Part shown: in pieces, positions 1 to 64,000 of the stretch
Position numbering within the stretch: the first letter of the stretch is position 1
Layout: every line of letters begins with the position of its first letter
DNA from: Bdellovibrionota bacterium
GTDB lineage: Bacteria > Bdellovibrionota_C > UBA2361 > CAKMMH01
Length of the DNA stretch: 64,000 nucleotides
Assembly: GCA_050952645.1 (NCBI GenBank)
Contig: JBMNLI010000017.1
Location: 256,001 to 320,000 of the forward strand
Direction: 5' to 3'
Notes under the pieces: generated by a model
The model's input: the letters and a program-made list of their open reading frames with translations, nothing else
Databases searched by the model: none
Told to the model about the DNA's origin: nothing
Made by a program: the position numbers and the translations under genes

Positions 1-342
1 ACACAAAGGATCGTTTAAAGGCGGCTTTAAAGAATACTCAACTCCGAATTCATACCCATCGATAACTACAAAAGCTAGCGCAGGGTCGTCTGCACTATGA
101 AGCCAAGAAAAAGGCGCTTTATGTTCAAGCATTACAAACTCAGTGTTTTTAGGAAAACCTATAAGCCCAGAGGGAAAGTAAATTAAACTTTCCTTTGGAA
201 CCTTTAAATCACCAAAGCGTAAACTTTTTATAATTATTTCTTCTTTAGAATTTTCAGTATTACTTTCTGCATCACTTTCTACACTATTTTCTGCATTATA
301 TGCCACACTACTTTCACATTCATTTTTTACATTTTCACACAT
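1..342 (-). CDS. fliW: Flagellar assembly factor FliW (3' end runs off the window)
   Basis: Not in ORF track; hand translation from ATG at 342: MCENV...IKSLRFGDLKVPKESLIYFPSGLIGFPKNTEFVMLEHKAPFSWLHSADDPALAFVVID. Carries the FliW motifs (RFG, FPxGLxGF, WLxS, LAFVV) and lies directly downstream of csrA. Confidence 0.92.
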   Translation of the reverse strand, partial: MCENVKNECESSVAYNAENSVESDAESNTENSKEEIIIKSLRFGDLKVPKESLIYFPSGLIGFPKNTEFVMLEHKAPFSWLHSADDPALAFVVIDGYEFGVEYSLKPPLNDPLC

Positions 343-379
343 AAAGACTTGCCTACCCAAAAAATATTATTTCTAAATA

Positions 380-673
380 TCACTTCTTAGAAACTACGAG
401 CTTATTTAACTTAGCACTGCTACATTTTTTGTCTTTATTTTCATCGATATATTGGTCTAATACATTAAGCTCTTGTCCACTTTCTAAAGGAGAACTAGCG
501 GCAACCTTATTTTCTTCTAATATTTGTAAATATATTTCTTCTCTATATATTTTATAATTATAAGGCGCATCTACACCTATTCTTGCCTGACTCCCCTTTA
601 CATCGAGGACGATAATCTTTATATCATCACCAACAAAAATACTTTCACCAGCTTTTCTCGTTAATATAAGCAT
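380..673 (-). CDS. csrA: Carbon storage regulator CsrA with C-terminal extension
   Basis: [37 protein letters not shown]...IYREEIY. The extended C-terminus is typical of FliW-associated CsrA. Confidence 0.96.
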
Positions 674-847
674 CTTTTGCCTTCCTTGGCTAAAACAATA
701 AAATAAACAATATAAATAAAATACATTAGAAGCTTATAAAAAAAATGAAATTTTTACAATAGTAATGTTTCAAAATAGTTTAGATCGCTATTTTACCGCT
801 ATATTATCACCTAATTATCACACATTATTACCAAATTATCACTATTT

Positions 848-863
848 TGGCACTATTTATGCA
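848..863 (+). promoter_or_regulatory. sigma54 (-24/-12) promoter upstream of lytic transglycosylase
   Basis: TGGCACTATTTATGCA: GG-N10-GC, close to consensus TGGCAC-N5-TTGCW, 70 nt before the ATG. Confidence 0.8.
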
Positions 864-932
864 TAAAATTAAGCTATATAGCCATATTTTTTTATTTTTA
901 TAAATATTATTTTAAATTATTTCTAAAAAACG

Positions 933-2015
933 ATGCGTATAAATTTCGATTCTAACTACAACGATATAAAGAAAATTTTAAGGTCTTACGATAACCTAAA
1001 CTCTATCTCTAATAAAAACTCTAATAAAAAAGAACTTTCTCTTAATAATACTCTTAATAACACTTTTGATAACACCTTTAATAATACGCTACAAGATGTT
1101 TTAACTAATGATGAAAATCTAATAAAAACGAGCGCTAATAATATGAAGCAAGATAGCATTCAAAATAATGCTAAAGGTAGTAGCTGTGCAAAAACTAAAT
1201 TAAGCTTTATTGAAAATGATATAAATGAGCAAAATTTATTTACTCTAAATTTAGAAGATTTTGAACTAGAAAAAGCAGATATTTTAAATAGCAAAGTTAA
1301 GTTTAATAATCATTATAACGTACTAGAAAATAGCTTTAGAAATGATATCGATGATTTTGATAGCGATTTTGATAACGATTTCGATAATGAAAATAATGTC
1401 AAAACACCGACCATCGTTTCTGCAAAAAGAATATCATCTGACAATAATTTGTCATTGAATAATAATTTTAAAGCAAACGTAAATAGAATAGATAAAAAAA
1501 TAATATCAAAAATAATAAAAGATGAGGGAAAAAGACAAGGGATAGACCCTGCACTAGCGTTAGCCGTTGCTAAAGTAGAATCATCTATGAACCCTATGGC
1601 TGTAAGCACAGATGGTCATTACAGTAAAGGCTTATTCCAACTTTTAGATAACACTGGAAAAGAACTTATGGCAAACTTTGCCAATTACGAGCACTACTCC
1701 CCTTATGATATAGAACAAAACTCTACTTTAGGTATAAATTACTTAAGAGAACTGCATCAAACTTTCTCTAAAGTAAATACATTAAGCAATAATGCAACGA
1801 CAAATATAGCACTAGATGCCGACTCGCTAGAAAAATTCGCAATAGCGGCCTTTAATGCTGGGCAAGGACGAGTAGCTAGCGCTCAAGAAAAAGCTTTAAG
1901 AGATGGAAAAGACCCAAGAGTGTTTGAAAATGTTTATGAATACCTACCTAACATAACTAAAGATTACGTAAGAAAAGTTTTAGCTACACGTGATGAGTTT
2001 TCAAGAAATATTTAG
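933..2015 (+). CDS. Lytic transglycosylase (SLT domain) with low-complexity N-terminus
   Basis: C-terminal SLT motifs AVAKVESS (catalytic Glu), KGLFQL, AAFNAG and TKDYV; Asn/Asp-rich N-terminal half. Confidence 0.88.
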   Translation: MRINFDSNYNDIKKILRSYDNLNSISNKNSNKKELSLNNTLNNTFDNTFNNTLQDVLTNDENLIKTSANNMKQDSIQNNAKGSSCAKTKLSFIENDINEQNLFTLNLEDFELEKADILNSKVKFNNHYNVLENSFRNDIDDFDSDFDNDFDNENNVKTPTIVSAKRISSDNNLSLNNNFKANVNRIDKKIISKIIKDEGKRQGIDPALALAVAKVESSMNPMAVSTDGHYSKGLFQLLDNTGKELMANFANYEHYSPYDIEQNSTLGINYLRELHQTFSKVNTLSNNATTNIALDADSLEKFAIAAFNAGQGRVASAQEKALRDGKDPRVFENVYEYLPNITKDYVRKVLATRDEFSRNI

Positions 2016-2230
2016 AATAGAAATTTAAATAAGAATTTATAGAATAAACATTTTAGTAAAACATTTTAGTAAAATACTTTAATAAAACTTAAATAAAAGT
2101 GCGAAGAACATCTACAAAAAATTATAAATAAAATGTCTACTGTTTACACAACATCAAAAAATATTATAAAATCATAATTCTTTAAAAAAATAAAAAAATG
2201 GAGAGTTTTATTTATAATGGATAAGATATA

Positions 2231-3475
2231 ATGGATAAAAAAAGAGTCGTAATAACTGGCTTAGGTTGCGTGTGTCCGTGTGGGAATAACGTATTAGATA
2301 CTTGGAAAAATATTGTAAATGGAAATTCTGGAATAGATTACATTACTCAATTTTGCACGGATGATTTTCCAATAAAAATAGCAGGAAGCGTTAAAAATTT
2401 TAGAACAGAAGATTACATAGAACCAAAACAAATAAAAAAAACAGACTATTTTACTAGATTTGCTATCGCTGCTAGCAAACAAGCTATGCAGGATGCAAAA
2501 TTAAGTGGAACTTCAACTTATAAGCCTGAAAGGATGGGTTGCATCTTAGGTATAGGAACTAGTGGCATTCGAGTATTAGAAAAATATTGCGATGCTTATA
2601 GAGAGGGTGGCGCAAAAAAAATATCGCCTTTTTTAGTCCCTGCTCTTATAAGCAATTTAGCAGCTGGTAATTTAGCAATAGAACATGGGTTAAAAGGGAT
2701 AAATTACGTTATAACTAGTGCATTTGCTTCATCTGCTCATGCTATTGGGGAGTCTTATAGAATGATTAGAGATGGCAATCACGATGTAATGCTAACTGGC
2801 GGAGCAGAAAGTATCATTACGCCTCTAGCACTCGGTAGCTTTGCAGCTATGAAAGCACTTGCAACGAAAAGCGATGACCCCAAGCGCGTCTCTAGACCTT
2901 TCGATGCTAAAAGAGATGGCTTTGTAATGAGCGAGGGCGGAATAATTTTAGTTTTAGAAGAGTATGAAAAAGCTAAACGTAGAGGTGCTAACATTTACGC
3001 CGAGATAATTGGTTATGGTTTTTCTTGTGATGCTTACCATATAACGGCATTACCTAAAAATGCAACGGGGGCTATCGCTTGCATGAATATGGCATTAAAA
3101 AATGCTGACATAAAAAAAGAAGATATCGACTATATAAATGCTCACGGCACTTCTACACCTATGAATGATAAGACTGAAACTCTTGCTATAAAAAAAGTTT
3201 TTGGAGAACACGCCTACAAATTAAGCGTTAGCTCTACAAAGTCTACTACGGGACATTTGTTAGGAGCTGCTGGTGCTATCGAGGCTTTAGTTTGTGCATT
3301 AGTTATAAAAAATAATATTATTCCACCTACTATAAATTTAGAAAATAAAGATCCACTTTGCGATTTAGATTATACGCCGAATATATATAAAGAAAAAAAC
3401 GTAAGATACGCCCTTTCTAATTCATTTGGTTTCGGAGGAACTAACGCAAGCATTATTTTCAAAAAGTGTAGTTGA
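2231..3475 (+). CDS. fabF: Beta-ketoacyl-ACP synthase II (FabF) family protein with catalytic Cys replaced by Phe
   Basis: RVVITGLG, SRPFD-RDGFVMSEG, NAHGTST, KS-TGHLLGAAG and SNSFGFGGTN are present, but TSAFASS stands in place of T(S)ACAS. Confidence 0.88.
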   Translation: MDKKRVVITGLGCVCPCGNNVLDTWKNIVNGNSGIDYITQFCTDDFPIKIAGSVKNFRTEDYIEPKQIKKTDYFTRFAIAASKQAMQDAKLSGTSTYKPERMGCILGIGTSGIRVLEKYCDAYREGGAKKISPFLVPALISNLAAGNLAIEHGLKGINYVITSAFASSAHAIGESYRMIRDGNHDVMLTGGAESIITPLALGSFAAMKALATKSDDPKRVSRPFDAKRDGFVMSEGGIILVLEEYEKAKRRGANIYAEIIGYGFSCDAYHITALPKNATGAIACMNMALKNADIKKEDIDYINAHGTSTPMNDKTETLAIKKVFGEHAYKLSVSSTKSTTGHLLGAAGAIEALVCALVIKNNIIPPTINLENKDPLCDLDYTPNIYKEKNVRYALSNSFGFGGTNASIIFKKCS

Positions 3476-3543
3476 TAAAAAACAATTTAAAATTTCTAAT
3501 TAACTAAAGGTCTCTAATGCAACGTGAGGCTCTATAAATTTTT

Positions 3544-3785
3544 AGCTCTTCACATTTTGAGTGGGTTAGAGTCTATCTTCTAATGTAAATTGACAAAATA
3601 ATAGTTAATTTTATTGGCAAAAATAAACATTAGAGTTATTAGGAAAAGTTATCCATAACTGATAGCCTGGCCTAGCAATTAAAAGCTAAAGGTCAAGCTG
3701 TCAGGCTGTGGATAACTTTCACAAAGACCCCATTAAACAAAATTGCGTTTTGGTTCTCTCGGCCCCACCTAAAACGTGAAGAACC
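3544..3785. mobile_element. MITE family 1, copy A
   Basis: Terminal inverted repeats AGCTCTTCACATTTTGAGTGGG ... CCCACCTAAAACGTGAAGAACC; flanks AAATTTTT/ATTTTTTT (imperfect duplication). Confidence 0.75.
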
Positions 3786-3947
3786 ATTTTTTTAAAATGG
3801 CATAATTTTCTCTATCGCTTTAAAAAAATTTTTATTTTTTTATATCTTTTTATATCTTTTAAAATCTTACTATTTATACCTTTTTACAGCTTTAAAAACG
3901 CTTCCTTTAAAAAAAATCTTTAAAAACTTTTTCGCTTTTTAAAAACT

Positions 3948-3963
3948 TGGCAAAGCTTTTGCA
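3948..3963 (+). promoter_or_regulatory. sigma54 promoter upstream of tandem flagellins
   Basis: TGGCAAAGCTTTTGCA, GG-N10-GC. Confidence 0.78.
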
Positions 3964-4103
3964 AGATTGCTTTATAAATACGGTTCGCTAGGAAATAAAT
4001 TCCTAAAAAAGAAAAAAGGATTTTGAAATACTTTTTTATTTAGTTATTTATTTAGTTATTTATTTAATTACATAATTTATTTAAGCCAAGGAGAGCAAGC
4101 AAA

Positions 4104-4967
4104 ATGACTATAAATATTAGAACGAATGTCGCATCATTAGTATCGCAAAGAAACTTAGATAGTAGCACAGCGAGTATAAACTCTGCTTATGAAAGATTAT
4201 CATCGGGTCTTAGAATTAACCATGCTAGAGACGATGCTGCAGGTCTTGCAATTGCAGAGAGTTTAAAAGCTGATGCAAAAGTTGCATCCGTTGGTATTAG
4301 AAATGCAAACGATGGCATCTCTATTATTTCTATTGCCGACCAGGCGATAGGACAAATCGGAAATGTGCTTAGTAGATTAGCAGAGCTTGCTCAACAATCT
4401 GCAAATGGTGTGTATAGCAATACTCAACGTTCAGCACTAGCAAACGAGTTTGTAGCATTAACATCGGAAATTGAAAGAATTGCCGTAACGACATCATTTA
4501 ACAAATTACAATTATTAAGCGGTGGTGGTGAGGTTGTATTCCAAGTAGGTTTCGATGGAAGTTCAACTTCGCAAGTAAGTTATAAGGGAGTAGCAGCTAC
4601 TCTCGAGGCTCTAGGGCTTGCAGATGAGGGGACATCAAATGTAAATGTTTCCATTATTGCAGATACCGATTTAGCTTCTCAATCTGCTGCGCGTATCGCT
4701 CTAGATGCGATAAATAATGCTATTGCATCTTGTTCGAGAAATAGAGGAACTCTTGGTGCTGCTGAGGCAAGACTAGAGGTTACTATCAGCAACTTACAAG
4801 TTGCGAGAGAAAACTTTAGAGCTGCAGAAAGCCGTATCCGTGATGTTGACGTTGCTTCTGAAGCAGCTGAGCTGACAAGATTAAATATCTTACAACAAGC
4901 AGGTTCAGCAGTGCTTGCACAAGCTAACTCTCAACCTCAATTAGCATTACAATTATTACGTTCATAA
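4104..4967 (+). CDS. fliC: Flagellin (minimal, 287 aa)
   Basis: ERLSSGLRIN-A-DDAAGLAI at the N-terminus and SRIRDVDVA-E...ILQQAG-AVLAQAN at the C-terminus. Confidence 0.97.
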   Translation: MTINIRTNVASLVSQRNLDSSTASINSAYERLSSGLRINHARDDAAGLAIAESLKADAKVASVGIRNANDGISIISIADQAIGQIGNVLSRLAELAQQSANGVYSNTQRSALANEFVALTSEIERIAVTTSFNKLQLLSGGGEVVFQVGFDGSSTSQVSYKGVAATLEALGLADEGTSNVNVSIIADTDLASQSAARIALDAINNAIASCSRNRGTLGAAEARLEVTISNLQVARENFRAAESRIRDVDVASEAAELTRLNILQQAGSAVLAQANSQPQLALQLLRS

Positions 4968-5031
4968 TGTAAGTTTAATAAAAAATATTTTTATAGGGTT
5001 GTTTATTTTAGGTTTTAAAAGGATTTAGAAA

Positions 5032-5892
5032 ATGACACTTAATATTAGAACAAATATGCCGTCGGTTACTGCTCAAAAGAATTTAAATGCTACGGGTGGT
5101 AGACTTCAAACTGCTTATGAAAGACTTTCATCTGGATTAAGAATTAACCATGCTCGTGATGATGCTGCTGGTCTTGCTATTGCAGAAAGCTTAAAAGCCG
5201 ATTCAAAAGTTGCTTCAGTTGGTATAAGAAACGCAAACGACGCAATATCAATTATCAACATTACAGATGGAGCGGTAGGACAAATAACGAATGTTCTAAG
5301 TAGACTTAGTGAGCTAGCACAGCAATCTGCTAACGGCGTGTATAGCAATTCACAACGTTCTGCATTACAACTTGAGTTTACGGCATTATTAAGTGAAGTG
5401 GAGCGTATCGCTTATACTACCGAGTTTAACGGACTTAATCTTTTAAGCAACGGCGCTACGGTAACGTTCCAAGTTGGCTTTGATGGTTCTTCTTTATCGC
5501 AAATTAAATATGATGGAGTAGGAGCAACATTACAACACTTAGGACTAGCTCCCGAGGGGACTTCTGTTCATAAGTTCTCTATAACTGGTGATACCCCAGA
5601 GGCTTCTCAGTCTGCCGCAAGAAACGCACTCGATGCGATACAAACTGCTATAGACTCGGTAACTAGAGGAAGAGGTATTTTAGGTTCTGCGGAGTCTAGA
5701 CTAGAAACTACTATTCAAAATCTACAAGTAGCTAGAGAAAACTTTATCGCAGCTGAAAGTAGGATTCGTGATGTCGATGTAGCAGAAGAGGCTGCTAACC
5801 TTGCATCTGCAAATATATTACAACAAGCAGGAACTGCAATTTTAGCTCAAGCTAATTTACAACCACAATTAGCACTTCAATTGCTTCAATAG
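5032..5892 (+). CDS. fliC: Flagellin (minimal, 286 aa)
   Basis: Same conserved flagellin N- and C-terminal motifs; tandem paralog. Confidence 0.97.
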   Translation: MTLNIRTNMPSVTAQKNLNATGGRLQTAYERLSSGLRINHARDDAAGLAIAESLKADSKVASVGIRNANDAISIINITDGAVGQITNVLSRLSELAQQSANGVYSNSQRSALQLEFTALLSEVERIAYTTEFNGLNLLSNGATVTFQVGFDGSSLSQIKYDGVGATLQHLGLAPEGTSVHKFSITGDTPEASQSAARNALDAIQTAIDSVTRGRGILGSAESRLETTIQNLQVARENFIAAESRIRDVDVAEEAANLASANILQQAGTAILAQANLQPQLALQLLQ

Positions 5893-6068
5893 GAGATAAG
5901 CTAAATAGTAAATCTAAATAATAAAAGTTCTCTTTTTTAGATACATGATTTAGATATACGATTTAAAAATATATCTTACAAAGAGAACTTCTATATTTAA
6001 CTCTTCAATTAACTTAAGAAAAATAACTAAAAAAATAACTAAAATAATCAAGTAAAAAAATTTAAATT

Positions 6069-6401
6069 CTATCTTAAGAATGCTAATCTTTCTTGTATAT
6101 TTTCATCTTCTGATGATTCTTCATACAGACGTAAATTATTTTGCAAGAACGCAGGATCTAAATCTAATTGAAGTGCAATCCATGCGAAACTAAATGGAAC
6201 CTTTGGGGTAAGCTCGCTAAAGATCCATTGTCTTGCACTTCTTATAACGTGGCGCTCACAACGAGCAGAACCGAAAGCATCACAAATTGCTCTTGATAAA
6301 ACTGCTGCTAATAAATTTCTTTCGGGTTTAATTGAGGAGTGATTATCTTGTGAATCTTGATATTCTGAATCAAAATAATTCGTATATGATAAATTACTCA
6401 T
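6069..6401 (-). CDS. Conserved hypothetical protein
   Basis: 110 aa with AAGGAG SD. The pattern PERNLLAAVL...ARQWI...PFSFAWI..LDLDP looks like a genuine small folded protein; function unknown. Confidence 0.75.
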   Translation of the reverse strand: MSNLSYTNYFDSEYQDSQDNHSSIKPERNLLAAVLSRAICDAFGSARCERHVIRSARQWIFSELTPKVPFSFAWIALQLDLDPAFLQNNLRLYEESSEDENIQERLAFLR

Positions 6402-7344
6402 ATTTAATAATCTCCTTATAACTTGAGGTTAATAAGCTATTTATAGCTCTTATGTGTTTTAACTTTTCTTTATCTTTCTTTATATTTCTTTATCAACTTT
6501 TTCGTATTAAATAAAACTCGATATTAAATAAAACAAATTAAATAAAACAAATTAAGTAAAACTTATAAGAAGCTAATTTAATTTTAAAGCAATTTTTTAT
6601 TTATGTTTTTTAAATATATTATTAAAAATATAATGCTTAAAAAACACACTATTCAAAATGTATCGCTTAAAGTTATATTCCTAGACTTAAAATAACCTTA
6701 ACCTATAAAATTCTAAATTTAAATTTTCAAAAATTTAAAATATTTTAAAATTAAAATTAAAAAATGATAAAATTAACTAAATTATTAACTTATAACCTCA
6801 ACTTACAATATACAATTACAGTAAACCAATTCTTAACAAAAATTCGTAATAAATAATTAAAATCTTATAAAAAACAAATAATAACAAATAATTAGGTGGT
6901 GTTACTTTAAGTCAACTAAACTAACACAACCCTATTTTTATAATTTTATTTTAAAATAGTCAAGAAAAATCGGGGAATATTTTAAAAAAACGAAAAACTT
7001 AACTTTTCTATTAAAATTTTCAAAGCAAATTACCTACAATTTAAAGCATAACGCATTGAATTTATTGCAGATTTTCTCTGAAAAGAAAAAACCTTGCAAG
7101 CTTTGCATATAAAACGCTGTTTTATTAGCACATGTAATTATACTTTAATTTTTATAATAATTTTTAAAACAATCTTTTAAATAGTTTTTTAAAAATATAT
7201 TATTGAAAACGTTTTACTTTTTAGATAATTTTGTATATACTTACGCTCGTATTTTAAGTTTATAATTTATATTTTATCACAATCGTTTTAAATTTAATTA
7301 ATTTTTGATTTTAATTTTGATTTTAAATAGAAAGGAATTTTTGA

Positions 7345-7878
7345 ATGAAAAATAAGCTGTTTATTAGCAATTTAGACTTTAGCATAACGCAAGATCAGCT
7401 AGAAGATATTTTTAGTGAAATAGGAAGCTATGTAAGCATCGTTATCGCAACGGATAAAGATGCACGCTCGAGAGGTTTTGCTTTTATAGAAATGAAAGAT
7501 GAAGAAACTGCTCAAAAAGCTATCGATGCTTTAAATAATAAAGAAATAAATGGTCGCCCTATGAAGGTAAATTTTGACCGTGGCAAAAACCAAGACAATA
7601 TAAAAGCAAATGAGAGACAGCGAGGGCAACGCCAAGAGCAATTGCCACCTATTCAAAGAATGCAATTGTTTAAAAAGAAGAAAAAATTAGATCCGTTTAT
7701 AGAGGATCCAAATCTTAAGATTGATTATAGAGATGCTCCTTTGCTTTCCAAGTTCGTTAGTGAGAAAGGAAAAATTCTTTCTAGAAAACTAACTGGCTTA
7801 ACTGCACATAATCAAAGAAAAGTTTCAAAAGCTATAAAGCGTTCTCAAAGTTTAGGACTTATGCCTTATAGCAGTTAG
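7345..7878 (+). CDS. rpsR: RRM domain fused to ribosomal protein bS18
   Basis: N-terminal RNP2 KLFISNL and RNP1 RGFAFIEM; C-terminal IDYRD..LLSKFVSEKGKILSRKLTG..AHNQRKVSKAIKRSQSLGLMPY is S18. Confidence 0.9.
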   Translation: MKNKLFISNLDFSITQDQLEDIFSEIGSYVSIVIATDKDARSRGFAFIEMKDEETAQKAIDALNNKEINGRPMKVNFDRGKNQDNIKANERQRGQRQEQLPPIQRMQLFKKKKKLDPFIEDPNLKIDYRDAPLLSKFVSEKGKILSRKLTGLTAHNQRKVSKAIKRSQSLGLMPYSS

Positions 7879-7926
7879 TATTTTTTCCTCCTTTAAAAAA
7901 AATACAATCTACCCTTATTTAATTTC

Positions 7927-7970
7927 AAAAAGGGGAACGTAGTTAAAAAAATTATGTTCCCCTTTTTTTT
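7927..7970 (+). terminator. Intrinsic terminator (possibly bidirectional)
   Basis: AAAAAGGGGAAC...GTTCCCC followed by a T run, between convergent genes. Confidence 0.8.
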
Positions 7971-8008
7971 ATTCTTTTATCCTTTTATTCTTTAATGTGA
8001 TTTAAATT

Positions 8009-8233
8009 GGTTCTTCACGTTTTAGGTGGGTTAGGAAAATTGTTTTTGGGGGTTAGCTTAAAAGAAAATTGGCTTTTATAGAAAACTATCTATAGTTTAA
8101 AGAAAAATTACAACTATACTTAAAGTATTTTATATTTAGCAAAATTTTTTTAAAGACAATTTTCTTTTTGAGTTCCGTGAGATGAATGATGATAATTTTA
8201 AGAACTTAAAATCTTCTAAAAATATGAAAAACT
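8009..8233. mobile_element. MITE family 1, copy B (right end decayed)
   Basis: GGTTCTTCACGTTTTAGGTGGGTTAGGAAAATTG left end; interior similar to the copy at 34052 (TAGCTTAAAA..AAATTGGCTTT). Confidence 0.7.
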
Positions 8234-8276
8234 AAAATATCATAACGAGTATAGAAATTATAGCCTTAAAACTTTA

Positions 8277-9575
8277 CTACTGCCCCGTAACTGCAATAAC
8301 AGACTTCCAAAGATCGCCATCTGCTTTTACTTGTTTCTTTTTACCTACCATCATTTTAAAAGGTATGTTCACAAAATGCTCATTTATAATTCCTACCGCC
8401 ATATTAGTTTTCCCAGTCATAGCAGCATGAACCGCATTTTGCCCGAGTACTAAACAGAATTCCGAATCGGCAGAATTTGCAAGTTGGTTTCTTATAATAT
8501 AGCTAGGGTCGATATATTTTACGGTATGTTCAATATTTTCTTTCGTTAGATACTCTTTAATTTTTTCTTTTAAAAATAACCCAATATCTCCCATCTTTTG
8601 ATTGCCCGATAAATCCTTACCTATCTTCTCTTTATCAAAAAATTTTTGCCCAGCGCCTTCCGCTACAACGATAACGGCGTGTTGCTTATTTAAGAGCCGT
8701 TTTTTTAATTGCTCTAAAAGCCCATTTTTGCCGTCTATATCGAAATCTACCTCAGGAATTAAGCAAAAGTTTACACAACCCGAAGCAAGCGTTACGTGCG
8801 TTGCGATAAATCCAGACTCACGCCCCATAATCTTAACTATGCCAATTCCATTATAAGCAGCTCTCGCTTCAGTGTGAGCCGAATAGACGGCCGTTCTAGC
8901 ATCTCCAACGGCAGTTAAAAATCCAAAACTCCTACTAGTCCAGCATATATCGTTATCGATAGTTTTAGGAACACCAACTATTGAAATTTTTAGTTTTCTT
9001 TCTCTTATTCTTTTTGAAAGAGCCATGCCACCTTTTAAAGTTCCATCTCCTCCGATAACAAATAGTATATTAACCTCATATTTTAATAGAGTATCTATCA
9101 TATCATCTTCATCTTGAGGCCCTCGAGAGGTTCCTAAAATCGTTCCACTTGCATTTGAAATATCTTTTACAGACTCTTCAGTAAGCTCTACTGGCTCATA
9201 CTTAGACGATGAACTTAAGCCCTTAAATCCATACATAAAACCTAAAACTTTTTTTACTTTATAATGTTTTAAAGCCGTTATGCTTACCGCCTGAATAACA
9301 TCGTTAAGCCCAGGGCAAAGCCCCCCACAAGTTACTATCCCACATATAGTATTTTTAGGATCGAAATATATTTTTTTTTGCGACCCCGCTTTTTCAAACA
9401 TAGGAATCGCATTTAAAGTTTTTAAGTGGTAATCGAACTCTTCTTTCCTACCATAAATTATTACTCTCTCGCTAGGTGATATAAAATTAGCCTTTTTAGG
9501 ATCTAAAGGCGATTTTATCTTACATTCTCCTAAAACTTCTATTTCTGTATCTTTAATGTTTTTAATTTTTTCCAT
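8277..9575 (-). CDS. pfkA: ATP-dependent 6-phosphofructokinase
   Basis: TCGGLCPGLNDVI, GTILGTSRG, IGGDGT (Gly = ATP-type), PKTIDND and MGRESG motifs. Confidence 0.93.
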   Translation of the reverse strand: MEKIKNIKDTEIEVLGECKIKSPLDPKKANFISPSERVIIYGRKEEFDYHLKTLNAIPMFEKAGSQKKIYFDPKNTICGIVTCGGLCPGLNDVIQAVSITALKHYKVKKVLGFMYGFKGLSSSSKYEPVELTEESVKDISNASGTILGTSRGPQDEDDMIDTLLKYEVNILFVIGGDGTLKGGMALSKRIRERKLKISIVGVPKTIDNDICWTSRSFGFLTAVGDARTAVYSAHTEARAAYNGIGIVKIMGRESGFIATHVTLASGCVNFCLIPEVDFDIDGKNGLLEQLKKRLLNKQHAVIVVAEGAGQKFFDKEKIGKDLSGNQKMGDIGLFLKEKIKEYLTKENIEHTVKYIDPSYIIRNQLANSADSEFCLVLGQNAVHAAMTGKTNMAVGIINEHFVNIPFKMMVGKKKQVKADGDLWKSVIAVTGQ

Positions 9576-9739
9576 ATAATACGTATTATCGGTTTAATTA
9601 AAAAAGATGTTAAGGCAAATTTTTATTTCACACAACTAAACGTTTTTATTACACATTTAATAAGTTTATTTTACTTACTTTAAACGTTTTTTTGAATATA
9701 TTTTTTTATATATTTTTTATATATTTTTAAGGCGAAAAA

Positions 9740-11182
9740 ATGATATTTAAAAAAAGAAATTTTTTACTACTGTTTTTAATTTTATGCGTATCTTGCGTAA
9801 ATCACGACCTACAAAGCGCACTCGATGCAGACAAGAAAGGAGACACTACTACTGCCCTTAAGCATTTCAATAAATACTTAAACTCAAAATCGAATAAAGA
9901 AACCATCGATACTGCAAACGTTAGAGTTAACACTTTGCAAGCAAAAAAATTAGTTAAAAAAATTGAAACTACACTAGAAGCCCAAGAAGACACGCTTACC
10001 GCTGATGATTACAGAAAAATGTTAAAAGAAATAAGATCCCACAAAAACTGGGATCCTGATGATATAATTTTTAGCTTAACTAAATCGAGAATTAAAGACC
10101 GCTTAGCTATAATTCAAGATGAGTGCAAAAGCCTTGAAACCGTTTTAAATGTATTCTTAAAAAACAAGGAAGAGATAAAAGCTTATAAAACTTTTAATTT
10201 TATAAAAGAAAAAGATAGGAATTATAAGGTAGCTCCATTAACTGAAATAAAAATAGTAGATATTTTTACTAAACATAATGAGAAGAATTTTTATAAAAAT
10301 GTAAAGAACAATAATTTTAAAGATGCCGCGCTTTTCTTGCAAGTTTTAGATGCCGAGCTTTTTAGCGAAATATATAAAGAAGAGTTAAGAAAAAAATACT
10401 CTAATGTTTTAAGCCAAATTGCAACTCCTAAGATTGCAAAACTTATAGAAGAAAAAAAATTTTTAAATGCTTACGATATAAATAATACGACTATTAAAAA
10501 TGAAGCAATTAAAGAAAAAATAAAAGAAGAACTTAAAGAAAATTTAATCAATCAAGATGGCACGGTAAGCGTAAAAGATTTTATAACCCTTGAGGGGTAT
10601 TTAATTATATCGCCTGAATTAAAGCCGCTAGTAGAAAAAAGCTATTATGAATATATAGATAAAATTTCTTTGCCTATTACAAATATATCTTTCGTTTTAA
10701 AAAATTATGGTCTTAGAAAAGATATATATAATGATTTAAAGTTTTCTATAAAATCTAAAATATCTGAAATGACGATTCCAATAAAATTAAAAAATAGTAA
10801 AAGCAAAGACTTAGATTATTCCATAGAACTTGAAACTTACAAAATAGAAAATGATAAGATAAAAACAAAAATCAATATTTCTAAAATAAAACCTAAGCAT
10901 GAAAATATAGTTATACAAAAAATATCTTCAATATATAATGAGAACTTAAAAGTAGTAAGCACTAGTAGGTTAACTAATAAGATTATGAAAGTAATAAGAC
11001 AAAATGTAAAAATCGATGTGCTTACGATGCTGAAATCTGCAAGGTATTATTTAGCTAGAAAAGATTTAAAAAATTTTAAAGATATAACAAGCAAACTAAT
11101 CTTACTAAACCAAATAGAGCCTTTTGATGATGATACGGAAAATAAGTTAATAAATCTTTTATCGGAATACGAAGCGTTATGA
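9740..11182 (+). CDS. Putative lipoprotein, helical/TPR-like, unknown function
   Basis: Signal peptide with lipobox CVSC; stop overlaps the fmt start. Confidence 0.65.
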   Translation: MIFKKRNFLLLFLILCVSCVNHDLQSALDADKKGDTTTALKHFNKYLNSKSNKETIDTANVRVNTLQAKKLVKKIETTLEAQEDTLTADDYRKMLKEIRSHKNWDPDDIIFSLTKSRIKDRLAIIQDECKSLETVLNVFLKNKEEIKAYKTFNFIKEKDRNYKVAPLTEIKIVDIFTKHNEKNFYKNVKNNNFKDAALFLQVLDAELFSEIYKEELRKKYSNVLSQIATPKIAKLIEEKKFLNAYDINNTTIKNEAIKEKIKEELKENLINQDGTVSVKDFITLEGYLIISPELKPLVEKSYYEYIDKISLPITNISFVLKNYGLRKDIYNDLKFSIKSKISEMTIPIKLKNSKSKDLDYSIELETYKIENDKIKTKINISKIKPKHENIVIQKISSIYNENLKVVSTSRLTNKIMKVIRQNVKIDVLTMLKSARYYLARKDLKNFKDITSKLILLNQIEPFDDDTENKLINLLSEYEAL

Positions 11183-12165
11183 GTAGTAATAAAATAAATA
11201 TTCTTTTTTTTGGAACTCCAGATTATTCTTTAGAAACTTTAGAAGCACTTTTTAACAAAGATAATGTAAACGTAGCAGGAGTTATTACGAAAGAAGACAA
11301 ACCTAAAGGGCGTGGTGGAAAAATATCCCCTACTTCGATAAAAATTTTTGCAATGGAAAAAAACATCCCCTACTTTACTCCTCATATTTTAAGAAATGAG
11401 CAAGAAGCGTTTTTTAATTTCTGCAAAACTCTTCCTAAAATCGATTTATCCGTAGTTATCGCATATGGGCAAATTTTACCTAAAGAGATTTTAGAGTTTC
11501 CAGAGCATGGCTCTGTAAACTTACACGCTTCCTTGCTTCCTCATTTAAGAGGCGCCGCTCCCATTCAAAGAGCCATTATGAATGGGGACACTAAAACGGG
11601 AGTATGTCTTATGAAAATGGACGAAGGGCTAGACACTGGGGATGTATATTTAAGCCAAACCGTAAAGATTGATGATACTACAACTTTTGGAAATTTATAC
11701 AAGATGCTATCTTCACTAAGTGCAAAAATTATTTGTGATAATATCGAAAAAATTATTAACGGCAAGCTTAAAGCTAAAAAGCAATCTTTAAAAAACGTTA
11801 GCTATGCTCGTAAAATTTTAAAAGAAGAGGCTTTGATAAATTGGGAAGATAGCAGTCATAAAATATTAAGATTGATAAATGCGATGGATCCTTTGCTAGG
11901 AGCCTATACGATATTTAATAATAAGCGTTTAAAACTTTTTACCCCTAAGATTGCACCTAAAATTGCCCCTAAAACTAAAAAGCGAGAACTTAAAGTTTCT
12001 AGCGATATAAAAAATGGTGATATTAGAAATGGCGATATAGTAGGATTTAGGAAAGACTATATTCAATTTAAGTGCAAAGACAATCTATTAAATATTTATG
12101 AGGTGCAACTAGAGGGAAAGAGGAGAATGAAAGCCGCAGAGTTTATATCTGGGCTAAAATCTTAA
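11179..12165 (+). CDS. fmt: Methionyl-tRNA formyltransferase
   Basis: FFGTPDY, DKPKGRG, AYGQILP, NLHASLLP-LRGAAPIQRAI and GLDTGD motifs. Confidence 0.97.
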   Translation: MSSNKINILFFGTPDYSLETLEALFNKDNVNVAGVITKEDKPKGRGGKISPTSIKIFAMEKNIPYFTPHILRNEQEAFFNFCKTLPKIDLSVVIAYGQILPKEILEFPEHGSVNLHASLLPHLRGAAPIQRAIMNGDTKTGVCLMKMDEGLDTGDVYLSQTVKIDDTTTFGNLYKMLSSLSAKIICDNIEKIINGKLKAKKQSLKNVSYARKILKEEALINWEDSSHKILRLINAMDPLLGAYTIFNNKRLKLFTPKIAPKIAPKTKKRELKVSSDIKNGDIRNGDIVGFRKDYIQFKCKDNLLNIYEVQLEGKRRMKAAEFISGLKS

Positions 12166-12297
12166 AATAAACAATTAAAAAAAATACAAAACAGCTTTAA
12201 AACGATTTAAGAATAAACTTAACTTATAAACTTACATTTATAAACTTACATTTATAAACTTATATTGCAAACTTAACAATAAATAGGAGAAATACTT

Positions 12298-13167
12298 ATG
12301 TGGGCTTTATTTGCTGCATGTTCGGCAATTACTCAGGCGCTTTTTGACGTAACGAATAAAAAATATCTTTCATATAAAAAGGTAGATGGAGCGATTTTAG
12401 GATTTGGAACTTTTTTAGCCGCCACTCTTTTTTTAATTCCGATAGCACTTTTTAATATTCCTGAGCAATTAGGAAAAGAGTTTTACTACCTGCTTCCGAT
12501 CGCTGGGATTCTAGATGCGATAGCAATGTTTCTTTATATAAAATCTGTTAAAATGGGAAACTTAGGCGATGTTTTACCTTTGCAAATGACGACCCCTCTT
12601 TTTACTATGCTTTTTGCACCTTTTTTATTAAATGAAACTATAACGCTAGTCAAGGCTTTGGGAATTATATTAATCGTGCTTGGCATTTACTGTTTAAACA
12701 TAAAAGATATAAAGCAAAATTTCTTATCTCCTATAAAATCAGTTCTTAATAATAAGGCAAGCAGGCTATTTCTTCTTACGGCGCTTATATGGAGCATTAC
12801 TACTTGTTTACATAAGTTAGGAATGAAAAGCTCTAATACTTTCTACTGGCTCGTTTTAGTAAAAGGCATGGATTTTATTTTCTTTTATGCGATTTTAGCT
12901 TTTTACCAAAAAACAAAGATAGACAATAAGCTACTAAAAGAGAACTGGCGTGCCTTTTCTATATTAGGTTTTTTAAGTGCTACAACATCTGCATTTTTTT
13001 ATATTGCAGTTTACCTTGGCACTACCGTTTATGCTATGATTATAAAAAGGGGTAGCGTTTTAATTAGCATAATTCTTGGTGCTATTTTATATAAAGAGGT
13101 AAATTTAAAGGAACATATGATAGGTGCCTTAATTATGCTTCTTGGCTGTTTCTTTGTGGCAATATAA
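12298..13167 (+). CDS. EamA/DMT family transporter
   Basis: About 10 hydrophobic helices in two repeats; PLF..L...LLNE and G...YKE motifs. Confidence 0.85.
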   Translation: MWALFAACSAITQALFDVTNKKYLSYKKVDGAILGFGTFLAATLFLIPIALFNIPEQLGKEFYYLLPIAGILDAIAMFLYIKSVKMGNLGDVLPLQMTTPLFTMLFAPFLLNETITLVKALGIILIVLGIYCLNIKDIKQNFLSPIKSVLNNKASRLFLLTALIWSITTCLHKLGMKSSNTFYWLVLVKGMDFIFFYAILAFYQKTKIDNKLLKENWRAFSILGFLSATTSAFFYIAVYLGTTVYAMIIKRGSVLISIILGAILYKEVNLKEHMIGALIMLLGCFFVAI

Positions 13168-13205
13168 AAAAAAAGGTGCTAAGGAGCAGAACTCCTTAAC
13201 ACCTT
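13166..13205 (-). terminator. Intrinsic terminator on the minus strand
   Basis: Stem AAGGTG-TAAGGAG / CTCCTTA-CACCTT with an A run on the + strand (U tail on minus). Confidence 0.7.
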
Positions 13206-13400
13206 ACAGAGAAAGTAGCGAGGTAAAAATCATTTAATTTAAAAAGTTATTTCAGCCGTATTTATAATTTTTTTATGTGTATTATTTATTTATATTTTTA
13301 AATTATATATTTTATCAACACGTTTCTTATAACTTTCTTTTCTTGCTCAAGACAATTTTTTTTATATCTTGTGTGCAAATATGAACTATTATTCAGCATT

Positions 13401-13452
13401 TTTAAGGGAGTTCCTTAAGTATTTAAAGCTTTCTTTTTAAGGAACTCCTTAA
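13401..13452 (-). terminator. Hairpin immediately downstream of flagellin 3
   Basis: TTAAGGGAGTTCCTTAA ... TTAAGGAACTCCTTAA inverted repeat. Confidence 0.6.
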
Positions 13453-13469
13453 ATTTATCTTTATCAAAA

Positions 13470-14327
13470 TTATTGTAATAATGATAAAGCTATTGCTGGT
13501 GCTTGGTTTGCCTGAGCAAGAACTGAAGATGCGGCTTGTTGTAATATATTTAATCTAGTAAGCTCAGCAGCTTCAGAGGCAACATCAACGTCTCTAATAC
13601 GGCTTTCAGCAGAAGCAAAGTTCTCCTTAGCAACCTCTAAGTTGTTAATAGACACCTCAAGTCTAGATTGAGTAGCACCTAAAACACCTCTAGTAGCTGC
13701 AAGCGATGTAATAGCAGCATTTACTGCATCTAGTGCAGTTCTCGATGCTTCTTGAGCAGCTTCGGCAGTGTTAGCATTAATAGAAAAAGATAACTGAGAA
13801 GAGTTAGCTTGTGCTAATCCTAATGCTGCTAACGTGCCTTGAGTGTTCTTAAAAGATACTTGTGATGTAGAAGCAGAGTCGAACCCTACTTGCAACGTCA
13901 CACCACTAGAACCCGATAATAGTCCTACACCATTAAACTCGGTAGTTACTGCTATACGCTCGATTTCAGATGCTAGCGACACAAACTCATTTTGAAGCGC
14001 AGAACGTTGAACGGTCGAATATACACCGTTTGCCGATTGCTCAGCTAGCTCTGCAAGTCTTGTGAGAACGTCGCCAATTTGTCCTAATGCACCATCAGCG
14101 ATAGATACTGCCGATATACCGTCATTAGCGTTTCTTATTGCCACAGCGGCAATTCGTTGGTCAGCCTTCAAAGAGTCAGCGATAGCAAGTCCTGCAGCGT
14201 CGTCACTAGCTTTATTGATTCTTAAACCAGATGATAGTTTTTCGTATGAAGAACTAAGCTCTGCGGTTGCAATGCCTAATTTTCTTTGAGCCTGTAAAGA
14301 TTGAACATTTGACCCTAATGTAATCAT
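13470..14327 (-). CDS. fliC: Flagellin (minimal, 285 aa)
   Basis: EKLSSGLRINKASDDAAGLAI ... SRIRDVDVASEAAELTRLNILQQA. Confidence 0.97.
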   Translation of the reverse strand: MITLGSNVQSLQAQRKLGIATAELSSSYEKLSSGLRINKASDDAAGLAIADSLKADQRIAAVAIRNANDGISAVSIADGALGQIGDVLTRLAELAEQSANGVYSTVQRSALQNEFVSLASEIERIAVTTEFNGVGLLSGSSGVTLQVGFDSASTSQVSFKNTQGTLAALGLAQANSSQLSFSINANTAEAAQEASRTALDAVNAAITSLAATRGVLGATQSRLEVSINNLEVAKENFASAESRIRDVDVASEAAELTRLNILQQAASSVLAQANQAPAIALSLLQ

Positions 14328-14330
14328 ATA

Positions 14331-14383
14331 AATATCCTCCGTGATATTAACTTTCCTTTTTATATAACAATCCTTTGTTATAT
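14331..14383 (-). promoter_or_regulatory. Two CsrA-type GGA-loop hairpins in the flagellin 3 leader
   Basis: Minus strand ATATAACAA-AGGA-TTGTTATAT (14362-14383) and AATATC-ACGGAG-GATATT (14331-14348, overlapping the SD). Confidence 0.72.
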
Positions 14384-14870
14384 TTTTTATGTGGGTATAA
14401 AGAGGCTAGAAAACTAGAGGCTATAAAACTAGCAACTAGAAAACTAGAAACTAGTAAACTAGCAAGAAGCTAAAGCTTTCTTATTATAGTTTTTAAGCTT
14501 ATAGTTTTTAAGCCATCCCTTTTTTCACATATTTAAAAAGGAAGTCTAAAACAATTTTTCTTTTTTTTGGGTTATTGTATTTTGAAAAAGAGGACAAAAG
14601 AAATCTGTTTCCTCGCTAGCTTTCTTTGTGTCAAAACTTTTAATTATCATACTCTAACCTTGCTACTTTTCTTGAAACAATTTTTTTAAAGAATTGCTTC
14701 AATTAAATATCACTACGGATCTTTTGAAAAAAAACTTTAATATGAAATATTTTAAAAATAAATTTAATGACTTAGCTTAATAGCTTGAGAGATTAAAAGA
14801 ATAAAGTTATAATGCTTCTTAGGTGTAAAACATAAATGAAATTATTTCATAATTTTTAAAGGGTAAGCAA

Positions 14871-15200
14871 ATGTCAAATAATATTTTACAATTAACTGAT
14901 AGCGATTTTAACTCGCAAGTGTTAGATACTAAAACTTTAGTGCTAGTAGATTTTTGGGCTCCTTGGTGTGGCCCTTGCAAAATGATAACTCCTATATTAG
15001 AAGAAATTAGTGCAGAATATGAGGGTAAGGTTAAGGTGTGTAAAATAAACGTTGACGACCACAAAGAGAATGCAAGCAAGTATAACGTTAGGGGAATTCC
15101 GAATTTAATCTTATTTAATAACGGCGAGATGATTGATCAAATAGTCGGGGCAGTTCCAAAAGAAATAATAAAAGAAATGATAGATAAGCATTTAGAATAA
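14871..15200 (+). CDS. trxA: Thioredoxin
   Basis: VDFWAPWCGPCK active site. Confidence 0.97.
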   Translation: MSNNILQLTDSDFNSQVLDTKTLVLVDFWAPWCGPCKMITPILEEISAEYEGKVKVCKINVDDHKENASKYNVRGIPNLILFNNGEMIDQIVGAVPKEIIKEMIDKHLE

Positions 15201-15442
15201 CTAAGGAGGGTGGGGTTTCCCTTTTTCAAGATTTTTATATCTTGGCTTATATTTATGTTTTTTTATTTTACGTGCATAACTTGTGCTTAAATTTTTAAGT
15301 TAAACTCTTAAGATATTTTTATGCCCCTAGTCTTTAAAATGCCAGCGAAGATAGCAAAAGAAAATAACTAAGAAAAATGACTAAAGAAAATGCACGTAAA
15401 ATAGAGCATCAATAAAAGTAAAATTTTTTTTAAAAAGAAGTT

Positions 15443-16393
15443 ATGGAAGAGTTTTTCTACGAACTAACATTTTTTCATAAAAACATAGAAGAATATACTT
15501 ACAAGATTTTCGACCTTGGGACTAATGGACTTCAAGTAATCGATGAAAACACTGTAAAAATATTTTCTTATGACAAAGAAAATATAGAAACCCTTATTTT
15601 AAATATAGAAAATTTAGGTTTTAAACTTAAAGATAAAAAGAAAGTTAAAGATGAAAACTGGATAATAAAATGCCCGAAAGAGCTTGAAAATCTAGTTATT
15701 GGGAAACTAAAAATAGTTCCTACTATCAATATAAACGATATAAATAAGAAAGAAGAACAAGATAATATAGCTAATAATAATACAAAGAAAGATAATAATA
15801 CCTCAAATATAAAAGATAAGGCTTCTTTAAATTCACCTTTAGCTTCACCTTTAGTAAATTTAAAAATTATCCCTGGGGCTGCTTTTGGAACGGGACATCA
15901 TGAAACTACGAAAAACGTTTTAGCCCTGCTTCAACACGATAAGATAAGTGAAAATGTTAAGAATAATAATATTAAAAATGTGTTAGATATTGGCACTGGC
16001 TCTGCTATTTTAGCTATCGGCACATCGCTTTTATATGGGGTATCGTATGGCGTAAAGGTTCTTGCTTTTGATAATGATGAAACTACCATAGAAAATGCTA
16101 AAGATAACATTAGACTAAATAATTTAGAAGATAAAATTACGCTTTTTTGTGGAGATATAAGCAAAGTTTCTAAGAGTTTTGACCTTATATTAGCAAATAT
16201 TTATGCAGAGGTTTTAATAGATATTTATGAAAACCTCCTTAAGGTATGCTCAAAAAACGCTTTTTTAATCCTCTCAGGGATAGAAGAAAAGAAAGCTAAA
16301 AATATTATAAAGAAATATTCGAGAAATTTTAGCATTATCACTCAAAACACTGAAAATGGCTGGACTAGTATCTTACTTAATAAAGCGAAATAA
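15443..16393 (+). CDS. prmA: Ribosomal protein L11 methyltransferase
   Basis: PGAAFGTGHHETT, LDIGTGSAILAI, DLILANI and ILSGI motifs. Confidence 0.92.
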   Translation: MEEFFYELTFFHKNIEEYTYKIFDLGTNGLQVIDENTVKIFSYDKENIETLILNIENLGFKLKDKKKVKDENWIIKCPKELENLVIGKLKIVPTININDINKKEEQDNIANNNTKKDNNTSNIKDKASLNSPLASPLVNLKIIPGAAFGTGHHETTKNVLALLQHDKISENVKNNNIKNVLDIGTGSAILAIGTSLLYGVSYGVKVLAFDNDETTIENAKDNIRLNNLEDKITLFCGDISKVSKSFDLILANIYAEVLIDIYENLLKVCSKNAFLILSGIEEKKAKNIIKKYSRNFSIITQNTENGWTSILLNKAK

Positions 16394-16529
16394 TAAAGCG
16401 AAATAATAAAGTAAAATAATAAAACAGTATAATAAAACAGTATAATAAAACTAAAAATAGAAAATAAAAATCAAAAAAATCTTATTTATCACTATCAATT
16501 ATTTTATTGATAGTTTATAATTTCTCCTT

Positions 16530-17600
16530 ATGGACAATAATGAATTTTTAACAGAATCTCAAACATTAATTTACGCAGGAATAGATCGCAACATTTTAAC
16601 TCGTTTCTGTGAAACTGGTTATATAAAAACTAAGATGCTAGCAAACGGGCAAGTTTTATATAGCAAGTCGGAAATAGAAAGAGTCTTTGGAAAGAGACGC
16701 GAGGTTTTAGCTAGCTATGATGCTAAGCAATCTGTAGGTCAAGGAAGTGCATTAAAGGTAGGCAACTTAGATGTAGCTTATAGCGATGATTACAGTAGTG
16801 ATGATTTCAGTAGTGATAATTACGAAGATGATATCCAAAGTGAAAAAAGTGCTAACAAGCAAAACATTAACAAGCAAAGTGCTAATGAAAAAAGCGCTAA
16901 GAGTAATACCTCAAGGCTTATAAAATTTCCTGAAGCTACTAGAACTAATGTTAGCAAAGAGGAGCAAGAGCTAAGTAGCAAAGCCAATAAAGACTTCCAA
17001 GGCACTAATAATAGAGATAATAATAAAAATAATAATAACGTTTATAATGATAATGCTGAAATGATTGCTAAGGTAAAAGAAGAAACGAGTAATCAAAATA
17101 GCGATGCGTTTAATAGCAATAAAACTGCTAATTATCAATATAATAATTTGCATAATAATTTACAAAGTAATTTACACAGCAATTTGCATAGTGGGCTACA
17201 AAACTTTCAAGGCTTTAATCATAATAAAAATGTTAATACATCATTTAGCAAACCAGAGCAAAGTTATATAGAGCAAGTAAAAAAACTTTCAAACGATAAT
17301 GGAAATTTAAAACAAGAAATAGTAAAACTTCAAAGTTATGCAAGGCTACAAAAGAAACTCTTAGAGGTAAAGGAAAATGAGATAAGTGAGTTGAAGCAAG
17401 AAAAAGATTGGCTAAAAAATCGCATAGAAAGTCAAGAAGAAAAGAACAATAGGGATCAACTTCTTATTCTTTCTGAAACTAGAGTTATACATAATTTACT
17501 TGCTAACGCCCAAAAAACATCGCCTTTTCGTGCAGCTTTAGAATGGTTTGGCTTTACAAAGAAAAATAGGCAAGAAACTATCGACATGGTAAAACAGTAA
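16530..17600 (+). CDS. HTH + disordered linker + coiled coil + C-terminal amphipathic helix protein
   Basis: N-terminal MerR/excisionase-like segment, Asn/Ser-rich middle, heptad coiled coil, and terminal SPFRAALEWFGFTKK. Confidence 0.7.
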   Translation: MDNNEFLTESQTLIYAGIDRNILTRFCETGYIKTKMLANGQVLYSKSEIERVFGKRREVLASYDAKQSVGQGSALKVGNLDVAYSDDYSSDDFSSDNYEDDIQSEKSANKQNINKQSANEKSAKSNTSRLIKFPEATRTNVSKEEQELSSKANKDFQGTNNRDNNKNNNNVYNDNAEMIAKVKEETSNQNSDAFNSNKTANYQYNNLHNNLQSNLHSNLHSGLQNFQGFNHNKNVNTSFSKPEQSYIEQVKKLSNDNGNLKQEIVKLQSYARLQKKLLEVKENEISELKQEKDWLKNRIESQEEKNNRDQLLILSETRVIHNLLANAQKTSPFRAALEWFGFTKKNRQETIDMVKQ

Positions 17601-17610
17601 GATATAAATA

Positions 17611-18390
17611 TTATTTCTTTCTTAATTTTACTGTAAGCATATTTGCTGGCAGGAAGAAAAAGAGTGCGTCTAAGTAGACGAATAGTTTTAAGAGTGGGTA
17701 AATTAAGGAGTAAAGTTTAAAGCTTTTTTTAAATTTATTTAAATCGTCTCCGCTAACGACCGTTCCTTTTTTTGTGTCTCTATTTTTTTGTAGTTTTCTT
17801 AATGCGAATATTATTAAAAAATCTATAAAATCCGAGAAGCATCTTGCGTATTTTTTAAATGAGATTATTTCAAAATCATTTAATGTTAAATCTTTTATTT
17901 CTTTTAAATTATATCCTGCTCTTACGTGTCCGTGAGCTTCATCGGTCTGCCCAGTTTTAAATTTTAAAAAACGAACAACACCATTTACGGGGTTTGGAGC
18001 GTTTATTATAAGCTGGCCTCCCTTTTTTAAAATTCTTGATAATTCTTCTATTACAAACTTATCATCGTGGATATGTTCTAAAAAATCTACTATCACTACG
18101 ACATCGAACATTTCGTTTTCAAATGGGAATTTTTCTTCATCGTTAACTTCAAAAACATTCGTTTCTACTAGTTCTTTTATAAGATTAACCGTCTCTTGGA
18201 TTAAATCCGCACTATACCAAGTGCCACCTTCTCTCCTTAAACAATACGATATTACGCCATTATCGGAGCCTATATCTAAGCAAGTTTTATTTGAATAATC
18301 TCCAAGCAGACTTTTAATAACATTATATTTTCTTTGTTTAAGTGGCGACTTATTAAAAATTTTTATCGCCCAATCTTTTTTACTATTCAT
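17611..18390 (-). CDS. Class I SAM-dependent methyltransferase
   Basis: CLDIGSDNG, FPFENEMFDVV, LEHI-DD and RILKKGG motifs. Confidence 0.88.
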   Translation of the reverse strand: MNSKKDWAIKIFNKSPLKQRKYNVIKSLLGDYSNKTCLDIGSDNGVISYCLRREGGTWYSADLIQETVNLIKELVETNVFEVNDEEKFPFENEMFDVVVIVDFLEHIHDDKFVIEELSRILKKGGQLIINAPNPVNGVVRFLKFKTGQTDEAHGHVRAGYNLKEIKDLTLNDFEIISFKKYARCFSDFIDFLIIFALRKLQKNRDTKKGTVVSGDDLNKFKKSFKLYSLIYPLLKLFVYLDALFFFLPANMLTVKLRKK

Positions 18391-18410
18391 AGCAAGTTTA
18401 ACCTATAAAA

Positions 18411-19745
18411 TTATTTCTTTAATCTTCTTCTTAAATTATTTAAGTAAAGAAGCACGTATCCAAAATCTGTAAGCAGAAGTTTCATTAAAAAATTTCTTAT
18501 GCTTTTGTAGGAGCAAAATATGTATAGCATATTTGAAAATTTCTGTTTTAAAATTTGTTTTTTAGAAAGGCTTGGAATTAGTTTGCCATACTCTCCAAAA
18601 TCTACTAAATTTTCTCTTTTTATAAAATACCAAGCACGTTTTTTCTTTGCTATTAGCATTTCTTTATTACAATTATCTGCTATATCTTTAGGCAATTCTT
18701 TTAAATATATTTTATTATTTTCAGAAGCGTTTTCTATAAGTTCTTTCCCTTGGCTAGTTCTTGCTAGAACGAAGCTATAACCATCTTTAAAATCTATTTT
18801 ATTAAAATGCTCTTTGTTTATATTTTTAAACCAAGGGTCGCCTACTGAAATATCGGCTAGTTCAGACGCACCATCGAAGCAATACATACATCTTTTAGGA
18901 GTATAAAGGCGATACATAATATTTAGCATTTCGTGCGATGTCGGTCTATAAAATTTCTTTTTAGGAAAATACACGGGGCGTAATTCATTATTTTCTAATC
19001 TTACGTAGGGCGTTCCTGGATGTTTTCCAAATCTAGAAATGTATTCTTTTACGGGAAGTTTATCTATATTAAATTTTTTTAATATTATTCTTTCTGGTAT
19101 CGTTTCTATTTGTGAATGGCAAAAAAGCCCGATAGTAAGAAGTATTTTTTCGTTAATTTTAGGATTTAGTTTTCTTATTTTCCATAGTGCGTGGATTTGG
19201 CAAGGTAGACCTACGAGAGCGAATTTTCCGTCTTCAGTTTCTAATTGTTTTAGGACATCTAGTGTTAAACTTCTTGAATATCTAGATTTCCCAGCATTTA
19301 AAATATCGCTTTTAGTTTTTGCTACTATGGCTTTTGCCTTAAAGCATTCAGTTTCATCTCCAGATACAAGGATTGCGCCTTTAATTTTAGAGGTTTCTAG
19401 CAATGATATTAACAAGGCTTTAACGAGTCCTCCGCTAGTTCCTTGCTCTCTAGTTTCTTCTTTTAGTGCGTAGCTTAAGTATGCGTTTTTGTATTCTCCA
19501 AGGGTTGTTTTTATATCGTAATTTTTATTATAAATTTCTTTATAAATTTCTAAAAAATTAAAATTATTTCCAGCGCAAACTTTACTACAAATTCCGCAAT
19601 GTGTGCATTTATCATCTAGAACTATTGGAATATTATCTATATTTTTTTCTAGCGCTTTAAACGGGCAACTAGCAATACACGCTCCACAGCTATTACAAAG
19701 CTTTGAGGACACTATGTTTTTTATATTTTTTTCTTTGTTTTTCAC
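18411..19745 (-). CDS. Coenzyme F420 hydrogenase/dehydrogenase beta-subunit (FrhB)-like Fe-S protein
   Basis: Two CxxCxxCxxxC ferredoxin motifs, TSGG, VGLPCQ, IGLFC and RCxxC-D..ADISVGD. Confidence 0.88.
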   Translation of the reverse strand: MKNKEKNIKNIVSSKLCNSCGACIASCPFKALEKNIDNIPIVLDDKCTHCGICSKVCAGNNFNFLEIYKEIYNKNYDIKTTLGEYKNAYLSYALKEETREQGTSGGLVKALLISLLETSKIKGAILVSGDETECFKAKAIVAKTKSDILNAGKSRYSRSLTLDVLKQLETEDGKFALVGLPCQIHALWKIRKLNPKINEKILLTIGLFCHSQIETIPERIILKKFNIDKLPVKEYISRFGKHPGTPYVRLENNELRPVYFPKKKFYRPTSHEMLNIMYRLYTPKRCMYCFDGASELADISVGDPWFKNINKEHFNKIDFKDGYSFVLARTSQGKELIENASENNKIYLKELPKDIADNCNKEMLIAKKKRAWYFIKRENLVDFGEYGKLIPSLSKKQILKQKFSNMLYIFCSYKSIRNFLMKLLLTDFGYVLLYLNNLRRRLKK

Positions 19746-20008
19746 ACACTAATAATATATTGCAAGGACTTATCAAGCAAGACTTCTTAAAACGTGAAAA
19801 ACTAATTTTTATAATAAAAAAAATAATTTGATTTATAAAGTAAGCTTATATAGAATTAACCGAAATGCTAAATAAAGAGAATTTTTAAGATAAAAATACA
19901 TTTAAAGAACTCCTATTTTAATTTTTAAGAAATTCATATACAATGTATATATATACAATATAATCGTTATATGTACTTGTTTGCTCTAAATCAAAAAAAA
20001 GGAAGATT

Positions 20009-20374
20009 ATGATTATTATAACCGACGATACGTTAAAAAAACTTTCCGCTTCACTAGATGAGTTAGCTTTCGCCGTTATTAGTGCTAAAGAGTATTTACG
20101 AGCTACTGAGCCTAAAAGTAAAATTCTACCAAGAATAGAATATTATGAAGAAATAGTAAATAAACAACGAGAACTAGCTATCACCTTAAGTGAAAAGGCA
20201 AAAACTAACGAACAAGAATCTATAGCAAGAATAATAGTAATTATAAACGAACTTTCTTATATGTTTAAACAGGACGTCCAAGAAATTTTATCATCTCCAG
20301 CTTTAAATCCAAAATTAAGGGAAACATCAAAAAATTGTGAAAAACAAACTTTCTCAAAAGAACAAATTTGCTAA
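20009..20374 (+). CDS. Hypothetical helical protein
   Basis: 121-aa ORF with AGGAAG SD; overlaps the next gene. Confidence 0.6.
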   Translation: MIIITDDTLKKLSASLDELAFAVISAKEYLRATEPKSKILPRIEYYEEIVNKQRELAITLSEKAKTNEQESIARIIVIINELSYMFKQDVQEILSSPALNPKLRETSKNCEKQTFSKEQIC

Positions 20375-21464
20375 AAGTAAAGGCGTAGCACTACTACTAA
20401 CTACATTTATCATAGCTTTAGTAGCGATCTTAATCGTAAACTTAAGCTATTCTACGATGATAACCTCTCAGCAAAATACTAACCTTACTAGAGCTACACA
20501 AGCAGAATATCTCTTAAAATCGGCAGAATCGCTAGCAATAGTTCTTTTAAATAACGATGCAAACTCATACGATGCAAAACATTTCGATTTATCAACCTCT
20601 CTTAGCGATGCTCAAGCTATCTTTGCAACCCCTCAAGATGTTTCAAACTTTTTAGAAATTCCAATAGATGGCGTAAAAATAAGTATGCAACTAGTGCCTT
20701 GTAATGCATACTTAAATTTTTCTAATTTAGATAGAGATATAAAAAGACAGCAAATTTTAACTACCCTTTTTGACGCTCTAATGCTTGAAAATATCGAGGG
20801 AGAGTTCACATCGGAGCTATTACAAAACTCTAATAATACTAACGAACAATTAGTCGCTAATATTGCAGATTATTTAGACGCAGGAAATGAAGATTGTGAA
20901 AATTGCGTCGCTAAAGGTATAGAAAGCCAAATCCATGATAAAAACATAAGAAAGTTATGGGACTCGGGAACTATTACAAACTTTGGCGTTTTATACACAC
21001 TACCTAGATTTAATATGAATAAAGTAAATGCAATAGCACCTTATTTTTGCATCAACCCTACTGCCAACTCTAGAGAATATAATTTAAACTTAAATTACGT
21101 ATCCACAGAACTTTTAAACGTTCTTGCAGAATATGCTTCTAAATACCAAAGTGCAAATATCGATGTAAATGCCATTATCTCTAGACAAAATGAAGACGTG
21201 CCATTTACATCACCTAACGATATAATGCAATTCTTTTCACAATTAGGAATAGAGGCAGATAAGGTTTTCTCAAATAATTTTTTTACTACTAGTAGCCACT
21301 ACTGGGAGCTTATAGCCTCAGTGTCGATTGGGAATTCCACATCTAGGGTGCGCTCTATCATTCAAAAAGGCGCTATCAGACCAAACCAAGACCAAAACCA
21401 AAATCAAGACCAAAAGCAAAATCAAAATGGCGCTCGAGTTATAGATAGAGAACTAATTTTTTAA
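20337..21464 (+). CDS. gspK: Type II secretion minor pseudopilin GspK-like protein
   Basis: Class III signal KG|VALLLTT with hydrophobic stretch; IADYLD, LNLN and FTTSSHYW patterns typical of GspK. Confidence 0.8.
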   Translation: MKNKLSQKNKFAKSKGVALLLTTFIIALVAILIVNLSYSTMITSQQNTNLTRATQAEYLLKSAESLAIVLLNNDANSYDAKHFDLSTSLSDAQAIFATPQDVSNFLEIPIDGVKISMQLVPCNAYLNFSNLDRDIKRQQILTTLFDALMLENIEGEFTSELLQNSNNTNEQLVANIADYLDAGNEDCENCVAKGIESQIHDKNIRKLWDSGTITNFGVLYTLPRFNMNKVNAIAPYFCINPTANSREYNLNLNYVSTELLNVLAEYASKYQSANIDVNAIISRQNEDVPFTSPNDIMQFFSQLGIEADKVFSNNFFTTSSHYWELIASVSIGNSTSRVRSIIQKGAIRPNQDQNQNQDQKQNQNGARVIDRELIF

Positions 21465-21564
21465 ACACTCTTTTAAGCTTAAGCATCTAGATGTTTTTTT
21501 AGATATTTTTTGCACCACTTTAAATTAAAATCTTAAAATTAAAATCTTTTATTATAAAACCTTA

Positions 21565-21885
21565 TTATTTCTTTACATATTTAGCTAAAATTTCATCTAT
21601 CTGCGGATTGCCCTCTAAAATTGTATTTGCTAACTCTAGAAAATCTTTATCATTAGCTAATTCCTCTTTCTTAGCTACAACATTTACTATATACGCTTTA
21701 ACCTCATCTAAAGAACAAAACTCATTTGTTTTTAAATCCTCTATCTCACGCTTCCACGTATCGGCTAAAGAAATTTTGCTTTCTACATTTTGTGAACCTT
21801 TTAAAAGATTTTCATTAGTTAAGATTTTTGCTTTCTTTTTTGTTTTTTCTAATTCTTTTACTTTTAAATTATTTTTATTTTTCAT
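21565..21885 (-). CDS. Hypothetical protein, last gene of the T3SS-like operon
   Basis: 106-aa ORF co-oriented with, and 35 nt after, the TPR lipoprotein gene. Confidence 0.65.
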   Translation of the reverse strand: MKNKNNLKVKELEKTKKKAKILTNENLLKGSQNVESKISLADTWKREIEDLKTNEFCSLDEVKAYIVNVVAKKEELANDKDFLELANTILEGNPQIDEILAKYVKK

Positions 21886-21919
21886 ATTCTAAACCCCTTA
21901 AAAAAATATTTTATTATCC

Positions 21920-22936
21920 TTAAAACTTAAAATCATCAATATCAAACTCCTTCGCTTCATTATTCGCTTCATTTTTAATATTGATCACTTTATCGCTACT
22001 AAATTCTTTTTTATTTTTTGCTTTATCTTCTTTATCGTTTTTTATCTCTTTTTCATTTTCTTTATCATTTTCTTTATCACTTTCTCTATCATTTTCTTTT
22101 TTCTTTTCTTTTATATTTTCTTTTATATTTTCTTTTGCATTTTTTATTTTATTTTTTTTGCTTTCTTTTCTTTTTTGTTTGTTCACATCTTTCCCTTTAA
22201 GAAGACTAGCATCAACATTCCCCCTATCTTCCTTAGTCTCTAATGCACTTTTATTATGCACTTTAGAGCTAACATTGCTAGTAGTAAGCTTTAGTTTTTT
22301 AGCATCATTTTTCAAAATCTTTTTACTTTTTATATCTTTATCTTTATTAACATCACTAACACCACTCTTATTAACACCTTCCTTATTAACACCTCCCTTA
22401 TTAAAAGCTTTAACCTTTTTAATATTGTCGATAATAATATCATCTTTTTTAAGAGTGCTAGCTTTTTGAAGCTCGTCTAAAGCTTGGCTTTGTCCCTCTT
22501 TAGTATTATCGAATAAAAGCCCAGCAAAATTGTTCCTATCACGATAATTTTCTGGCTTTCTTTCTATAACAAACTTATAAATGTTTTTAGACTCTTCTTT
22601 TAAACCTAACACATCGTAAAGAAGTGCTAAATTTGATAAAGCCCTTAAATAATTTTTATCCTCTTCATAAGATTTTATAAAATACTCCTCAGCAAGCTTA
22701 TAATCTTTTTGGTAAAATGCTACGCAACCTAACCCATCATACCCCTCAGGGATAGTAGCCACTTCGAGCGATAAATTAAAGCCAGCTCTCGCTTGTTCAT
22801 AATTTCCTTGCATCAAATCTTTCGTAGCTCTATCTGCATACTCTCTTGCGAGCATAAGCTTTTCTCTACTCTTTTCATAAGAGCAGGAAGCTAAAAATAA
22901 AATATTTAAAATTAATAATATTTTTACTATTCTCAT
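21920..22936 (-). CDS. TPR lipoprotein with charged low-complexity tail
   Basis: Lipobox LASC, TPR repeats (GYDGLGCV.., ALSNLALLY.., RNNFAGLL) and a Lys/Glu-rich tail; start overlaps the sctV stop. Confidence 0.8.
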   Translation of the reverse strand: MRIVKILLILNILFLASCSYEKSREKLMLAREYADRATKDLMQGNYEQARAGFNLSLEVATIPEGYDGLGCVAFYQKDYKLAEEYFIKSYEEDKNYLRALSNLALLYDVLGLKEESKNIYKFVIERKPENYRDRNNFAGLLFDNTKEGQSQALDELQKASTLKKDDIIIDNIKKVKAFNKGGVNKEGVNKSGVSDVNKDKDIKSKKILKNDAKKLKLTTSNVSSKVHNKSALETKEDRGNVDASLLKGKDVNKQKRKESKKNKIKNAKENIKENIKEKKKENDRESDKENDKENEKEIKNDKEDKAKNKKEFSSDKVINIKNEANNEAKEFDIDDFKF

Positions 22937-24759
22937 GCAGCCTCTTTTAGTTGTAATTTAACTATGGTTCCACACACTTGTAATTTTACATCTTTTATTA
23001 TCTCTTCATGTGCAAGCACTGGAATATTTATGTTTTGTAAAGTTATAAAATCGAAAACACCTAGTCTTGCGTCTTTAGATGTTAAAAGCACTTTTCCCTC
23101 TACGTCTACTCCATCAAAAAACCTTACTATACTATTAAAACTTTCATCTGAAACTATATCTATCTCCTTTGCGGCTTTCATAAACTCTAAATCGATAACT
23201 GGGTCTAATAAGATTACATTTAGCTTAAAATCGCTACTAGCATATTTTAAACTAATCACTCTTTTTAAACTCTCACGAACGTTAGCAATTAGAGATTGTT
23301 TATTGATGTTATCTTTATCGAGTTCCGCAACGCCCTGAAGAATCATATCAAAATGCTTAATACTGATATCTTCCTCGATTAAACTTTTTAAAACTAACGT
23401 TAATTTAGTAACGCTTATTATATCTGGCACTACCCTATTTACTAAATCTTGATAAGTGCTTTCGTAAAAATCTAATAATTTTTTAGTTTCATTATCATCT
23501 ATAAACTCTAATATATTATTATCTAGCACTTTTTTTAGAGCATCTACAAACCTTACACCGCCATCTTTTAGATCAAAGTCTTTTTCTACATTAACATTAA
23601 GCCCTTTTATTTTTACTTCAAATTTTTCTACGCTATCATCAGTCTTTATTTCTGGAGTGCTTAATATGATTCCCCATTTTTCAAAAGCGTATTTTCTAAA
23701 CTCCTCTATACGTAGTTTTAATAAATTTATATTGTGAAGCTCTTTTAAATACGACGTATTAAATACTATTAAAAGTGTTGGCTCTATTCTTGGAATATAA
23801 TTTACCACCTCGTGTGATACGCTTTCTATTTGAGATTTTTGATTAGATGCTAAAAAACTCAAAAAGAAGAACGCCCCTATTAGCAAAAAAGGCACCGCAG
23901 GCATTCCAGGAATTAGTGCAAGTAGAAGTGAGATTATACTAATTATTATTTTTGGTTCCTTTAGTTGTCCTAATTGTTCTGGAATTTGGCTAGCTAAAGA
24001 CGATTTATCATCCGATACTCTCGTGATAATCATTCCAGCAGCTAACGAGTTTAAGAAAGCTGGAATTTGTGCTAGTAGTCCATCACCGATAGTTAAGAGA
24101 GTATACTTAGAAATAGCAGACTGAATATCCATATGATTTATAAAGATACCTACCGCTAAACCTCCTATAATATTTATAGCCGTTATTATAAGTCCCGCTA
24201 TCGCATCTCCTTTTACAAACTTCATCGCTCCATCTAGTGCACCATAGAACCTAGACTCGGTTTGCAACTCTTCTCTTTTTTCTTTTGCCGTTTTAAAATC
24301 GATAAGCCCAGAGCGAACGTCTGCATCGATAGACATTTGTTTCCCTGGCATAGCATCTAGCGTAAACCTAGCCGATACCTCTGCAACCCTTTCAGAACCT
24401 TTTGCTATTACTATAAATTGAACTAATGTGATAATTAAAAATACTACTATTCCTACGACTAAGTTTCCTTGTATAACGACCTTTCCAAAAGCTTCAATAG
24501 TTTTACTAATAGTGTTAGACCCTAAGATCATTCTTGTAGTCGATACATTTAACGCAAGTCTAAATAACGTTGCTAAAAGTAAAATCGTTGGAAGAGAACT
24601 TAATTTTATTGGCTTAGTAATATACAATGCGCTAACTAGTAAAAGTAATGATAAAATCAAATTAGTCACTAGCAATATATCTAAAACGCCTGATGGTAAT
24701 GGAAAAAGCATACTTGCAAACATGGCAAGTACGCTTATTGGCAAAATTAAATTTTTCAT
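22933..24759 (-). CDS. sctV: Type III export gate SctV/FlhA family (shortened)
   Basis: FHIPEP signature KGSERVAEVSARFTLDAMPGKQMSIDAD, plus FYGALDGAMKFVKGDAIAG and LTIGDGL; 608 aa. Confidence 0.92.
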   Translation of the reverse strand: MKNLILPISVLAMFASMLFPLPSGVLDILLVTNLILSLLLLVSALYITKPIKLSSLPTILLLATLFRLALNVSTTRMILGSNTISKTIEAFGKVVIQGNLVVGIVVFLIITLVQFIVIAKGSERVAEVSARFTLDAMPGKQMSIDADVRSGLIDFKTAKEKREELQTESRFYGALDGAMKFVKGDAIAGLIITAINIIGGLAVGIFINHMDIQSAISKYTLLTIGDGLLAQIPAFLNSLAAGMIITRVSDDKSSLASQIPEQLGQLKEPKIIISIISLLLALIPGMPAVPFLLIGAFFFLSFLASNQKSQIESVSHEVVNYIPRIEPTLLIVFNTSYLKELHNINLLKLRIEEFRKYAFEKWGIILSTPEIKTDDSVEKFEVKIKGLNVNVEKDFDLKDGGVRFVDALKKVLDNNILEFIDDNETKKLLDFYESTYQDLVNRVVPDIISVTKLTLVLKSLIEEDISIKHFDMILQGVAELDKDNINKQSLIANVRESLKRVISLKYASSDFKLNVILLDPVIDLEFMKAAKEIDIVSDESFNSIVRFFDGVDVEGKVLLTSKDARLGVFDFITLQNINIPVLAHEEIIKDVKLQVCGTIVKLQLKEAA

Positions 24760-24775
24760 AAAGCTAAATCATAAA

Positions 24776-25108
24776 TTACGCAGTTCTAACATTTCTAATT
24801 GCAGACATTTTGGTTTCATGCTCCGATTTAATAATATTAGAAGTTAAGGTTACTTTCTGCATTTGTTGTTGCCAATAAATTTGAAGACCAATCATATTTT
24901 GAAACTCAGATTGCATACCAAAAACCGAACCTGCAACGCCCCCTACGGTAGCTAACGTATCACCAACTGCGCCTAGCACATCTGAAAACCCCGAGCTACT
25001 TTCAGTTTCTGGAACGGGTGTATATCTTGTAAGACCTGATGCGTCAAAATTATCGTAATTAAAGCTTTCTGTTTGTGGTGTTAATGCTTTGTTTATAGTA
25101 TTAGACAT
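24776..25108 (-). CDS. Putative T3SS needle/filament subunit (SctF-like)
   Basis: C-terminus LQ..WQQQMQKVTLTSNIIKSEHETKMSAIRNVR resembles the SctF C-terminal helix (SN..K...D....II.N.R); lies between sctQ and sctV. Confidence 0.55.
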   Translation of the reverse strand: MSNTINKALTPQTESFNYDNFDASGLTRYTPVPETESSSGFSDVLGAVGDTLATVGGVAGSVFGMQSEFQNMIGLQIYWQQQMQKVTLTSNIIKSEHETKMSAIRNVRTA

Positions 25109-25211
25109 AAGATTTCTCCCGAAAAAATATTTTTGCTTTTTAAAAAGATATTTTTACATAAGATGTTTTCTTATATAAAAACACTCTAATAGAAATATTC
25201 GAGAGAAATTT

Positions 25212-26111
25212 TTAAAAGTTGCAAGAATTAACTAAAAAACTTATATTTTTTTCATCGAACGTCAATTCTCCAGAAAGAACATCTTTTGAGCCTATTTTTA
25301 ATATCGCATTTATCTTTTCATCTCTATCTAAAATAATCTTATCTCCCTCTTTTAATGCGACTAGCGACTTAAGGTCGATATCGATAGAACCTATATAAAG
25401 TGTAGCCTTTACCTCTATATTATCAGCTTTATTATTATCAGCTTTAGTATTATCAGCTTTATTATAGTCTTTAGTAGTATTTTCATTTTCCATAAGTTCA
25501 CCCTCGTTATTTATTACTGTAAAAATAAGCTTATCATCAGTTATTTCTAAATTGCTAAGTGCAAGCTCTCTTTCTAAGAAAGGAGCTTTAAGAGTAGATG
25601 TGTTAGCTAAAGTTAAGTTTAAAATATTTTTTGAAACCTTCTTTATATTAGTAGCTAGCAGTGTAGGATATATCGAAACGGAGATACTTTTATTTTCAGC
25701 ATTATATTTCTTAAATATATCTACAAGATTATCTTCTAAAAACTCTTTTTTAATACTCGATATATCGTAAGGAGTGCTAAAATAAATTTTCCTATCTTTA
25801 AAAATGCATTCTTCTTCAAATACTGGGAAAACGCTAGCAAAATCTGGTATTCTTTTTATCGATAAATTGTTTTTATCGAAAACTCTTAAAGCATCAAAAA
25901 TTTTTATTTCATCATTAGTTAAAATTTCATCACTAAAACTTATAGAAAAATAGTATTCATTTAACTTAAACACCGCTCTTTGTCTTCTTATATCGAAAGA
26001 GACTTGCTTATTAGAAAACTCTACATTACTAGATAATAAAACATCTAGTAGGCTTTTTATAAAGTTTCGTTCCTCTTTTTTTATATATCCAAAATCAAAC
26101 TTTGCTTTCAT
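25212..26111 (-). CDS. SctQ/FliM-FliN family (C-terminal SpoA domain)
   Basis: C-terminal IGSIDIDLKSLVALKEGDKIIL...VLSGEL SpoA pattern; operon context. Confidence 0.75.
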   Translation of the reverse strand: MKAKFDFGYIKKEERNFIKSLLDVLLSSNVEFSNKQVSFDIRRQRAVFKLNEYYFSISFSDEILTNDEIKIFDALRVFDKNNLSIKRIPDFASVFPVFEEECIFKDRKIYFSTPYDISSIKKEFLEDNLVDIFKKYNAENKSISVSIYPTLLATNIKKVSKNILNLTLANTSTLKAPFLERELALSNLEITDDKLIFTVINNEGELMENENTTKDYNKADNTKADNNKADNIEVKATLYIGSIDIDLKSLVALKEGDKIILDRDEKINAILKIGSKDVLSGELTFDEKNISFLVNSCNF

Positions 26112-26144
26112 ATATTTGCTTTATATTCCATTTTACGTTTTTCT

Positions 26145-26324
26145 TTAAGAAAATATTACGGTATCTATTTTAATTTCTCTTTTTAAAAAATCTTGTAGCT
26201 CAGTAATATCTCTTAGCCACGCTTTAATTTTAGATAACGTTTTCTCGTCGTAAAAACACTCGTAATCATCTATTTTTAAAGAGTAAATCAGTTTTGCTTG
26301 TTTAAGATACCATATGTCTTCCAT
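26145..26324 (-). CDS. Small 59-aa ORF between sctJ and sctQ (not in ORF track)
   Basis: Hand translation MEDIWYLKQAKLIYSLKIDDYECFYDEKTLSKIKAWLRDITELQDFLKREIKIDTVIFS; fills the operon gap. Confidence 0.5.
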   Translation of the reverse strand: MEDIWYLKQAKLIYSLKIDDYECFYDEKTLSKIKAWLRDITELQDFLKREIKIDTVIFS

Positions 26325-26347
26325 TAGTTATGTCTTTCTATTAGTTA

Positions 26348-27214
26348 TTACTTACCTATAATCGATACAGTTTTTATTAAGTCTAATTTTTTATTATTCT
26401 TATATTTTTTTATATTTTTTATTATTACCAAACTTAATGCGACACCTAAAATAAGATAAAAATAATAATAATTATTTTTGATAAAACCTAAAACGCCACT
26501 ATGCCTGCTACCGTTTATTGTAGCTTTAGAACTTTCTAATATGCCGCTATTAGCTACTAATATGTTATTTTCAGAATTATTCTTTTTATCACCTAAAACA
26601 TTTATTTTTGAGATAACTATCGATACATCTTTTGCATCTATTCCAGAAGCTCCACTTATTATTGATTTTATTTTTTCTTCATCGAACTTCTCTTTATCGC
26701 TAACTACCATTAAAACGCTAGCACTAGTTTTTTCCTTATCATCTTTTTTTAAGCTAAGGATATCGTTTTTTTTAATATTTAAATGAACTCTAGCATCGAA
26801 CACGCCACTTAACGTTAGGAGAGTTTTCTCGAGTTCTGCCGACAAGACTCTTTCATAATAAAAATTCTTTTCTTGATTAGAGCCGAGCACCGATGAGGTT
26901 TCTTTAATATTAGAAGTGTTATCTTTTAGCAACCTTTTAGAGTCTAGAAGAGAAATGGCGTTTATTAAATCTTTTTTTTCTACTAGGAGCGTCCATTTAG
27001 CATCTGCTTGGAGTTCTTTTTTTGCTTCGATGCCTTCGCTATTTAATATGCCTATTAGTCTATTTACTTGAATTTCGCTTAAGTTATGAAGTAGTGCCTC
27101 TTTACACCCCATAAGAAAGCAGAGCGAACATAATAAAAATTTACATATTACATTAAAATAAAAACTATTATTTTTCATGTTTTTTTTCGTGTTCTTTTTC
27201 ACGTTCTTTTTCAT
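26348..27214 (-). CDS. sctJ: T3SS inner-membrane ring lipoprotein SctJ (YscJ/PrgK family)
   Basis: Lipobox LMGC then L-HNLSE-QVN..I-A-K, LEKTL..LSGVFDARVHL, SASV and a single C-terminal TM helix; far shorter than FliF. True start is possibly 27178. Confidence 0.88.
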   Translation of the reverse strand: MKKNVKKNTKKNMKNNSFYFNVICKFLLCSLCFLMGCKEALLHNLSEIQVNRLIGILNSEGIEAKKELQADAKWTLLVEKKDLINAISLLDSKRLLKDNTSNIKETSSVLGSNQEKNFYYERVLSAELEKTLLTLSGVFDARVHLNIKKNDILSLKKDDKEKTSASVLMVVSDKEKFDEEKIKSIISGASGIDAKDVSIVISKINVLGDKKNNSENNILVANSGILESSKATINGSRHSGVLGFIKNNYYYFYLILGVALSLVIIKNIKKYKNNKKLDLIKTVSIIGK

Positions 27215-27884
27215 CTTTAAGAATCTCCTGTAAATTACTTAATGCTTTTATGTGTATTCTCGTTATCGATGAGCGAGAATAAGATTTATAACTTTTTGCA
27301 ATATCTACAAAAGTTTTATCTTTAAAGTAGTGTTCTTTAATGATATGCCTTTCATCCTCGGATAACTTGTCGATAGCTTTCTCGAGAATTTGTCTTTGTT
27401 CTAATCTTAAATAATGGTTTTCAGGCGATTGGTCTTCGCTATCTGAAATTCTATCTTCTATAAGCTCATTAGTACCTAATTTAAAAACTAGTGCTCCTTT
27501 TGATACTAAATCAAAAACTTTTGCTATTTTCTCATCTTCTTTATCCTCAGGCTCGATGCTCAGCACTTTCTCTTCAAAATCCACGACGCTAGTGTAGGCT
27601 TTAGCAACCTTTGCATATCTATTAGTAGTTTGCGTGTCTTTTCTAAATGCGTCTATTATGGCTCCTCTTATTCTATAAAATGCAAAATTTTTAAAAGGAA
27701 CGCTATCTTTACCTTGCTTATATTTTGTTGCGGCTTCGATAAGCCCTACGTATGCAGAAGATTTTGCCTCTTCTATCTTTTCTTTATTTAATTTATATTT
27801 TTTAGCTACTTGGTATGCAACGCAATGTGCAAACTCTAAATTTGCTTCTACTATCTCATTAATGGTCATTATATTGTTAGACAT
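27168..27884 (-). CDS. FliA/WhiG-like sigma-70 family sigma factor
   Basis: GLIEAA.KY, F..FA.YRIRGAIIDAFR, and region 4 LSEDER..I...YFKDKTF.DIA.....SRSSITRIH.KAL. Confidence 0.88.
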   Translation of the reverse strand: MSNNIMTINEIVEANLEFAHCVAYQVAKKYKLNKEKIEEAKSSAYVGLIEAATKYKQGKDSVPFKNFAFYRIRGAIIDAFRKDTQTTNRYAKVAKAYTSVVDFEEKVLSIEPEDKEDEKIAKVFDLVSKGALVFKLGTNELIEDRISDSEDQSPENHYLRLEQRQILEKAIDKLSEDERHIIKEHYFKDKTFVDIAKSYKSYSRSSITRIHIKALSNLQEILKDEKEREKEHEKKHEK

Positions 27885-28287
27885 AATTATCTCTATTTTA
27901 TTTTTTATTTGTTATTTATATTCTCAAATTTTAAGCTTATACTTTTAAGCTTACATCTTAAGTTTGTATTTTAAAAATTATATTTTATAATTTATATTTA
28001 ATCTTTTTATTTAATCTTTAAGAAAAACGCTACAAAAACAACTTAAAAAAACAATATAAAAAAACTCTCTATAAGTTAGTCGAAAGTTTATTTTAAAAAT
28101 TTCAAAAATTTTCATATTTTATAAAAATTTTCAGTATTTTCTTTTACAATTAACTATTTTAACTTTGTTTCTGTATAATTTCACTAGGTTATATTATAAG
28201 AAGCCTTTTTGCGAGATTAAGAAAGAGTTAAGAACAAACTAAGAATATTTAGCTTAAGAGTATTTAAGGTAAAAGTTTAGGGTAAAG

Positions 28288-28397
28288 AACTACATTAGAA
28301 CTACAATAAAACTACAATAAAACTACAATGGAACTACATTTAAACTACAATAAAACTACAATGGAACTACATTTAAACTACATTTAAACTACATTGA
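28288..28397. repeat. Tandem array of ten 11-bp units AACTACA(A/T)T(A/G/T)(A/G)
   Basis: Units counted directly: aactacattag, aactacaataa x2, aactacaatgg, aactacattta, aactacaataa, aactacaatgg, aactacattta x2, aactacattga. Confidence 0.9.
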
Positions 28398-28421
28398 AAA
28401 AAAGTGCAATTGATATATAAT
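28394..28421 (+). promoter_or_regulatory. Candidate sigma70 promoter of glnS
   Basis: TTGAAA-N16-TATAAT. Confidence 0.5.
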
Positions 28422-28477
28422 TTTACTTTATAAGTTAAAAACAATTTTATCATTTTGGAAAAAATAAAAGGGTTTAT

Positions 28478-30169
28478 ATGAGTAATGTCGACAATACTGA
28501 GGAAAGTTCAAGAAAAGTTTCTAATTTTATAATAGATATTATAGAAGAAGATTTAAAATCTGGTAAACACACTAAAATTATCACGAGATTTCCTCCTGAA
28601 CCGAATGGTTATTTGCACTTAGGTCATGCAAAATCGATCTGTTTAAACTTTGGAATAGCTGAAAAATATAATGGCGAATGCAATTTACGTTTTGATGATA
28701 CTAATCCATTAAAAGAAGAGATTGAATATATAGATGCTATAAAGGAAGATATCGCATGGCTTGGGTTTAAGCCTACTCGAGTTTGTTATGCATCTGATTA
28801 TTATGAAACGCTCTACAACTGGGCTGAGGAGTTAATAAAAAAAGGCTTAGCATACGTTTGTAGTTTATGTGTCGATGAGATAAGAGAATATAGAGGCACT
28901 CTTACTACTCCTGGTAAAAATAGTCCTGATAGAGATAGAAGTGTAGAAGAAAATCTTGATTTATTTAGGCGAATGAGAAATGGCGAGTTTGAGGAGGGAA
29001 AGTATACTCTAAGGGCAAAAATAGATATGGCATCACCTAATATGAACTTAAGAGACCCTGCTATATATAGGATAAAACACGCTTCGCATCCAAGAACGGG
29101 CGATGAGTGGTGTATATATCCGATGTATGATTTTACGCATGGCGAGTCGGATGCTATCGAGCATATTACGCATTCACTTTGCACTCTTGAATTTGAGGAT
29201 CACAGGCCTTTATACGAATGGTTTATTGAGAATTTGAGCGTTCCGTCTACTCCTAGACAAATCGAGTTTGCGAGATTAAATTTAACTTATACCGTTATGA
29301 GTAAGAGATACTTATTATCTCTTGTAAAAGACGGCATAGTTTCAGGTTGGGATGACCCAAGAATGCCGACTATTTGTGGAATTAGGAGACGGGGATTTCC
29401 TGCAAAAGCTATTAGAAATTTTTGTGAGCTTATAGGCGTTTCAAAAGCCGATAGCATGGTAGATTATGCCTTACTTGAGCATTGCGTGAGAGATGTTTTA
29501 AACAAGGAGGCTCCAAGGCGAATGGCAGTTCTAGACCCTATTAAGCTTATTATAGAAAATTATCCAGATGATTTTGAAGAGGACATTGTTTGTGATAATA
29601 ATCCAGAAGATGAAAATGCGGGGACTAGAACCGTTAAATTTACTAAAGAGCTTTATGTAGAAAGGGAAGATTTTGAAGAGAATCCTCCTAAGAAATGGTT
29701 TAGGCTAGCGATTGGAAATGAGGTAAGATTAAAGCATAGTTATTATATCACTTGTAAAGAGGCTATAAAAGATGAGCATGGCAAAGTTAGCACTCTTATT
29801 TGCACTTACGACCCTGAAGCTAAGGGGGGGCAATCACCAGATGGAAGAAAGGTAAAGGGGACGATCCATTGGGTTTCTACGAAGTATGCTATAAATGCGA
29901 CTGTAAATTTGTATGATCATCTTTTTACAAAGCCTAATCCTTACGATGTAGAAGATGGAAAAGATTTCAGGAGTAATTTTAATGAGCAATCTTTAAAAGT
30001 TTTAACTAATGTTAAAGTTGAAGAGAATTTATCTAATGCCAAACCGCAAGATGCGTTTCAATTTTTAAGAAAAGGCTATTATAGTTTAGACAAAGACTCT
30101 ACAAAGGACAATCTAATTTTTAATAGAACGGTATCATTAAAAGATTCTTGGGAGAAAGAAAAGAAATAA
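28478..30169 (+). CDS. glnS: Glutamine--tRNA ligase
   Basis: [18 protein letters not shown] (HIGH-like), VMSKR and GWDDPRMPT motifs. Confidence 0.98.
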
Positions 30170-30244
30170 GTTTAGAGATAAAGAAAATTTTAGAAAAAAA
30201 AGATGACCTCGAAGCGATAAGTTTCAGCAAATCTTTATCTTCCC

Positions 30245-30688
30245 TTACTCTAAATAATTTAACTCATCTACAAATTGAGCAATATCTGAAAACTCTCTAT
30301 ATACCGATACAAATCTTATATAAGCTACTTTATCTATCTCTTTAAGTTCTGCCATTACAATATTTCCAATCTCTGAACTTTGAACCTCTTTTGAAAATTT
30401 TTCGTATAGAGTATTTTCCACCCTATCTATCATTTGATCTATAACTTCCGCACTTATAGGACGCTTTCTACAAGCTATCAAGATTCCAGATTTTAATTTC
30501 TCTCTATCGAAAACCTCACGACGCATATCTTTTTTAACAACCATAGGAAGCGTTAACTCTATCTTCTCATAAGTCGTAAAACGAAACTCACAATCTTGAC
30601 ACAAACGTCTCCTCCTAATGCCACCACCGCCATCATCTCTCGAGTCTATAACAGATAATTTTTCAGAGCCACATTTAAAACATCTCAT
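30245..30688 (-). CDS. nrdR: Transcriptional repressor NrdR
   Basis: CxxC..VIDSR..IRRRR.C..C..RFTTYE, ATP cone and VAYIRFVSVYREF. Confidence 0.97.
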   Translation of the reverse strand: MRCFKCGSEKLSVIDSRDDGGGGIRRRRLCQDCEFRFTTYEKIELTLPMVVKKDMRREVFDREKLKSGILIACRKRPISAEVIDQMIDRVENTLYEKFSKEVQSSEIGNIVMAELKEIDKVAYIRFVSVYREFSDIAQFVDELNYLE

Positions 30689-30765
30689 AACTTTAGCTCA
30701 TTATAAATAAAAAAATAAAATTCTTCGCAAGCTTAAATTTTCATTTAAGCGTAAACTTAAATTTT

Positions 30766-32025
30766 TTACCCTAGCTTATAATCGTATAAAGGATATAATC
30801 TTACGAAATTTTTAACTTCCTCTTTTATCATACTTATATCTCTTCCCTCTTTTGCTTCCATTAGAGTGCGATTTATAAGTTGCGCAACTTTCTTCATTTG
30901 CACTTCTTTCATTCCACGCGTTGTAATAGCTGGCGTGCCTATTCTTAAGCCACTACATACCGTAGGAGACTCAGTGTCGTAAGGAATCGTATTTTTATTT
31001 GCAGTAATATTCACCTCATCTAGCCAATTTTGTGCATCCTTTCCCGTAATTCCCTTTGACCTTAAATCTATAATAAACACATGCGAATCTGTTCCACCTG
31101 AAACTATCTTATAGCCATCTTCCATTAAAGCCTCAGCTAGTGCTTTCGCATTTTTAACTACTTGTGATGCATACTCCTTAAACTCATCCGTCATCGCTTC
31201 ATTAAAAGCCACTGCCTTTGCAGCTATCGTATGCATATGAGGCCCCCCTTGAATGCCTGGGAAAACCGACTTATTTAAAACTTGTCCATATTTTTCTTTA
31301 GCTAAAATTAACCCCGAGCGAGGTCCTCTTAAAGTCTTATGCGTAGTAGTAGTCACTACATCACAATAAGGAAAAGGCGATGGATAAACTCCCCCGACTA
31401 TTAGCCCCGCATAATGGGCGATATCAGCAAATAAAATTGCATCAACTTTATCTGCAATCTCTCTAAATCTTTTAAAATCTATCACTCTAGAATAAGCAGA
31501 TGCACCACAAATTATCATTTTAGGCTTACTTTCTAATGCTATCCTTTCAACCTCATCATAATCGATAAGCCCAGTATCTTTGCTAACTCCATAAGATACT
31601 ACATTATAATATCTTCCCGATAAATTTACTTTAGCTCCATGACTTAAATGTCCTCCATGGTCTAGCTTCATTCCCATCACGGTATCGCCAATCTCTAAAA
31701 AAGCATTAAATACCGCATGGTTTGCTTGCGCACCTGAATGTGCCTGAACGTTTGCAAACTCAGCATTAAAAAGTTTTTTAGCACGCTCTATGGCTACCTC
31801 TTCTATCTTGTCTACTTCTTCACAACCGCCATAATAACGCTTCTTAGGAAGCCCCTCTGCATATTTATTAGTTAAAATACTTCCGCACGCTTCTAAAATC
31901 GCATCATCTACAAAATTTTCACTAGGAATTAACTCTAAGCCCTCTTCTTGTCTTTTAGTTTCTTTCTGTATTATATCGAATATTTCGGGGTCTACATTTC
32001 TTAATGATGCATTTCTCGTCGTCAT
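30766..32025 (-). CDS. glyA: Serine hydroxymethyltransferase
   Basis: LIPSEN, NKYAEG, GGHLSHG and [12 protein letters not shown] motifs. Confidence 0.98.
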
Positions 32026-32151
32026 TATATACCTTATTTTAATTTTATTTATTTTAAAATTTTATTAAATTTATTTAATAAAAAAATTTAATGAAGACTT
32101 AAAAAGTAAATTTAAGAAATCTTCAAGTCTCCATTAACTGATAATAATTTT

Positions 32152-32256
32152 AGTTCTTTGACGTTTTAAAATGGTTTAAGATCTCAAAATTAGCATCACT
32201 AGTTCCACGATGCCTAAAAAAACAATTTTTCTAACCCATCTAAAACGTAAAGAACC
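32152..32256. mobile_element. MITE family 1, copy C
   Basis: AGTTCTTTGACGTTTTA ... TAAAACGTAAAGAACC with perfect 8-bp flanking duplication ATAATTTT. Confidence 0.8.
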
Positions 32257-32263
32257 ATAATTT

Positions 32264-32506
32264 TTAAGCTTTCTTTGATTCTATGTAAGCTATAACATCA
32301 TCAACTTTTTGCATTTTCTCAGCTTCCTCATCTGGGATTTCAAGTTGATACTCTTCTTCTAAAGCCATAATCAACTCAACAATATCTAATGAATCTGCTC
32401 CTAAATCTTCAACGAATGAAGCCTCAGGAACAACATCCTCAGCTGCAACACCTAATTGCTCAACTATTATCTCTTTTACTCTTGATGTAATCTCTTCTGA
32501 TGCCAT
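32264..32506 (-). CDS. acpP: Acyl carrier protein
   Basis: [19 protein letters not shown] phosphopantetheine motif. Confidence 0.98.
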
Positions 32507-33090
32507 CTTATAATTATCTCCTAATATTAAATTACTTTTTACACTCGATAAATAAAACCACTTAAAACTAAATAAAACTTTTGCTTTTGTTCATATAGTA
32601 AAAATGGGATTCTAGAAAAATATCTGTATAAAAATAATTTGTTGGTTTATAAATAAAATAAAAAACTTTAAAAACAAAACTTAAAATTAAGATAATGCTT
32701 TAAAGTTTGCTAAAAAAAATTTAAAATAAAGATTTCTATAAAGCGTCTACTAAAGTGCCTACTATAAAATGTCTACTATAAAATGTCTATCTTAAAAGCC
32801 ACTTAAGCGAACTTATAAAATATATTCTTATAAATATAAATTTAAGTATAAATAAAAAATCAAATGTTTTAAAATTTAAGAAATCTATTTTAAGTAGGAT
32901 AAAATCAACACTTAGATTTTGCAATTAAGAAACATTGTTTAAAAAACAATTTTTCATTAAAAACCATATAACTATTTGTTTTTGTTATACAATACGGGCT
33001 TTGTCTTTAGAATACACATTCTACACTAATTCTTCTACACTAATTCTTCTACATTAGCTCTTCTACTCTAGCTCTTTTACATTAGCTCTT

Positions 33091-33459
33091 TTACACTAGT
33101 TCTATCTCATCTATTATCGCGAGGACATCTTTAGTATCTATAATTCTTAAGTTATCGTCCCAAGGAACTTTTACTCCTACACCTTTAGGAATTAAAACAA
33201 TCGCATTAAGAGGAATACCACTTATGTTTTGTGTAGTATCACTATCTTTATCGATAGCACTCGCTACTTCAATAACTTCAGCAAGAAGGCTATCTTGCAT
33301 TCTTTCTTTGCTACCCTCGGGGAGATATAAACCACCGTCGGTCATATCGTTATCTTTAATTAAGCTAACTACTACTCTTAACCCAATAGGATTAATTTTT
33401 CTTATACTTTTCCCCTTTCTCCAATTAGCGTATTCTTGAGACTCTTTTTTCTTTTCCAA
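33091..33459 (-). CDS. GroES/Cpn10-like co-chaperonin (divergent, no adjacent groEL)
   Basis: INPIGLRVVV, TDGGLYLP mobile loop and DVLAII; TTG start with AAGGA SD. Confidence 0.75.
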   Translation of the reverse strand: MEKKKESQEYANWRKGKSIRKINPIGLRVVVSLIKDNDMTDGGLYLPEGSKERMQDSLLAEVIEVASAIDKDSDTTQNISGIPLNAIVLIPKGVGVKVPWDDNLRIIDTKDVLAIIDEIELV

Positions 33460-33688
33460 TTTTCCTTATACCTATTTAAAAAAGATTTAAAAAATTTGTA
33501 TTGATACATTATAGCAAAATATTGTAATATGCTAAAGTAATATGTCATTTGAAAAACAAAAGATTTTTTACAAGTTTATGTTTTAATAAATTTATATTAT
33601 GATAGTTTTGTATAGAGTTATTTTATATAGAGAACTACTTAGTTTTTTTATTAAAATTTTTTATTAAAGTTTTTAAGGGAAAAAACAC

Positions 33689-34000
33689 ATGAGAAAATTA
33701 TTATTAGTGCTTATACTTATTATAACTAGCTTTTTAACTGGCTGTGCTTCTTCAACTCCTGTAGGCGTTGTATACTCGGAGCTAAAACTACCAGTAAACG
33801 TTACGTCTAACGGTCAGGCTTATGCTAGAACTGGTGTAGCTGAATGTAAGAGCGTTTTAGGGTTGGTAGCTTTTGGTGATTGTAGCATTGAGTCGGCTAA
33901 AAAACAGGGCGGAGTTTCTAGGGTATACCATGTAGATTGGGAAGCTAGAAATATTCTTGGCATCTTAGGCGAATATCGTCTAGTTGTTTATGGAGAATAA
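33689..34000 (+). CDS. TRL-like family lipoprotein
   Basis: Lipobox LTGC; G.AEC.SVLGLVAFGDCSI..A...GG....HVD...VYG pattern. Confidence 0.82.
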   Translation: MRKLLLVLILIITSFLTGCASSTPVGVVYSELKLPVNVTSNGQAYARTGVAECKSVLGLVAFGDCSIESAKKQGGVSRVYHVDWEARNILGILGEYRLVVYGE

Positions 34001-34051
34001 GCCTTAAATTAAGGTCTTTAAATTTAAAGTCTTCACAAAATAAAGATTTTT

Positions 34052-34300
34052 AGCTCTTCACGTTTTAAGTATGCCTCTAGAAAATTCGTTTTAAGGTAGC
34101 TTAAAAAAAATTGGCTTTAGTGTTCGACTCGGTAAGGATTTTTTTAAAAATTATAGCTATTATATAAAGTAATTTCTTTTATGTAATTTCTTTTATGTAA
34201 TTTCTTTGAAGTAATTTCTTTGAAGTCAATTTTTTTTGGGCTTCTTGAAGGAATGGAACTAATTTTGAAAATTTAAAACCACCTTAGAACGTGAAGAACG
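34052..34300. mobile_element. MITE family 1, copy D, inside a terminator-like inverted repeat
   Basis: AGCTCTTCACGTTTTAAG ... CTTAGAACGTGAAGAACG; flanks AGATTTTT/AAATTTTT; outer IR 34031-34050 / 34324-34343 (19/20). Confidence 0.8.
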
Positions 34301-34394
34301 AAATTTTTAGCTCACAAAGATTTAAAATCTTTACTTTGTGAAGAATTGTATATTTGTTTTTATTATTTACCATTCCTTAAAAGCTTCTTACAAG

Positions 34395-35663
34395 CTACCT
34401 AATCATCGCAATAGTATTTTCTATCAATGTTCCTGCAACGTTAAAAACTTGAGAATTAGCTTGGTAGCCTCTTTGGTATAAGATCATATCTACAAACTCA
34501 TCTGCTAAGTCGACATTTGAATACTCGAGTGAAGAAGATTTTAAACCGCCAAGACCTTTAGTGCCAGATGCCTCAACTCTAACGTTTCCGCTATCTCCTT
34601 TATACAAATATAAAGAGCTTCCCACTCTTTCAAATGATTGCTTATCTATCGCATCGGCTAACGGAATATTTGCTACATGCACTCTCGTATCATCGTCCAT
34701 AATGGCATAAAAATTTCCATCATTAGAAAACTCATAATCTTTTACACTCGATGCTGAATAACCATCTTGATTAGCTAATGATAAATGAGAAAGAGAGGCA
34801 TATTGCGTAAAGTTTGATAAATCAACAGTAAACTTTCCTGCACTCGCTCCATTAGTATAATTAATATTTAAATTCATCGTAGCATTCGCCTTAGACTCAT
34901 CTGTAAGCGTGCCATCTTCATTAAATTTTAACGAGATAGCATCTCCTATTTTTTCAGGAACTCCACTAAGCTTACCGATCTCACTTCCATCAATGTAAGC
35001 TTGCGCTTTATATTCATTAACGCCCGTTTTAAAAAATGCTACTACCATCCCATGCCTTGCACCTAAGCTATCATAAACATTTATATCGCCAGCTATAAAG
35101 GAAGAAGCTTCACTTATATCTTTAAACGATTGAGGATTATCGGGAATACTTGCTATAGGCATATTTGAGGTAACGTTGCCGTTTAAAAACATTTGTGTAG
35201 TTTCTTTTCCGCCTGTCGATAATAAATTAGCTACTGAGATATTACTTAATCCTGTAGAGTCGCCTTGATAACCTTGCAAAGCGAGACCATCGCTATTTCT
35301 TAAAAGACCGTCCTTGTCCATTTCAAAATTTCCTGCTCTTGAATAATACAAGCTAGTTCCGTCTGATAATATAAAAAAACCATTTCCATCTATGGCGGTA
35401 TCTAAAGCTCGTCCCGTATATTCGATAGTCCCTCCGTGGAACATTATTTTTACATCGCTAATATAAGAACCATTACCACTAGAACCAAGAACGCTAGATT
35501 GCGTCAACTCTTCACCTTGTGGTATTAAGTCCTCAAAATCTGTGCGTGATGATTTAAAACCCGTAGTGCTAGCGTTTGAAATATTATCACCTACTACTGA
35601 AATTGCATTCCCATGAGTATACAAACCTTGTGAACTTGAATAAAGAGCAGTTTCTAATCTCAT
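34395..35663 (-). CDS. flgE: Flagellar hook protein FlgE
   Basis: VVGDNISNASTTGFKSSR, GNGFF, YSRAGNF, YDSLG and LEYSNVDLADEFVDMILYQRGYQAN motifs. Confidence 0.95.
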   Translation of the reverse strand: MRLETALYSSSQGLYTHGNAISVVGDNISNASTTGFKSSRTDFEDLIPQGEELTQSSVLGSSGNGSYISDVKIMFHGGTIEYTGRALDTAIDGNGFFILSDGTSLYYSRAGNFEMDKDGLLRNSDGLALQGYQGDSTGLSNISVANLLSTGGKETTQMFLNGNVTSNMPIASIPDNPQSFKDISEASSFIAGDINVYDSLGARHGMVVAFFKTGVNEYKAQAYIDGSEIGKLSGVPEKIGDAISLKFNEDGTLTDESKANATMNLNINYTNGASAGKFTVDLSNFTQYASLSHLSLANQDGYSASSVKDYEFSNDGNFYAIMDDDTRVHVANIPLADAIDKQSFERVGSSLYLYKGDSGNVRVEASGTKGLGGLKSSSLEYSNVDLADEFVDMILYQRGYQANSQVFNVAGTLIENTIAMIR

Positions 35664-35758
35664 AAAGTTTTTTCCTTGATAAAATTTTTATAAAAATCGA
35701 GAAATTTTTTCCTAAAAAGCGAAAACTTTTCACTAAAAAACTTCCTTAAAATATTAAA

Positions 35759-35774
35759 AGCAAAAAACTTGCCA
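35759..35774 (-). promoter_or_regulatory. sigma54 promoter upstream of flgE
   Basis: Minus strand TGGCAAGTTTTTTGCT, GG-N10-GC. Confidence 0.8.
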
Positions 35775-35820
35775 AGATAAGGAAGTTTAAGTTAAGATTT
35801 TACCTTCAATTAATTTGCCT

Positions 35821-36741
35821 TCAATTAAAATGTATAACGTGATTGGGCTTTTGAGCAATCCACACCTTTGTTTCCCAAGCTATAGTATCACAAAATTTCT
35901 TAAATTTTTTAAAATCAGAGAAAGCGGTTATATAGATTTTTCTAGACATTACGTTTTTTGCCATCTCTTGAATTTCTTTTATTCTCTTTGGCTCCATAAC
36001 ACTAGATGAAACAACAACTTCTATAAAGTATATTAAATCATTAACTTTATTATATAAAATAACATCAGGCATTTTATTATTAATTGAAATTTCAAAGCCA
36101 AGTTCTTCTAATTTTTCATAGTTTAGTCATAAGTCTTTTTTAGCTGTATCTCCTAAATATAAACATTCTGCATTAGGTGTAAATCTAGGGGCAAATTCTT
36201 CTACCACTTGCTTTTGCAATTCACTATGTTTTCCTATCGATAAAATTAACTCTGTTCCATTTACGTTAACAGGAATTTTTTGAAACTTTCTTTTTTTTGA
36301 ATACAAATCTATCAAAGTGCTATGGTTTGACAAAAAACTTTTTTTACTTATCTCCCAGTTTTTAGTCTTAAAATTTTTTAACAAAATTAAAAATTCATCC
36401 GTAATTCTATATTTATAATTAGGACTATTGGTCGATTGCCCATTATCCTTTATAAAAGCGGCATTCCGAAAATGGTCGATTGCTTGCTTTCTAAAAAGCT
36501 CCCTACTATTCTCTGCATAAGATACATTATAGTAATTTTTTATTATTTGAATGATATCATGAATTCGCTTCCAATTATTTGTCGAACTTCCCCAATTATC
36601 TTTTTCCTTTATTTCTGCTAGAGCAAGCAATGTATATCCACACGCATCACTTTGTTGCTTATGTGATACTTTTAACTCTTTTAAAATAAATTTAGCTTCG
36701 TCTAATTTACTCATATATATCTCTCCAAAATCTGATCGCAA
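35821..36741 (-). pseudogene. BsuBI/PstI-family restriction endonuclease, disrupted
   Basis: YAENSRE..R, TNSP..Y, LS.G.HS.LQ..VVEEFAPRF and YLGDT; an in-frame TGA at 36127-36129 separates this part from MPDVILY...IAWET.VWIA..P.H.IHFN; C-terminus truncated. Confidence 0.85.
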
Positions 36742-38215
36742 TTCTCTACAGACATATTTCGAGTATTTATTAGATCTTTTCCCATATTTTCTATTAATTT
36801 TGCAGAGGGCATTGGCATAGAGTTTATTTCAGTCGAGTTAACTTGTGTAGACCCATTGAGAATTCTATAAAATCTATCATATAACGTAGAGTTCAATATA
36901 ACGTATAAGCCAAATACAATACATTCAGATAAGCATTTTAGCCCAGTTATAAAATTTAATTTATCTTGAGTGCTTATCGCATCAAACTTAGAATATTTCT
37001 TAGCAATATAAACGGCATACTGTAATCTTCTTTCTTCTTCCTTCGAGGTAAATCTCTTTACAAATAAATAATTATCGTTCTTTTGTAATAAACTAACCTT
37101 ACTTTTCGATACGAATTTCTCGTCTTTATCTATTGGAAATTGTACTTTTCCATTTTTTATATGTTTAGGATAAAACAACGGAACGGCACCATCTTTATAA
37201 TCATTTACAATAAAATCTTTATTTCTAAAATTTATAGTAAGACCCGTTTTCATTTTGAGCCCCATATCAAGTAGAGTATTATCAAATGTAGCCACTTTTT
37301 GTAATATCTTCAACTCATTTTGATTAGTAACTAAATAAACATATTTATCTTCTCCTGCTACAATAGTGTCATATGGCACATTCATTTCACTTATCTCATT
37401 AAATAAATAACTGTTTTTTGATGTTGAAATGGTAATTTTCTTAGATTTTTTTAAAGATTTTTTTACTTTTAAATCATAGTTTCTTGTAATACATTTTCCT
37501 TAGTGAAAACTTTATTTCGACTTTCAAATAAATGTATATACTCAAGAGAGCCTTCGGATAAAAATTTTTTTCTAAACTTTGTAAAATAAGCCCCAGAAGT
37601 CCAAGACCTAGGAACGATATAAACCATCTCACCATTATCTAACAAATTAAACAGAGACATCTGCATGAAAAGAAAATACAAATTTGGTGCTCCAAAACAA
37701 ATATCTTTCATAGCTATCGCCTGAATATCATTTTTCCTTATTTTTAGATATGGCGGATTCCCTATAATTAAATCATACTTTTGCACGCCTTTACATGCGC
37801 TTAAATTCTCATTATATTCTCAACTCTGACTAGTAATATAATTTTCATTTATTATCGAATAATTAATTTTTTTACCGATTTCATTTTTAATAAAAGATAA
37901 ATTATCATTTAAAGCTTCTATAATTTCTTTATCCATTTCATAACAAATTAAATTTACTTTTTCTATATTAGAAAATTTATTTATCCTTTCTATTAAAGAA
38001 GCACTTAGTATTCCAGTTCCAGCTCCTGGGTCAAGAATGTATATCTCTTTTTTAGATGGTAGCGTAAACAAGCTTGCCATAAAAACTGCGACTTCTTTGC
38101 TCGTAAAAAATTGGCAATAAGGTTTTCTACTCTCTTTTGATTTTGATTGAATATATTTATTTGTCTTGTCTATTACGTAATCAACAATATTCATATTTTC
38201 AAAACTTATCTCCAA
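36711..38215 (-). pseudogene. Cognate N6-adenine DNA methyltransferase (Eco57I/BsuBI-like), in three fragments
   Basis: QFFT, LDPGAGTG (motif I) and NPPY (motif IV); in-frame TGA at 37820-37822 and a frameshift near 37470. Confidence 0.87.
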
Positions 38216-38231
38216 TTAATAATCTTTTTTA

Positions 38232-40196
38232 CTAATAGTCTTTAATATTAAAACTAATACTTTCTATGCATGCTCCTAACGCTCTAAAATCATTAGCACT
38301 TTTTAGTTCTTTTTTAGATGTAGTATCAACTAATTTAATCTTTAAATTAACTATATCTTTTTTAGGATAAAATATAAATGAAATTTGCTCTTTCCCCTTA
38401 ACTACAGTTTCTTTTACCTTTTCTTTATTTACTAAGATTTTCATTCTTTGCTTGTCGCCACGTATCCTAAAAATATTTATCCTACCCTCTACTAATTTAT
38501 TTTTAGAATCATCTATCCTAAATCTTAATACAGCCACTTTTCCATCGATTGGAGAACAATTAGCCCTTGCTTTAGGAAGCCCTTTTATAATGTATCTCTT
38601 TGCATTATATTTTTTCTTTCCTAAATAAATAGTATTCTCTTCTTTAAGTTTAGGTATCATTTTTATTTTTATACTTTTCGGAATAGAAATATAACTTTCT
38701 TTATCCGTTAATTTAGAAAGCTTATTATAAAACCACTTAGTATCTTCCTTGTTTTCAAAATACGCCTCTTGCCTAAGCCTAGCCTTATCTTTAGCGGTAG
38801 CTAAAATTTTTCTTACATACCCTCTTTTAGCACTATATATTAAAGGTGTTTGATAATTATAGCCTCCATCTACATGCGTTACACGAGAAGAAAATGTGCT
38901 ATGTAAAGGATTATATAAATAAGGAGCATTATTTAATACATACTTTGCTATAGGTGTAAAATAAACATAGCTCGTATTTGTAGCCATCACTAACCCATAA
39001 CATTGAAGTATTATTGCAGAAATTATAGGAGAAATCGCTAATAGTAAAACGACAAAGCGCTTTAACCATTTACTAGAAATTAGTTTATCAAAATAGATGC
39101 ACACTGCAAATACGATAATAACACTTCCCCAAGCGTTGTATCTTGCAATGCCTGCCATTCCAGAATTTATATGTACCATTAACGAATATGAATACACCAT
39201 TCCTAACCACACTAAACATATAAACACGTATCTAAATTGTTTTTTAAATATTGCTATTACAAAAAGAATAATCGCTAAACTTAAAATTATTGGAAAATAC
39301 GGAAGCACTCCATAGTTTAAATCAAACATATACGCTACTAATCTTCTTAACGTAGTATTATATGGACGATTTAAAGTAAAACCGCTATACGATGCCGTTA
39401 AATTTATATGATTTACATGATAATAATTATATGCTAACGGAACTAAAAAAATTAAAAAACTACTGCCCAATAAAAATATATCTTTTAATTTATTTTTAAA
39501 TCGTAAGATATAACTTTCTCCATTTTGCTTATCGCTTAAAATATTTATAAAATAATCTACTACAATTCCCATACCTATAACTATAACAGTCGGATTCATA
39601 GTCCCAGCAATCGAAATAAATATCGCAGCTCTTTTATACTCCCTGTTATACCAAAAAACTAACGCCATACCTATAAATGCAAAAATAAAAGTTTCAGCAG
39701 ATGGCCAAACGTAATAAAATAAAATAGGATTTATCGTTAATAAAATAATTAACGCAAGTTTCCTAATATCACTTATCTTCATATGCTCCCAAATCAGTAT
39801 CATTAAAAGATAGATGCACGTTAGATTAGTAAGTGTAAAAGCATAAGTAGCAGAAATATTAAAAAATTTTAATAGTAAAATATAGGGCACTGCAAATAAT
39901 GAATACGTAGCAAAATACCATGCCATTTCCTCTCCCGACCTAGTTTTTTTTCCAGAAAGTCTATACTTAGGTAAACTTTCTTCCCAAGCTGGAAAATATT
40001 TTTTTGCCAACTCTACATCACTTTTAGATACGCTTATATTTTGTTCGTTAATAATGGAAATAGCAGGAAGTATATAATCATCGGCCTCTCCAAACGTTTC
40101 TTGCTTACTAGATATACAAAAAACAAGCATCAAGCCCATATAGATACTAAAATATGCTTTAATTATCGCACTTACACTAATTTTAACTCTTGTCAT
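38232..40196 (-). CDS. Polytopic membrane protein, probable GT-C type glycosyltransferase
   Basis: Early acidic EADDY loop, about 11 TM segments and a soluble C-terminal domain. Confidence 0.6.
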   Translation of the reverse strand: MTRVKISVSAIIKAYFSIYMGLMLVFCISSKQETFGEADDYILPAISIINEQNISVSKSDVELAKKYFPAWEESLPKYRLSGKKTRSGEEMAWYFATYSLFAVPYILLLKFFNISATYAFTLTNLTCIYLLMILIWEHMKISDIRKLALIILLTINPILFYYVWPSAETFIFAFIGMALVFWYNREYKRAAIFISIAGTMNPTVIVIGMGIVVDYFINILSDKQNGESYILRFKNKLKDIFLLGSSFLIFLVPLAYNYYHVNHINLTASYSGFTLNRPYNTTLRRLVAYMFDLNYGVLPYFPIILSLAIILFVIAIFKKQFRYVFICLVWLGMVYSYSLMVHINSGMAGIARYNAWGSVIIVFAVCIYFDKLISSKWLKRFVVLLLAISPIISAIILQCYGLVMATNTSYVYFTPIAKYVLNNAPYLYNPLHSTFSSRVTHVDGGYNYQTPLIYSAKRGYVRKILATAKDKARLRQEAYFENKEDTKWFYNKLSKLTDKESYISIPKSIKIKMIPKLKEENTIYLGKKKYNAKRYIIKGLPKARANCSPIDGKVAVLRFRIDDSKNKLVEGRINIFRIRGDKQRMKILVNKEKVKETVVKGKEQISFIFYPKKDIVNLKIKLVDTTSKKELKSANDFRALGACIESISFNIKDY

Positions 40197-40265
40197 TTTT
40201 TAAAATTTCATAACTAAAAAACAAAACTCTTAACTTATATGATATAACTTATATAATAGAGAACC

Positions 40266-40377
40266 TTAGTCTTTTAGGCAACCCATAGGAATAACTAATA
40301 CACCGTCATCACGTCTATAACCATAACGAGTAGCAGTAATAAGTATTTTCAAATCTGGTAAACGAAGAGAACTTCCT
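40266..40377 (-). pseudogene. C-terminal remnant of an AAA+ ATPase/DUF4143-type protein
   Basis: Hand translation GSSLRLPDLKILITATRYGYRRDDGVLVIPMGCLKD* matches the recalled C-terminal pattern Y.R.DGV.V.P.GCLK of that family; no start codon. Confidence 0.6.
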
Positions 40378-40405
40378 TAATGCCTTACTATTATCGTCTA
40401 TCAAA

Positions 40406-40540
40406 CCCAAACTTTCCCTTGTTTTACGTATACAATTTTAATTTTAATTACATAACTCATTGAAATCATTTAAAAAAAGTTTTCAAAAGTGCTTGCACAA
40501 AATGCTAAAATAGCATTTGTAAAACAAGAGAAAGTTTAAT
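40406..40540. mobile_element. MITE family 2, copy A
   Basis: CCCAAACTTTCCCTTGTTTTAC ... GTAAAACAAGAGAAAGTTTAAT with perfect 6-bp flanking duplication ATCAAA. Confidence 0.78.
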
Positions 40541-40752
40541 ATCAAAGGTAAGAATACCACGAGGCAAAGGCTTTTACGAGATATACTTGACAGATTTGAA
40601 GCTTTTTACTTGACACTTTTGATATAAGTTTTAACCAAAAAAAAACTAAAACTTTTAGTTCTTTAACGTTTTAAAAAGGGGGCAAGCCCTCTCAAATAAC
40701 ACCACAAACCACAAGCAAACGAAGCTTAAAAAGAAAATTTTAGGGGTAGATA

Positions 40753-42075
40753 TCAACTTAAAACACTCCTATATACCTTATAAATTTCTTTTGCAGATTT
40801 ATCCCAACTAAGAGAAGCTAGCTCTTTTTTAGATTCTTCTATAAGCTCTTTTCTAGCTTCATTATTATTTAATAAATAAATTATATGCTCTCCTAGTTTA
40901 TCAGAATCCCAATAATCACACTTTAGAGCCGACCTTATAACCTCCGAACAACCAGACTGCTTTGATATAACGATAGCAGAACCATAATATATCGCTTCTA
41001 GTGCCACAATACCAAAAGGCTCTGAAAACGACGGCATTACAAAAACATCTGAAATAGAAAACACTCTTTCTACTTCTTTCTTTTTTAAAAATCCAGTAAA
41101 AATAAAATGGTCATGCACCTGAAGCTCTATAGTTTTCTTAACCATCATTGGCGCTAAGTCTCCATCTCCTGCTACTATAAATTTTACATTCCTTACTTTC
41201 TCTAAAACTTTTTTACTAGCTTCAACAAAAAACTCAGGACCTTTTTGCCACGTAATACGCCCTAAAAAAAGGACTATCTTATACTTTTTTAATTCCTTAG
41301 GTAGTTCATACTTATTTATCTTATTAAACATCATCGCATTATATACAACGGAAATTTTCTCCTTGCAAACGCCATGCTCTCTTACTATCACATTTTTCGT
41401 ATACTCACTTACCGCAATAATGCGATGTGCATAAGTAGTGCCTAACTTTTCAATTAGATTTACAAAATAATCATTACATACTCCCGACCTATCGTATTCT
41501 AAACTATGAATATGCAAAACTAGAGGCTTACTAGTTAGCTTTGAAAGCGCCACAGCTGGAAGCACGGTCATCCAATCGTGAGCATGGATAATATCAAAAT
41601 CATCATCTGAAAAAAAATCGACTACATTAGATGCATATTTTACGACTTGCCTGCCTAGCTTGTTTGTCTTTATGAAATTTTTAAAATCAAAATCTATACA
41701 ACTTCTTAATAATTTAAAACCACTTTTATTTATCTCATTTAATGTTTTTATTTTATAATCTTCTAAAAACTTTTCATATTCCTCGCTAGTCCAATACGGG
41801 TTTAATATCTCAGGGAAAGTAAACTTTTTTATACGCTCTCTAAATTTTAAACTTATTACATCTTTTCTTATCTTGTTTTTTTTATTTTTTTTATTTTTTT
41901 TTGGCTCTACTAAAGTCATATGATGCGCATTTTCATCTCCGTAAACTTTAGGAAGTGCAAAAGTTAAATCTATACTACGAATTTTAGATAATGCTGTGGT
42001 TATGCCTAAACAAGCCGTCCCTAAACCTCCGTTGATATGTGGTGGATATTCCCAACCAAGCATTAGTACTTTCAT
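40753..42075 (-). CDS. Glycosyltransferase family 4 (glycogen-synthase-associated type)
   Basis: MKVLMLGWEYPPHINGGLGTAC, HAHDW, LGRITWQKG and PSFSEPFGIVALEA motifs. Confidence 0.9.
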   Translation of the reverse strand: MKVLMLGWEYPPHINGGLGTACLGITTALSKIRSIDLTFALPKVYGDENAHHMTLVEPKKNKKNKKNKIRKDVISLKFRERIKKFTFPEILNPYWTSEEYEKFLEDYKIKTLNEINKSGFKLLRSCIDFDFKNFIKTNKLGRQVVKYASNVVDFFSDDDFDIIHAHDWMTVLPAVALSKLTSKPLVLHIHSLEYDRSGVCNDYFVNLIEKLGTTYAHRIIAVSEYTKNVIVREHGVCKEKISVVYNAMMFNKINKYELPKELKKYKIVLFLGRITWQKGPEFFVEASKKVLEKVRNVKFIVAGDGDLAPMMVKKTIELQVHDHFIFTGFLKKKEVERVFSISDVFVMPSFSEPFGIVALEAIYYGSAIVISKQSGCSEVIRSALKCDYWDSDKLGEHIIYLLNNNEARKELIEESKKELASLSWDKSAKEIYKVYRSVLS

Positions 42076-42131
42076 AAAAATTCTAAAACTATAAAAACAT
42101 TCTAGCTTACATATAGCTAGTTTATATAAAA

Positions 42132-43625
42132 CTAATTTAAACAGAGCTTAAGTTTATCTAAATTATCTTTCTTGATAAAAACTGAAAATCCGCTCTCTCT
42201 TTTATCTTCAAAAACTTTACACCAATTTTCTTTATCGAGTTCTAAAATACGAACTAACGGGCTTACGTTTGGCCAGAGAATAGTTTTAGGATTTACGTAT
42301 TTTATATACTCTTGCCAATCTGCTTTACCCTCAAAAGCGTTTTGCATAAGCTTAAATACTTTTTTGGAGTTTACGCTAAGTCTTCCATCGACTATCACTT
42401 TTGTTAAAGGCTCTCCTTTTTTATTTGAAAAATTATAAATAAGGTATCCTCCTTCTCTAAAAGCATTTAATATCGGATACTCTAATTTATTATCTTTTAT
42501 AAACTCTACCGCCGCTATCGGAGTGATAACATCATCTATCTTATTTGCTTCCTTTTTTAAAAGTGAATTAACACAAACTATTATTAAACATAAAAGCAAA
42601 AAAGCTCCCCCTTCTCCTGAAAAATATAATAGAAAATTTTTTAATTTTTTAAGAGCCTCATTTAAATGTAGCGCCTCCTTTCCATAATCGACGCTCCATA
42701 ATACGCAGATTGCAAAAGATAAAAGAACTAAAGCATAAGGCATCATAGTTTCAAAAACTAACCCAAGTAAAAGAAAAACAACTAATACACATACTTTTAA
42801 TTTTGTTATAGATTTTGAAGAAAAATAGTGTAGCATTAAGAAAAATAAGCCTAAAATCGATAAGAAACCTACTCCATAACTAACTATATATTTTACTTTA
42901 TAATTAATCCCATATTTTAAAATATCTATAACATAAGACTCTCCTGCCCCTATTTGACTAAACACATAGCTTATGTTTGAACAAAATGATAACCACTCTC
43001 CCCCAAAATAAGGCGTAAATAAAGTGCCTAAAAAAGGAATTAAAAATAGCTTATAAGTATGTTTGTCAAATGTTTTAAACCCCAAAAGACAGAAAACAAA
43101 AACTCCTAAAACTGAACTTAGATGAGAGTTTGCCCAAAAAGCAAAGGTTAAAAATACTTTAATATACAGTTTTTTATTCCAACCTTTTTTATATACCTCA
43201 TCTGCAAAATAAATAGACAAAGCAAAAAACGGTAGAGAAAACATTTTAGGAGAAAGCGTAAAGTGTTCTGCAAAAGACGCTAGCACGATAACTCCTAGCA
43301 ATGCACCAAAAAAATTATCTTTCGATATTTTTTGAAAAATTTTGACTAGTACATACCCAAGGACTACGCCTAAAATAATTTTAAAAAATAATAAACCTAT
43401 GCTGCCAAAATACTTATCTATAAGAGCATAAAAAACTTCGGGGAGCCAAGAAGTAGCTCTAAAAATTCCACTTGAATACGCATTCCAATGGTCTGTAAGT
43501 GGAAACCCGTGTGCTAAGATCCATCTTCCTGCCACCATATGTCCCCATAAATTAGGCTCCTCTACAACTCCCGTAATATGGATAGAGGATAAAAGGATAA
43601 TAAAAAAAGTAATCAATTTATTCAT
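42132..43625 (-). CDS. Polytopic membrane protein (GT-C-like, uncharacterised)
   Basis: PNLWGHM..GRWI, SWL.E, WANSH, GGYL and DGR motifs; many TM helices. Confidence 0.65.
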   Translation of the reverse strand: MNKLITFFIILLSSIHITGVVEEPNLWGHMVAGRWILAHGFPLTDHWNAYSSGIFRATSWLPEVFYALIDKYFGSIGLLFFKIILGVVLGYVLVKIFQKISKDNFFGALLGVIVLASFAEHFTLSPKMFSLPFFALSIYFADEVYKKGWNKKLYIKVFLTFAFWANSHLSSVLGVFVFCLLGFKTFDKHTYKLFLIPFLGTLFTPYFGGEWLSFCSNISYVFSQIGAGESYVIDILKYGINYKVKYIVSYGVGFLSILGLFFLMLHYFSSKSITKLKVCVLVVFLLLGLVFETMMPYALVLLSFAICVLWSVDYGKEALHLNEALKKLKNFLLYFSGEGGAFLLLCLIIVCVNSLLKKEANKIDDVITPIAAVEFIKDNKLEYPILNAFREGGYLIYNFSNKKGEPLTKVIVDGRLSVNSKKVFKLMQNAFEGKADWQEYIKYVNPKTILWPNVSPLVRILELDKENWCKVFEDKRESGFSVFIKKDNLDKLKLCLN

Positions 43626-44076
43626 AATAAAAAACTTTTAAATTTAAAGAATAATCTTTTTTAGCTCTCTAGAAAATATATAAGCTATAATTTATAGCCT
43701 ATACTAGCACATTTTTAAAACTTCAAGTAGTAAAATTTCTTAAACAAGCACTAACCCTTTTCTATTAGCTTTTATAAATATCTTTTAGTATTTTGTTTAC
43801 TCTTTTTTATTTATTTCTAGTTTATTTATTTCTAGTTTATTTATCTCTATTTTGCTTATTCTATTTTATTTACTAATGATTATTTACTAATGACTTTAAG
43901 TTTAAAGGAATTTAAGGTAAAATTATTTTATAATATTTTTGTTTAAATTTACCCTAGAAAAAACAATTAAAGAGAATACGTGTAAAAAAATATATTTAAA
44001 CTTATAAACCTATTTATTAAAAGTTATAACAAAGCTACTTGTAAAATTTTGTAAAGTATATAGATTAGTCTACATT

Positions 44077-44736
44077 ATGTTTGATCTTGATTTTTTTCTA
44101 TCACAAGACGGTTGGAATATTTATATATTCCTATTTCTTAGCCTACTAGCTGGCGCATTCGGATTGCCACTTCCTGAGGATATTCCACTTATAGCCGCAG
44201 GAGTATTGATACAAGGAAAGCAAGCAAAACTTTTGCCTACTTTTCTTATATGCTACATTGGGATTTTATTAGGCGATATCATTATATACTTTATAGGTCG
44301 ACTTTTCGGGCCTACTCTTTATAAGAGAAAATGGTTTCAAAAGAAAATTAAAAAACATGGATTTAAAATGAAAAATATGCGTTCAAAGCTTGAAAATAAA
44401 AGTCTTTTAACGATTTTTATAGCTCGCCACTTATTTTGGATACGAACCGCAACTTTCTTGCTTTGTGGAATAGTAAGAATAAAACCTATTAAATTTATAG
44501 TCGCCGATGTGATAGCAGCAACTATAAGCGTGCCTCTGATGATGTCTTTAGGATACTTCTTTTCTGCTAATTTAGAAAATATCTTCGGCAAGATTAGACA
44601 CGCTGAAAACACTATTTTTCTAGGGATCTTGTTAATAGTTTTAGGATATATCGCTTATAGATTATTTATTAAAAAAACTTTTTTTAAAATAAACGACTCT
44701 ACCTTAAAAACCTTAGAAAACAACGAACAAGAATAA
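44077..44736 (+). CDS. DedA family membrane protein
   Basis: GLPLPEDIPLIAAG, LLGD...Y.IGR and IFIARH...R motifs. Confidence 0.92.
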   Translation: MFDLDFFLSQDGWNIYIFLFLSLLAGAFGLPLPEDIPLIAAGVLIQGKQAKLLPTFLICYIGILLGDIIIYFIGRLFGPTLYKRKWFQKKIKKHGFKMKNMRSKLENKSLLTIFIARHLFWIRTATFLLCGIVRIKPIKFIVADVIAATISVPLMMSLGYFFSANLENIFGKIRHAENTIFLGILLIVLGYIAYRLFIKKTFFKINDSTLKTLENNEQE

Positions 44737-44898
44737 AAAAATAAGAATAAAGAAAAGAAAGAAAGAATTAGAAAAGAAAAGAGAGAAAAGAGAGAAAAGA
44801 AAGAAAAGAAAGAAAAGAAAGAGAAAGAAAGAAAAGAAAGAGAAAGAAATAAAGATTAGAAAAAAAAGAAAAATAAGATTTAGAAAAGAAAGGAAGAA
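44737..44898. repeat. Polypurine (GA-rich) low-complexity tract
   Basis: Repeated AGAAAAGAA/AGAGAAAAG units, almost free of C. Confidence 0.85.
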
Positions 44899-45201
44899 AC
44901 TAAAAAATACCTAAATTTACCTATTTTCCATCTACTACAATTTACAAAAATATTATATAATACAGAAAAATTTTTATAGTTTTTTCCCTTTACAAATGCA
45001 TAAGATTTAAAAAAACTTCTCCGATTTGTAATAAATTTGTAATAAAAGAAAATTTATATTTTTATACGCAACTAAAGAAAATCTTTTGCATCTTTCTTAT
45101 AAACACACTTGTAAATATAAGAAATATAAAAGAAAAATTATTAAATAACTCTGTTAAATTTAATAATTTCTCAAATAAAAAAATAGGGGAGATGAATTAA
45201 A

Positions 45202-47751
45202 GTGAGTATAACGGAAAATTCAAAGGAACAATTTTTAGGAAAACAAGACGACAGTTTACTAATTAGCGATGAAGCCGCTAAAGATGTCGTAATCGAAAAA
45301 GAAATTAGTAAAGAACTTTCTAAAATAGTAGAGCCTAATTTACAAGCTAATTTTAAAAAAGACACCACTATTTATGATATTAATTTACAATCAGAGTTAA
45401 GATTTATATCGAAGCCTTACGTAAATATAAATGGAAATGAAGTTAATTTATATATTACTTTTTCCCTTAATGAAAAATATTTAACTAACACCTCTTTTTT
45501 CATACACTACGGAAGCTATGATGACGTTCCAGAAAATTGGGAATCTATACAAATTTCAAAAAATGATATCATCAAAAATGATGAGCAAAATTACACTATT
45601 CAAACTAAATGGATAATTCCTTGTAAAGGAAATTTTGGTGCAACCGTTTATGCTACTTATCCTAATAATGAAAAACCTGTATGGCAAGGCACTCAAAATG
45701 ATGATGCAAAAATTAAAATAGATAATGACTGTTTTTTTACTATTGAAAAAATTTTAAAAAGTAGAACTAGTTTTCAAAAAGAAACGAAAGAACTATTAAA
45801 AAACGGCATAAAAACTTATTCATCATTTAAAGATTTAATAGTAAAACTAAAAAAAGAAAGCAATCAAAAATATTTATCAGAGATTATTTATAATGAGACT
45901 AAAGGAAATAAGGATTTAAGAGACACTCTTACTAAGTACTATAAAGATGCTAAAAAAGAGTACTACTCAAAAAATAACTATCAGACGATTTCTTCAGCAA
46001 AAGAACTTATCGACACTCTCGACACTCTCGGATTAAGAGAGACCGCATTCGTTGCCCCAGAAGGCCCTCACGCTTCAGGTGGTGGGCTAGCAGAGGTAAT
46101 GAAAGGGCTTTTAAAAGCGCTCTCACAAAAAGGTATGAAAGTTTCTTTAATTTCTCCTTTATATGAATACGACCAAGGTGGCAAACATTCATCGGCAGAA
46201 CATACTTTAAAAGCTGGTATAAAATTTGGCAATTACATATTAAAACCTAAATATGCAGGGGAAGTGCTTATTCCATTTGGAAAAACTACGCACGTTCAAC
46301 ACGGCGGCACTATCGATAATGCTTTTCATCAAAGAGCAACCGTGCATATCGCAAAACAAGGAAATTTTACACTCGTGCTATTAAGATGTAAAAGATTTGC
46401 AGATTATTTATACGCTCGCATCAATGCTGATGAGCAATTAAGAAGAGCCATCTTCTTATCTAGGGGGGCCTTAGAAGTAATAAATAATCCACTCTTTGAT
46501 ATTAACCCACAAATTATAGTATCAAACGATTGGCAAGCAGGTCTAATCCCTCCACTTTTAAAGCTCGATGGGCGTTATGCAAACTCACTAGCGTTTTGTA
46601 ATTGCAAAACGGTTCATATGATTCATAACTGTGGGCGTGACTACCATGGGAATATTCCTGTAAACTGTGGCGGCAAAAATTTATACAGCATGCTAGAACT
46701 AGACTCTTGTCATATATATGGGCTAACCCATCCTAGCAACAATGGAATATTAAATTTAACGGCAGGAGCGATTAGACATTTAAACGGCGTCCTATCGACC
46801 GTAAGCAAGCCTTATTCTCAAGAATTATTAGATTGGAATAAAGGTGAAGGGCTAACAGATTTAATTAAAGCTAAACCAGGGGCGCTAGTCGGCATAAGCA
46901 ATGGAATAGATCAAAACGCAATTAGAAGAAAAGTTATATCTCTTGGAACTAATGAGTTTGAAGATATGATTTCCCCTGAGGATGATAACGCATACTATTC
47001 AAAAATAATTTCTTTTAAAAGCAGAATAAAAGAAAAATTGCAAAAAGATTTCAATTTACAAGTAAACCAAGATGCTAAACTATTTTCTTTTATAGGAAGA
47101 ATAGCAGAGCAAAAAGGCATCGAGCTTATGTATAATAGACCTGCTGGCGAAAACGTTTCAGTGATAGAGGCTATTTTAATGCACTACCCTGAGTCGCAAT
47201 TTATTTTTGCTGGACCTTATACAGATGGCGATATCCATGCAAGAAATTTAAGAAATTGTGTTGAATATTTATCTCAAAAATATCCAAATAGAATAAAAGG
47301 TATTTATGAGTTTGTTTCTCACGATTTTGCGATAGAAATTCACGCTGGAAGTGATTTCTTTATGATGCCTTCTAGATACGAGCCAGGCGGCATAGTTCAA
47401 CTAGAAGCTATCGCTTGCGGAACGTTAGTAATCGGGCGTAATGTTGGTGGCATATCGGCTACTCTTAGGAATTATGGCGATTTATCGAAAGAAAGCAACG
47501 CTTTTATGTTTGATACTTATACATCAGATGCATTTTATAGAGCGTGTTGCTACGCCTTAAATACTGTAAAAGACAGTAAGCTAAACAAGACTCTAATTTT
47601 ACAAGCAACTAGAGCAAAACACGATTGGGGTCATAGAGTTAGCAATTATATTTCACTATTTCAGTATATTTTAGGCGTTTTAAATCCGTATGAGTTTTAT
47701 GATTATTTAGAAAATCACCGTAAACTTATAGAGGAAAGCAGGACTTATTAA
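45202..47751 (+). CDS. Glycogen/starch synthase (GT5) with long N-terminal extension
   Basis: GGLAEV, NDWQ, IHN, TVS..Y, GISNGID, GRIAEQKG and MPSRYEPGG..QLEA motifs; about 280 extra N-terminal residues. Confidence 0.85.
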   Translation: MSITENSKEQFLGKQDDSLLISDEAAKDVVIEKEISKELSKIVEPNLQANFKKDTTIYDINLQSELRFISKPYVNINGNEVNLYITFSLNEKYLTNTSFFIHYGSYDDVPENWESIQISKNDIIKNDEQNYTIQTKWIIPCKGNFGATVYATYPNNEKPVWQGTQNDDAKIKIDNDCFFTIEKILKSRTSFQKETKELLKNGIKTYSSFKDLIVKLKKESNQKYLSEIIYNETKGNKDLRDTLTKYYKDAKKEYYSKNNYQTISSAKELIDTLDTLGLRETAFVAPEGPHASGGGLAEVMKGLLKALSQKGMKVSLISPLYEYDQGGKHSSAEHTLKAGIKFGNYILKPKYAGEVLIPFGKTTHVQHGGTIDNAFHQRATVHIAKQGNFTLVLLRCKRFADYLYARINADEQLRRAIFLSRGALEVINNPLFDINPQIIVSNDWQAGLIPPLLKLDGRYANSLAFCNCKTVHMIHNCGRDYHGNIPVNCGGKNLYSMLELDSCHIYGLTHPSNNGILNLTAGAIRHLNGVLSTVSKPYSQELLDWNKGEGLTDLIKAKPGALVGISNGIDQNAIRRKVISLGTNEFEDMISPEDDNAYYSKIISFKSRIKEKLQKDFNLQVNQDAKLFSFIGRIAEQKGIELMYNRPAGENVSVIEAILMHYPESQFIFAGPYTDGDIHARNLRNCVEYLSQKYPNRIKGIYEFVSHDFAIEIHAGSDFFMMPSRYEPGGIVQLEAIACGTLVIGRNVGGISATLRNYGDLSKESNAFMFDTYTSDAFYRACCYALNTVKDSKLNKTLILQATRAKHDWGHRVSNYISLFQYILGVLNPYEFYDYLENHRKLIEESRTY

Positions 47752-47853
47752 GATTTTAAATTTTTTATTTTACTCCTATACGTTAGTTCATTCTTTATGA
47801 AAAATATTTTTATTTTTCATAAAATATGACATCGGGAATCTCCCATTTTTTTT

Positions 47854-47895
47854 AGGGTTTGTAAAAGGTATTTAAATCTTTTACAGACCCTTTTT
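47854..47895 (+). terminator. Intrinsic terminator
   Basis: AGGGTTTGTAAAAG / CTTTTACAGACCCT followed by a T run. Confidence 0.75.
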
Positions 47896-47983
47896 CTTTC
47901 TCCTTATCTTTACTTTTGCGAACTTTATTTTACTTATAAATACAAATAGACAACTAAGCTTCTTTCTTATAAAATATATTCTT

Positions 47984-48811
47984 ATGAGTGAAAATAAAAA
48001 ACGCCTAGAACCTTTCGTAAAGTGGGCAGGTGGAAAAAGAGTTATCATAGATAAATTAAAAGAAAGAGTGCCTAAAAGCTTTGACCGCTATATCGAGCCA
48101 CTAGTTGGAGGTGGCGCACTGTTTTTTGCATTAAAACCGTATATATCGATCATATTCGACGCAAATGAAGAGCTAATAAACGCCTATCAAGTTATAAAAA
48201 CTAATGTAGACGGCCTTATAGACGATCTAAAAAAACATAAAAACACAGAAGAATATTTTTTATATTTAAGAGGATTAGATAGAGAGCAAAATTATAAAAA
48301 TCTTTCTAATGTTAAGAGAGCTAGTAGACTTATTTTTTTAAACCACACTTGTTATAATGGACTATATAGAGTGAACTTAAAAAACCAATTCAACGTTCCA
48401 TATGGCCATTATAAAAACCCTAGCATTTTTTCTGAAGAAAATTTACGAAATGTTTCGGACTTATTAAAAGGCACTATAATTATTTGTGATGATTTTTCAA
48501 GAGTTTTAGAGTTTGCAAAAAAAGGCGATTTTATTTATTTCGACCCTCCTTATTTACCGCTTAATAAGACCTCATCTTTTACATCGTATACGAAAGATAA
48601 ATTTGATTTAGAAACGCATATAAGATTAAAAGAAGTGTGCGACGAACTAGATAAAAAAGAAGTTAATTTTATGGTTTCTAATTCTAATACGGCAGAAATT
48701 CACGACTTATACAAAGCTTACAATATTGAACAAATTTATTCATCTAGATATATAGGTTCAAAGGGCGATAGCAGAGGTAAAATTAGAGAAATTATTATAA
48801 GAAATTATTAA
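47984..48811 (+). CDS. Dam/DpnM-family DNA adenine methyltransferase (orphan)
   Basis: KWAGGK, EPLVGGGA, YNGLYRVN..FNVPYG, DPPY and SNS motifs; no adjacent endonuclease. Confidence 0.92.
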   Translation: MSENKKRLEPFVKWAGGKRVIIDKLKERVPKSFDRYIEPLVGGGALFFALKPYISIIFDANEELINAYQVIKTNVDGLIDDLKKHKNTEEYFLYLRGLDREQNYKNLSNVKRASRLIFLNHTCYNGLYRVNLKNQFNVPYGHYKNPSIFSEENLRNVSDLLKGTIIICDDFSRVLEFAKKGDFIYFDPPYLPLNKTSSFTSYTKDKFDLETHIRLKEVCDELDKKEVNFMVSNSNTAEIHDLYKAYNIEQIYSSRYIGSKGDSRGKIREIIIRNY

Positions 48812-48857
48812 CAAAATTTTTTTTAAATTTCTTTTTCTAGGAATTTCACTATTAAAA

Positions 48858-49096
48858 CCCAAACTTTCCCCTGTTTTACGTATATTACACCTTTTTAAAG
48901 AACTTAAAACTTAAGCTTAAAGATTTATTATTTGTCGTTTCCTAAAGAGTGCGTATTTACGTATGCTATTTGTATGCTAATTTAACAATTTATGTGAATG
49001 TTTCTTAACTTTTCTTAAATTATTTTGAGTAAATTATTTTGAGTAAGCTATAGAGTTAAAATTAAACTTTATACGTAAAGCAAGGGAAAGTTTAGG
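48858..49096. mobile_element. MITE family 2, copy B
   Basis: CCCAAACTTTCCCCTGTTTTACGTATA ... TATACGTAAAGCAAGGGAAAGTTTAGG with 6-bp flanking duplication TTAAAA. Confidence 0.82.
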
Positions 49097-49114
49097 TTAA
49101 AATGCTTAAGTCCT

Positions 49115-49240
49115 CTATTTAACTATTACTATTTTAGCTTTTTTAGCTAATGCTTTTTGTGCATCCTTTTTACGTTTTTCAGCTATTTTTAAATCTCTTG
49201 CATCTCTTTTTGCTTTCGTTTTTTTTCTTAATGATGCCAT
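49115..49240 (-). CDS. Small basic protein, 41 aa (not in ORF track)
   Basis: AAGGAG SD then MASLRKKTKAKRDARDLKIAEKRKKDAQKALAKKAKIVIVK. Confidence 0.65.
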   Translation of the reverse strand: MASLRKKTKAKRDARDLKIAEKRKKDAQKALAKKAKIVIVK

Positions 49241-49377
49241 AATTTTATCTCCTTTTTTTCAAATATACACAAAGAATGTATATAATAATATTTAATTTAG
49301 AAAAAATCAAATCTCACCTTAAAAATTTTTTTAAAAAAATTTTTTTCAAAGCAAAATTTTAAGGCGTAAATGTTTTT

Positions 49378-51447
49378 TTAAGTTAGCTTATCGCCATTTT
49401 TTGCGGCCTCTATTTTATCGGGAGTTACTACCGAAATAAACTCGCCTGTGCCCGACGCTAAAATCATACCATCTGAAATGCCGAACTTCATTTTTCTAGG
49501 CTCTAAGTTTGCTACCATTATAATTTTTTTTCCGATTAACGTTTTAGGGTCGTAAGAAGATTTTATGCCAGCAAAAACCTGTCTTTTTTCTACGCCTATA
49601 TCGAGGGTAATTTTTAAAAGTTTATTTGAATCTTCTTGAATTTCAGCATCTAACACGGTCGCTATTCTTAAATCGATTTTAGCAAAATCATCATAAGTAA
49701 TTCTAGGTAAAATTGGCTCTACGCTATTATTACTATTATCTGTATTATTATCTATATTATTTTTTATATTATTTTCTTTAGCATTATCTAGTTTTACCTT
49801 ATTTATTTCTTCTAATTCTTTTTTAGTATCTTCTACCATTTTTTCAACGTCTTTAATATCTATTCTTTCCATTAATCTTTCAAACTCATTTAATTTTATA
49901 TTTTCAAGAGTTTTGTTTAGATCTTTAAAAGTCCAATCGCTTTCATTAAACAAACCTTCCACTTTTTTTGCAAGAGCAGGTAAAATTGGTTTTAAATATA
50001 TTATTAAACATCTCGCTACGTTTAACCCAGCAGTAAGAACTTCGCAAGCTTTTTCCTTATCTTCTTTTACTAATACCCAAGGCTGGTAAGTTTGGTAAAA
50101 TTTATTTATCTCATCTGCGCATTGCAAAACTTCTTTTACGACATTCATATATTTACACTCTAGATATGCTTCTTTTATCACATCTAGTTTTGCACGAGTA
50201 TTATTTAAAAGCTCCTTGCCCTCTATATTTAGAGTAGAAATGGTATTATCGAAATGTTTTCCTAAAATTCCAGCACTTCTACTTATAATATTTACTAAGT
50301 TGCCAACTAAGTCGCTATTAACTTTAGCTACAAAATCTTCAAAATTTAAATCTATATCTTCAACTTTTCCATTTATTTTTGAAGCGTAATAATACCTTAA
50401 ATATTCAGGATTTAAATTATTTAAGTAAGTTCTAGCGCTTATAAAAGTCCCACGACTTTTACTCATCTTTTGTCCATTAACGGTAATAAATCCATGAATA
50501 AATATGCGCTTTGGAGTATTAAACTCGACTCCCATTAGTGCAGCTTGCCAAAATAGAGTATGAAAGTATGCGATATCTTTACCTATAAAATGGTACACCT
50601 CGGCTGTATCTCCGGTCCAATATTTTTTATAATCTATATTTCTTTTATCACAATAATTTTTAAGCGATGCTATATAGCCAATTGGAGCATCGAGCCATAC
50701 ATAAAAATATTTATCTTCTTCATTCGGGATTTTAAAACCAAAGTATGGAGCATCTCTAGAAATATCCCAATCTTTAAGTCCGTCTTTAAACCATTCTTTC
50801 ATTTTATTTACGGTCTGTTCATCTACAAACCCACTTTTTAACAATTCTTTTAAATCATCTTCAAAGTCTGTTATTTTAAAAAAGTAATGCATAGATAGTT
50901 TTTTTACCGGTTTTTTTCCACTTATCACGCTTACGGCATCTTTCATATCTAGTGGAGAATAAGTCGCTCCGCACGCCTCGCAGGAATCGCCGTATTGCTC
51001 TAGTGCATTACATTTAGGGCAAGTTCCTTTTATAAACCTATCTGGTAGAAACATTTTTTCTTGTTCATCGTAGGCTTGCTCGATTTCTCTTTTTTCGATA
51101 TGTCCTTTTTTATTTAATGTATTGTAAAATAGCTCGACTAGTTCTTTATTTTCAGGGGAATGCGTCGAGTGGTAATTATCAAACTCTATTAAAAAATCGC
51201 TAAAATCTTTTTGATGTTCCACTGAAACTTTTGCTATAAGTTCTTCAGGGCTTATATTTTTCTCTTTAGCTTTTAACATTATCGGCGTTCCATGAGTATC
51301 GTCTGCACAACAATAAAGACAATTATTCAGAGCCATTTTTTGGAATCTCACCCAAATATCTGCTTGTATATATTCTAAAATATGCCCAATATGAATCGCC
51401 CCATTCGCATAAGGCAATGCTGCAGTTACTAAAATATCTTTTTTCAC
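49378..51447 (-). CDS. metG: Methionine--tRNA ligase
   Basis: ALPYANG.IHIGH, zinc knuckle, KMSKS and C-terminal tRNA-binding OB domain. Confidence 0.98.
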   Translation of the reverse strand: MKKDILVTAALPYANGAIHIGHILEYIQADIWVRFQKMALNNCLYCCADDTHGTPIMLKAKEKNISPEELIAKVSVEHQKDFSDFLIEFDNYHSTHSPENKELVELFYNTLNKKGHIEKREIEQAYDEQEKMFLPDRFIKGTCPKCNALEQYGDSCEACGATYSPLDMKDAVSVISGKKPVKKLSMHYFFKITDFEDDLKELLKSGFVDEQTVNKMKEWFKDGLKDWDISRDAPYFGFKIPNEEDKYFYVWLDAPIGYIASLKNYCDKRNIDYKKYWTGDTAEVYHFIGKDIAYFHTLFWQAALMGVEFNTPKRIFIHGFITVNGQKMSKSRGTFISARTYLNNLNPEYLRYYYASKINGKVEDIDLNFEDFVAKVNSDLVGNLVNIISRSAGILGKHFDNTISTLNIEGKELLNNTRAKLDVIKEAYLECKYMNVVKEVLQCADEINKFYQTYQPWVLVKEDKEKACEVLTAGLNVARCLIIYLKPILPALAKKVEGLFNESDWTFKDLNKTLENIKLNEFERLMERIDIKDVEKMVEDTKKELEEINKVKLDNAKENNIKNNIDNNTDNSNNSVEPILPRITYDDFAKIDLRIATVLDAEIQEDSNKLLKITLDIGVEKRQVFAGIKSSYDPKTLIGKKIIMVANLEPRKMKFGISDGMILASGTGEFISVVTPDKIEAAKNGDKLT

Positions 51448-51613
51448 GATTTACCACCTTTTCTTTTGTAATGTTATTAAAAATTAACTATTTAATAATT
51501 CTTTAATCCATAGACGTTTCTAAGATAACATTTTTAGACAAAATCTGAAACTAGTAGTTAAATGAGAGCCTACAAACTAATAACTTGCGATTTACAACGT
51601 AACCTGCCCCTTT

Positions 51614-52351
51614 TTAGTTTCCACTCCATAAAATTCTAAAAGACGTTAAATCTTCATTAGTTTTTTTATTTTTTATATTATGGAGAGTTATATTGTTATC
51701 TTTAAACTCGGTTTCTACAATTATTATATCATCAATCTTTACTTCTTTCTTGTAATTGATTTCTATTTCTTTTATAGAGGTTTTTAATAAAAAATCGAAA
51801 GAAAGAGTATTTAAAACGAATTTTAAATAGTTTGAATTATTAACATGTCTGTTTAAGTCTATATCATCAAAACCAATTTCTATATCTTTTTGTATATCGA
51901 CTTTTTCTAGTGGTGGTATTTTAGGAAAAGAGGTTTCAAGTGCATATTTTTCTTCAAGCTCTGGAAAACTTAACTCTTTATAAGGATTTAAGATTTTTTT
52001 CGTTTCCAAATCTACTAAAACCCAAAGAGAGCTAGCCGCTCCTATATTTTTATAATTTTCATCTTGCACATTAAACTCACGCCTACAATAAATCCCTTTA
52101 GATTTTATTGCCCAAGTTTTTATGTAAATAGTATCTAGAGAGTCAGGGAATTTTTCAAATTTTAAGTGATACTTAATTAGAAACCAACCTACATTTAACG
52201 TTTGAGTTTTAGAATACCCTACTCCTAATTTTTTAGCATTAGTAGAGGCTACATCTTCTAAATCGTGTAAAAGTGCATAAGGCTTCATTTTATTATTTGC
52301 GTCTACCTCGTAGCTTTTTACTTCATATTTTTTAGTAGTTGAAAAATTCAT
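51614..52351 (-). CDS. Acyl-ACP thioesterase
   Basis: Double hot-dog pattern; DIDLNRHVNN motif. Confidence 0.88.
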   Translation of the reverse strand: MNFSTTKKYEVKSYEVDANNKMKPYALLHDLEDVASTNAKKLGVGYSKTQTLNVGWFLIKYHLKFEKFPDSLDTIYIKTWAIKSKGIYCRREFNVQDENYKNIGAASSLWVLVDLETKKILNPYKELSFPELEEKYALETSFPKIPPLEKVDIQKDIEIGFDDIDLNRHVNNSNYLKFVLNTLSFDFLLKTSIKEIEINYKKEVKIDDIIIVETEFKDNNITLHNIKNKKTNEDLTSFRILWSGN

Positions 52352-52359
52352 AAGTTATA

Positions 52360-52965
52360 CTATTTAAGAAAAAATTGCTCTGAAATACCTTGCATAATCA
52401 TTTGTGAAGCTAGAGCTGCTAGGTAAATTCCCGTTATCTTACTTAGCACTATAATTCGCTTCTTTCCAAAAGATTTTTCTATCGATACAGATAAATATAA
52501 AAGCAACCAAACTAAAACTGATGTAACAAGTAATGCTATAATATGCACTAATCTTTGCTCAATACTTCCTGCTGTATCGGTTCCTGCGACTAGTAGCGTT
52601 CCTATCATCGCAGGCCCTATAATTATGGGTATAGTCATTGGAACTAATACTATTTCCTGCTCCTTATCTTCATTTTTAGGAGCAGACACTCTTCCTTTCA
52701 CTAAACCTATACCATCTAAAAGCAGTATCGTTCCGACCCCCACTCTAAACGCATTTACTGTAATTCCAAGGATTGAAAAAATTTGCGAGCCTAAGAATAT
52801 CATTATAACACAAACTACAAATGATGTTATCATAATTTTTGTTGCGTCCTTTTTTCGTCTTTCTTCGTCGAAGTTTTTTGTTAAATATAAAAACATCATA
52901 AGTGCAAAAAAAGGCGTAAATAAGAAAAAATACCTTAATGTTAAAGAAAAAATATCTACATACAT
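52360..52965 (-). CDS. MarC family membrane protein
   Basis: GITVNAFRVG.G and VPMTIP.I.GP motifs; about 6 TM helices. Confidence 0.9.
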   Translation of the reverse strand: MYVDIFSLTLRYFFLFTPFFALMMFLYLTKNFDEERRKKDATKIMITSFVVCVIMIFLGSQIFSILGITVNAFRVGVGTILLLDGIGLVKGRVSAPKNEDKEQEIVLVPMTIPIIIGPAMIGTLLVAGTDTAGSIEQRLVHIIALLVTSVLVWLLLYLSVSIEKSFGKKRIIVLSKITGIYLAALASQMIMQGISEQFFLK

Positions 52966-53037
52966 TTATAACCTAAACTCCATTACAGAATACCATCTTT
53001 AGAATATAATCTTTAGAATATAATTTTTATTTTTAAA

Positions 53038-53167
53038 GGCTCCTACACGTATCGCTTAAAGTAGGTTAGAAAAATTGTTTTCTTTTAGGCGTATGCCGAA
53101 GTAATACTAATTTGTCAAAGTAATGCTAATTTAAAGAGCATAAAACCTCTTTTGAACGTGAATAACT
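53038..53167. mobile_element. MITE family 1, copy E
   Basis: GGCTCCTACACG..GTAGGTTAGAAAAATTGTT ... TTGAACGTGAATAACT with perfect 8-bp duplication TTTTTAAA. Confidence 0.75.
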
Positions 53168-53323
53168 TTTTTAAAAATATAATTTTATTTTTTAAAAACA
53201 GAGACACTACTAACTTTAAATTTAGTTTAAAATTTTAGTTTAAAAAGTTTTTCGCTCTTTGCCGTATTTTGCAAGCCTATTGATTACTAACATTTGCTGC
53301 CATTAACAAGGAAAAAAGGATTT

Positions 53324-54802
53324 TTAATTTATCCAAGTAGTACTTTTTGTAATTTCACTAAATCTATTATCCCAATTCTTTTCAAAATCTTCAAATGTAG
53401 GTGCAAATGCGATATCGATTTCAATATAATCTTTAAGCGATAATTTTGATGTATCGACGCCGACACGCTCAAGCCACCTTTTATTTCTATTACTATATAA
53501 CTCTAAAGCAGTTTCTATGCTATCTACACCAGTCATGTTTTTTATAGGTGAAAACTCATCTTCTCTACTAATTTCTAAACCTATCTGTTTTTTAGCTAAA
53601 GGTAGTAAATCAAAAATAAATTTTTCATGCTTATAAGCTTCGGTATCTTGAACTTTACCGTCTACATATGCTTTAACAATTTTCTTGCTTCTATGAAATG
53701 GAAGATGAACGTTTTCATTTTTTAATTTTCTAAAAAAATCTACTGAAAAAGCGTGCATCGCTGGGCTTCCCCAATTAAATATAATCTCTCCGTTTTCATC
53801 TTTTAGCTCTAGTTGTTCTTTCGACACATCTACGTATTCAACTATATGATCTTTTCCATGTATAGAAACTAAATGACCTACTTTTTCTTGAGGCGAAGCT
53901 TTCTTTAAAACTTTGGTAACTATATCTGCATTTTCACTACGTGCCAACCCTACTAAAACTGCATCATCTATCGGCGCTAAAATATTATCTACTTGAATAT
54001 ATACTAAAGTTTTTATACCTCTTTTCTCTAAGTATTCCATTGCACCGCTTCGCATAAAAGCCGTATAACATCCGCCGTGGCCGTCGGGATTTTTTAGCAA
54101 TTGACCACTAGATGCTAAAAGAGCCCTTCCCATTAAATCGCAAGTAGCAGTCATAGATTGGCAAAAGAAAAACACATCATTTTTATTCATACCGAAATAA
54201 TTATTTTCTTTAAAAAACTCTCTCGTTAAAGCGTCGGTATCTGGGCTAGTCATAATTAAAAAAGGGATAATTTTCCCATATTTTTTTGAGGCGTAAATAA
54301 TTTTTTCTGCGTGGATTTGGTATAAAGTTTTTTTACTAATACTTAAACTTTCAAAGCATCCTTTTGGCCCATCATATCCTAACCTTGTTCCTTGCCCTCC
54401 TGCAACTAGAAGAACTCCTACTTCACCATTTTTATAAGCCTCTTTACCGATTTTTTCTAATTTTTTTGATATATTTTTTCTTTCTTCTAAGCTTATAACC
54501 TTACTCATTTCTATTTTTGCATCAGACATATCTACTGGCGTGAATACATTTTTCAGCGAACTCCAATCTATGGAGTTTATTTCTTCTACAAAATCTTTTC
54601 TTTTTTCTTCGGGACAATTTTTTATCGCTTCTAATAAGTGAGTTTGACCATTTATCGTTAAAAGTTCTACTAACGTTCTTGGGGGTAGTTTTGAGACATC
54701 TATCTCAACGACTTTTTCAGATTTTGTTTTTTTGCTAGCATCTAAAATAGAATCAACATTTAGGTTATTAAAACTTTCAATATTTTCATTTTTTTGCTTC
54801 AT
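53324..54802 (-). CDS. UDP-N-acetylhexosamine pyrophosphorylase (UDPGP/UAP family)
   Basis: LVAGGQGTRLG..GPKG, PDGHGG, VDN, EKVG, VEY, EKFIFD and REDEFSPIKN motifs. Confidence 0.9.
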   Translation of the reverse strand: MKQKNENIESFNNLNVDSILDASKKTKSEKVVEIDVSKLPPRTLVELLTINGQTHLLEAIKNCPEEKRKDFVEEINSIDWSSLKNVFTPVDMSDAKIEMSKVISLEERKNISKKLEKIGKEAYKNGEVGVLLVAGGQGTRLGYDGPKGCFESLSISKKTLYQIHAEKIIYASKKYGKIIPFLIMTSPDTDALTREFFKENNYFGMNKNDVFFFCQSMTATCDLMGRALLASSGQLLKNPDGHGGCYTAFMRSGAMEYLEKRGIKTLVYIQVDNILAPIDDAVLVGLARSENADIVTKVLKKASPQEKVGHLVSIHGKDHIVEYVDVSKEQLELKDENGEIIFNWGSPAMHAFSVDFFRKLKNENVHLPFHRSKKIVKAYVDGKVQDTEAYKHEKFIFDLLPLAKKQIGLEISREDEFSPIKNMTGVDSIETALELYSNRNKRWLERVGVDTSKLSLKDYIEIDIAFAPTFEDFEKNWDNRFSEITKSTTWIN

Positions 54803-54823
54803 ATATCACCTTATTAAAATAAA

Positions 54824-54990
54824 AGTTCTTCACTTTTAAAAGTGGTTTTAAATTCTCAAAAAATTAGCATCACACAGGGCATCACAGATAGCACCACACT
54901 TTAAGAAGCACTTTTAAAAAAAAATTTCACAAACCTTTCTAATCCACTTTCGTAATCCGCTTTTCTAATCCACTTAAAGCGTGAAGAACT
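54824..54990. mobile_element. MITE family 1, copy F
   Basis: AGTTCTTCACTTTTAAAAGTGG ... CCACTTAAAGCGTGAAGAACT with perfect 8-bp duplication AAAATAAA. Confidence 0.82.
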
Positions 54991-55020
54991 AAAATAAATA
55001 TTACTAAACTATTTACTACT

Positions 55021-55518
55021 TTACAAATAAACAAGCTCTAAGCTATCTAGTTTTGCATCTAAAAGAGCAAAACTTCGCTCATTAGTTCTAAAGCATAGAG
55101 CCCCTGGGTTGATAACTCGTGTGTTAAATATTTTTTCATCTCTTATTTTATGTGTATGTCCACACAATACGTAATCGTAAACTTGGCTATTAAGAAGTTT
55201 TTGTGCGACTTCACCCATAATATCATGAATTACTAAAAATCTTTTATCTTCGTGCGTAAAATCATGAAATGGAGCAGGTGGAGTTTCAAAACCTAGCATT
55301 TTTGCTTTATATGTAAGCCCGATTATCTCTCCATCATTATTACCATACACGAACTTTAAAGGGAAGCCTTTAAGAATTTCTAAAATTGATGGAGCTATTA
55401 AATCACCGCAATGAACTACTAAATCGATATCTTTTCTTTTTCTTATAATGTCTGCTACGCGTTCTAGCAAAGGGTAATGATCGTGCGTATCTGATATTAT
55501 AGCTATCATAAAAAACAA
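55021..55518 (-). CDS. Metallophosphoesterase (YfcE/MJ0936 type)
   Basis: SDTH, HCGD, GNND, GHTH and NPG motifs. Confidence 0.92.
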   Translation of the reverse strand: MFFMIAIISDTHDHYPLLERVADIIRKRKDIDLVVHCGDLIAPSILEILKGFPLKFVYGNNDGEIIGLTYKAKMLGFETPPAPFHDFTHEDKRFLVIHDIMGEVAQKLLNSQVYDYVLCGHTHKIRDEKIFNTRVINPGALCFRTNERSFALLDAKLDSLELVYL

Positions 55519-55596
55519 ATCCTTTTTATATTATTTTACTATACACTTTTTACTATACACTAATATTTAAATTAAATAAAAAATCACTATAATAAA

Positions 55597-56196
55597 TTAT
55601 TTAGGTGCGATTTTAGTTAATATTTCTCTTATTTGGTGTAATTTATCTATTCCTACGAACCTTTCTTTATTGATAACGAAAGTTGGGGTATCGAAAATTC
55701 CTAAATTTTTACCTCTAGTATAAATCCCTTTAACTCGTTCTCTAATATCTGGGGAAGAAAGCTTAGATACGAACTCTCCCATCTCGACATCCATCTCATC
55801 GCATAGTTCACGCCAGAATTCTTCAGTATTAGGATTTCTTTCTTGTGTCCAGCAGTAGTCAAAAACTTTAAAATTATATTCCATTAAAAAATCCATATCT
55901 TTTGCTACCATAGCACCACGAGTGATTCTAACGGGGTCGAACTCTTCTTCGGGCCAATTAGTGGGGATAGTTAATGGGATATTATGCATTTTAGCGTATC
56001 TTTTAGCATCTTCTATTATATAAGATATTTTATCGGGATTAATATTTGCTAGTGGCACTGACTGCCCTGCGGCTTTTGCAGAAAAAGGCTGCCACAAAAG
56101 CTCTACATCGTAATCTTTGTTAAGGGCGTAAATCTCATCTAGCGCCAAATGACAAAATATATTTTGAAATGAATAAAAAACTTCTATCGTTACCAT
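55597..56196 (-). CDS. DsbA-like / HCCA isomerase family thioredoxin-fold protein
   Basis: IEVFYSF...C.LA, K..Y...D..RYA and GIFDTPTFVIN.E.F.G.D patterns. Confidence 0.8.
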   Translation of the reverse strand: MVTIEVFYSFQNIFCHLALDEIYALNKDYDVELLWQPFSAKAAGQSVPLANINPDKISYIIEDAKRYAKMHNIPLTIPTNWPEEEFDPVRITRGAMVAKDMDFLMEYNFKVFDYCWTQERNPNTEEFWRELCDEMDVEMGEFVSKLSSPDIRERVKGIYTRGKNLGIFDTPTFVINKERFVGIDKLHQIREILTKIAPK

Positions 56197-56513
56197 AATA
56201 ATACCTTTAAAACTATAACTTAAACAATCATTTAAAGAGTTTAGCAGATCTTTCTAAATGTTAAAATATAAAAAACATTTAATTACGTTTTAAGGTGGAG
56301 GGGGTGCTCTAAGTTTTAAATATAATTTTTAAAACATAATTGACTAAAAATTGCTATTTTGAGAGAATGAAAAGACTAGATGCTTTTTAAAAAGCACGAC
56401 GAAAGGTTATTTTTGTGTATTAAATCTTTGCATAGATTGTCTTTATGTTAAAGAATAAGCTAAAAAGCTTTGCACAAAAAGGATTTAACTTTTTACATAA
56501 AAGGTACAGAACA

Positions 56514-57347
56514 ATGAACCGAAAATTGTATGCATTGTATGCGATTATTCTTTCGTTTGGGATTATCGGCTCTACTATCTTAACTACAGGATGCAACAAC
56601 GGCGATAAGGGAGACACTATTTCCTCCACTCCAGCAGTTCGTGAGGATAATGGAGTAGTTGAAACTACACCTCCTCAAATTCCAAACTCGGAAGAAAAGG
56701 AAAGCGACTCTCTTCAACAAAAAGAGACTAATGAAGTTGCTACCACCGATGAGCAAAACGATGAAGCGACTCCTAACATTGCTAAAAGCGAGGAAACCGC
56801 TTCGGAAGTTAGCACCAATGAGCCTATTAGCGCGGAACTTGCAGAGATTGTAAAGGCCGTAGAAGAGCAAGGCTATTGGTTTAACACCAACGCTACTAAA
56901 TTAGAAGGCTATTGGACCTACGATGGAACTAAGCCTAAAATAATAGAAAGCGATGACAGCAGGTTAGCAGTCATACTCGACTCGGAAGATGGAATTTTTG
57001 GAAGGTTCGACAACTCATTTAGGATTAACGAAGAAGAAACCTATGCTAGTATTTTCGTATGGATAAACACGAACGACAAATCATTAGCAAGGGGAGCTTC
57101 AATACTTGAGGAATTAGCGAATAGTCCTAGGAAAAAAGCATTATATTCCATTGACGCTTGCTCACTTTATAAAAAAGTGGCATACGAACAATATGAACTT
57201 AAAAGTGGAATAACGTTTTGGAATATAAATACGTATTGCTCAGATCCAACTAAGGAATGTTTCTACGCAAAATATCCGATCGTTGTATATTTGCTTGATC
57301 GGCAGGGTGAACATAAACGATGCTTTGCCATGCTTGACTTAAAATAA
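56514..57347 (+). CDS. Lipoprotein, array copy 1
   Basis: Likely start MNRKLY (AAAGGT SD), lipobox TTGC, acidic linker and a conserved C-terminal domain. Confidence 0.8.
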   Translation: MNRKLYALYAIILSFGIIGSTILTTGCNNGDKGDTISSTPAVREDNGVVETTPPQIPNSEEKESDSLQQKETNEVATTDEQNDEATPNIAKSEETASEVSTNEPISAELAEIVKAVEEQGYWFNTNATKLEGYWTYDGTKPKIIESDDSRLAVILDSEDGIFGRFDNSFRINEEETYASIFVWINTNDKSLARGASILEELANSPRKKALYSIDACSLYKKVAYEQYELKSGITFWNINTYCSDPTKECFYAKYPIVVYLLDRQGEHKRCFAMLDLK

Positions 57348-57353
57348 GCGCTT

Positions 57354-57404
57354 AAGATAGAGACACAGGCGTAAAGAGACACGCCTTCCGTCTCTATCTT
57401 TTTT
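57354..57404. terminator. Terminator hairpin between convergent genes
   Basis: AAGATAGAGAC..AGGCGT / ACGCCT..GTCTCTATCTT plus a T run. Confidence 0.75.
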
Positions 57405-57410
57405 ATTTTA

Positions 57411-58997
57411 TCAACTAAAACTATTAGTGCTATAATCTGATGTATTAGTGCTTTCATTACTTTCAAAACTTTGCGATGAAAATAAGGAAGTTGATGAAAC
57501 GCTTTCTGTTAAAGATGAACTGCTACTACTAGCTCCACATACCCAATATCTCGTATTAGGATCTTGCCTCCATAAATCTTCCTTACAACACATATAAACA
57601 GCATGAGGCTGATGACTTTCTCGTATAAAACCTATTTGTCCCATAGTTTCTCCATTATTTCGACACTGAGCTGGGTAATAACACCATAAATCGCCTTGGG
57701 CATTCGTATAAGTTGAACCCTGCGGACAACAACGAGTTATTTGATTTCCATAAGCATCGCTTCTAATAATAGGTATCTCTCTTGAATCGCAACAATCATT
57801 GCACGGCTCTTCACATCCCCCATTAAAAGGCACTTTCCCATCTTCGCAACAACGACTTATATCAGGATTGGCACATTTGCCATTATCACAGCACGGCTCA
57901 TCTCCACACGGCACAGGATCTTCGTTAGGGCAACAAGTATTTAATTTGCATTTACCCATTTCGCAACATTCGATTTCACCACAAGGACTACCACCATTTG
58001 GACAAGAAGTAGGTGTAGGTGTTAGAGTTTTAGTAGGCGTATTTGTTGGCACCGTCGGCGTATTAGTAGGAGTATTCGTTGGCACCGTTGGTGTATTAGT
58101 AGGAGTTACGGTAGGCGTATCCGTTGGTATCAACGTTGCTGTGTTTGTAAGTGTGGCTGTAGGCGTATCCGTTGGTATCGGCGTTGCTGTATTGGTAGGT
58201 GTATTGATTACAACACTCTCTTTTATGCAATTATATACGATATAAATATCCTCTCCTTCTTCTTGTACTTCTATACTACACGTTTCGCCATCCTCGCAAC
58301 ATAAATGCCCACACTGCCTATCAGAAGGACACGCTAAAGAAGCACTAGATAAACTTTCACTGCTAAACGTCTCAGAAGAAAAACTAAACGAGCTTTTACT
58401 CACTTTCTCACAACTAGGAATCGGGATAATCTCACCGTCTGCATTTTCTTGTAAATACGTTTTACACTCCCTCCCCTCTTCACAACAAAGATAACCACAC
58501 TGCCTCTCAGGAGGACACGCTGAAGAAAAACTAAAAGAGCTTTCACTAGATAAACTACTCTCCGAAGAGCTTTCACTTTCCGATGAGCTTTCACTTGAAA
58601 AAGAAGAAAAACTTTCACTTATAATAACTGGCGGTAAAGATGATGCTGAAGAACTTTGAGTATCACACCACCAAGCAACAACATTTCCAAGCCCATCGGT
58701 CATATAACGACACATTCCTTTCTTACAACATAAGCCAAAACAAAAATCTTCATCTGGTTTACAACCCCCAACTGGCACGCTCGAAGTGGAATCTTCACTT
58801 TCACTAGAAAAACTACTACTAGATGGATTTACTGGCGGTAGTGGTGGCTTCTTACTACTACTACTAGACGAACTACTAGAATAAGAACTAGTGCTAGGCG
58901 ACGTAATAGGAGGCTCTGGTGGCAAGCTACTTAAACTACTACTAGAAGACGAACTCTTACTAGAGCTAATTGCTAAAAATAATCGCTTCACAAACAT
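57411..58997 (-). CDS. Cys-rich repeat protein with Ser and Pro/Thr linkers, copy 1 (possibly 5'-truncated)
   Basis: Repeated C-x5-C-x3-CC modules separated by poly-Ser and PTNTPT tracts; no clear SD or signal peptide. Confidence 0.65.
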   Translation of the reverse strand: MFVKRLFLAISSSKSSSSSSSLSSLPPEPPITSPSTSSYSSSSSSSSSKKPPLPPVNPSSSSFSSESEDSTSSVPVGGCKPDEDFCFGLCCKKGMCRYMTDGLGNVVAWWCDTQSSSASSLPPVIISESFSSFSSESSSESESSSESSLSSESSFSFSSACPPERQCGYLCCEEGRECKTYLQENADGEIIPIPSCEKVSKSSFSFSSETFSSESLSSASLACPSDRQCGHLCCEDGETCSIEVQEEGEDIYIVYNCIKESVVINTPTNTATPIPTDTPTATLTNTATLIPTDTPTVTPTNTPTVPTNTPTNTPTVPTNTPTKTLTPTPTSCPNGGSPCGEIECCEMGKCKLNTCCPNEDPVPCGDEPCCDNGKCANPDISRCCEDGKVPFNGGCEEPCNDCCDSREIPIIRSDAYGNQITRCCPQGSTYTNAQGDLWCYYPAQCRNNGETMGQIGFIRESHQPHAVYMCCKEDLWRQDPNTRYWVCGASSSSSSLTESVSSTSLFSSQSFESNESTNTSDYSTNSFS

Positions 58998-59191
58998 CGA
59001 ATAATTTTTAAATATAATTGACTAAAAATTGCTATTTTGAGAGAATGAAAAGACTAGATGCTTTTTAAAAAGCACGACGAAAGGTTATTTTTGTGTATTA
59101 AATCTTTGCATAGATTGTCTTTATGTTAAAGAATAAGCTAAAAAGCTTTGCACAAAAAGGATTTAACTTTTTACATAAAAGGTACAGAACA

Positions 59192-60061
59192 ATGAACCGA
59201 AAATTGTATGCATTGTATGCGATTATTCTTTCGTTTGGGATTATCGGCTCTACTATCTTAACTACAGGATGCAACAACGGCGATAAGGGAGACACTATTT
59301 CCTCCACTCCAGCAGTTCGTGAGGATAATGGAGTAGTTGAAACTACACCTCCTCAAATTCCAAACTCGGAAGAAAAGGAAAGCGACTCTCTTCAACAAAA
59401 AGAGACTAATGAAGTTGCTACCACCGATGAGCAAAACGATGAAGCGACTCCTAACATTGCTAAAAGCGAGGAAACCGCTTCGGAAGTTAGCACCAATGAG
59501 CCTATTAGCGCGGAACTTGCAGAGATTGTAAAGGCCGTAGAAGAGCAAGGCTATTGGTTTAACACCAACGCTACTAAATTAGAAGGCTATTGGACCTACG
59601 ATGGAACTAAGCCTAAAATAATAGAAAGCGATGACAGCAGGTTAGCAGTCATACTCGACTCGGAAGATGGGATTTTTGGAAGGTTTTCCAACCGATTTAG
59701 GATTAACGAAGAAAAAACCTATCCTGATGTTTTTGTATGGATAAACACGAACAATAAACCATTAGCAAGGGGAGCTTCAATACTCGAGGAATTAGCGAAT
59801 AGTCCTTGGAACGAAGTATTATATCCCATCGACGCTTGCTCACTTTATAAAAAAGTGGCATACGAACAGTATGAACTTAAAAACGGAATAACGTTTTGGA
59901 ATATAAATACGTATTGCTCAGACCCAACCAAGGAATGTTTTTATTCAAAATATCCAATCATTGTATATTTTCATGATTGGAAGAAGAAGAAAAAGCAAAC
60001 AAAACAAACAGGACAAACAAACTGCTTTGGCATGTTAAACTTAGTTAGCTTAGAAGAATAA
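59192..60061 (+). CDS. Lipoprotein, array copy 2
   Basis: N-terminal half identical to copy 1; substitutions cluster in the C-terminal domain. Confidence 0.8.
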   Translation: MNRKLYALYAIILSFGIIGSTILTTGCNNGDKGDTISSTPAVREDNGVVETTPPQIPNSEEKESDSLQQKETNEVATTDEQNDEATPNIAKSEETASEVSTNEPISAELAEIVKAVEEQGYWFNTNATKLEGYWTYDGTKPKIIESDDSRLAVILDSEDGIFGRFSNRFRINEEKTYPDVFVWINTNNKPLARGASILEELANSPWNEVLYPIDACSLYKKVAYEQYELKNGITFWNINTYCSDPTKECFYSKYPIIVYFHDWKKKKKQTKQTGQTNCFGMLNLVSLEE

Positions 60062-60070
60062 GCGCTTTAT

Positions 60071-60121
60071 AGATAGAGACACAGGCGTAAAAAGACACGC
60101 CTGCCCGTCTCTATCTTTTTT
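60071..60121. terminator. Terminator hairpin, copy 2
   Basis: AGATAGAGAC / GTCTCTATCT plus a T run. Confidence 0.75.
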
Positions 60122-60127
60122 ATTTTA

Positions 60128-61891
60128 TCAACTAAAACTACTAGTGCTATAATCTGATGTATTAGTGCTTTTATTACTTTCAAAACTTTGCGATGAAAAT
60201 AAGGAAGTCGAAGAAACGCTTTCTGCTAAAGATGAACTGCTACTACTAGCTCCACATACCCAATATCTCGTATTAGGATCTTGCCTCCATAAATCTTCCT
60301 TACAACACATATAAACAGCATGAGGCTGATGACTTTCTCGTATAAAACCTATTTGTCCCATAGTTTCTCCATTATTTCGACACGTAGCTGGGTTATCACA
60401 CCATAAATCGCCTTGGGCATTCGTATAAGTTGAACCCTGCGGACAACAACGAGTTATTTGATTTCCATAAGCATCTCTTCTAATAATAGATATCTCTCTT
60501 GAATCGCAACAATCATTGCACGGCTCTTCACATCCCCCATTAAAAGGCACTTGCCAATCTTGGCAACAGAGACTTTCATCAGGATTAGCGCATTTACCAT
60601 TATCACAACACGGTTTATCTCCACACGGCACAGGATCTTCATTAGGGCAGCAAGTATCAGAATTACATTTATTTGGGTCGCAACAAACGTCTCCACACAT
60701 TTCTGTACCTTCACTGCATGAAGAAGAACTGCTACTACTAAAACTAGATGACGAGCTAGAAGAACTGCTTGAACTACTTGGAGATGATGAACTAGAAGAA
60801 GAGCTACTTAAACTAGATGAACTAGGTGAGCTACTCTTACTCGAACTAGAACTTAAAGAGCTAGAAGAATTGCTTTTACTAGAACTACTAGAAGAACTAG
60901 ACGAACTGCTACTACTAGGTGATAATGAACTAGAAGAAGAGCTACTTAAACTAGATGAACTAGGTGAGCTACTCTTACTCGAACTAGAACTTAAAGAGCT
61001 AGAAGAATTGCTTAAACTACTACTTTCTAAGCTTTCGCTCGAAGCTACACTTTCTAAAGAACTCTCACTAGAACTTACACTCTCTTTTATACAATTATAT
61101 ACGATATAAATATCTTCTCCTTCTTCTTGTACTTCTATACTACACGTTTCGCCATCCTCGCAACATAAATGCCCACACTGCCTTTCGGTAGGACACGCTA
61201 AAGAAGCACTAGACAAACTTTCACTGCTTAACGTCTCAGAAGAAAAACTAGATGAGCTTTCACTCACTTTCTCACAACTAGGAATCGGAATAATCTCGCC
61301 GTCTGCATTTTCTTGTAAATACGTTTTACACTCCTCCCCCTCTTCACAACAAAGATAATCACACTGCCTCTCAGGAGGACACGCCGAAGAAAAACTAAAA
61401 GAGCTTTCACTTTCACTCGATAAAACACTTTCAGACGAACTTTCCGAAGAACTCTCACTAGATAAACTACTTTCTGATGAGCTTTCACTCGAGAAAGAAG
61501 AAAAACTTTCACTTATAATAACTGGTGGCAAAGATGATGCTGAAGAACTTTGAGTATCACACCACCAAGCAATAACATTTCCAAGCCCATCGGTCATATA
61601 ACGACACATTCCTTTCTTACAACATAAGCCAAAACAAAAATCTTCATCTGGTTTACAACCCCCAACTGGCACGCTCGAAGTGGAATCTTCACTTTCACTA
61701 GAAAAACTACTACTAGATGGATTTACTGGCGGTAGTGGTGGCTTCTTACTACTACTACTAGACGAACTACTAGAATAAGAACTAGTGCTAGGCGACGTAA
61801 TAGGAGGCTCTGGTGGCAAGCTACTTAAACTACTACTAGAAGACGAACTCTTACTAGAGCTAATTGCTAAAAATAATCGCTTCACAAACAT
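60128..61891 (-). CDS. Cys-rich repeat protein with long poly-Ser linker, copy 2
   Basis: Paralog of 57411-58997; the central Pro/Thr tract is replaced by about 120 residues of mostly Ser. Confidence 0.65.
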   Translation of the reverse strand: MFVKRLFLAISSSKSSSSSSSLSSLPPEPPITSPSTSSYSSSSSSSSSKKPPLPPVNPSSSSFSSESEDSTSSVPVGGCKPDEDFCFGLCCKKGMCRYMTDGLGNVIAWWCDTQSSSASSLPPVIISESFSSFSSESSSESSLSSESSSESSSESVLSSESESSFSFSSACPPERQCDYLCCEEGEECKTYLQENADGEIIPIPSCEKVSESSSSFSSETLSSESLSSASLACPTERQCGHLCCEDGETCSIEVQEEGEDIYIVYNCIKESVSSSESSLESVASSESLESSSLSNSSSSLSSSSSKSSSPSSSSLSSSSSSSLSPSSSSSSSSSSSSSKSNSSSSLSSSSSKSSSPSSSSLSSSSSSSSSPSSSSSSSSSSSSFSSSSSSSCSEGTEMCGDVCCDPNKCNSDTCCPNEDPVPCGDKPCCDNGKCANPDESLCCQDWQVPFNGGCEEPCNDCCDSREISIIRRDAYGNQITRCCPQGSTYTNAQGDLWCDNPATCRNNGETMGQIGFIRESHQPHAVYMCCKEDLWRQDPNTRYWVCGASSSSSSLAESVSSTSLFSSQSFESNKSTNTSDYSTSSFS

Positions 61892-62190
61892 CGAATAATT
61901 TTTAAATATAATTGACTAAAAATTGCTATTTTGAGAGAATGAAAAGAAGTGTCTTAGAAAAGTTTCTTTAAGGCACACTAATTGTTTGAAATCGAAGTTT
62001 TTAAATTTTTAGAAGCTTTGATACGTATTTTTGCGTAGGATTTGCAATATATTTAAAAATAATCTTAAAAAATATTATTGTAATCTAACGCAAAACCTTA
62101 TATAGAACGGTTTTGTATAAGGTTTATATAGAGCGTTCCAAAGATATTCTTAAATATGTTTTACATGTTTGATAACTAGAAAGAAAGAAA

Positions 62191-62904
62191 ATGAATAAGT
62201 TCTCTGTCGTGTCAGCCTTGTTTGTCGTTTCCCTTTGCTTGCTTCTTGGAGGTTGCAAAGAAAAATCACCTAATGATACGAACAAGGAAGCACAGCAAAG
62301 TGTACCTACTGCTTCTGCTCCTGAAGTCAAGAAGCCTCTTTTTAACGAAGGCGATAAGGGAAAAACTGGCGACCCTGAACTCGATAGGATTATCGATGCG
62401 GTTGTAAGTAATGGCTACTACTTTGATATTGAGGCTATCCCCGAGCTTCATGGTCGTGAAAAACCATCAAAAATAACTAGTGGTAGCTCAGCTTTTCGAA
62501 TACTTGATGAAAAGCCAGAAGATTTGGGAGTTTTTTGTGAAACCTCTTGCGCTTTTCAGTTCGATGGTGAATATCGTTTAAGTGGCGTTTGGACCTTCGT
62601 CTGGGCTAATACTAATCAAATACCCTTAATTGAAGGACTAGAAGAAGCTTTACTGCTTCCTAAATTTTTGCATGAAAGGATGCAAAGATTTAGTTATAGA
62701 GATAGGGGAGGCAATCCTGGCGATTTCATCAACAATCACGTCGAAATTCCGCTAGAAGGTGGAATGACCATTGAAAACACTTGGGGAGGGGCTGGCGAAG
62801 CGAAAGAATCTTACCCCCACAAGGAAGTTGTGCGAGTTTTTGTGATTTATAATCACAAATTAAGAAAGATTGTCGGCGTATTTATCGCAAGAGAAGGGAG
62901 CTGA
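62191..62904 (+). CDS. Lipoprotein, divergent member of the array family
   Basis: Lipobox LGGC; shares IIDAV...GY, KP.KI, LGVF and F..DGE...FVW.N.N..PL..G with the other copies. Confidence 0.78.
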   Translation: MNKFSVVSALFVVSLCLLLGGCKEKSPNDTNKEAQQSVPTASAPEVKKPLFNEGDKGKTGDPELDRIIDAVVSNGYYFDIEAIPELHGREKPSKITSGSSAFRILDEKPEDLGVFCETSCAFQFDGEYRLSGVWTFVWANTNQIPLIEGLEEALLLPKFLHERMQRFSYRDRGGNPGDFINNHVEIPLEGGMTIENTWGGAGEAKESYPHKEVVRVFVIYNHKLRKIVGVFIAREGS

Positions 62905-62992
62905 TACGCTCAAAAGCTCCTAGCGCTAATTAACGGCAAATGCTGACACCGATAACGCTTTATTAGTTTTAGTCTGTTAACAGACGCTATTT

Positions 62993-63030
62993 AAGAGAGG
63001 TCGAAAAACATCGATCTCTCTTTTATTTTT
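62993..63030 (+). terminator. Intrinsic terminator
   Basis: AAGAGAG-GTCGA / TCGAT-CTCTCTT followed by a T run. Confidence 0.7.
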
Positions 63031-63352
63031 TCTTTACATCTTAAAAAAACTACCCTCTTAAGTCCTTATCAATTATCCAAAAAACACTTTTACAAATTAT
63101 TTATATATTTTCATTAAAAAAATACTACAGTTTTTACCTTAGAACTCGCAAAATAAATTGACTAATAATTATTATTTTGAGAAAATATTTATAAGTCTTT
63201 AGGTTGTATAATTAGGTTGTATAACTTTAAGGATTTTGGTTTTAAGGCGTATGTTTATGATGCAAAAAATAAACTTTTGCAAAGAAAGAATTTTCTATAT
63301 AGACTATGCCTGTTTTAACACTAAATTAACCTGTAAATCGAGGGATAATAAG

Positions 63353-64000
63353 ATGAAAAAAAGGTTTAACAATCTCACTATGTGCGTGATGATTATTGCT
63401 CTGGTTGCCATCAGCTTGGTAGGATGTGATGGCAAAAAACAAGGCGATGTTAATGGCGAACCTAAAGGAGACGCAATCGTTGCTACCAAAAATGCTCTAG
63501 ATATTGTGCCTCAAGAAAACGAGACGTTGCCTTCCGTTGCTTCTCCTAAAGAAGAAACTTCTAATGTGGCAAATGTTGAGACGCCGATTGCCGAAGCTAA
63601 CGTGGTACAGGATACTCAGCCACAAGCAGGCCAGCAAATTGAGCTTAAGGAAGAGCCAAAAGAAGATGCTTCTGCCGACGATAAACTTCTTACCGAGATT
63701 ATCGATGCGCTTGAAAGCAAAGGCTACTGGCTTAAGGAAGGAATTGAAAAGCCTAAGCGGATAACGTGTTCTACATCAGAAGTCGGTATTATCAAATCTC
63801 CAGAAGGTCTCGGCATCTTTGGTGAACATTATGGAGGCTTTAACTTTGATGGGGAAGCTGTAAAAACAACAGCACCATTTGTTTGGCTAAATAATAATAA
63901 ACAGCCACTTAAAGTTGGTTTTGCCAAACTTTACGATTATGCGACTAACGGTGGTGAAGAGATTGACAAAATCGACGCAACTCTATTTATGCCACTTGGT
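63353..64000 (+). CDS. Lipoprotein, fourth member of the array family (runs off the window)
   Basis: Hand translation MKKRFNN...SLVGC...EIIDALESKGYW..KPKRITCSTS..PEGLGIFG..FNFDGE..FVWLNNNKQPLKVG; no stop before the window end. Confidence 0.8.
   Translation, partial: MKKRFNNLTMCVMIIALVAISLVGCDGKKQGDVNGEPKGDAIVATKNALDIVPQENETLPSVASPKEETSNVANVETPIAEANVVQDTQPQAGQQIELKEEPKEDASADDKLLTEIIDALESKGYWLKEGIEKPKRITCSTSEVGIIKSPEGLGIFGEHYGGFNFDGEAVKTTAPFVWLNNNKQPLKVGFAKLYDYATNGGEEIDKIDATLFMPLG

Follow-up and report, generated by a model that had tools for sequence, protein, structure and literature searches.

A divergent, secretin-less type III secretion-like operon with a probable needle-family subunit in a Bdellovibrionota bacterium

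The window, a 64,000-nucleotide stretch of contig JBMNLI010000017.1 from a Bdellovibrionota bacterium (assembly GCA_050952645.1), carries eight open reading frames on the minus strand between positions 21565 and 27884. Re-checking of the ORF coordinates confirmed the order claimed in an initial annotation: sigma factor, SctJ, a 59-aa ORF, an SctQ-like protein, a 110-aa ORF, SctV, a TPR lipoprotein and a 106-aa ORF. A promoter-like box, here a weak, lineage-drifted copy (28075..28105, minus strand; PWM score 5.9), is located 5' of the sigma gene, and an internal box (25194..25224, minus strand; PWM score 16.0) precedes the gene of the 110-aa protein.

The leading gene (27168..27884) encodes a divergent sigma-70 family factor related to FliA/WhiG. 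It is followed by a 288-aa SctJ-type inner-membrane ring lipoprotein (26348..27214; PF01514, E 7.5e-18), which scores 99 bits on TIGR02544 (cut-off 162), gives no match to the FliF model and has a lipobox-position cysteine in all 29 aligned rows. This lipoprotein replaces FliF, and the host genome encodes a separate FliF of 550 aa. The small helical 59-aa ORF (26145..26324), aligned from 18 loci including the window, is placed in the sctK slot by position only; its profile reached just 5.6% against a 72-aa ORF of a second secretion set after a shared row had been removed. The SctQ-like C-ring or sorting-platform protein (25212..26111) ends in a SpoA domain (FliMN_C, E 5.6e-5) and matches its orthologue L143 with E 5.6e-7. 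In two genomes (G007 and G008), where SctN was not matched either, its gene is absent from the operon.

The export-gate protein SctV (22933..24759) was identified by profiles and trees. It is a short form, with 594 to 651 aa across 30 rows, and scores 500 on the hrcV and 492 on the FlhA model, both below cut-off. The TPR lipoprotein (21920..22936; TPR matches; PilW as best NCBIfam model, E 2.7e-5) is a candidate outer-membrane assembly factor, for which the initial annotation proposed a pilotin-like role, with a lipobox-position cysteine in 28 of 28 rows, a conserved part of about 180 aa and, in the host genome, a Lys/Glu-rich tail; it is missing from both loci of family f19. The last gene (21565..21885) codes for a small helical protein of 106 aa, which is conserved in the order (25 sequences aligned) and went undetected in 19 loci of other orders; searching PDB sequences, Foldseek and Atlas returned nothing usable for it. 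None of the 59-, 106- and 110-aa ORFs has a significant family match in profile searches. A link to the neighbouring gspK-like gene was dismissed, as this neighbourhood is conserved nowhere beyond the host genome among 29 loci.

For comparison, 29 loci of the same order and 19 of the class's other orders were selected for presence of the 110-aa gene. This gene lies directly 5' of sctV at 29/29 same-order loci, and sigma gene and sctJ were located in 28 of them. In the other orders the set of sigma factor, sctJ, SpoA gene, 110-aa gene, sctV and TPR gene is complete in 19/19 loci. Such conservation of gene order indicates an arrangement far beyond chance.

The 110-aa protein (24776..25108) is predicted to adopt a helix-loop-helix structure. 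No Pfam, NCBIfam, PDB sequence or Foldseek match was obtained, and PF09392 rose above its cut-off in none of 89 genomes. However, comparison of its profile with that of 12 SctF sequences, validated on PDB needles, yielded an HHalign probability of 95.9% (E 5.5e-9), versus 0.1–2.9% for negative controls and about 1% or less for the C-termini of FliE, FlgB, FlgC and FlgE. The similarity covers a 41-column C-terminal helix and supports the earlier suggestion of an SctF-like protein. Against a representative library the alignment gave 567 matches, and the same C-terminal motif ends longer filament- or tip-type proteins, so that either a needle or another filament subunit would fit. From its sequence the protein is likely a needle subunit. 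Its gene was detected in 94 of the 96 phylum genomes searched. There are also tandem and remote needle-like paralogues, in 7 of the 19 other-order loci and as L368, which carries the box. A homologue also lies 5' of sctI–sctJ in all 25 myxobacterial 'short' loci checked, and the 110-aa profile matches this gene with 97.0%.

The host genome combines a full flagellar set, including FliF and rod, hook and flagellin genes, with two scattered non-flagellar sets. System 1 comprises three pieces. Module A is the operon in the window. Module B contains sctI (weak TIGR02497 match), a 316-aa ORF, sctR, sctS, sctT and the N-part of sctU, followed by a GAF/PAS histidine kinase and the C-part of sctU. The third piece is an sctL–sctN pair (C3 locus). 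A group II intron-type reverse transcriptase gene is also situated inside module B of the host. System 2 consists of an FHA protein, J, Q, R, S, T, a U N-part, a 78-aa ORF, a TPR chaperone and an sctV that directly follows tadC in 20/20 loci, with a kinase-like gene beside it in the Tad operon. The initial statement that secretin, SctRSTU and SctN are lacking thus applies to the window, while homologues of SctRSTU, SctL, SctN and SctI are encoded elsewhere in the genome. The proposed borrowing of export parts from the flagellum has to be abandoned because these extra genes are dedicated and because four relatives without flagellin or flagellar FliP (G006–G009, 91–97% complete) retain them; both SctJ and both SctR genes are kept in each, and so is the operon. 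Overall, genome-wide family searches support a divergent, split, secretin-less non-flagellar T3SS. They revealed three FlhA/SctV genes, so that SctV is not the only copy, and SctC was not found anywhere in the genome.

The same complement extends through the order. At least four FHIPEP matches, the pattern that three genes give in the host, occur in at least 78 of 89 genomes among 150 of 357 matches listed; three FliP/SctR genes were counted in 19/26 and two FliI/SctN-level ATPases in 53/58 genomes. Only one ATPase is non-flagellar, and system 2 lacks its own. This SctN falls outside the flagellar FliI group, a position to which a long-branch warning applies; all 25 of its aligned rows carry a Walker A motif. 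G007 and G008, in which no SctN was matched, keep genes of modules A and B, and this counts against a working machine of the proposed kind there. Genome G023 is without module A, sctR-1 and SctN; it was left out as a case of co-loss, being 82% complete and also devoid of FliI and FliF.

SctU of system 1 is made from two genes, split at the cleavage site. The N-part gene of the host ends where FlhB has its NPTH motif, and NPT is present in the last 60 aa of none of 21 N-parts. A single C-part serves a genome with two export gates. This two-gene SctU offers a natural test of the purpose of autocleavage.

The only secretins of the host are GspD and PilQ. In the order, 54 of 58 genomes have two secretins and none of the 58 has more, with types assigned only in the host; across the phylum, 61 of 66 genomes have two and one has three. 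Searches of the host and order genomes with secretin families detected no Tad secretin. For SctD, a limited test with one profile gave no candidate: two FHA proteins are present, neither with a transmembrane stretch. No translocon was recognised, translocon genes being too divergent for profile tests.

A common promoter-like box connects the three pieces of system 1. Its consensus, RG(A/C)AACTTTT-N12-CGA(T/A), is found 5' of the sigma gene, the needle-like gene, sctI and sctL, in 86 of 99 system-1 upstream regions (about 3 expected) compared with 1 of 17 for system 2. Broken down by gene, the box precedes the needle-like gene in 25/29 (0.9 expected) and the sigma gene in 26/28 same-order loci (0.8 expected), sctI in 14/19 and sctL in 21/23 regions (0.5–0.9 expected per gene set). 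A PWM built from the sctL regions alone recovers 15/19 sctI, 29/49 needle-like, 27/47 sigma and 1/17 system-2 regions. Of the 49 strict matches in 89 loci, 42 are directed at system-1 genes, and no Tad or system-2 gene is among the targets.

Scanning of five genomes returned 130 box matches, versus 15 with the reversed pattern. Thirty of these were inspected: five precede system-1 genes, eight mobile-element or nuclease genes and one ssb, and seven are without a clear gene. The box is also located before a TadZ-like gene, integrases and transposases, and in the host before a ComF-like and a TadE-like gene; the host-tuned pattern was written from known sites, and only its two extra matches are new. 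Hence, the box regulon is not specific to secretion. comF was rejected as a conserved member, since no strict box lies on the comF contig in the five scanned genomes. Two box-bearing genes code for lysozyme-type proteins, a GH108 lysozyme (L370) and a pesticin-like lysozyme (L180), both with short, non-hydrophobic N-terminal extensions. The box provides a direct route to candidate substrates; an order-level PWM scan of the host for substrates gave 9 versus 7 matches of 1464, not above the shuffled background.

The sigma factor at the head of the operon is likely the reader of this box. The initial designation as a flagellar-type sigma factor was overstated: the FliA/WhiG model TIGR02479 gives the protein 68 bits (cut-off 190), and its regions 2 and 4 are matched but region 3 is not, while the true FliA of the genome is located at C12 with 246 bits. 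By its profile matches it is a divergent sigma-70 family member, not FliA. FliA is a rival candidate for reading the box: a canonical copy is retained in the four flagellin-less relatives, and the CGAT(A) half of the box resembles the sigma-28 -10 element. However, the six flagellin-domain genes of the host are without the box. A canonical sigma-54 box 5' of the sigma gene was sought and found in 0/47 regions. A shorter motif, TGGCA...TTGC, does occur in 18 of the 19 loci from other orders.

In the FlhA/SctV tree, SctV of system 1 (SctV1) is placed on the non-flagellar side (SH-aLRT 98). The very long branch of Chlamydiaceae FlhA falls there as well, showing that long-branch attraction can produce such a placement, and the SctV1 stem exceeds 1.2 changes per site. 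Residues 300–608 retrieved eight near relatives only, and a scan of genome contigs with SctV was saturated by FlhA/SctV and used only to supply named references. Approximately unbiased (AU) tests on 33 rows (IQ-TREE, fast searches, 5000 replicates, flagged by the program as too few) rejected a grouping of SctV1 with host FlhA (p 0.013 and 0.0007 under two models) and a sister position to the sampled secretin-bearing systems (p 0.019 and 0.002), but not a grouping with the Myxococcales short locus (p 0.42 and 0.16). In free trees, SctV1 was monophyletic with neither the short nor the long myxobacterial clade, each represented by only two to three rows. The AU tests thus argue that SctV1 is not a duplicate of host flhA.

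Taken together, the operon appears to supply the ring, C-ring, export gate and likely needle of a split T3SS, which would form a secretin-less rod-and-filament conduit exporting, for example, cell-wall hydrolases on contact with bacteria; we assign this reading a probability of roughly 0.55. The sigma factor would read the box, amplify its own expression and switch on all three modules. SctRSTU and SctV would assemble inside the SctJ ring, with energy provided by SctN–SctL on SctQ. SctI and the SctF-like protein would be exported and then polymerise, and the TPR lipoprotein may organise passage through the outer membrane, perhaps through borrowed GspD or PilQ. As SctU would be made already cut, substrate switching would depend on the separately expressed C-part and not on autocleavage. 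Box-bearing small proteins and lysozymes without evident signal peptide are the putative cargo. Judged from gene content, filament assembly and contact-dependent export would be the function, probably with bacteria as targets; alternatively, the lysozymes could breach the wall of the producing cell itself.

A less probable reading, though one to be reckoned with, confines export to the periplasm, where a short rod or filament inside the envelope would be structural or take part in signalling, for instance as part of a programme for stress, contact or DNA exchange; nothing would be injected into other cells. It agrees with the absence of a third secretin and of an SctD candidate, with the non-secretion genes behind the box (ssb, TadZ-like, integrases and transposases; ComF-like and TadE-like in the host), and with the histidine kinase found within module B in 18 of 20 loci. 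Moreover, Abby and Rocha (PMC3459982) suggest a periplasmic structure for secretin-less systems. However, the lysozyme-type genes under the box, with their non-hydrophobic extensions, argue against this reading, the needle-like paralogues suggest a multi-subunit filament with a tip, and comF had no strict box match in the five genomes.

It is improbable that both systems and the Tad pilus form one mixed predation complex of the Kil/T3SS* kind. As such a complex would share the single SctN and SctU C-part, module A would not be a stand-alone machine. One non-flagellar ATPase and one C-part for two export gates point in this direction, as do the position of sctV2 behind tadC and genome G078, in which the system-2 sctRSTU block stands head-to-head with module A, an arrangement fitting the reverse of the pairing proposed here; in M. 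xanthus, Kil recruits T3SS* (PMC12075869). Nevertheless, J, Q, R, S, T, the U N-part and V are encoded separately for each set, and the box marks system 1 only. G018, where sctV2, kinase and module C form one run, and G034, where sctL–sctN lies 8 kb from module A, also speak against such a complex.

It is very unlikely that system 1 branched off the flagellar export apparatus independently, within this lineage, and merely looks like an injectisome, its tree position being a long-branch artefact. This would accommodate the near-equal SctV scores, the long stem, the attraction of Chlamydiaceae FlhA to the same side, the FliA-related sigma factor and the departure of rhizobial-type SctV from the non-flagellar clade in FastTree. 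It conflicts with the rejection of host FlhA under both models, with the injectisome features lipoprotein SctJ, SctI and SctF-like protein, and with the myxobacterial match of the 110-aa profile, which the flagellar rod and hook profiles do not approach. A decaying relic, for which fast evolution, SctJ and SctV scores under curated cut-offs, a genus that has lost SctQ and SctN and the intron-type gene in module B could be cited, is scarcely credible and largely refuted by intact frames and a shared gene order at 48 loci of the class, the near-universal 110-aa gene, retention of the operon in a 1.95-Mb genome, the invariant Walker A motif and the conserved box.

Classical injectisomes (Ysc, SPI-1, SPI-2, Hrp, Chlamydia Cds, Desulfovibrio, Rhizobiales) share with system 1 the SctJ lipoprotein, SctI, a probable SctF-like subunit, SctQ, SctRSTUV and SctLN. 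System 1 differs in having neither SctC nor an SctD candidate nor a recognised translocon. Its presumed sigma-factor control recalls HrpL. Chlamydiaceae are reported to carry an orphan FlhA/FliI/FliF set (PMC2830194), whose FlhA is, like SctV1, short (583–605 aa) and outside a flagellar cluster. SctV1 is matched over its whole length by the PRK05910 model (257 bits, cut-off 670), which prompted consideration of a kinship, but Chlamydiaceae FlhA did not group with SctV1 in the tree; moreover, system 1 has SctJ instead of FliF, a full RSTU, I and an F-like subunit.

The needle-less T3SS* of M. xanthus is the 'long' locus MXAN_2434–2464, which works with the Kil/Tad pilus (PMC12075869 and PMC10433427). 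As a secretin-less T3SS associated with Tad, it resembles system 2, with its TPR chaperone and FHA genes and its sctV in the Tad operon, and not the operon in the window. In M. xanthus, different clusters encode Kil and T3SS*, and a secretin belongs to Kil, whereas here sctV2 follows tadC, the Tad secretin was not found in the family searches and system 2 is without an ATPase of its own. Co-occurrence of Kil and T3SS* has been called restricted to Cystobacterineae (reviews PMC12428579 and PMC10849154), and both have been reported in Bradymonadia by annotation (PMC11509652). The sctV gene in the Tad operon adds genetic support to a Tad–T3SS partnership so far known from co-localisation. The second set with this gene, the shared box, the split SctU and the myxobacterial needle-like gene go beyond the initial annotation.

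The closest described kind, as the initial annotation held, is the T3SS* of Myxococcales. System 1 has its secretin-less core of SctI, J, Q, RSTUV and N, and the short locus likewise has no secretin and contains SctI, SctJ, SctQ and SctRSTUV; it also lacks SctD, for which system 1 gave no candidate. In Archangium, a locus taken as 'short' by gene content reads needle-like ORF, I, J, small ORF, Q, FliO, R, S, T, U, V. Unlike the short locus, system 1 is spread over three loci with a shared box and a sigma gene at the head, has SctU split around a histidine kinase, an SctV about 80 aa shorter and a TPR lipoprotein, occurs beside a full flagellum and a further T3SS set, and belongs to a different phylum-level lineage. 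The single Cystobacterineae locus and full-length SctU of the myxobacterial systems have no counterpart in it.

Abby and Rocha 2012 (PMC3459982) describe the short locus as without SctF and trace injectisomes to an intermediate lacking a secretin, of which myxobacteria hold the only survivors, with the needle lost. The literature searches returned no report of an SctF or needle in the Myxococcus T3SS from 2013 on, and no paper on system 1. Here, a gene likely of the needle family by profile comparison lies in loci described as needle-less. Tentatively, and with the odds against it, system 1 might be a living pre-secretin, needle-bearing injectisome ancestor, the deepest-branching non-flagellar T3SS, retained throughout an uncultured phylum alongside a flagellum and a Tad-fused second T3SS, with a filament lacking a dedicated secretin, a pre-cut SctU, its own sigma regulon and lysozymes delivered to bacteria; the 'needle-less' T3SS* of myxobacteria would then encode overlooked needle-family subunits, and SctF would never have been lost there. 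If true, a phylum-wide secretin-less system together with the myxobacterial gene would change the needle-loss step in the account of injectisome origin, and the presence of this gene in the short locus would reopen the question of how the T3SS* linked to predation gains access to its prey. For deletion or labelling of the myxobacterial gene, a genetically tractable host, Myxococcus xanthus, is available.

The eight minus-strand ORFs of the operon at positions 21565..27884 of the window (module A) were all retrieved by ORF calls, and profile searches gave their family matches. The window corresponds to C17:256001-320000 of the assembly (G000), which comprises 1.95 Mb on 17 contigs with about 31% GC at 93.75% completeness. 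Genome-wide family searches detected three FHIPEP, three FliP/SctR and two FliI/SctN genes, one full FlhB together with two SctU N-parts and one stand-alone C-part, six genes with a flagellin domain and a total of two secretins, of the types GspD and PilQ. One set of these genes constitutes a normal flagellum (flhB-flhA-flhG-fliA, fliMN-PQR and fliF-H-I). The remaining non-flagellar genes form four modules beyond module A. Module B (sctI-like, a 316-aa gene, sctR, S and T, plus sctU N-part, histidine kinase and sctU C-part) lies in two pieces in G000 and in one run in relatives, and a sctL-sctN module is located apart from module A. Module C (L002:115-7530 on contig C15; L255-L274) is a second secretin-less type III module encoding an FHA protein, SctJ, proteins of 72 and 116 aa, SctQ, R, S, T, a truncated SctU (N-part), a 78-aa protein and a TPR chaperone with weak SycD/SctY matches; no ATPase, rod or needle gene was recognised in it. 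By position and the weak SctY match, the 78-aa/TPR pair is placed like SctX/SctY. Module D consists of tadZ, flp, cpaB, cpaF, tadB, tadC, sctV2 and a kinase-like gene.

Several local features accompany these modules. In module B, a group II intron-type reverse transcriptase gene separates sctR from sctS (L003:7119-8417, contig C10). Window positions 20009-21464, convergent with the operon, hold an orphan pseudopilin gene of gspK type together with an ORF of 121 aa; short ORFs resembling the latter by eye seem present near sctU (L004:11257-11595) and PilQ (L007:6943-7278). Upstream of the sigma gene, an AT-rich spacer carries short imperfect tandem repeats of TGTAGTT-type units (window 28300-28400).

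In a FastTree phylogeny of 156 rows, SctV1 (module A) and SctV2 (module D) are each monophyletic and long-branched, and group neither with flagellar FlhA nor with any of the injectisome clades sampled. Under LG+C20, both join the non-flagellar proteins (SH-aLRT 98), and SctV1 branches deepest (support 88 and 84, unstarred). AU tests, based on 33 rows, fast searches and 5000 replicates, rejected a grouping of either protein with the host FlhA and of SctV1 with secretin-bearing systems, and did not reject SctV1 grouping with the short Myxococcales clade, the long Myxococcales clade or SctV2. A point against the SctV placement is that the FlhA of Chlamydiaceae, whose branch has a length of 3.5, is drawn among the non-flagellar proteins too. 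SctN does not group with FliI, a result that carries a long-branch warning. Gene content, namely the SctJ lipoprotein, SctI and the SctF-like protein, provides firmer ground for a non-flagellar assignment than the trees.

At least four FHIPEP matches are found in 78 of the 89 genomes of the order, and exactly two FliI/SctN-level genes in 53/58. The order of module A is kept with few changes in 29 loci: sctQ and the small ORF are missing in all three family-f3 loci, the TPR gene is missing in f19, G026 has its sigma gene out of place, and G006 carries sigma-sctJ elsewhere. The module is also present in 19/19 loci of other orders, and in seven of these a tandem copy of the needle-like gene could be detected. 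Modules B and C retain their order in 20 loci each, most genes being matched in 17-20, with lower counts for the 316-aa, 116-aa and SctT-2 genes. In G007 and G008, which lack a SctN match and the sctQ of module A, export gate and needle-like gene are retained. Two secretins were counted in 54 of 58 genomes and one in four (phylum-wide, two in 61 of 66, one in four and three in one), their type being known for G000 alone.

The 110-aa product of module A was initially described as SctF-like. A single-query search finds it in 79 of 89 order genomes; a profile search finds it in 94 of the 96 phylum genomes at least 85% complete, all from one single class, although 29 of these genomes contributed rows to the profile and the weakest match (E 0.008) may be the rod gene. 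The C-terminal helix is near-invariant in the family alignment, and the predicted structure (mean pLDDT 63) contains helices 41-55 and 68-109 separated by a loop. Curated models, PDB sequences and Foldseek gave no match. An SctF profile was built on 12 of 17 PF09392 loci; the five excluded were four longer proteins of filament/tip type and a rod-like one. Run on the PDB, this profile retrieved YscF, PrgI, MxiH and PscF. Against the SctF profile, the 110-aa profile scores 95.9% (E 5.5e-9, 41 columns) and the SctI-like profile of module B 92.1%; the 110-aa and SctI-like profiles match each other with only 2.9%. Unrelated small helical proteins gave 0.1%, and the C-termini of FliE, FlgB, FlgC and FlgE did not exceed about 1% when compared with the 110-aa profile (small alignments). 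From these comparisons, system 1, comprising modules A, B and sctL-sctN, would possess a rod gene and a distinct needle-family gene. The match fits a needle or another filament subunit alike. The first named ESM Atlas neighbours, a cluster with 11% T3SS_needle_F members (0.86) and HrpA (0.83), serve as leads only. Bdellovibrionota is the commonest phylum in one of the three nearest clusters; the two nearest are mostly Acidobacteriota, which may carry a related system.

A two-part box, RG(A/C)AACTTTT-N12-CGA(T/A), was derived from word counts on upstream regions. In G000 it precedes sigma and the needle-like gene in module A, and elsewhere sctI, sctL and each of the two sctU parts. In loci of the order it occurs before the needle-like gene in 25/29, sigma in 26/28, sctI in 14/19 and sctL in 21/23 (shuffles expect 0.5-0.9), and before the module C head in 1/17. 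Counts in other orders are 9/20 for the needle-like gene, one of these 20 loci (L311) belonging to the window's order, and 1/19 for sigma. The pattern was written after the data were seen; cross-trained PWMs, a fairer test, gave the same outcome. A set of 89 loci, which included 40 for Tad or module C, gave 49 strict matches, of which 42 point into A/B genes and none into C/D. Because of this distribution, modules A, B and sctL-sctN would form one regulon, and C and D another set (system 2). A junction of the sctV2 run with module C (G018) and sctLN 8 kb from module A (G034) fit this division; G078, with sctRSTU-2 head-to-head with module A, is at odds with it. The module A sigma factor is the putative reader of the box: the flagellin genes of G000 lack it, but canonical FliA is retained in the flagellin-less genomes G006-G009 (E about 1e-74), which counts against this assignment. 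Three flagellin genes lie in the window (4104-5892, 13470-14327), and since the 260 bp preceding their matches contain no CCGAT/CGATA word, they may not be FliA-driven. In 18/19 other-order loci (L292-L310), the sigma gene is preceded by TGGCA...TTGC, placed 44-152 bp ahead of the first sigma residue in the alignment; this motif resembles a sigma-54 box but is 1-2 bp shorter.

The system-1 SctU is encoded by two genes, one on either side of a histidine kinase gene, and the break falls at the autocleavage site (L004:8178-11063, contig C17 at 20-23 kb; L235-L254). The N-part stops at the position of the FlhB NPTH, with NPT near its end in 0/21 rows. The intervening GAF/PAS kinase, found in 18/20 loci, measures roughly 1050 aa, but 579 aa in G000, and is missing there in G074. 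In system 2, sctV2 lies directly 3' of tadC in 20/20 loci: the secretin-less Tad operon (L001:4546-15171, contig C12 at 108.5-119.2 kb; L170-L189) runs into sctV2 and a kinase-like/HEAT gene, and is a genetic fusion of a Tad pilus and a type III export gate.

Five relatives contain 130 strict boxes, against 15 for a reversed control. Inspection of 30, the first six per genome, yielded five system-1 genes, one extra needle-like paralogue, one GH108 lysozyme, two uncharacterised proteins with Ser/Thr-rich N-termini, one ssb, one TadZ-like gene, eight genes of mobile elements or nucleases (in one case judged by eye), four repeated unannotated ORFs and seven ambiguous cases. The mobile elements may be tuned to the operon sigma; boxes precede integrases, IS91/IS200 transposases, four-helix IVP proteins, an ORF6N protein and ssb (L369, L373, L374, L380, L385, L386, L390, L393, L394). 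A TadE-like pilin gene of 832 aa and a ComF-like gene in G000 are preceded by the box as well (C3:48885 and C5:4334). In G009, a box precedes a pesticin-like lysozyme gene. Read by eye, this and the GH108 lysozyme have short non-hydrophobic N-terminal extensions, which would be compatible with type III export; their target could be prey or the cell's own wall. As the second set is linked to Tad, and with Kil/T3SS* as a precedent, contact-dependent action on other bacteria is the best reading of function (probability roughly 0.55). Its chief competitor, considered rather improbable, is a structure confined to the periplasm. The initial proposal that export parts are borrowed from the flagellum is ruled out, because G006-G009, without flagellin and flagellar FliP, yet keep both non-flagellar SctR and both SctJ genes.

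Myxobacterial T3SS* loci harbor SctF-like ORFs. The 110-aa profile picks the ORF directly before sctI in the Archangium locus taken as 'short' (L153:3242-3712, E 0.003; L342-L366) and, in one genome, an ORF of the 'long' locus (L151:14124-14636, E 0.024). The short-locus ORF has relatives in 38/41 genomes of its family, most with 2-4 paralogous matches, and adjoins sctI/sctJ in all of the best 25 loci. Its C-terminal profile scores 94.3% against SctF and 97.0% against the 110-aa family. Abby and Rocha describe Myxococcales systems as lacking SctF (PMC3459982), and 'needle-less' recurs in later papers (PMC12075869, PMC12428579, PMC10849154, PMC10433427). Deltaproteobacterial/Polyangiaceae loci (L285 and L287, from G091 and G093) encode filament/tip-protein-like products of about 200 aa with a needle-family motif at the end. 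The published literature searched contained no description of system 1. T3SS* with Tad has been reported for Bradymonadia (PMC11509652), so their pairing beyond Cystobacterineae has some precedent. System 1 works like the Myxococcales T3SS*, the short locus being closest, and is a possible rather than a proven member of that group. Its architecture departs from that of T3SS*: system 1 is spread over three loci, has its own sigma factor and box, a two-gene SctU and a TPR lipoprotein, and coexists with a flagellum and a second gate embedded in a Tad operon.
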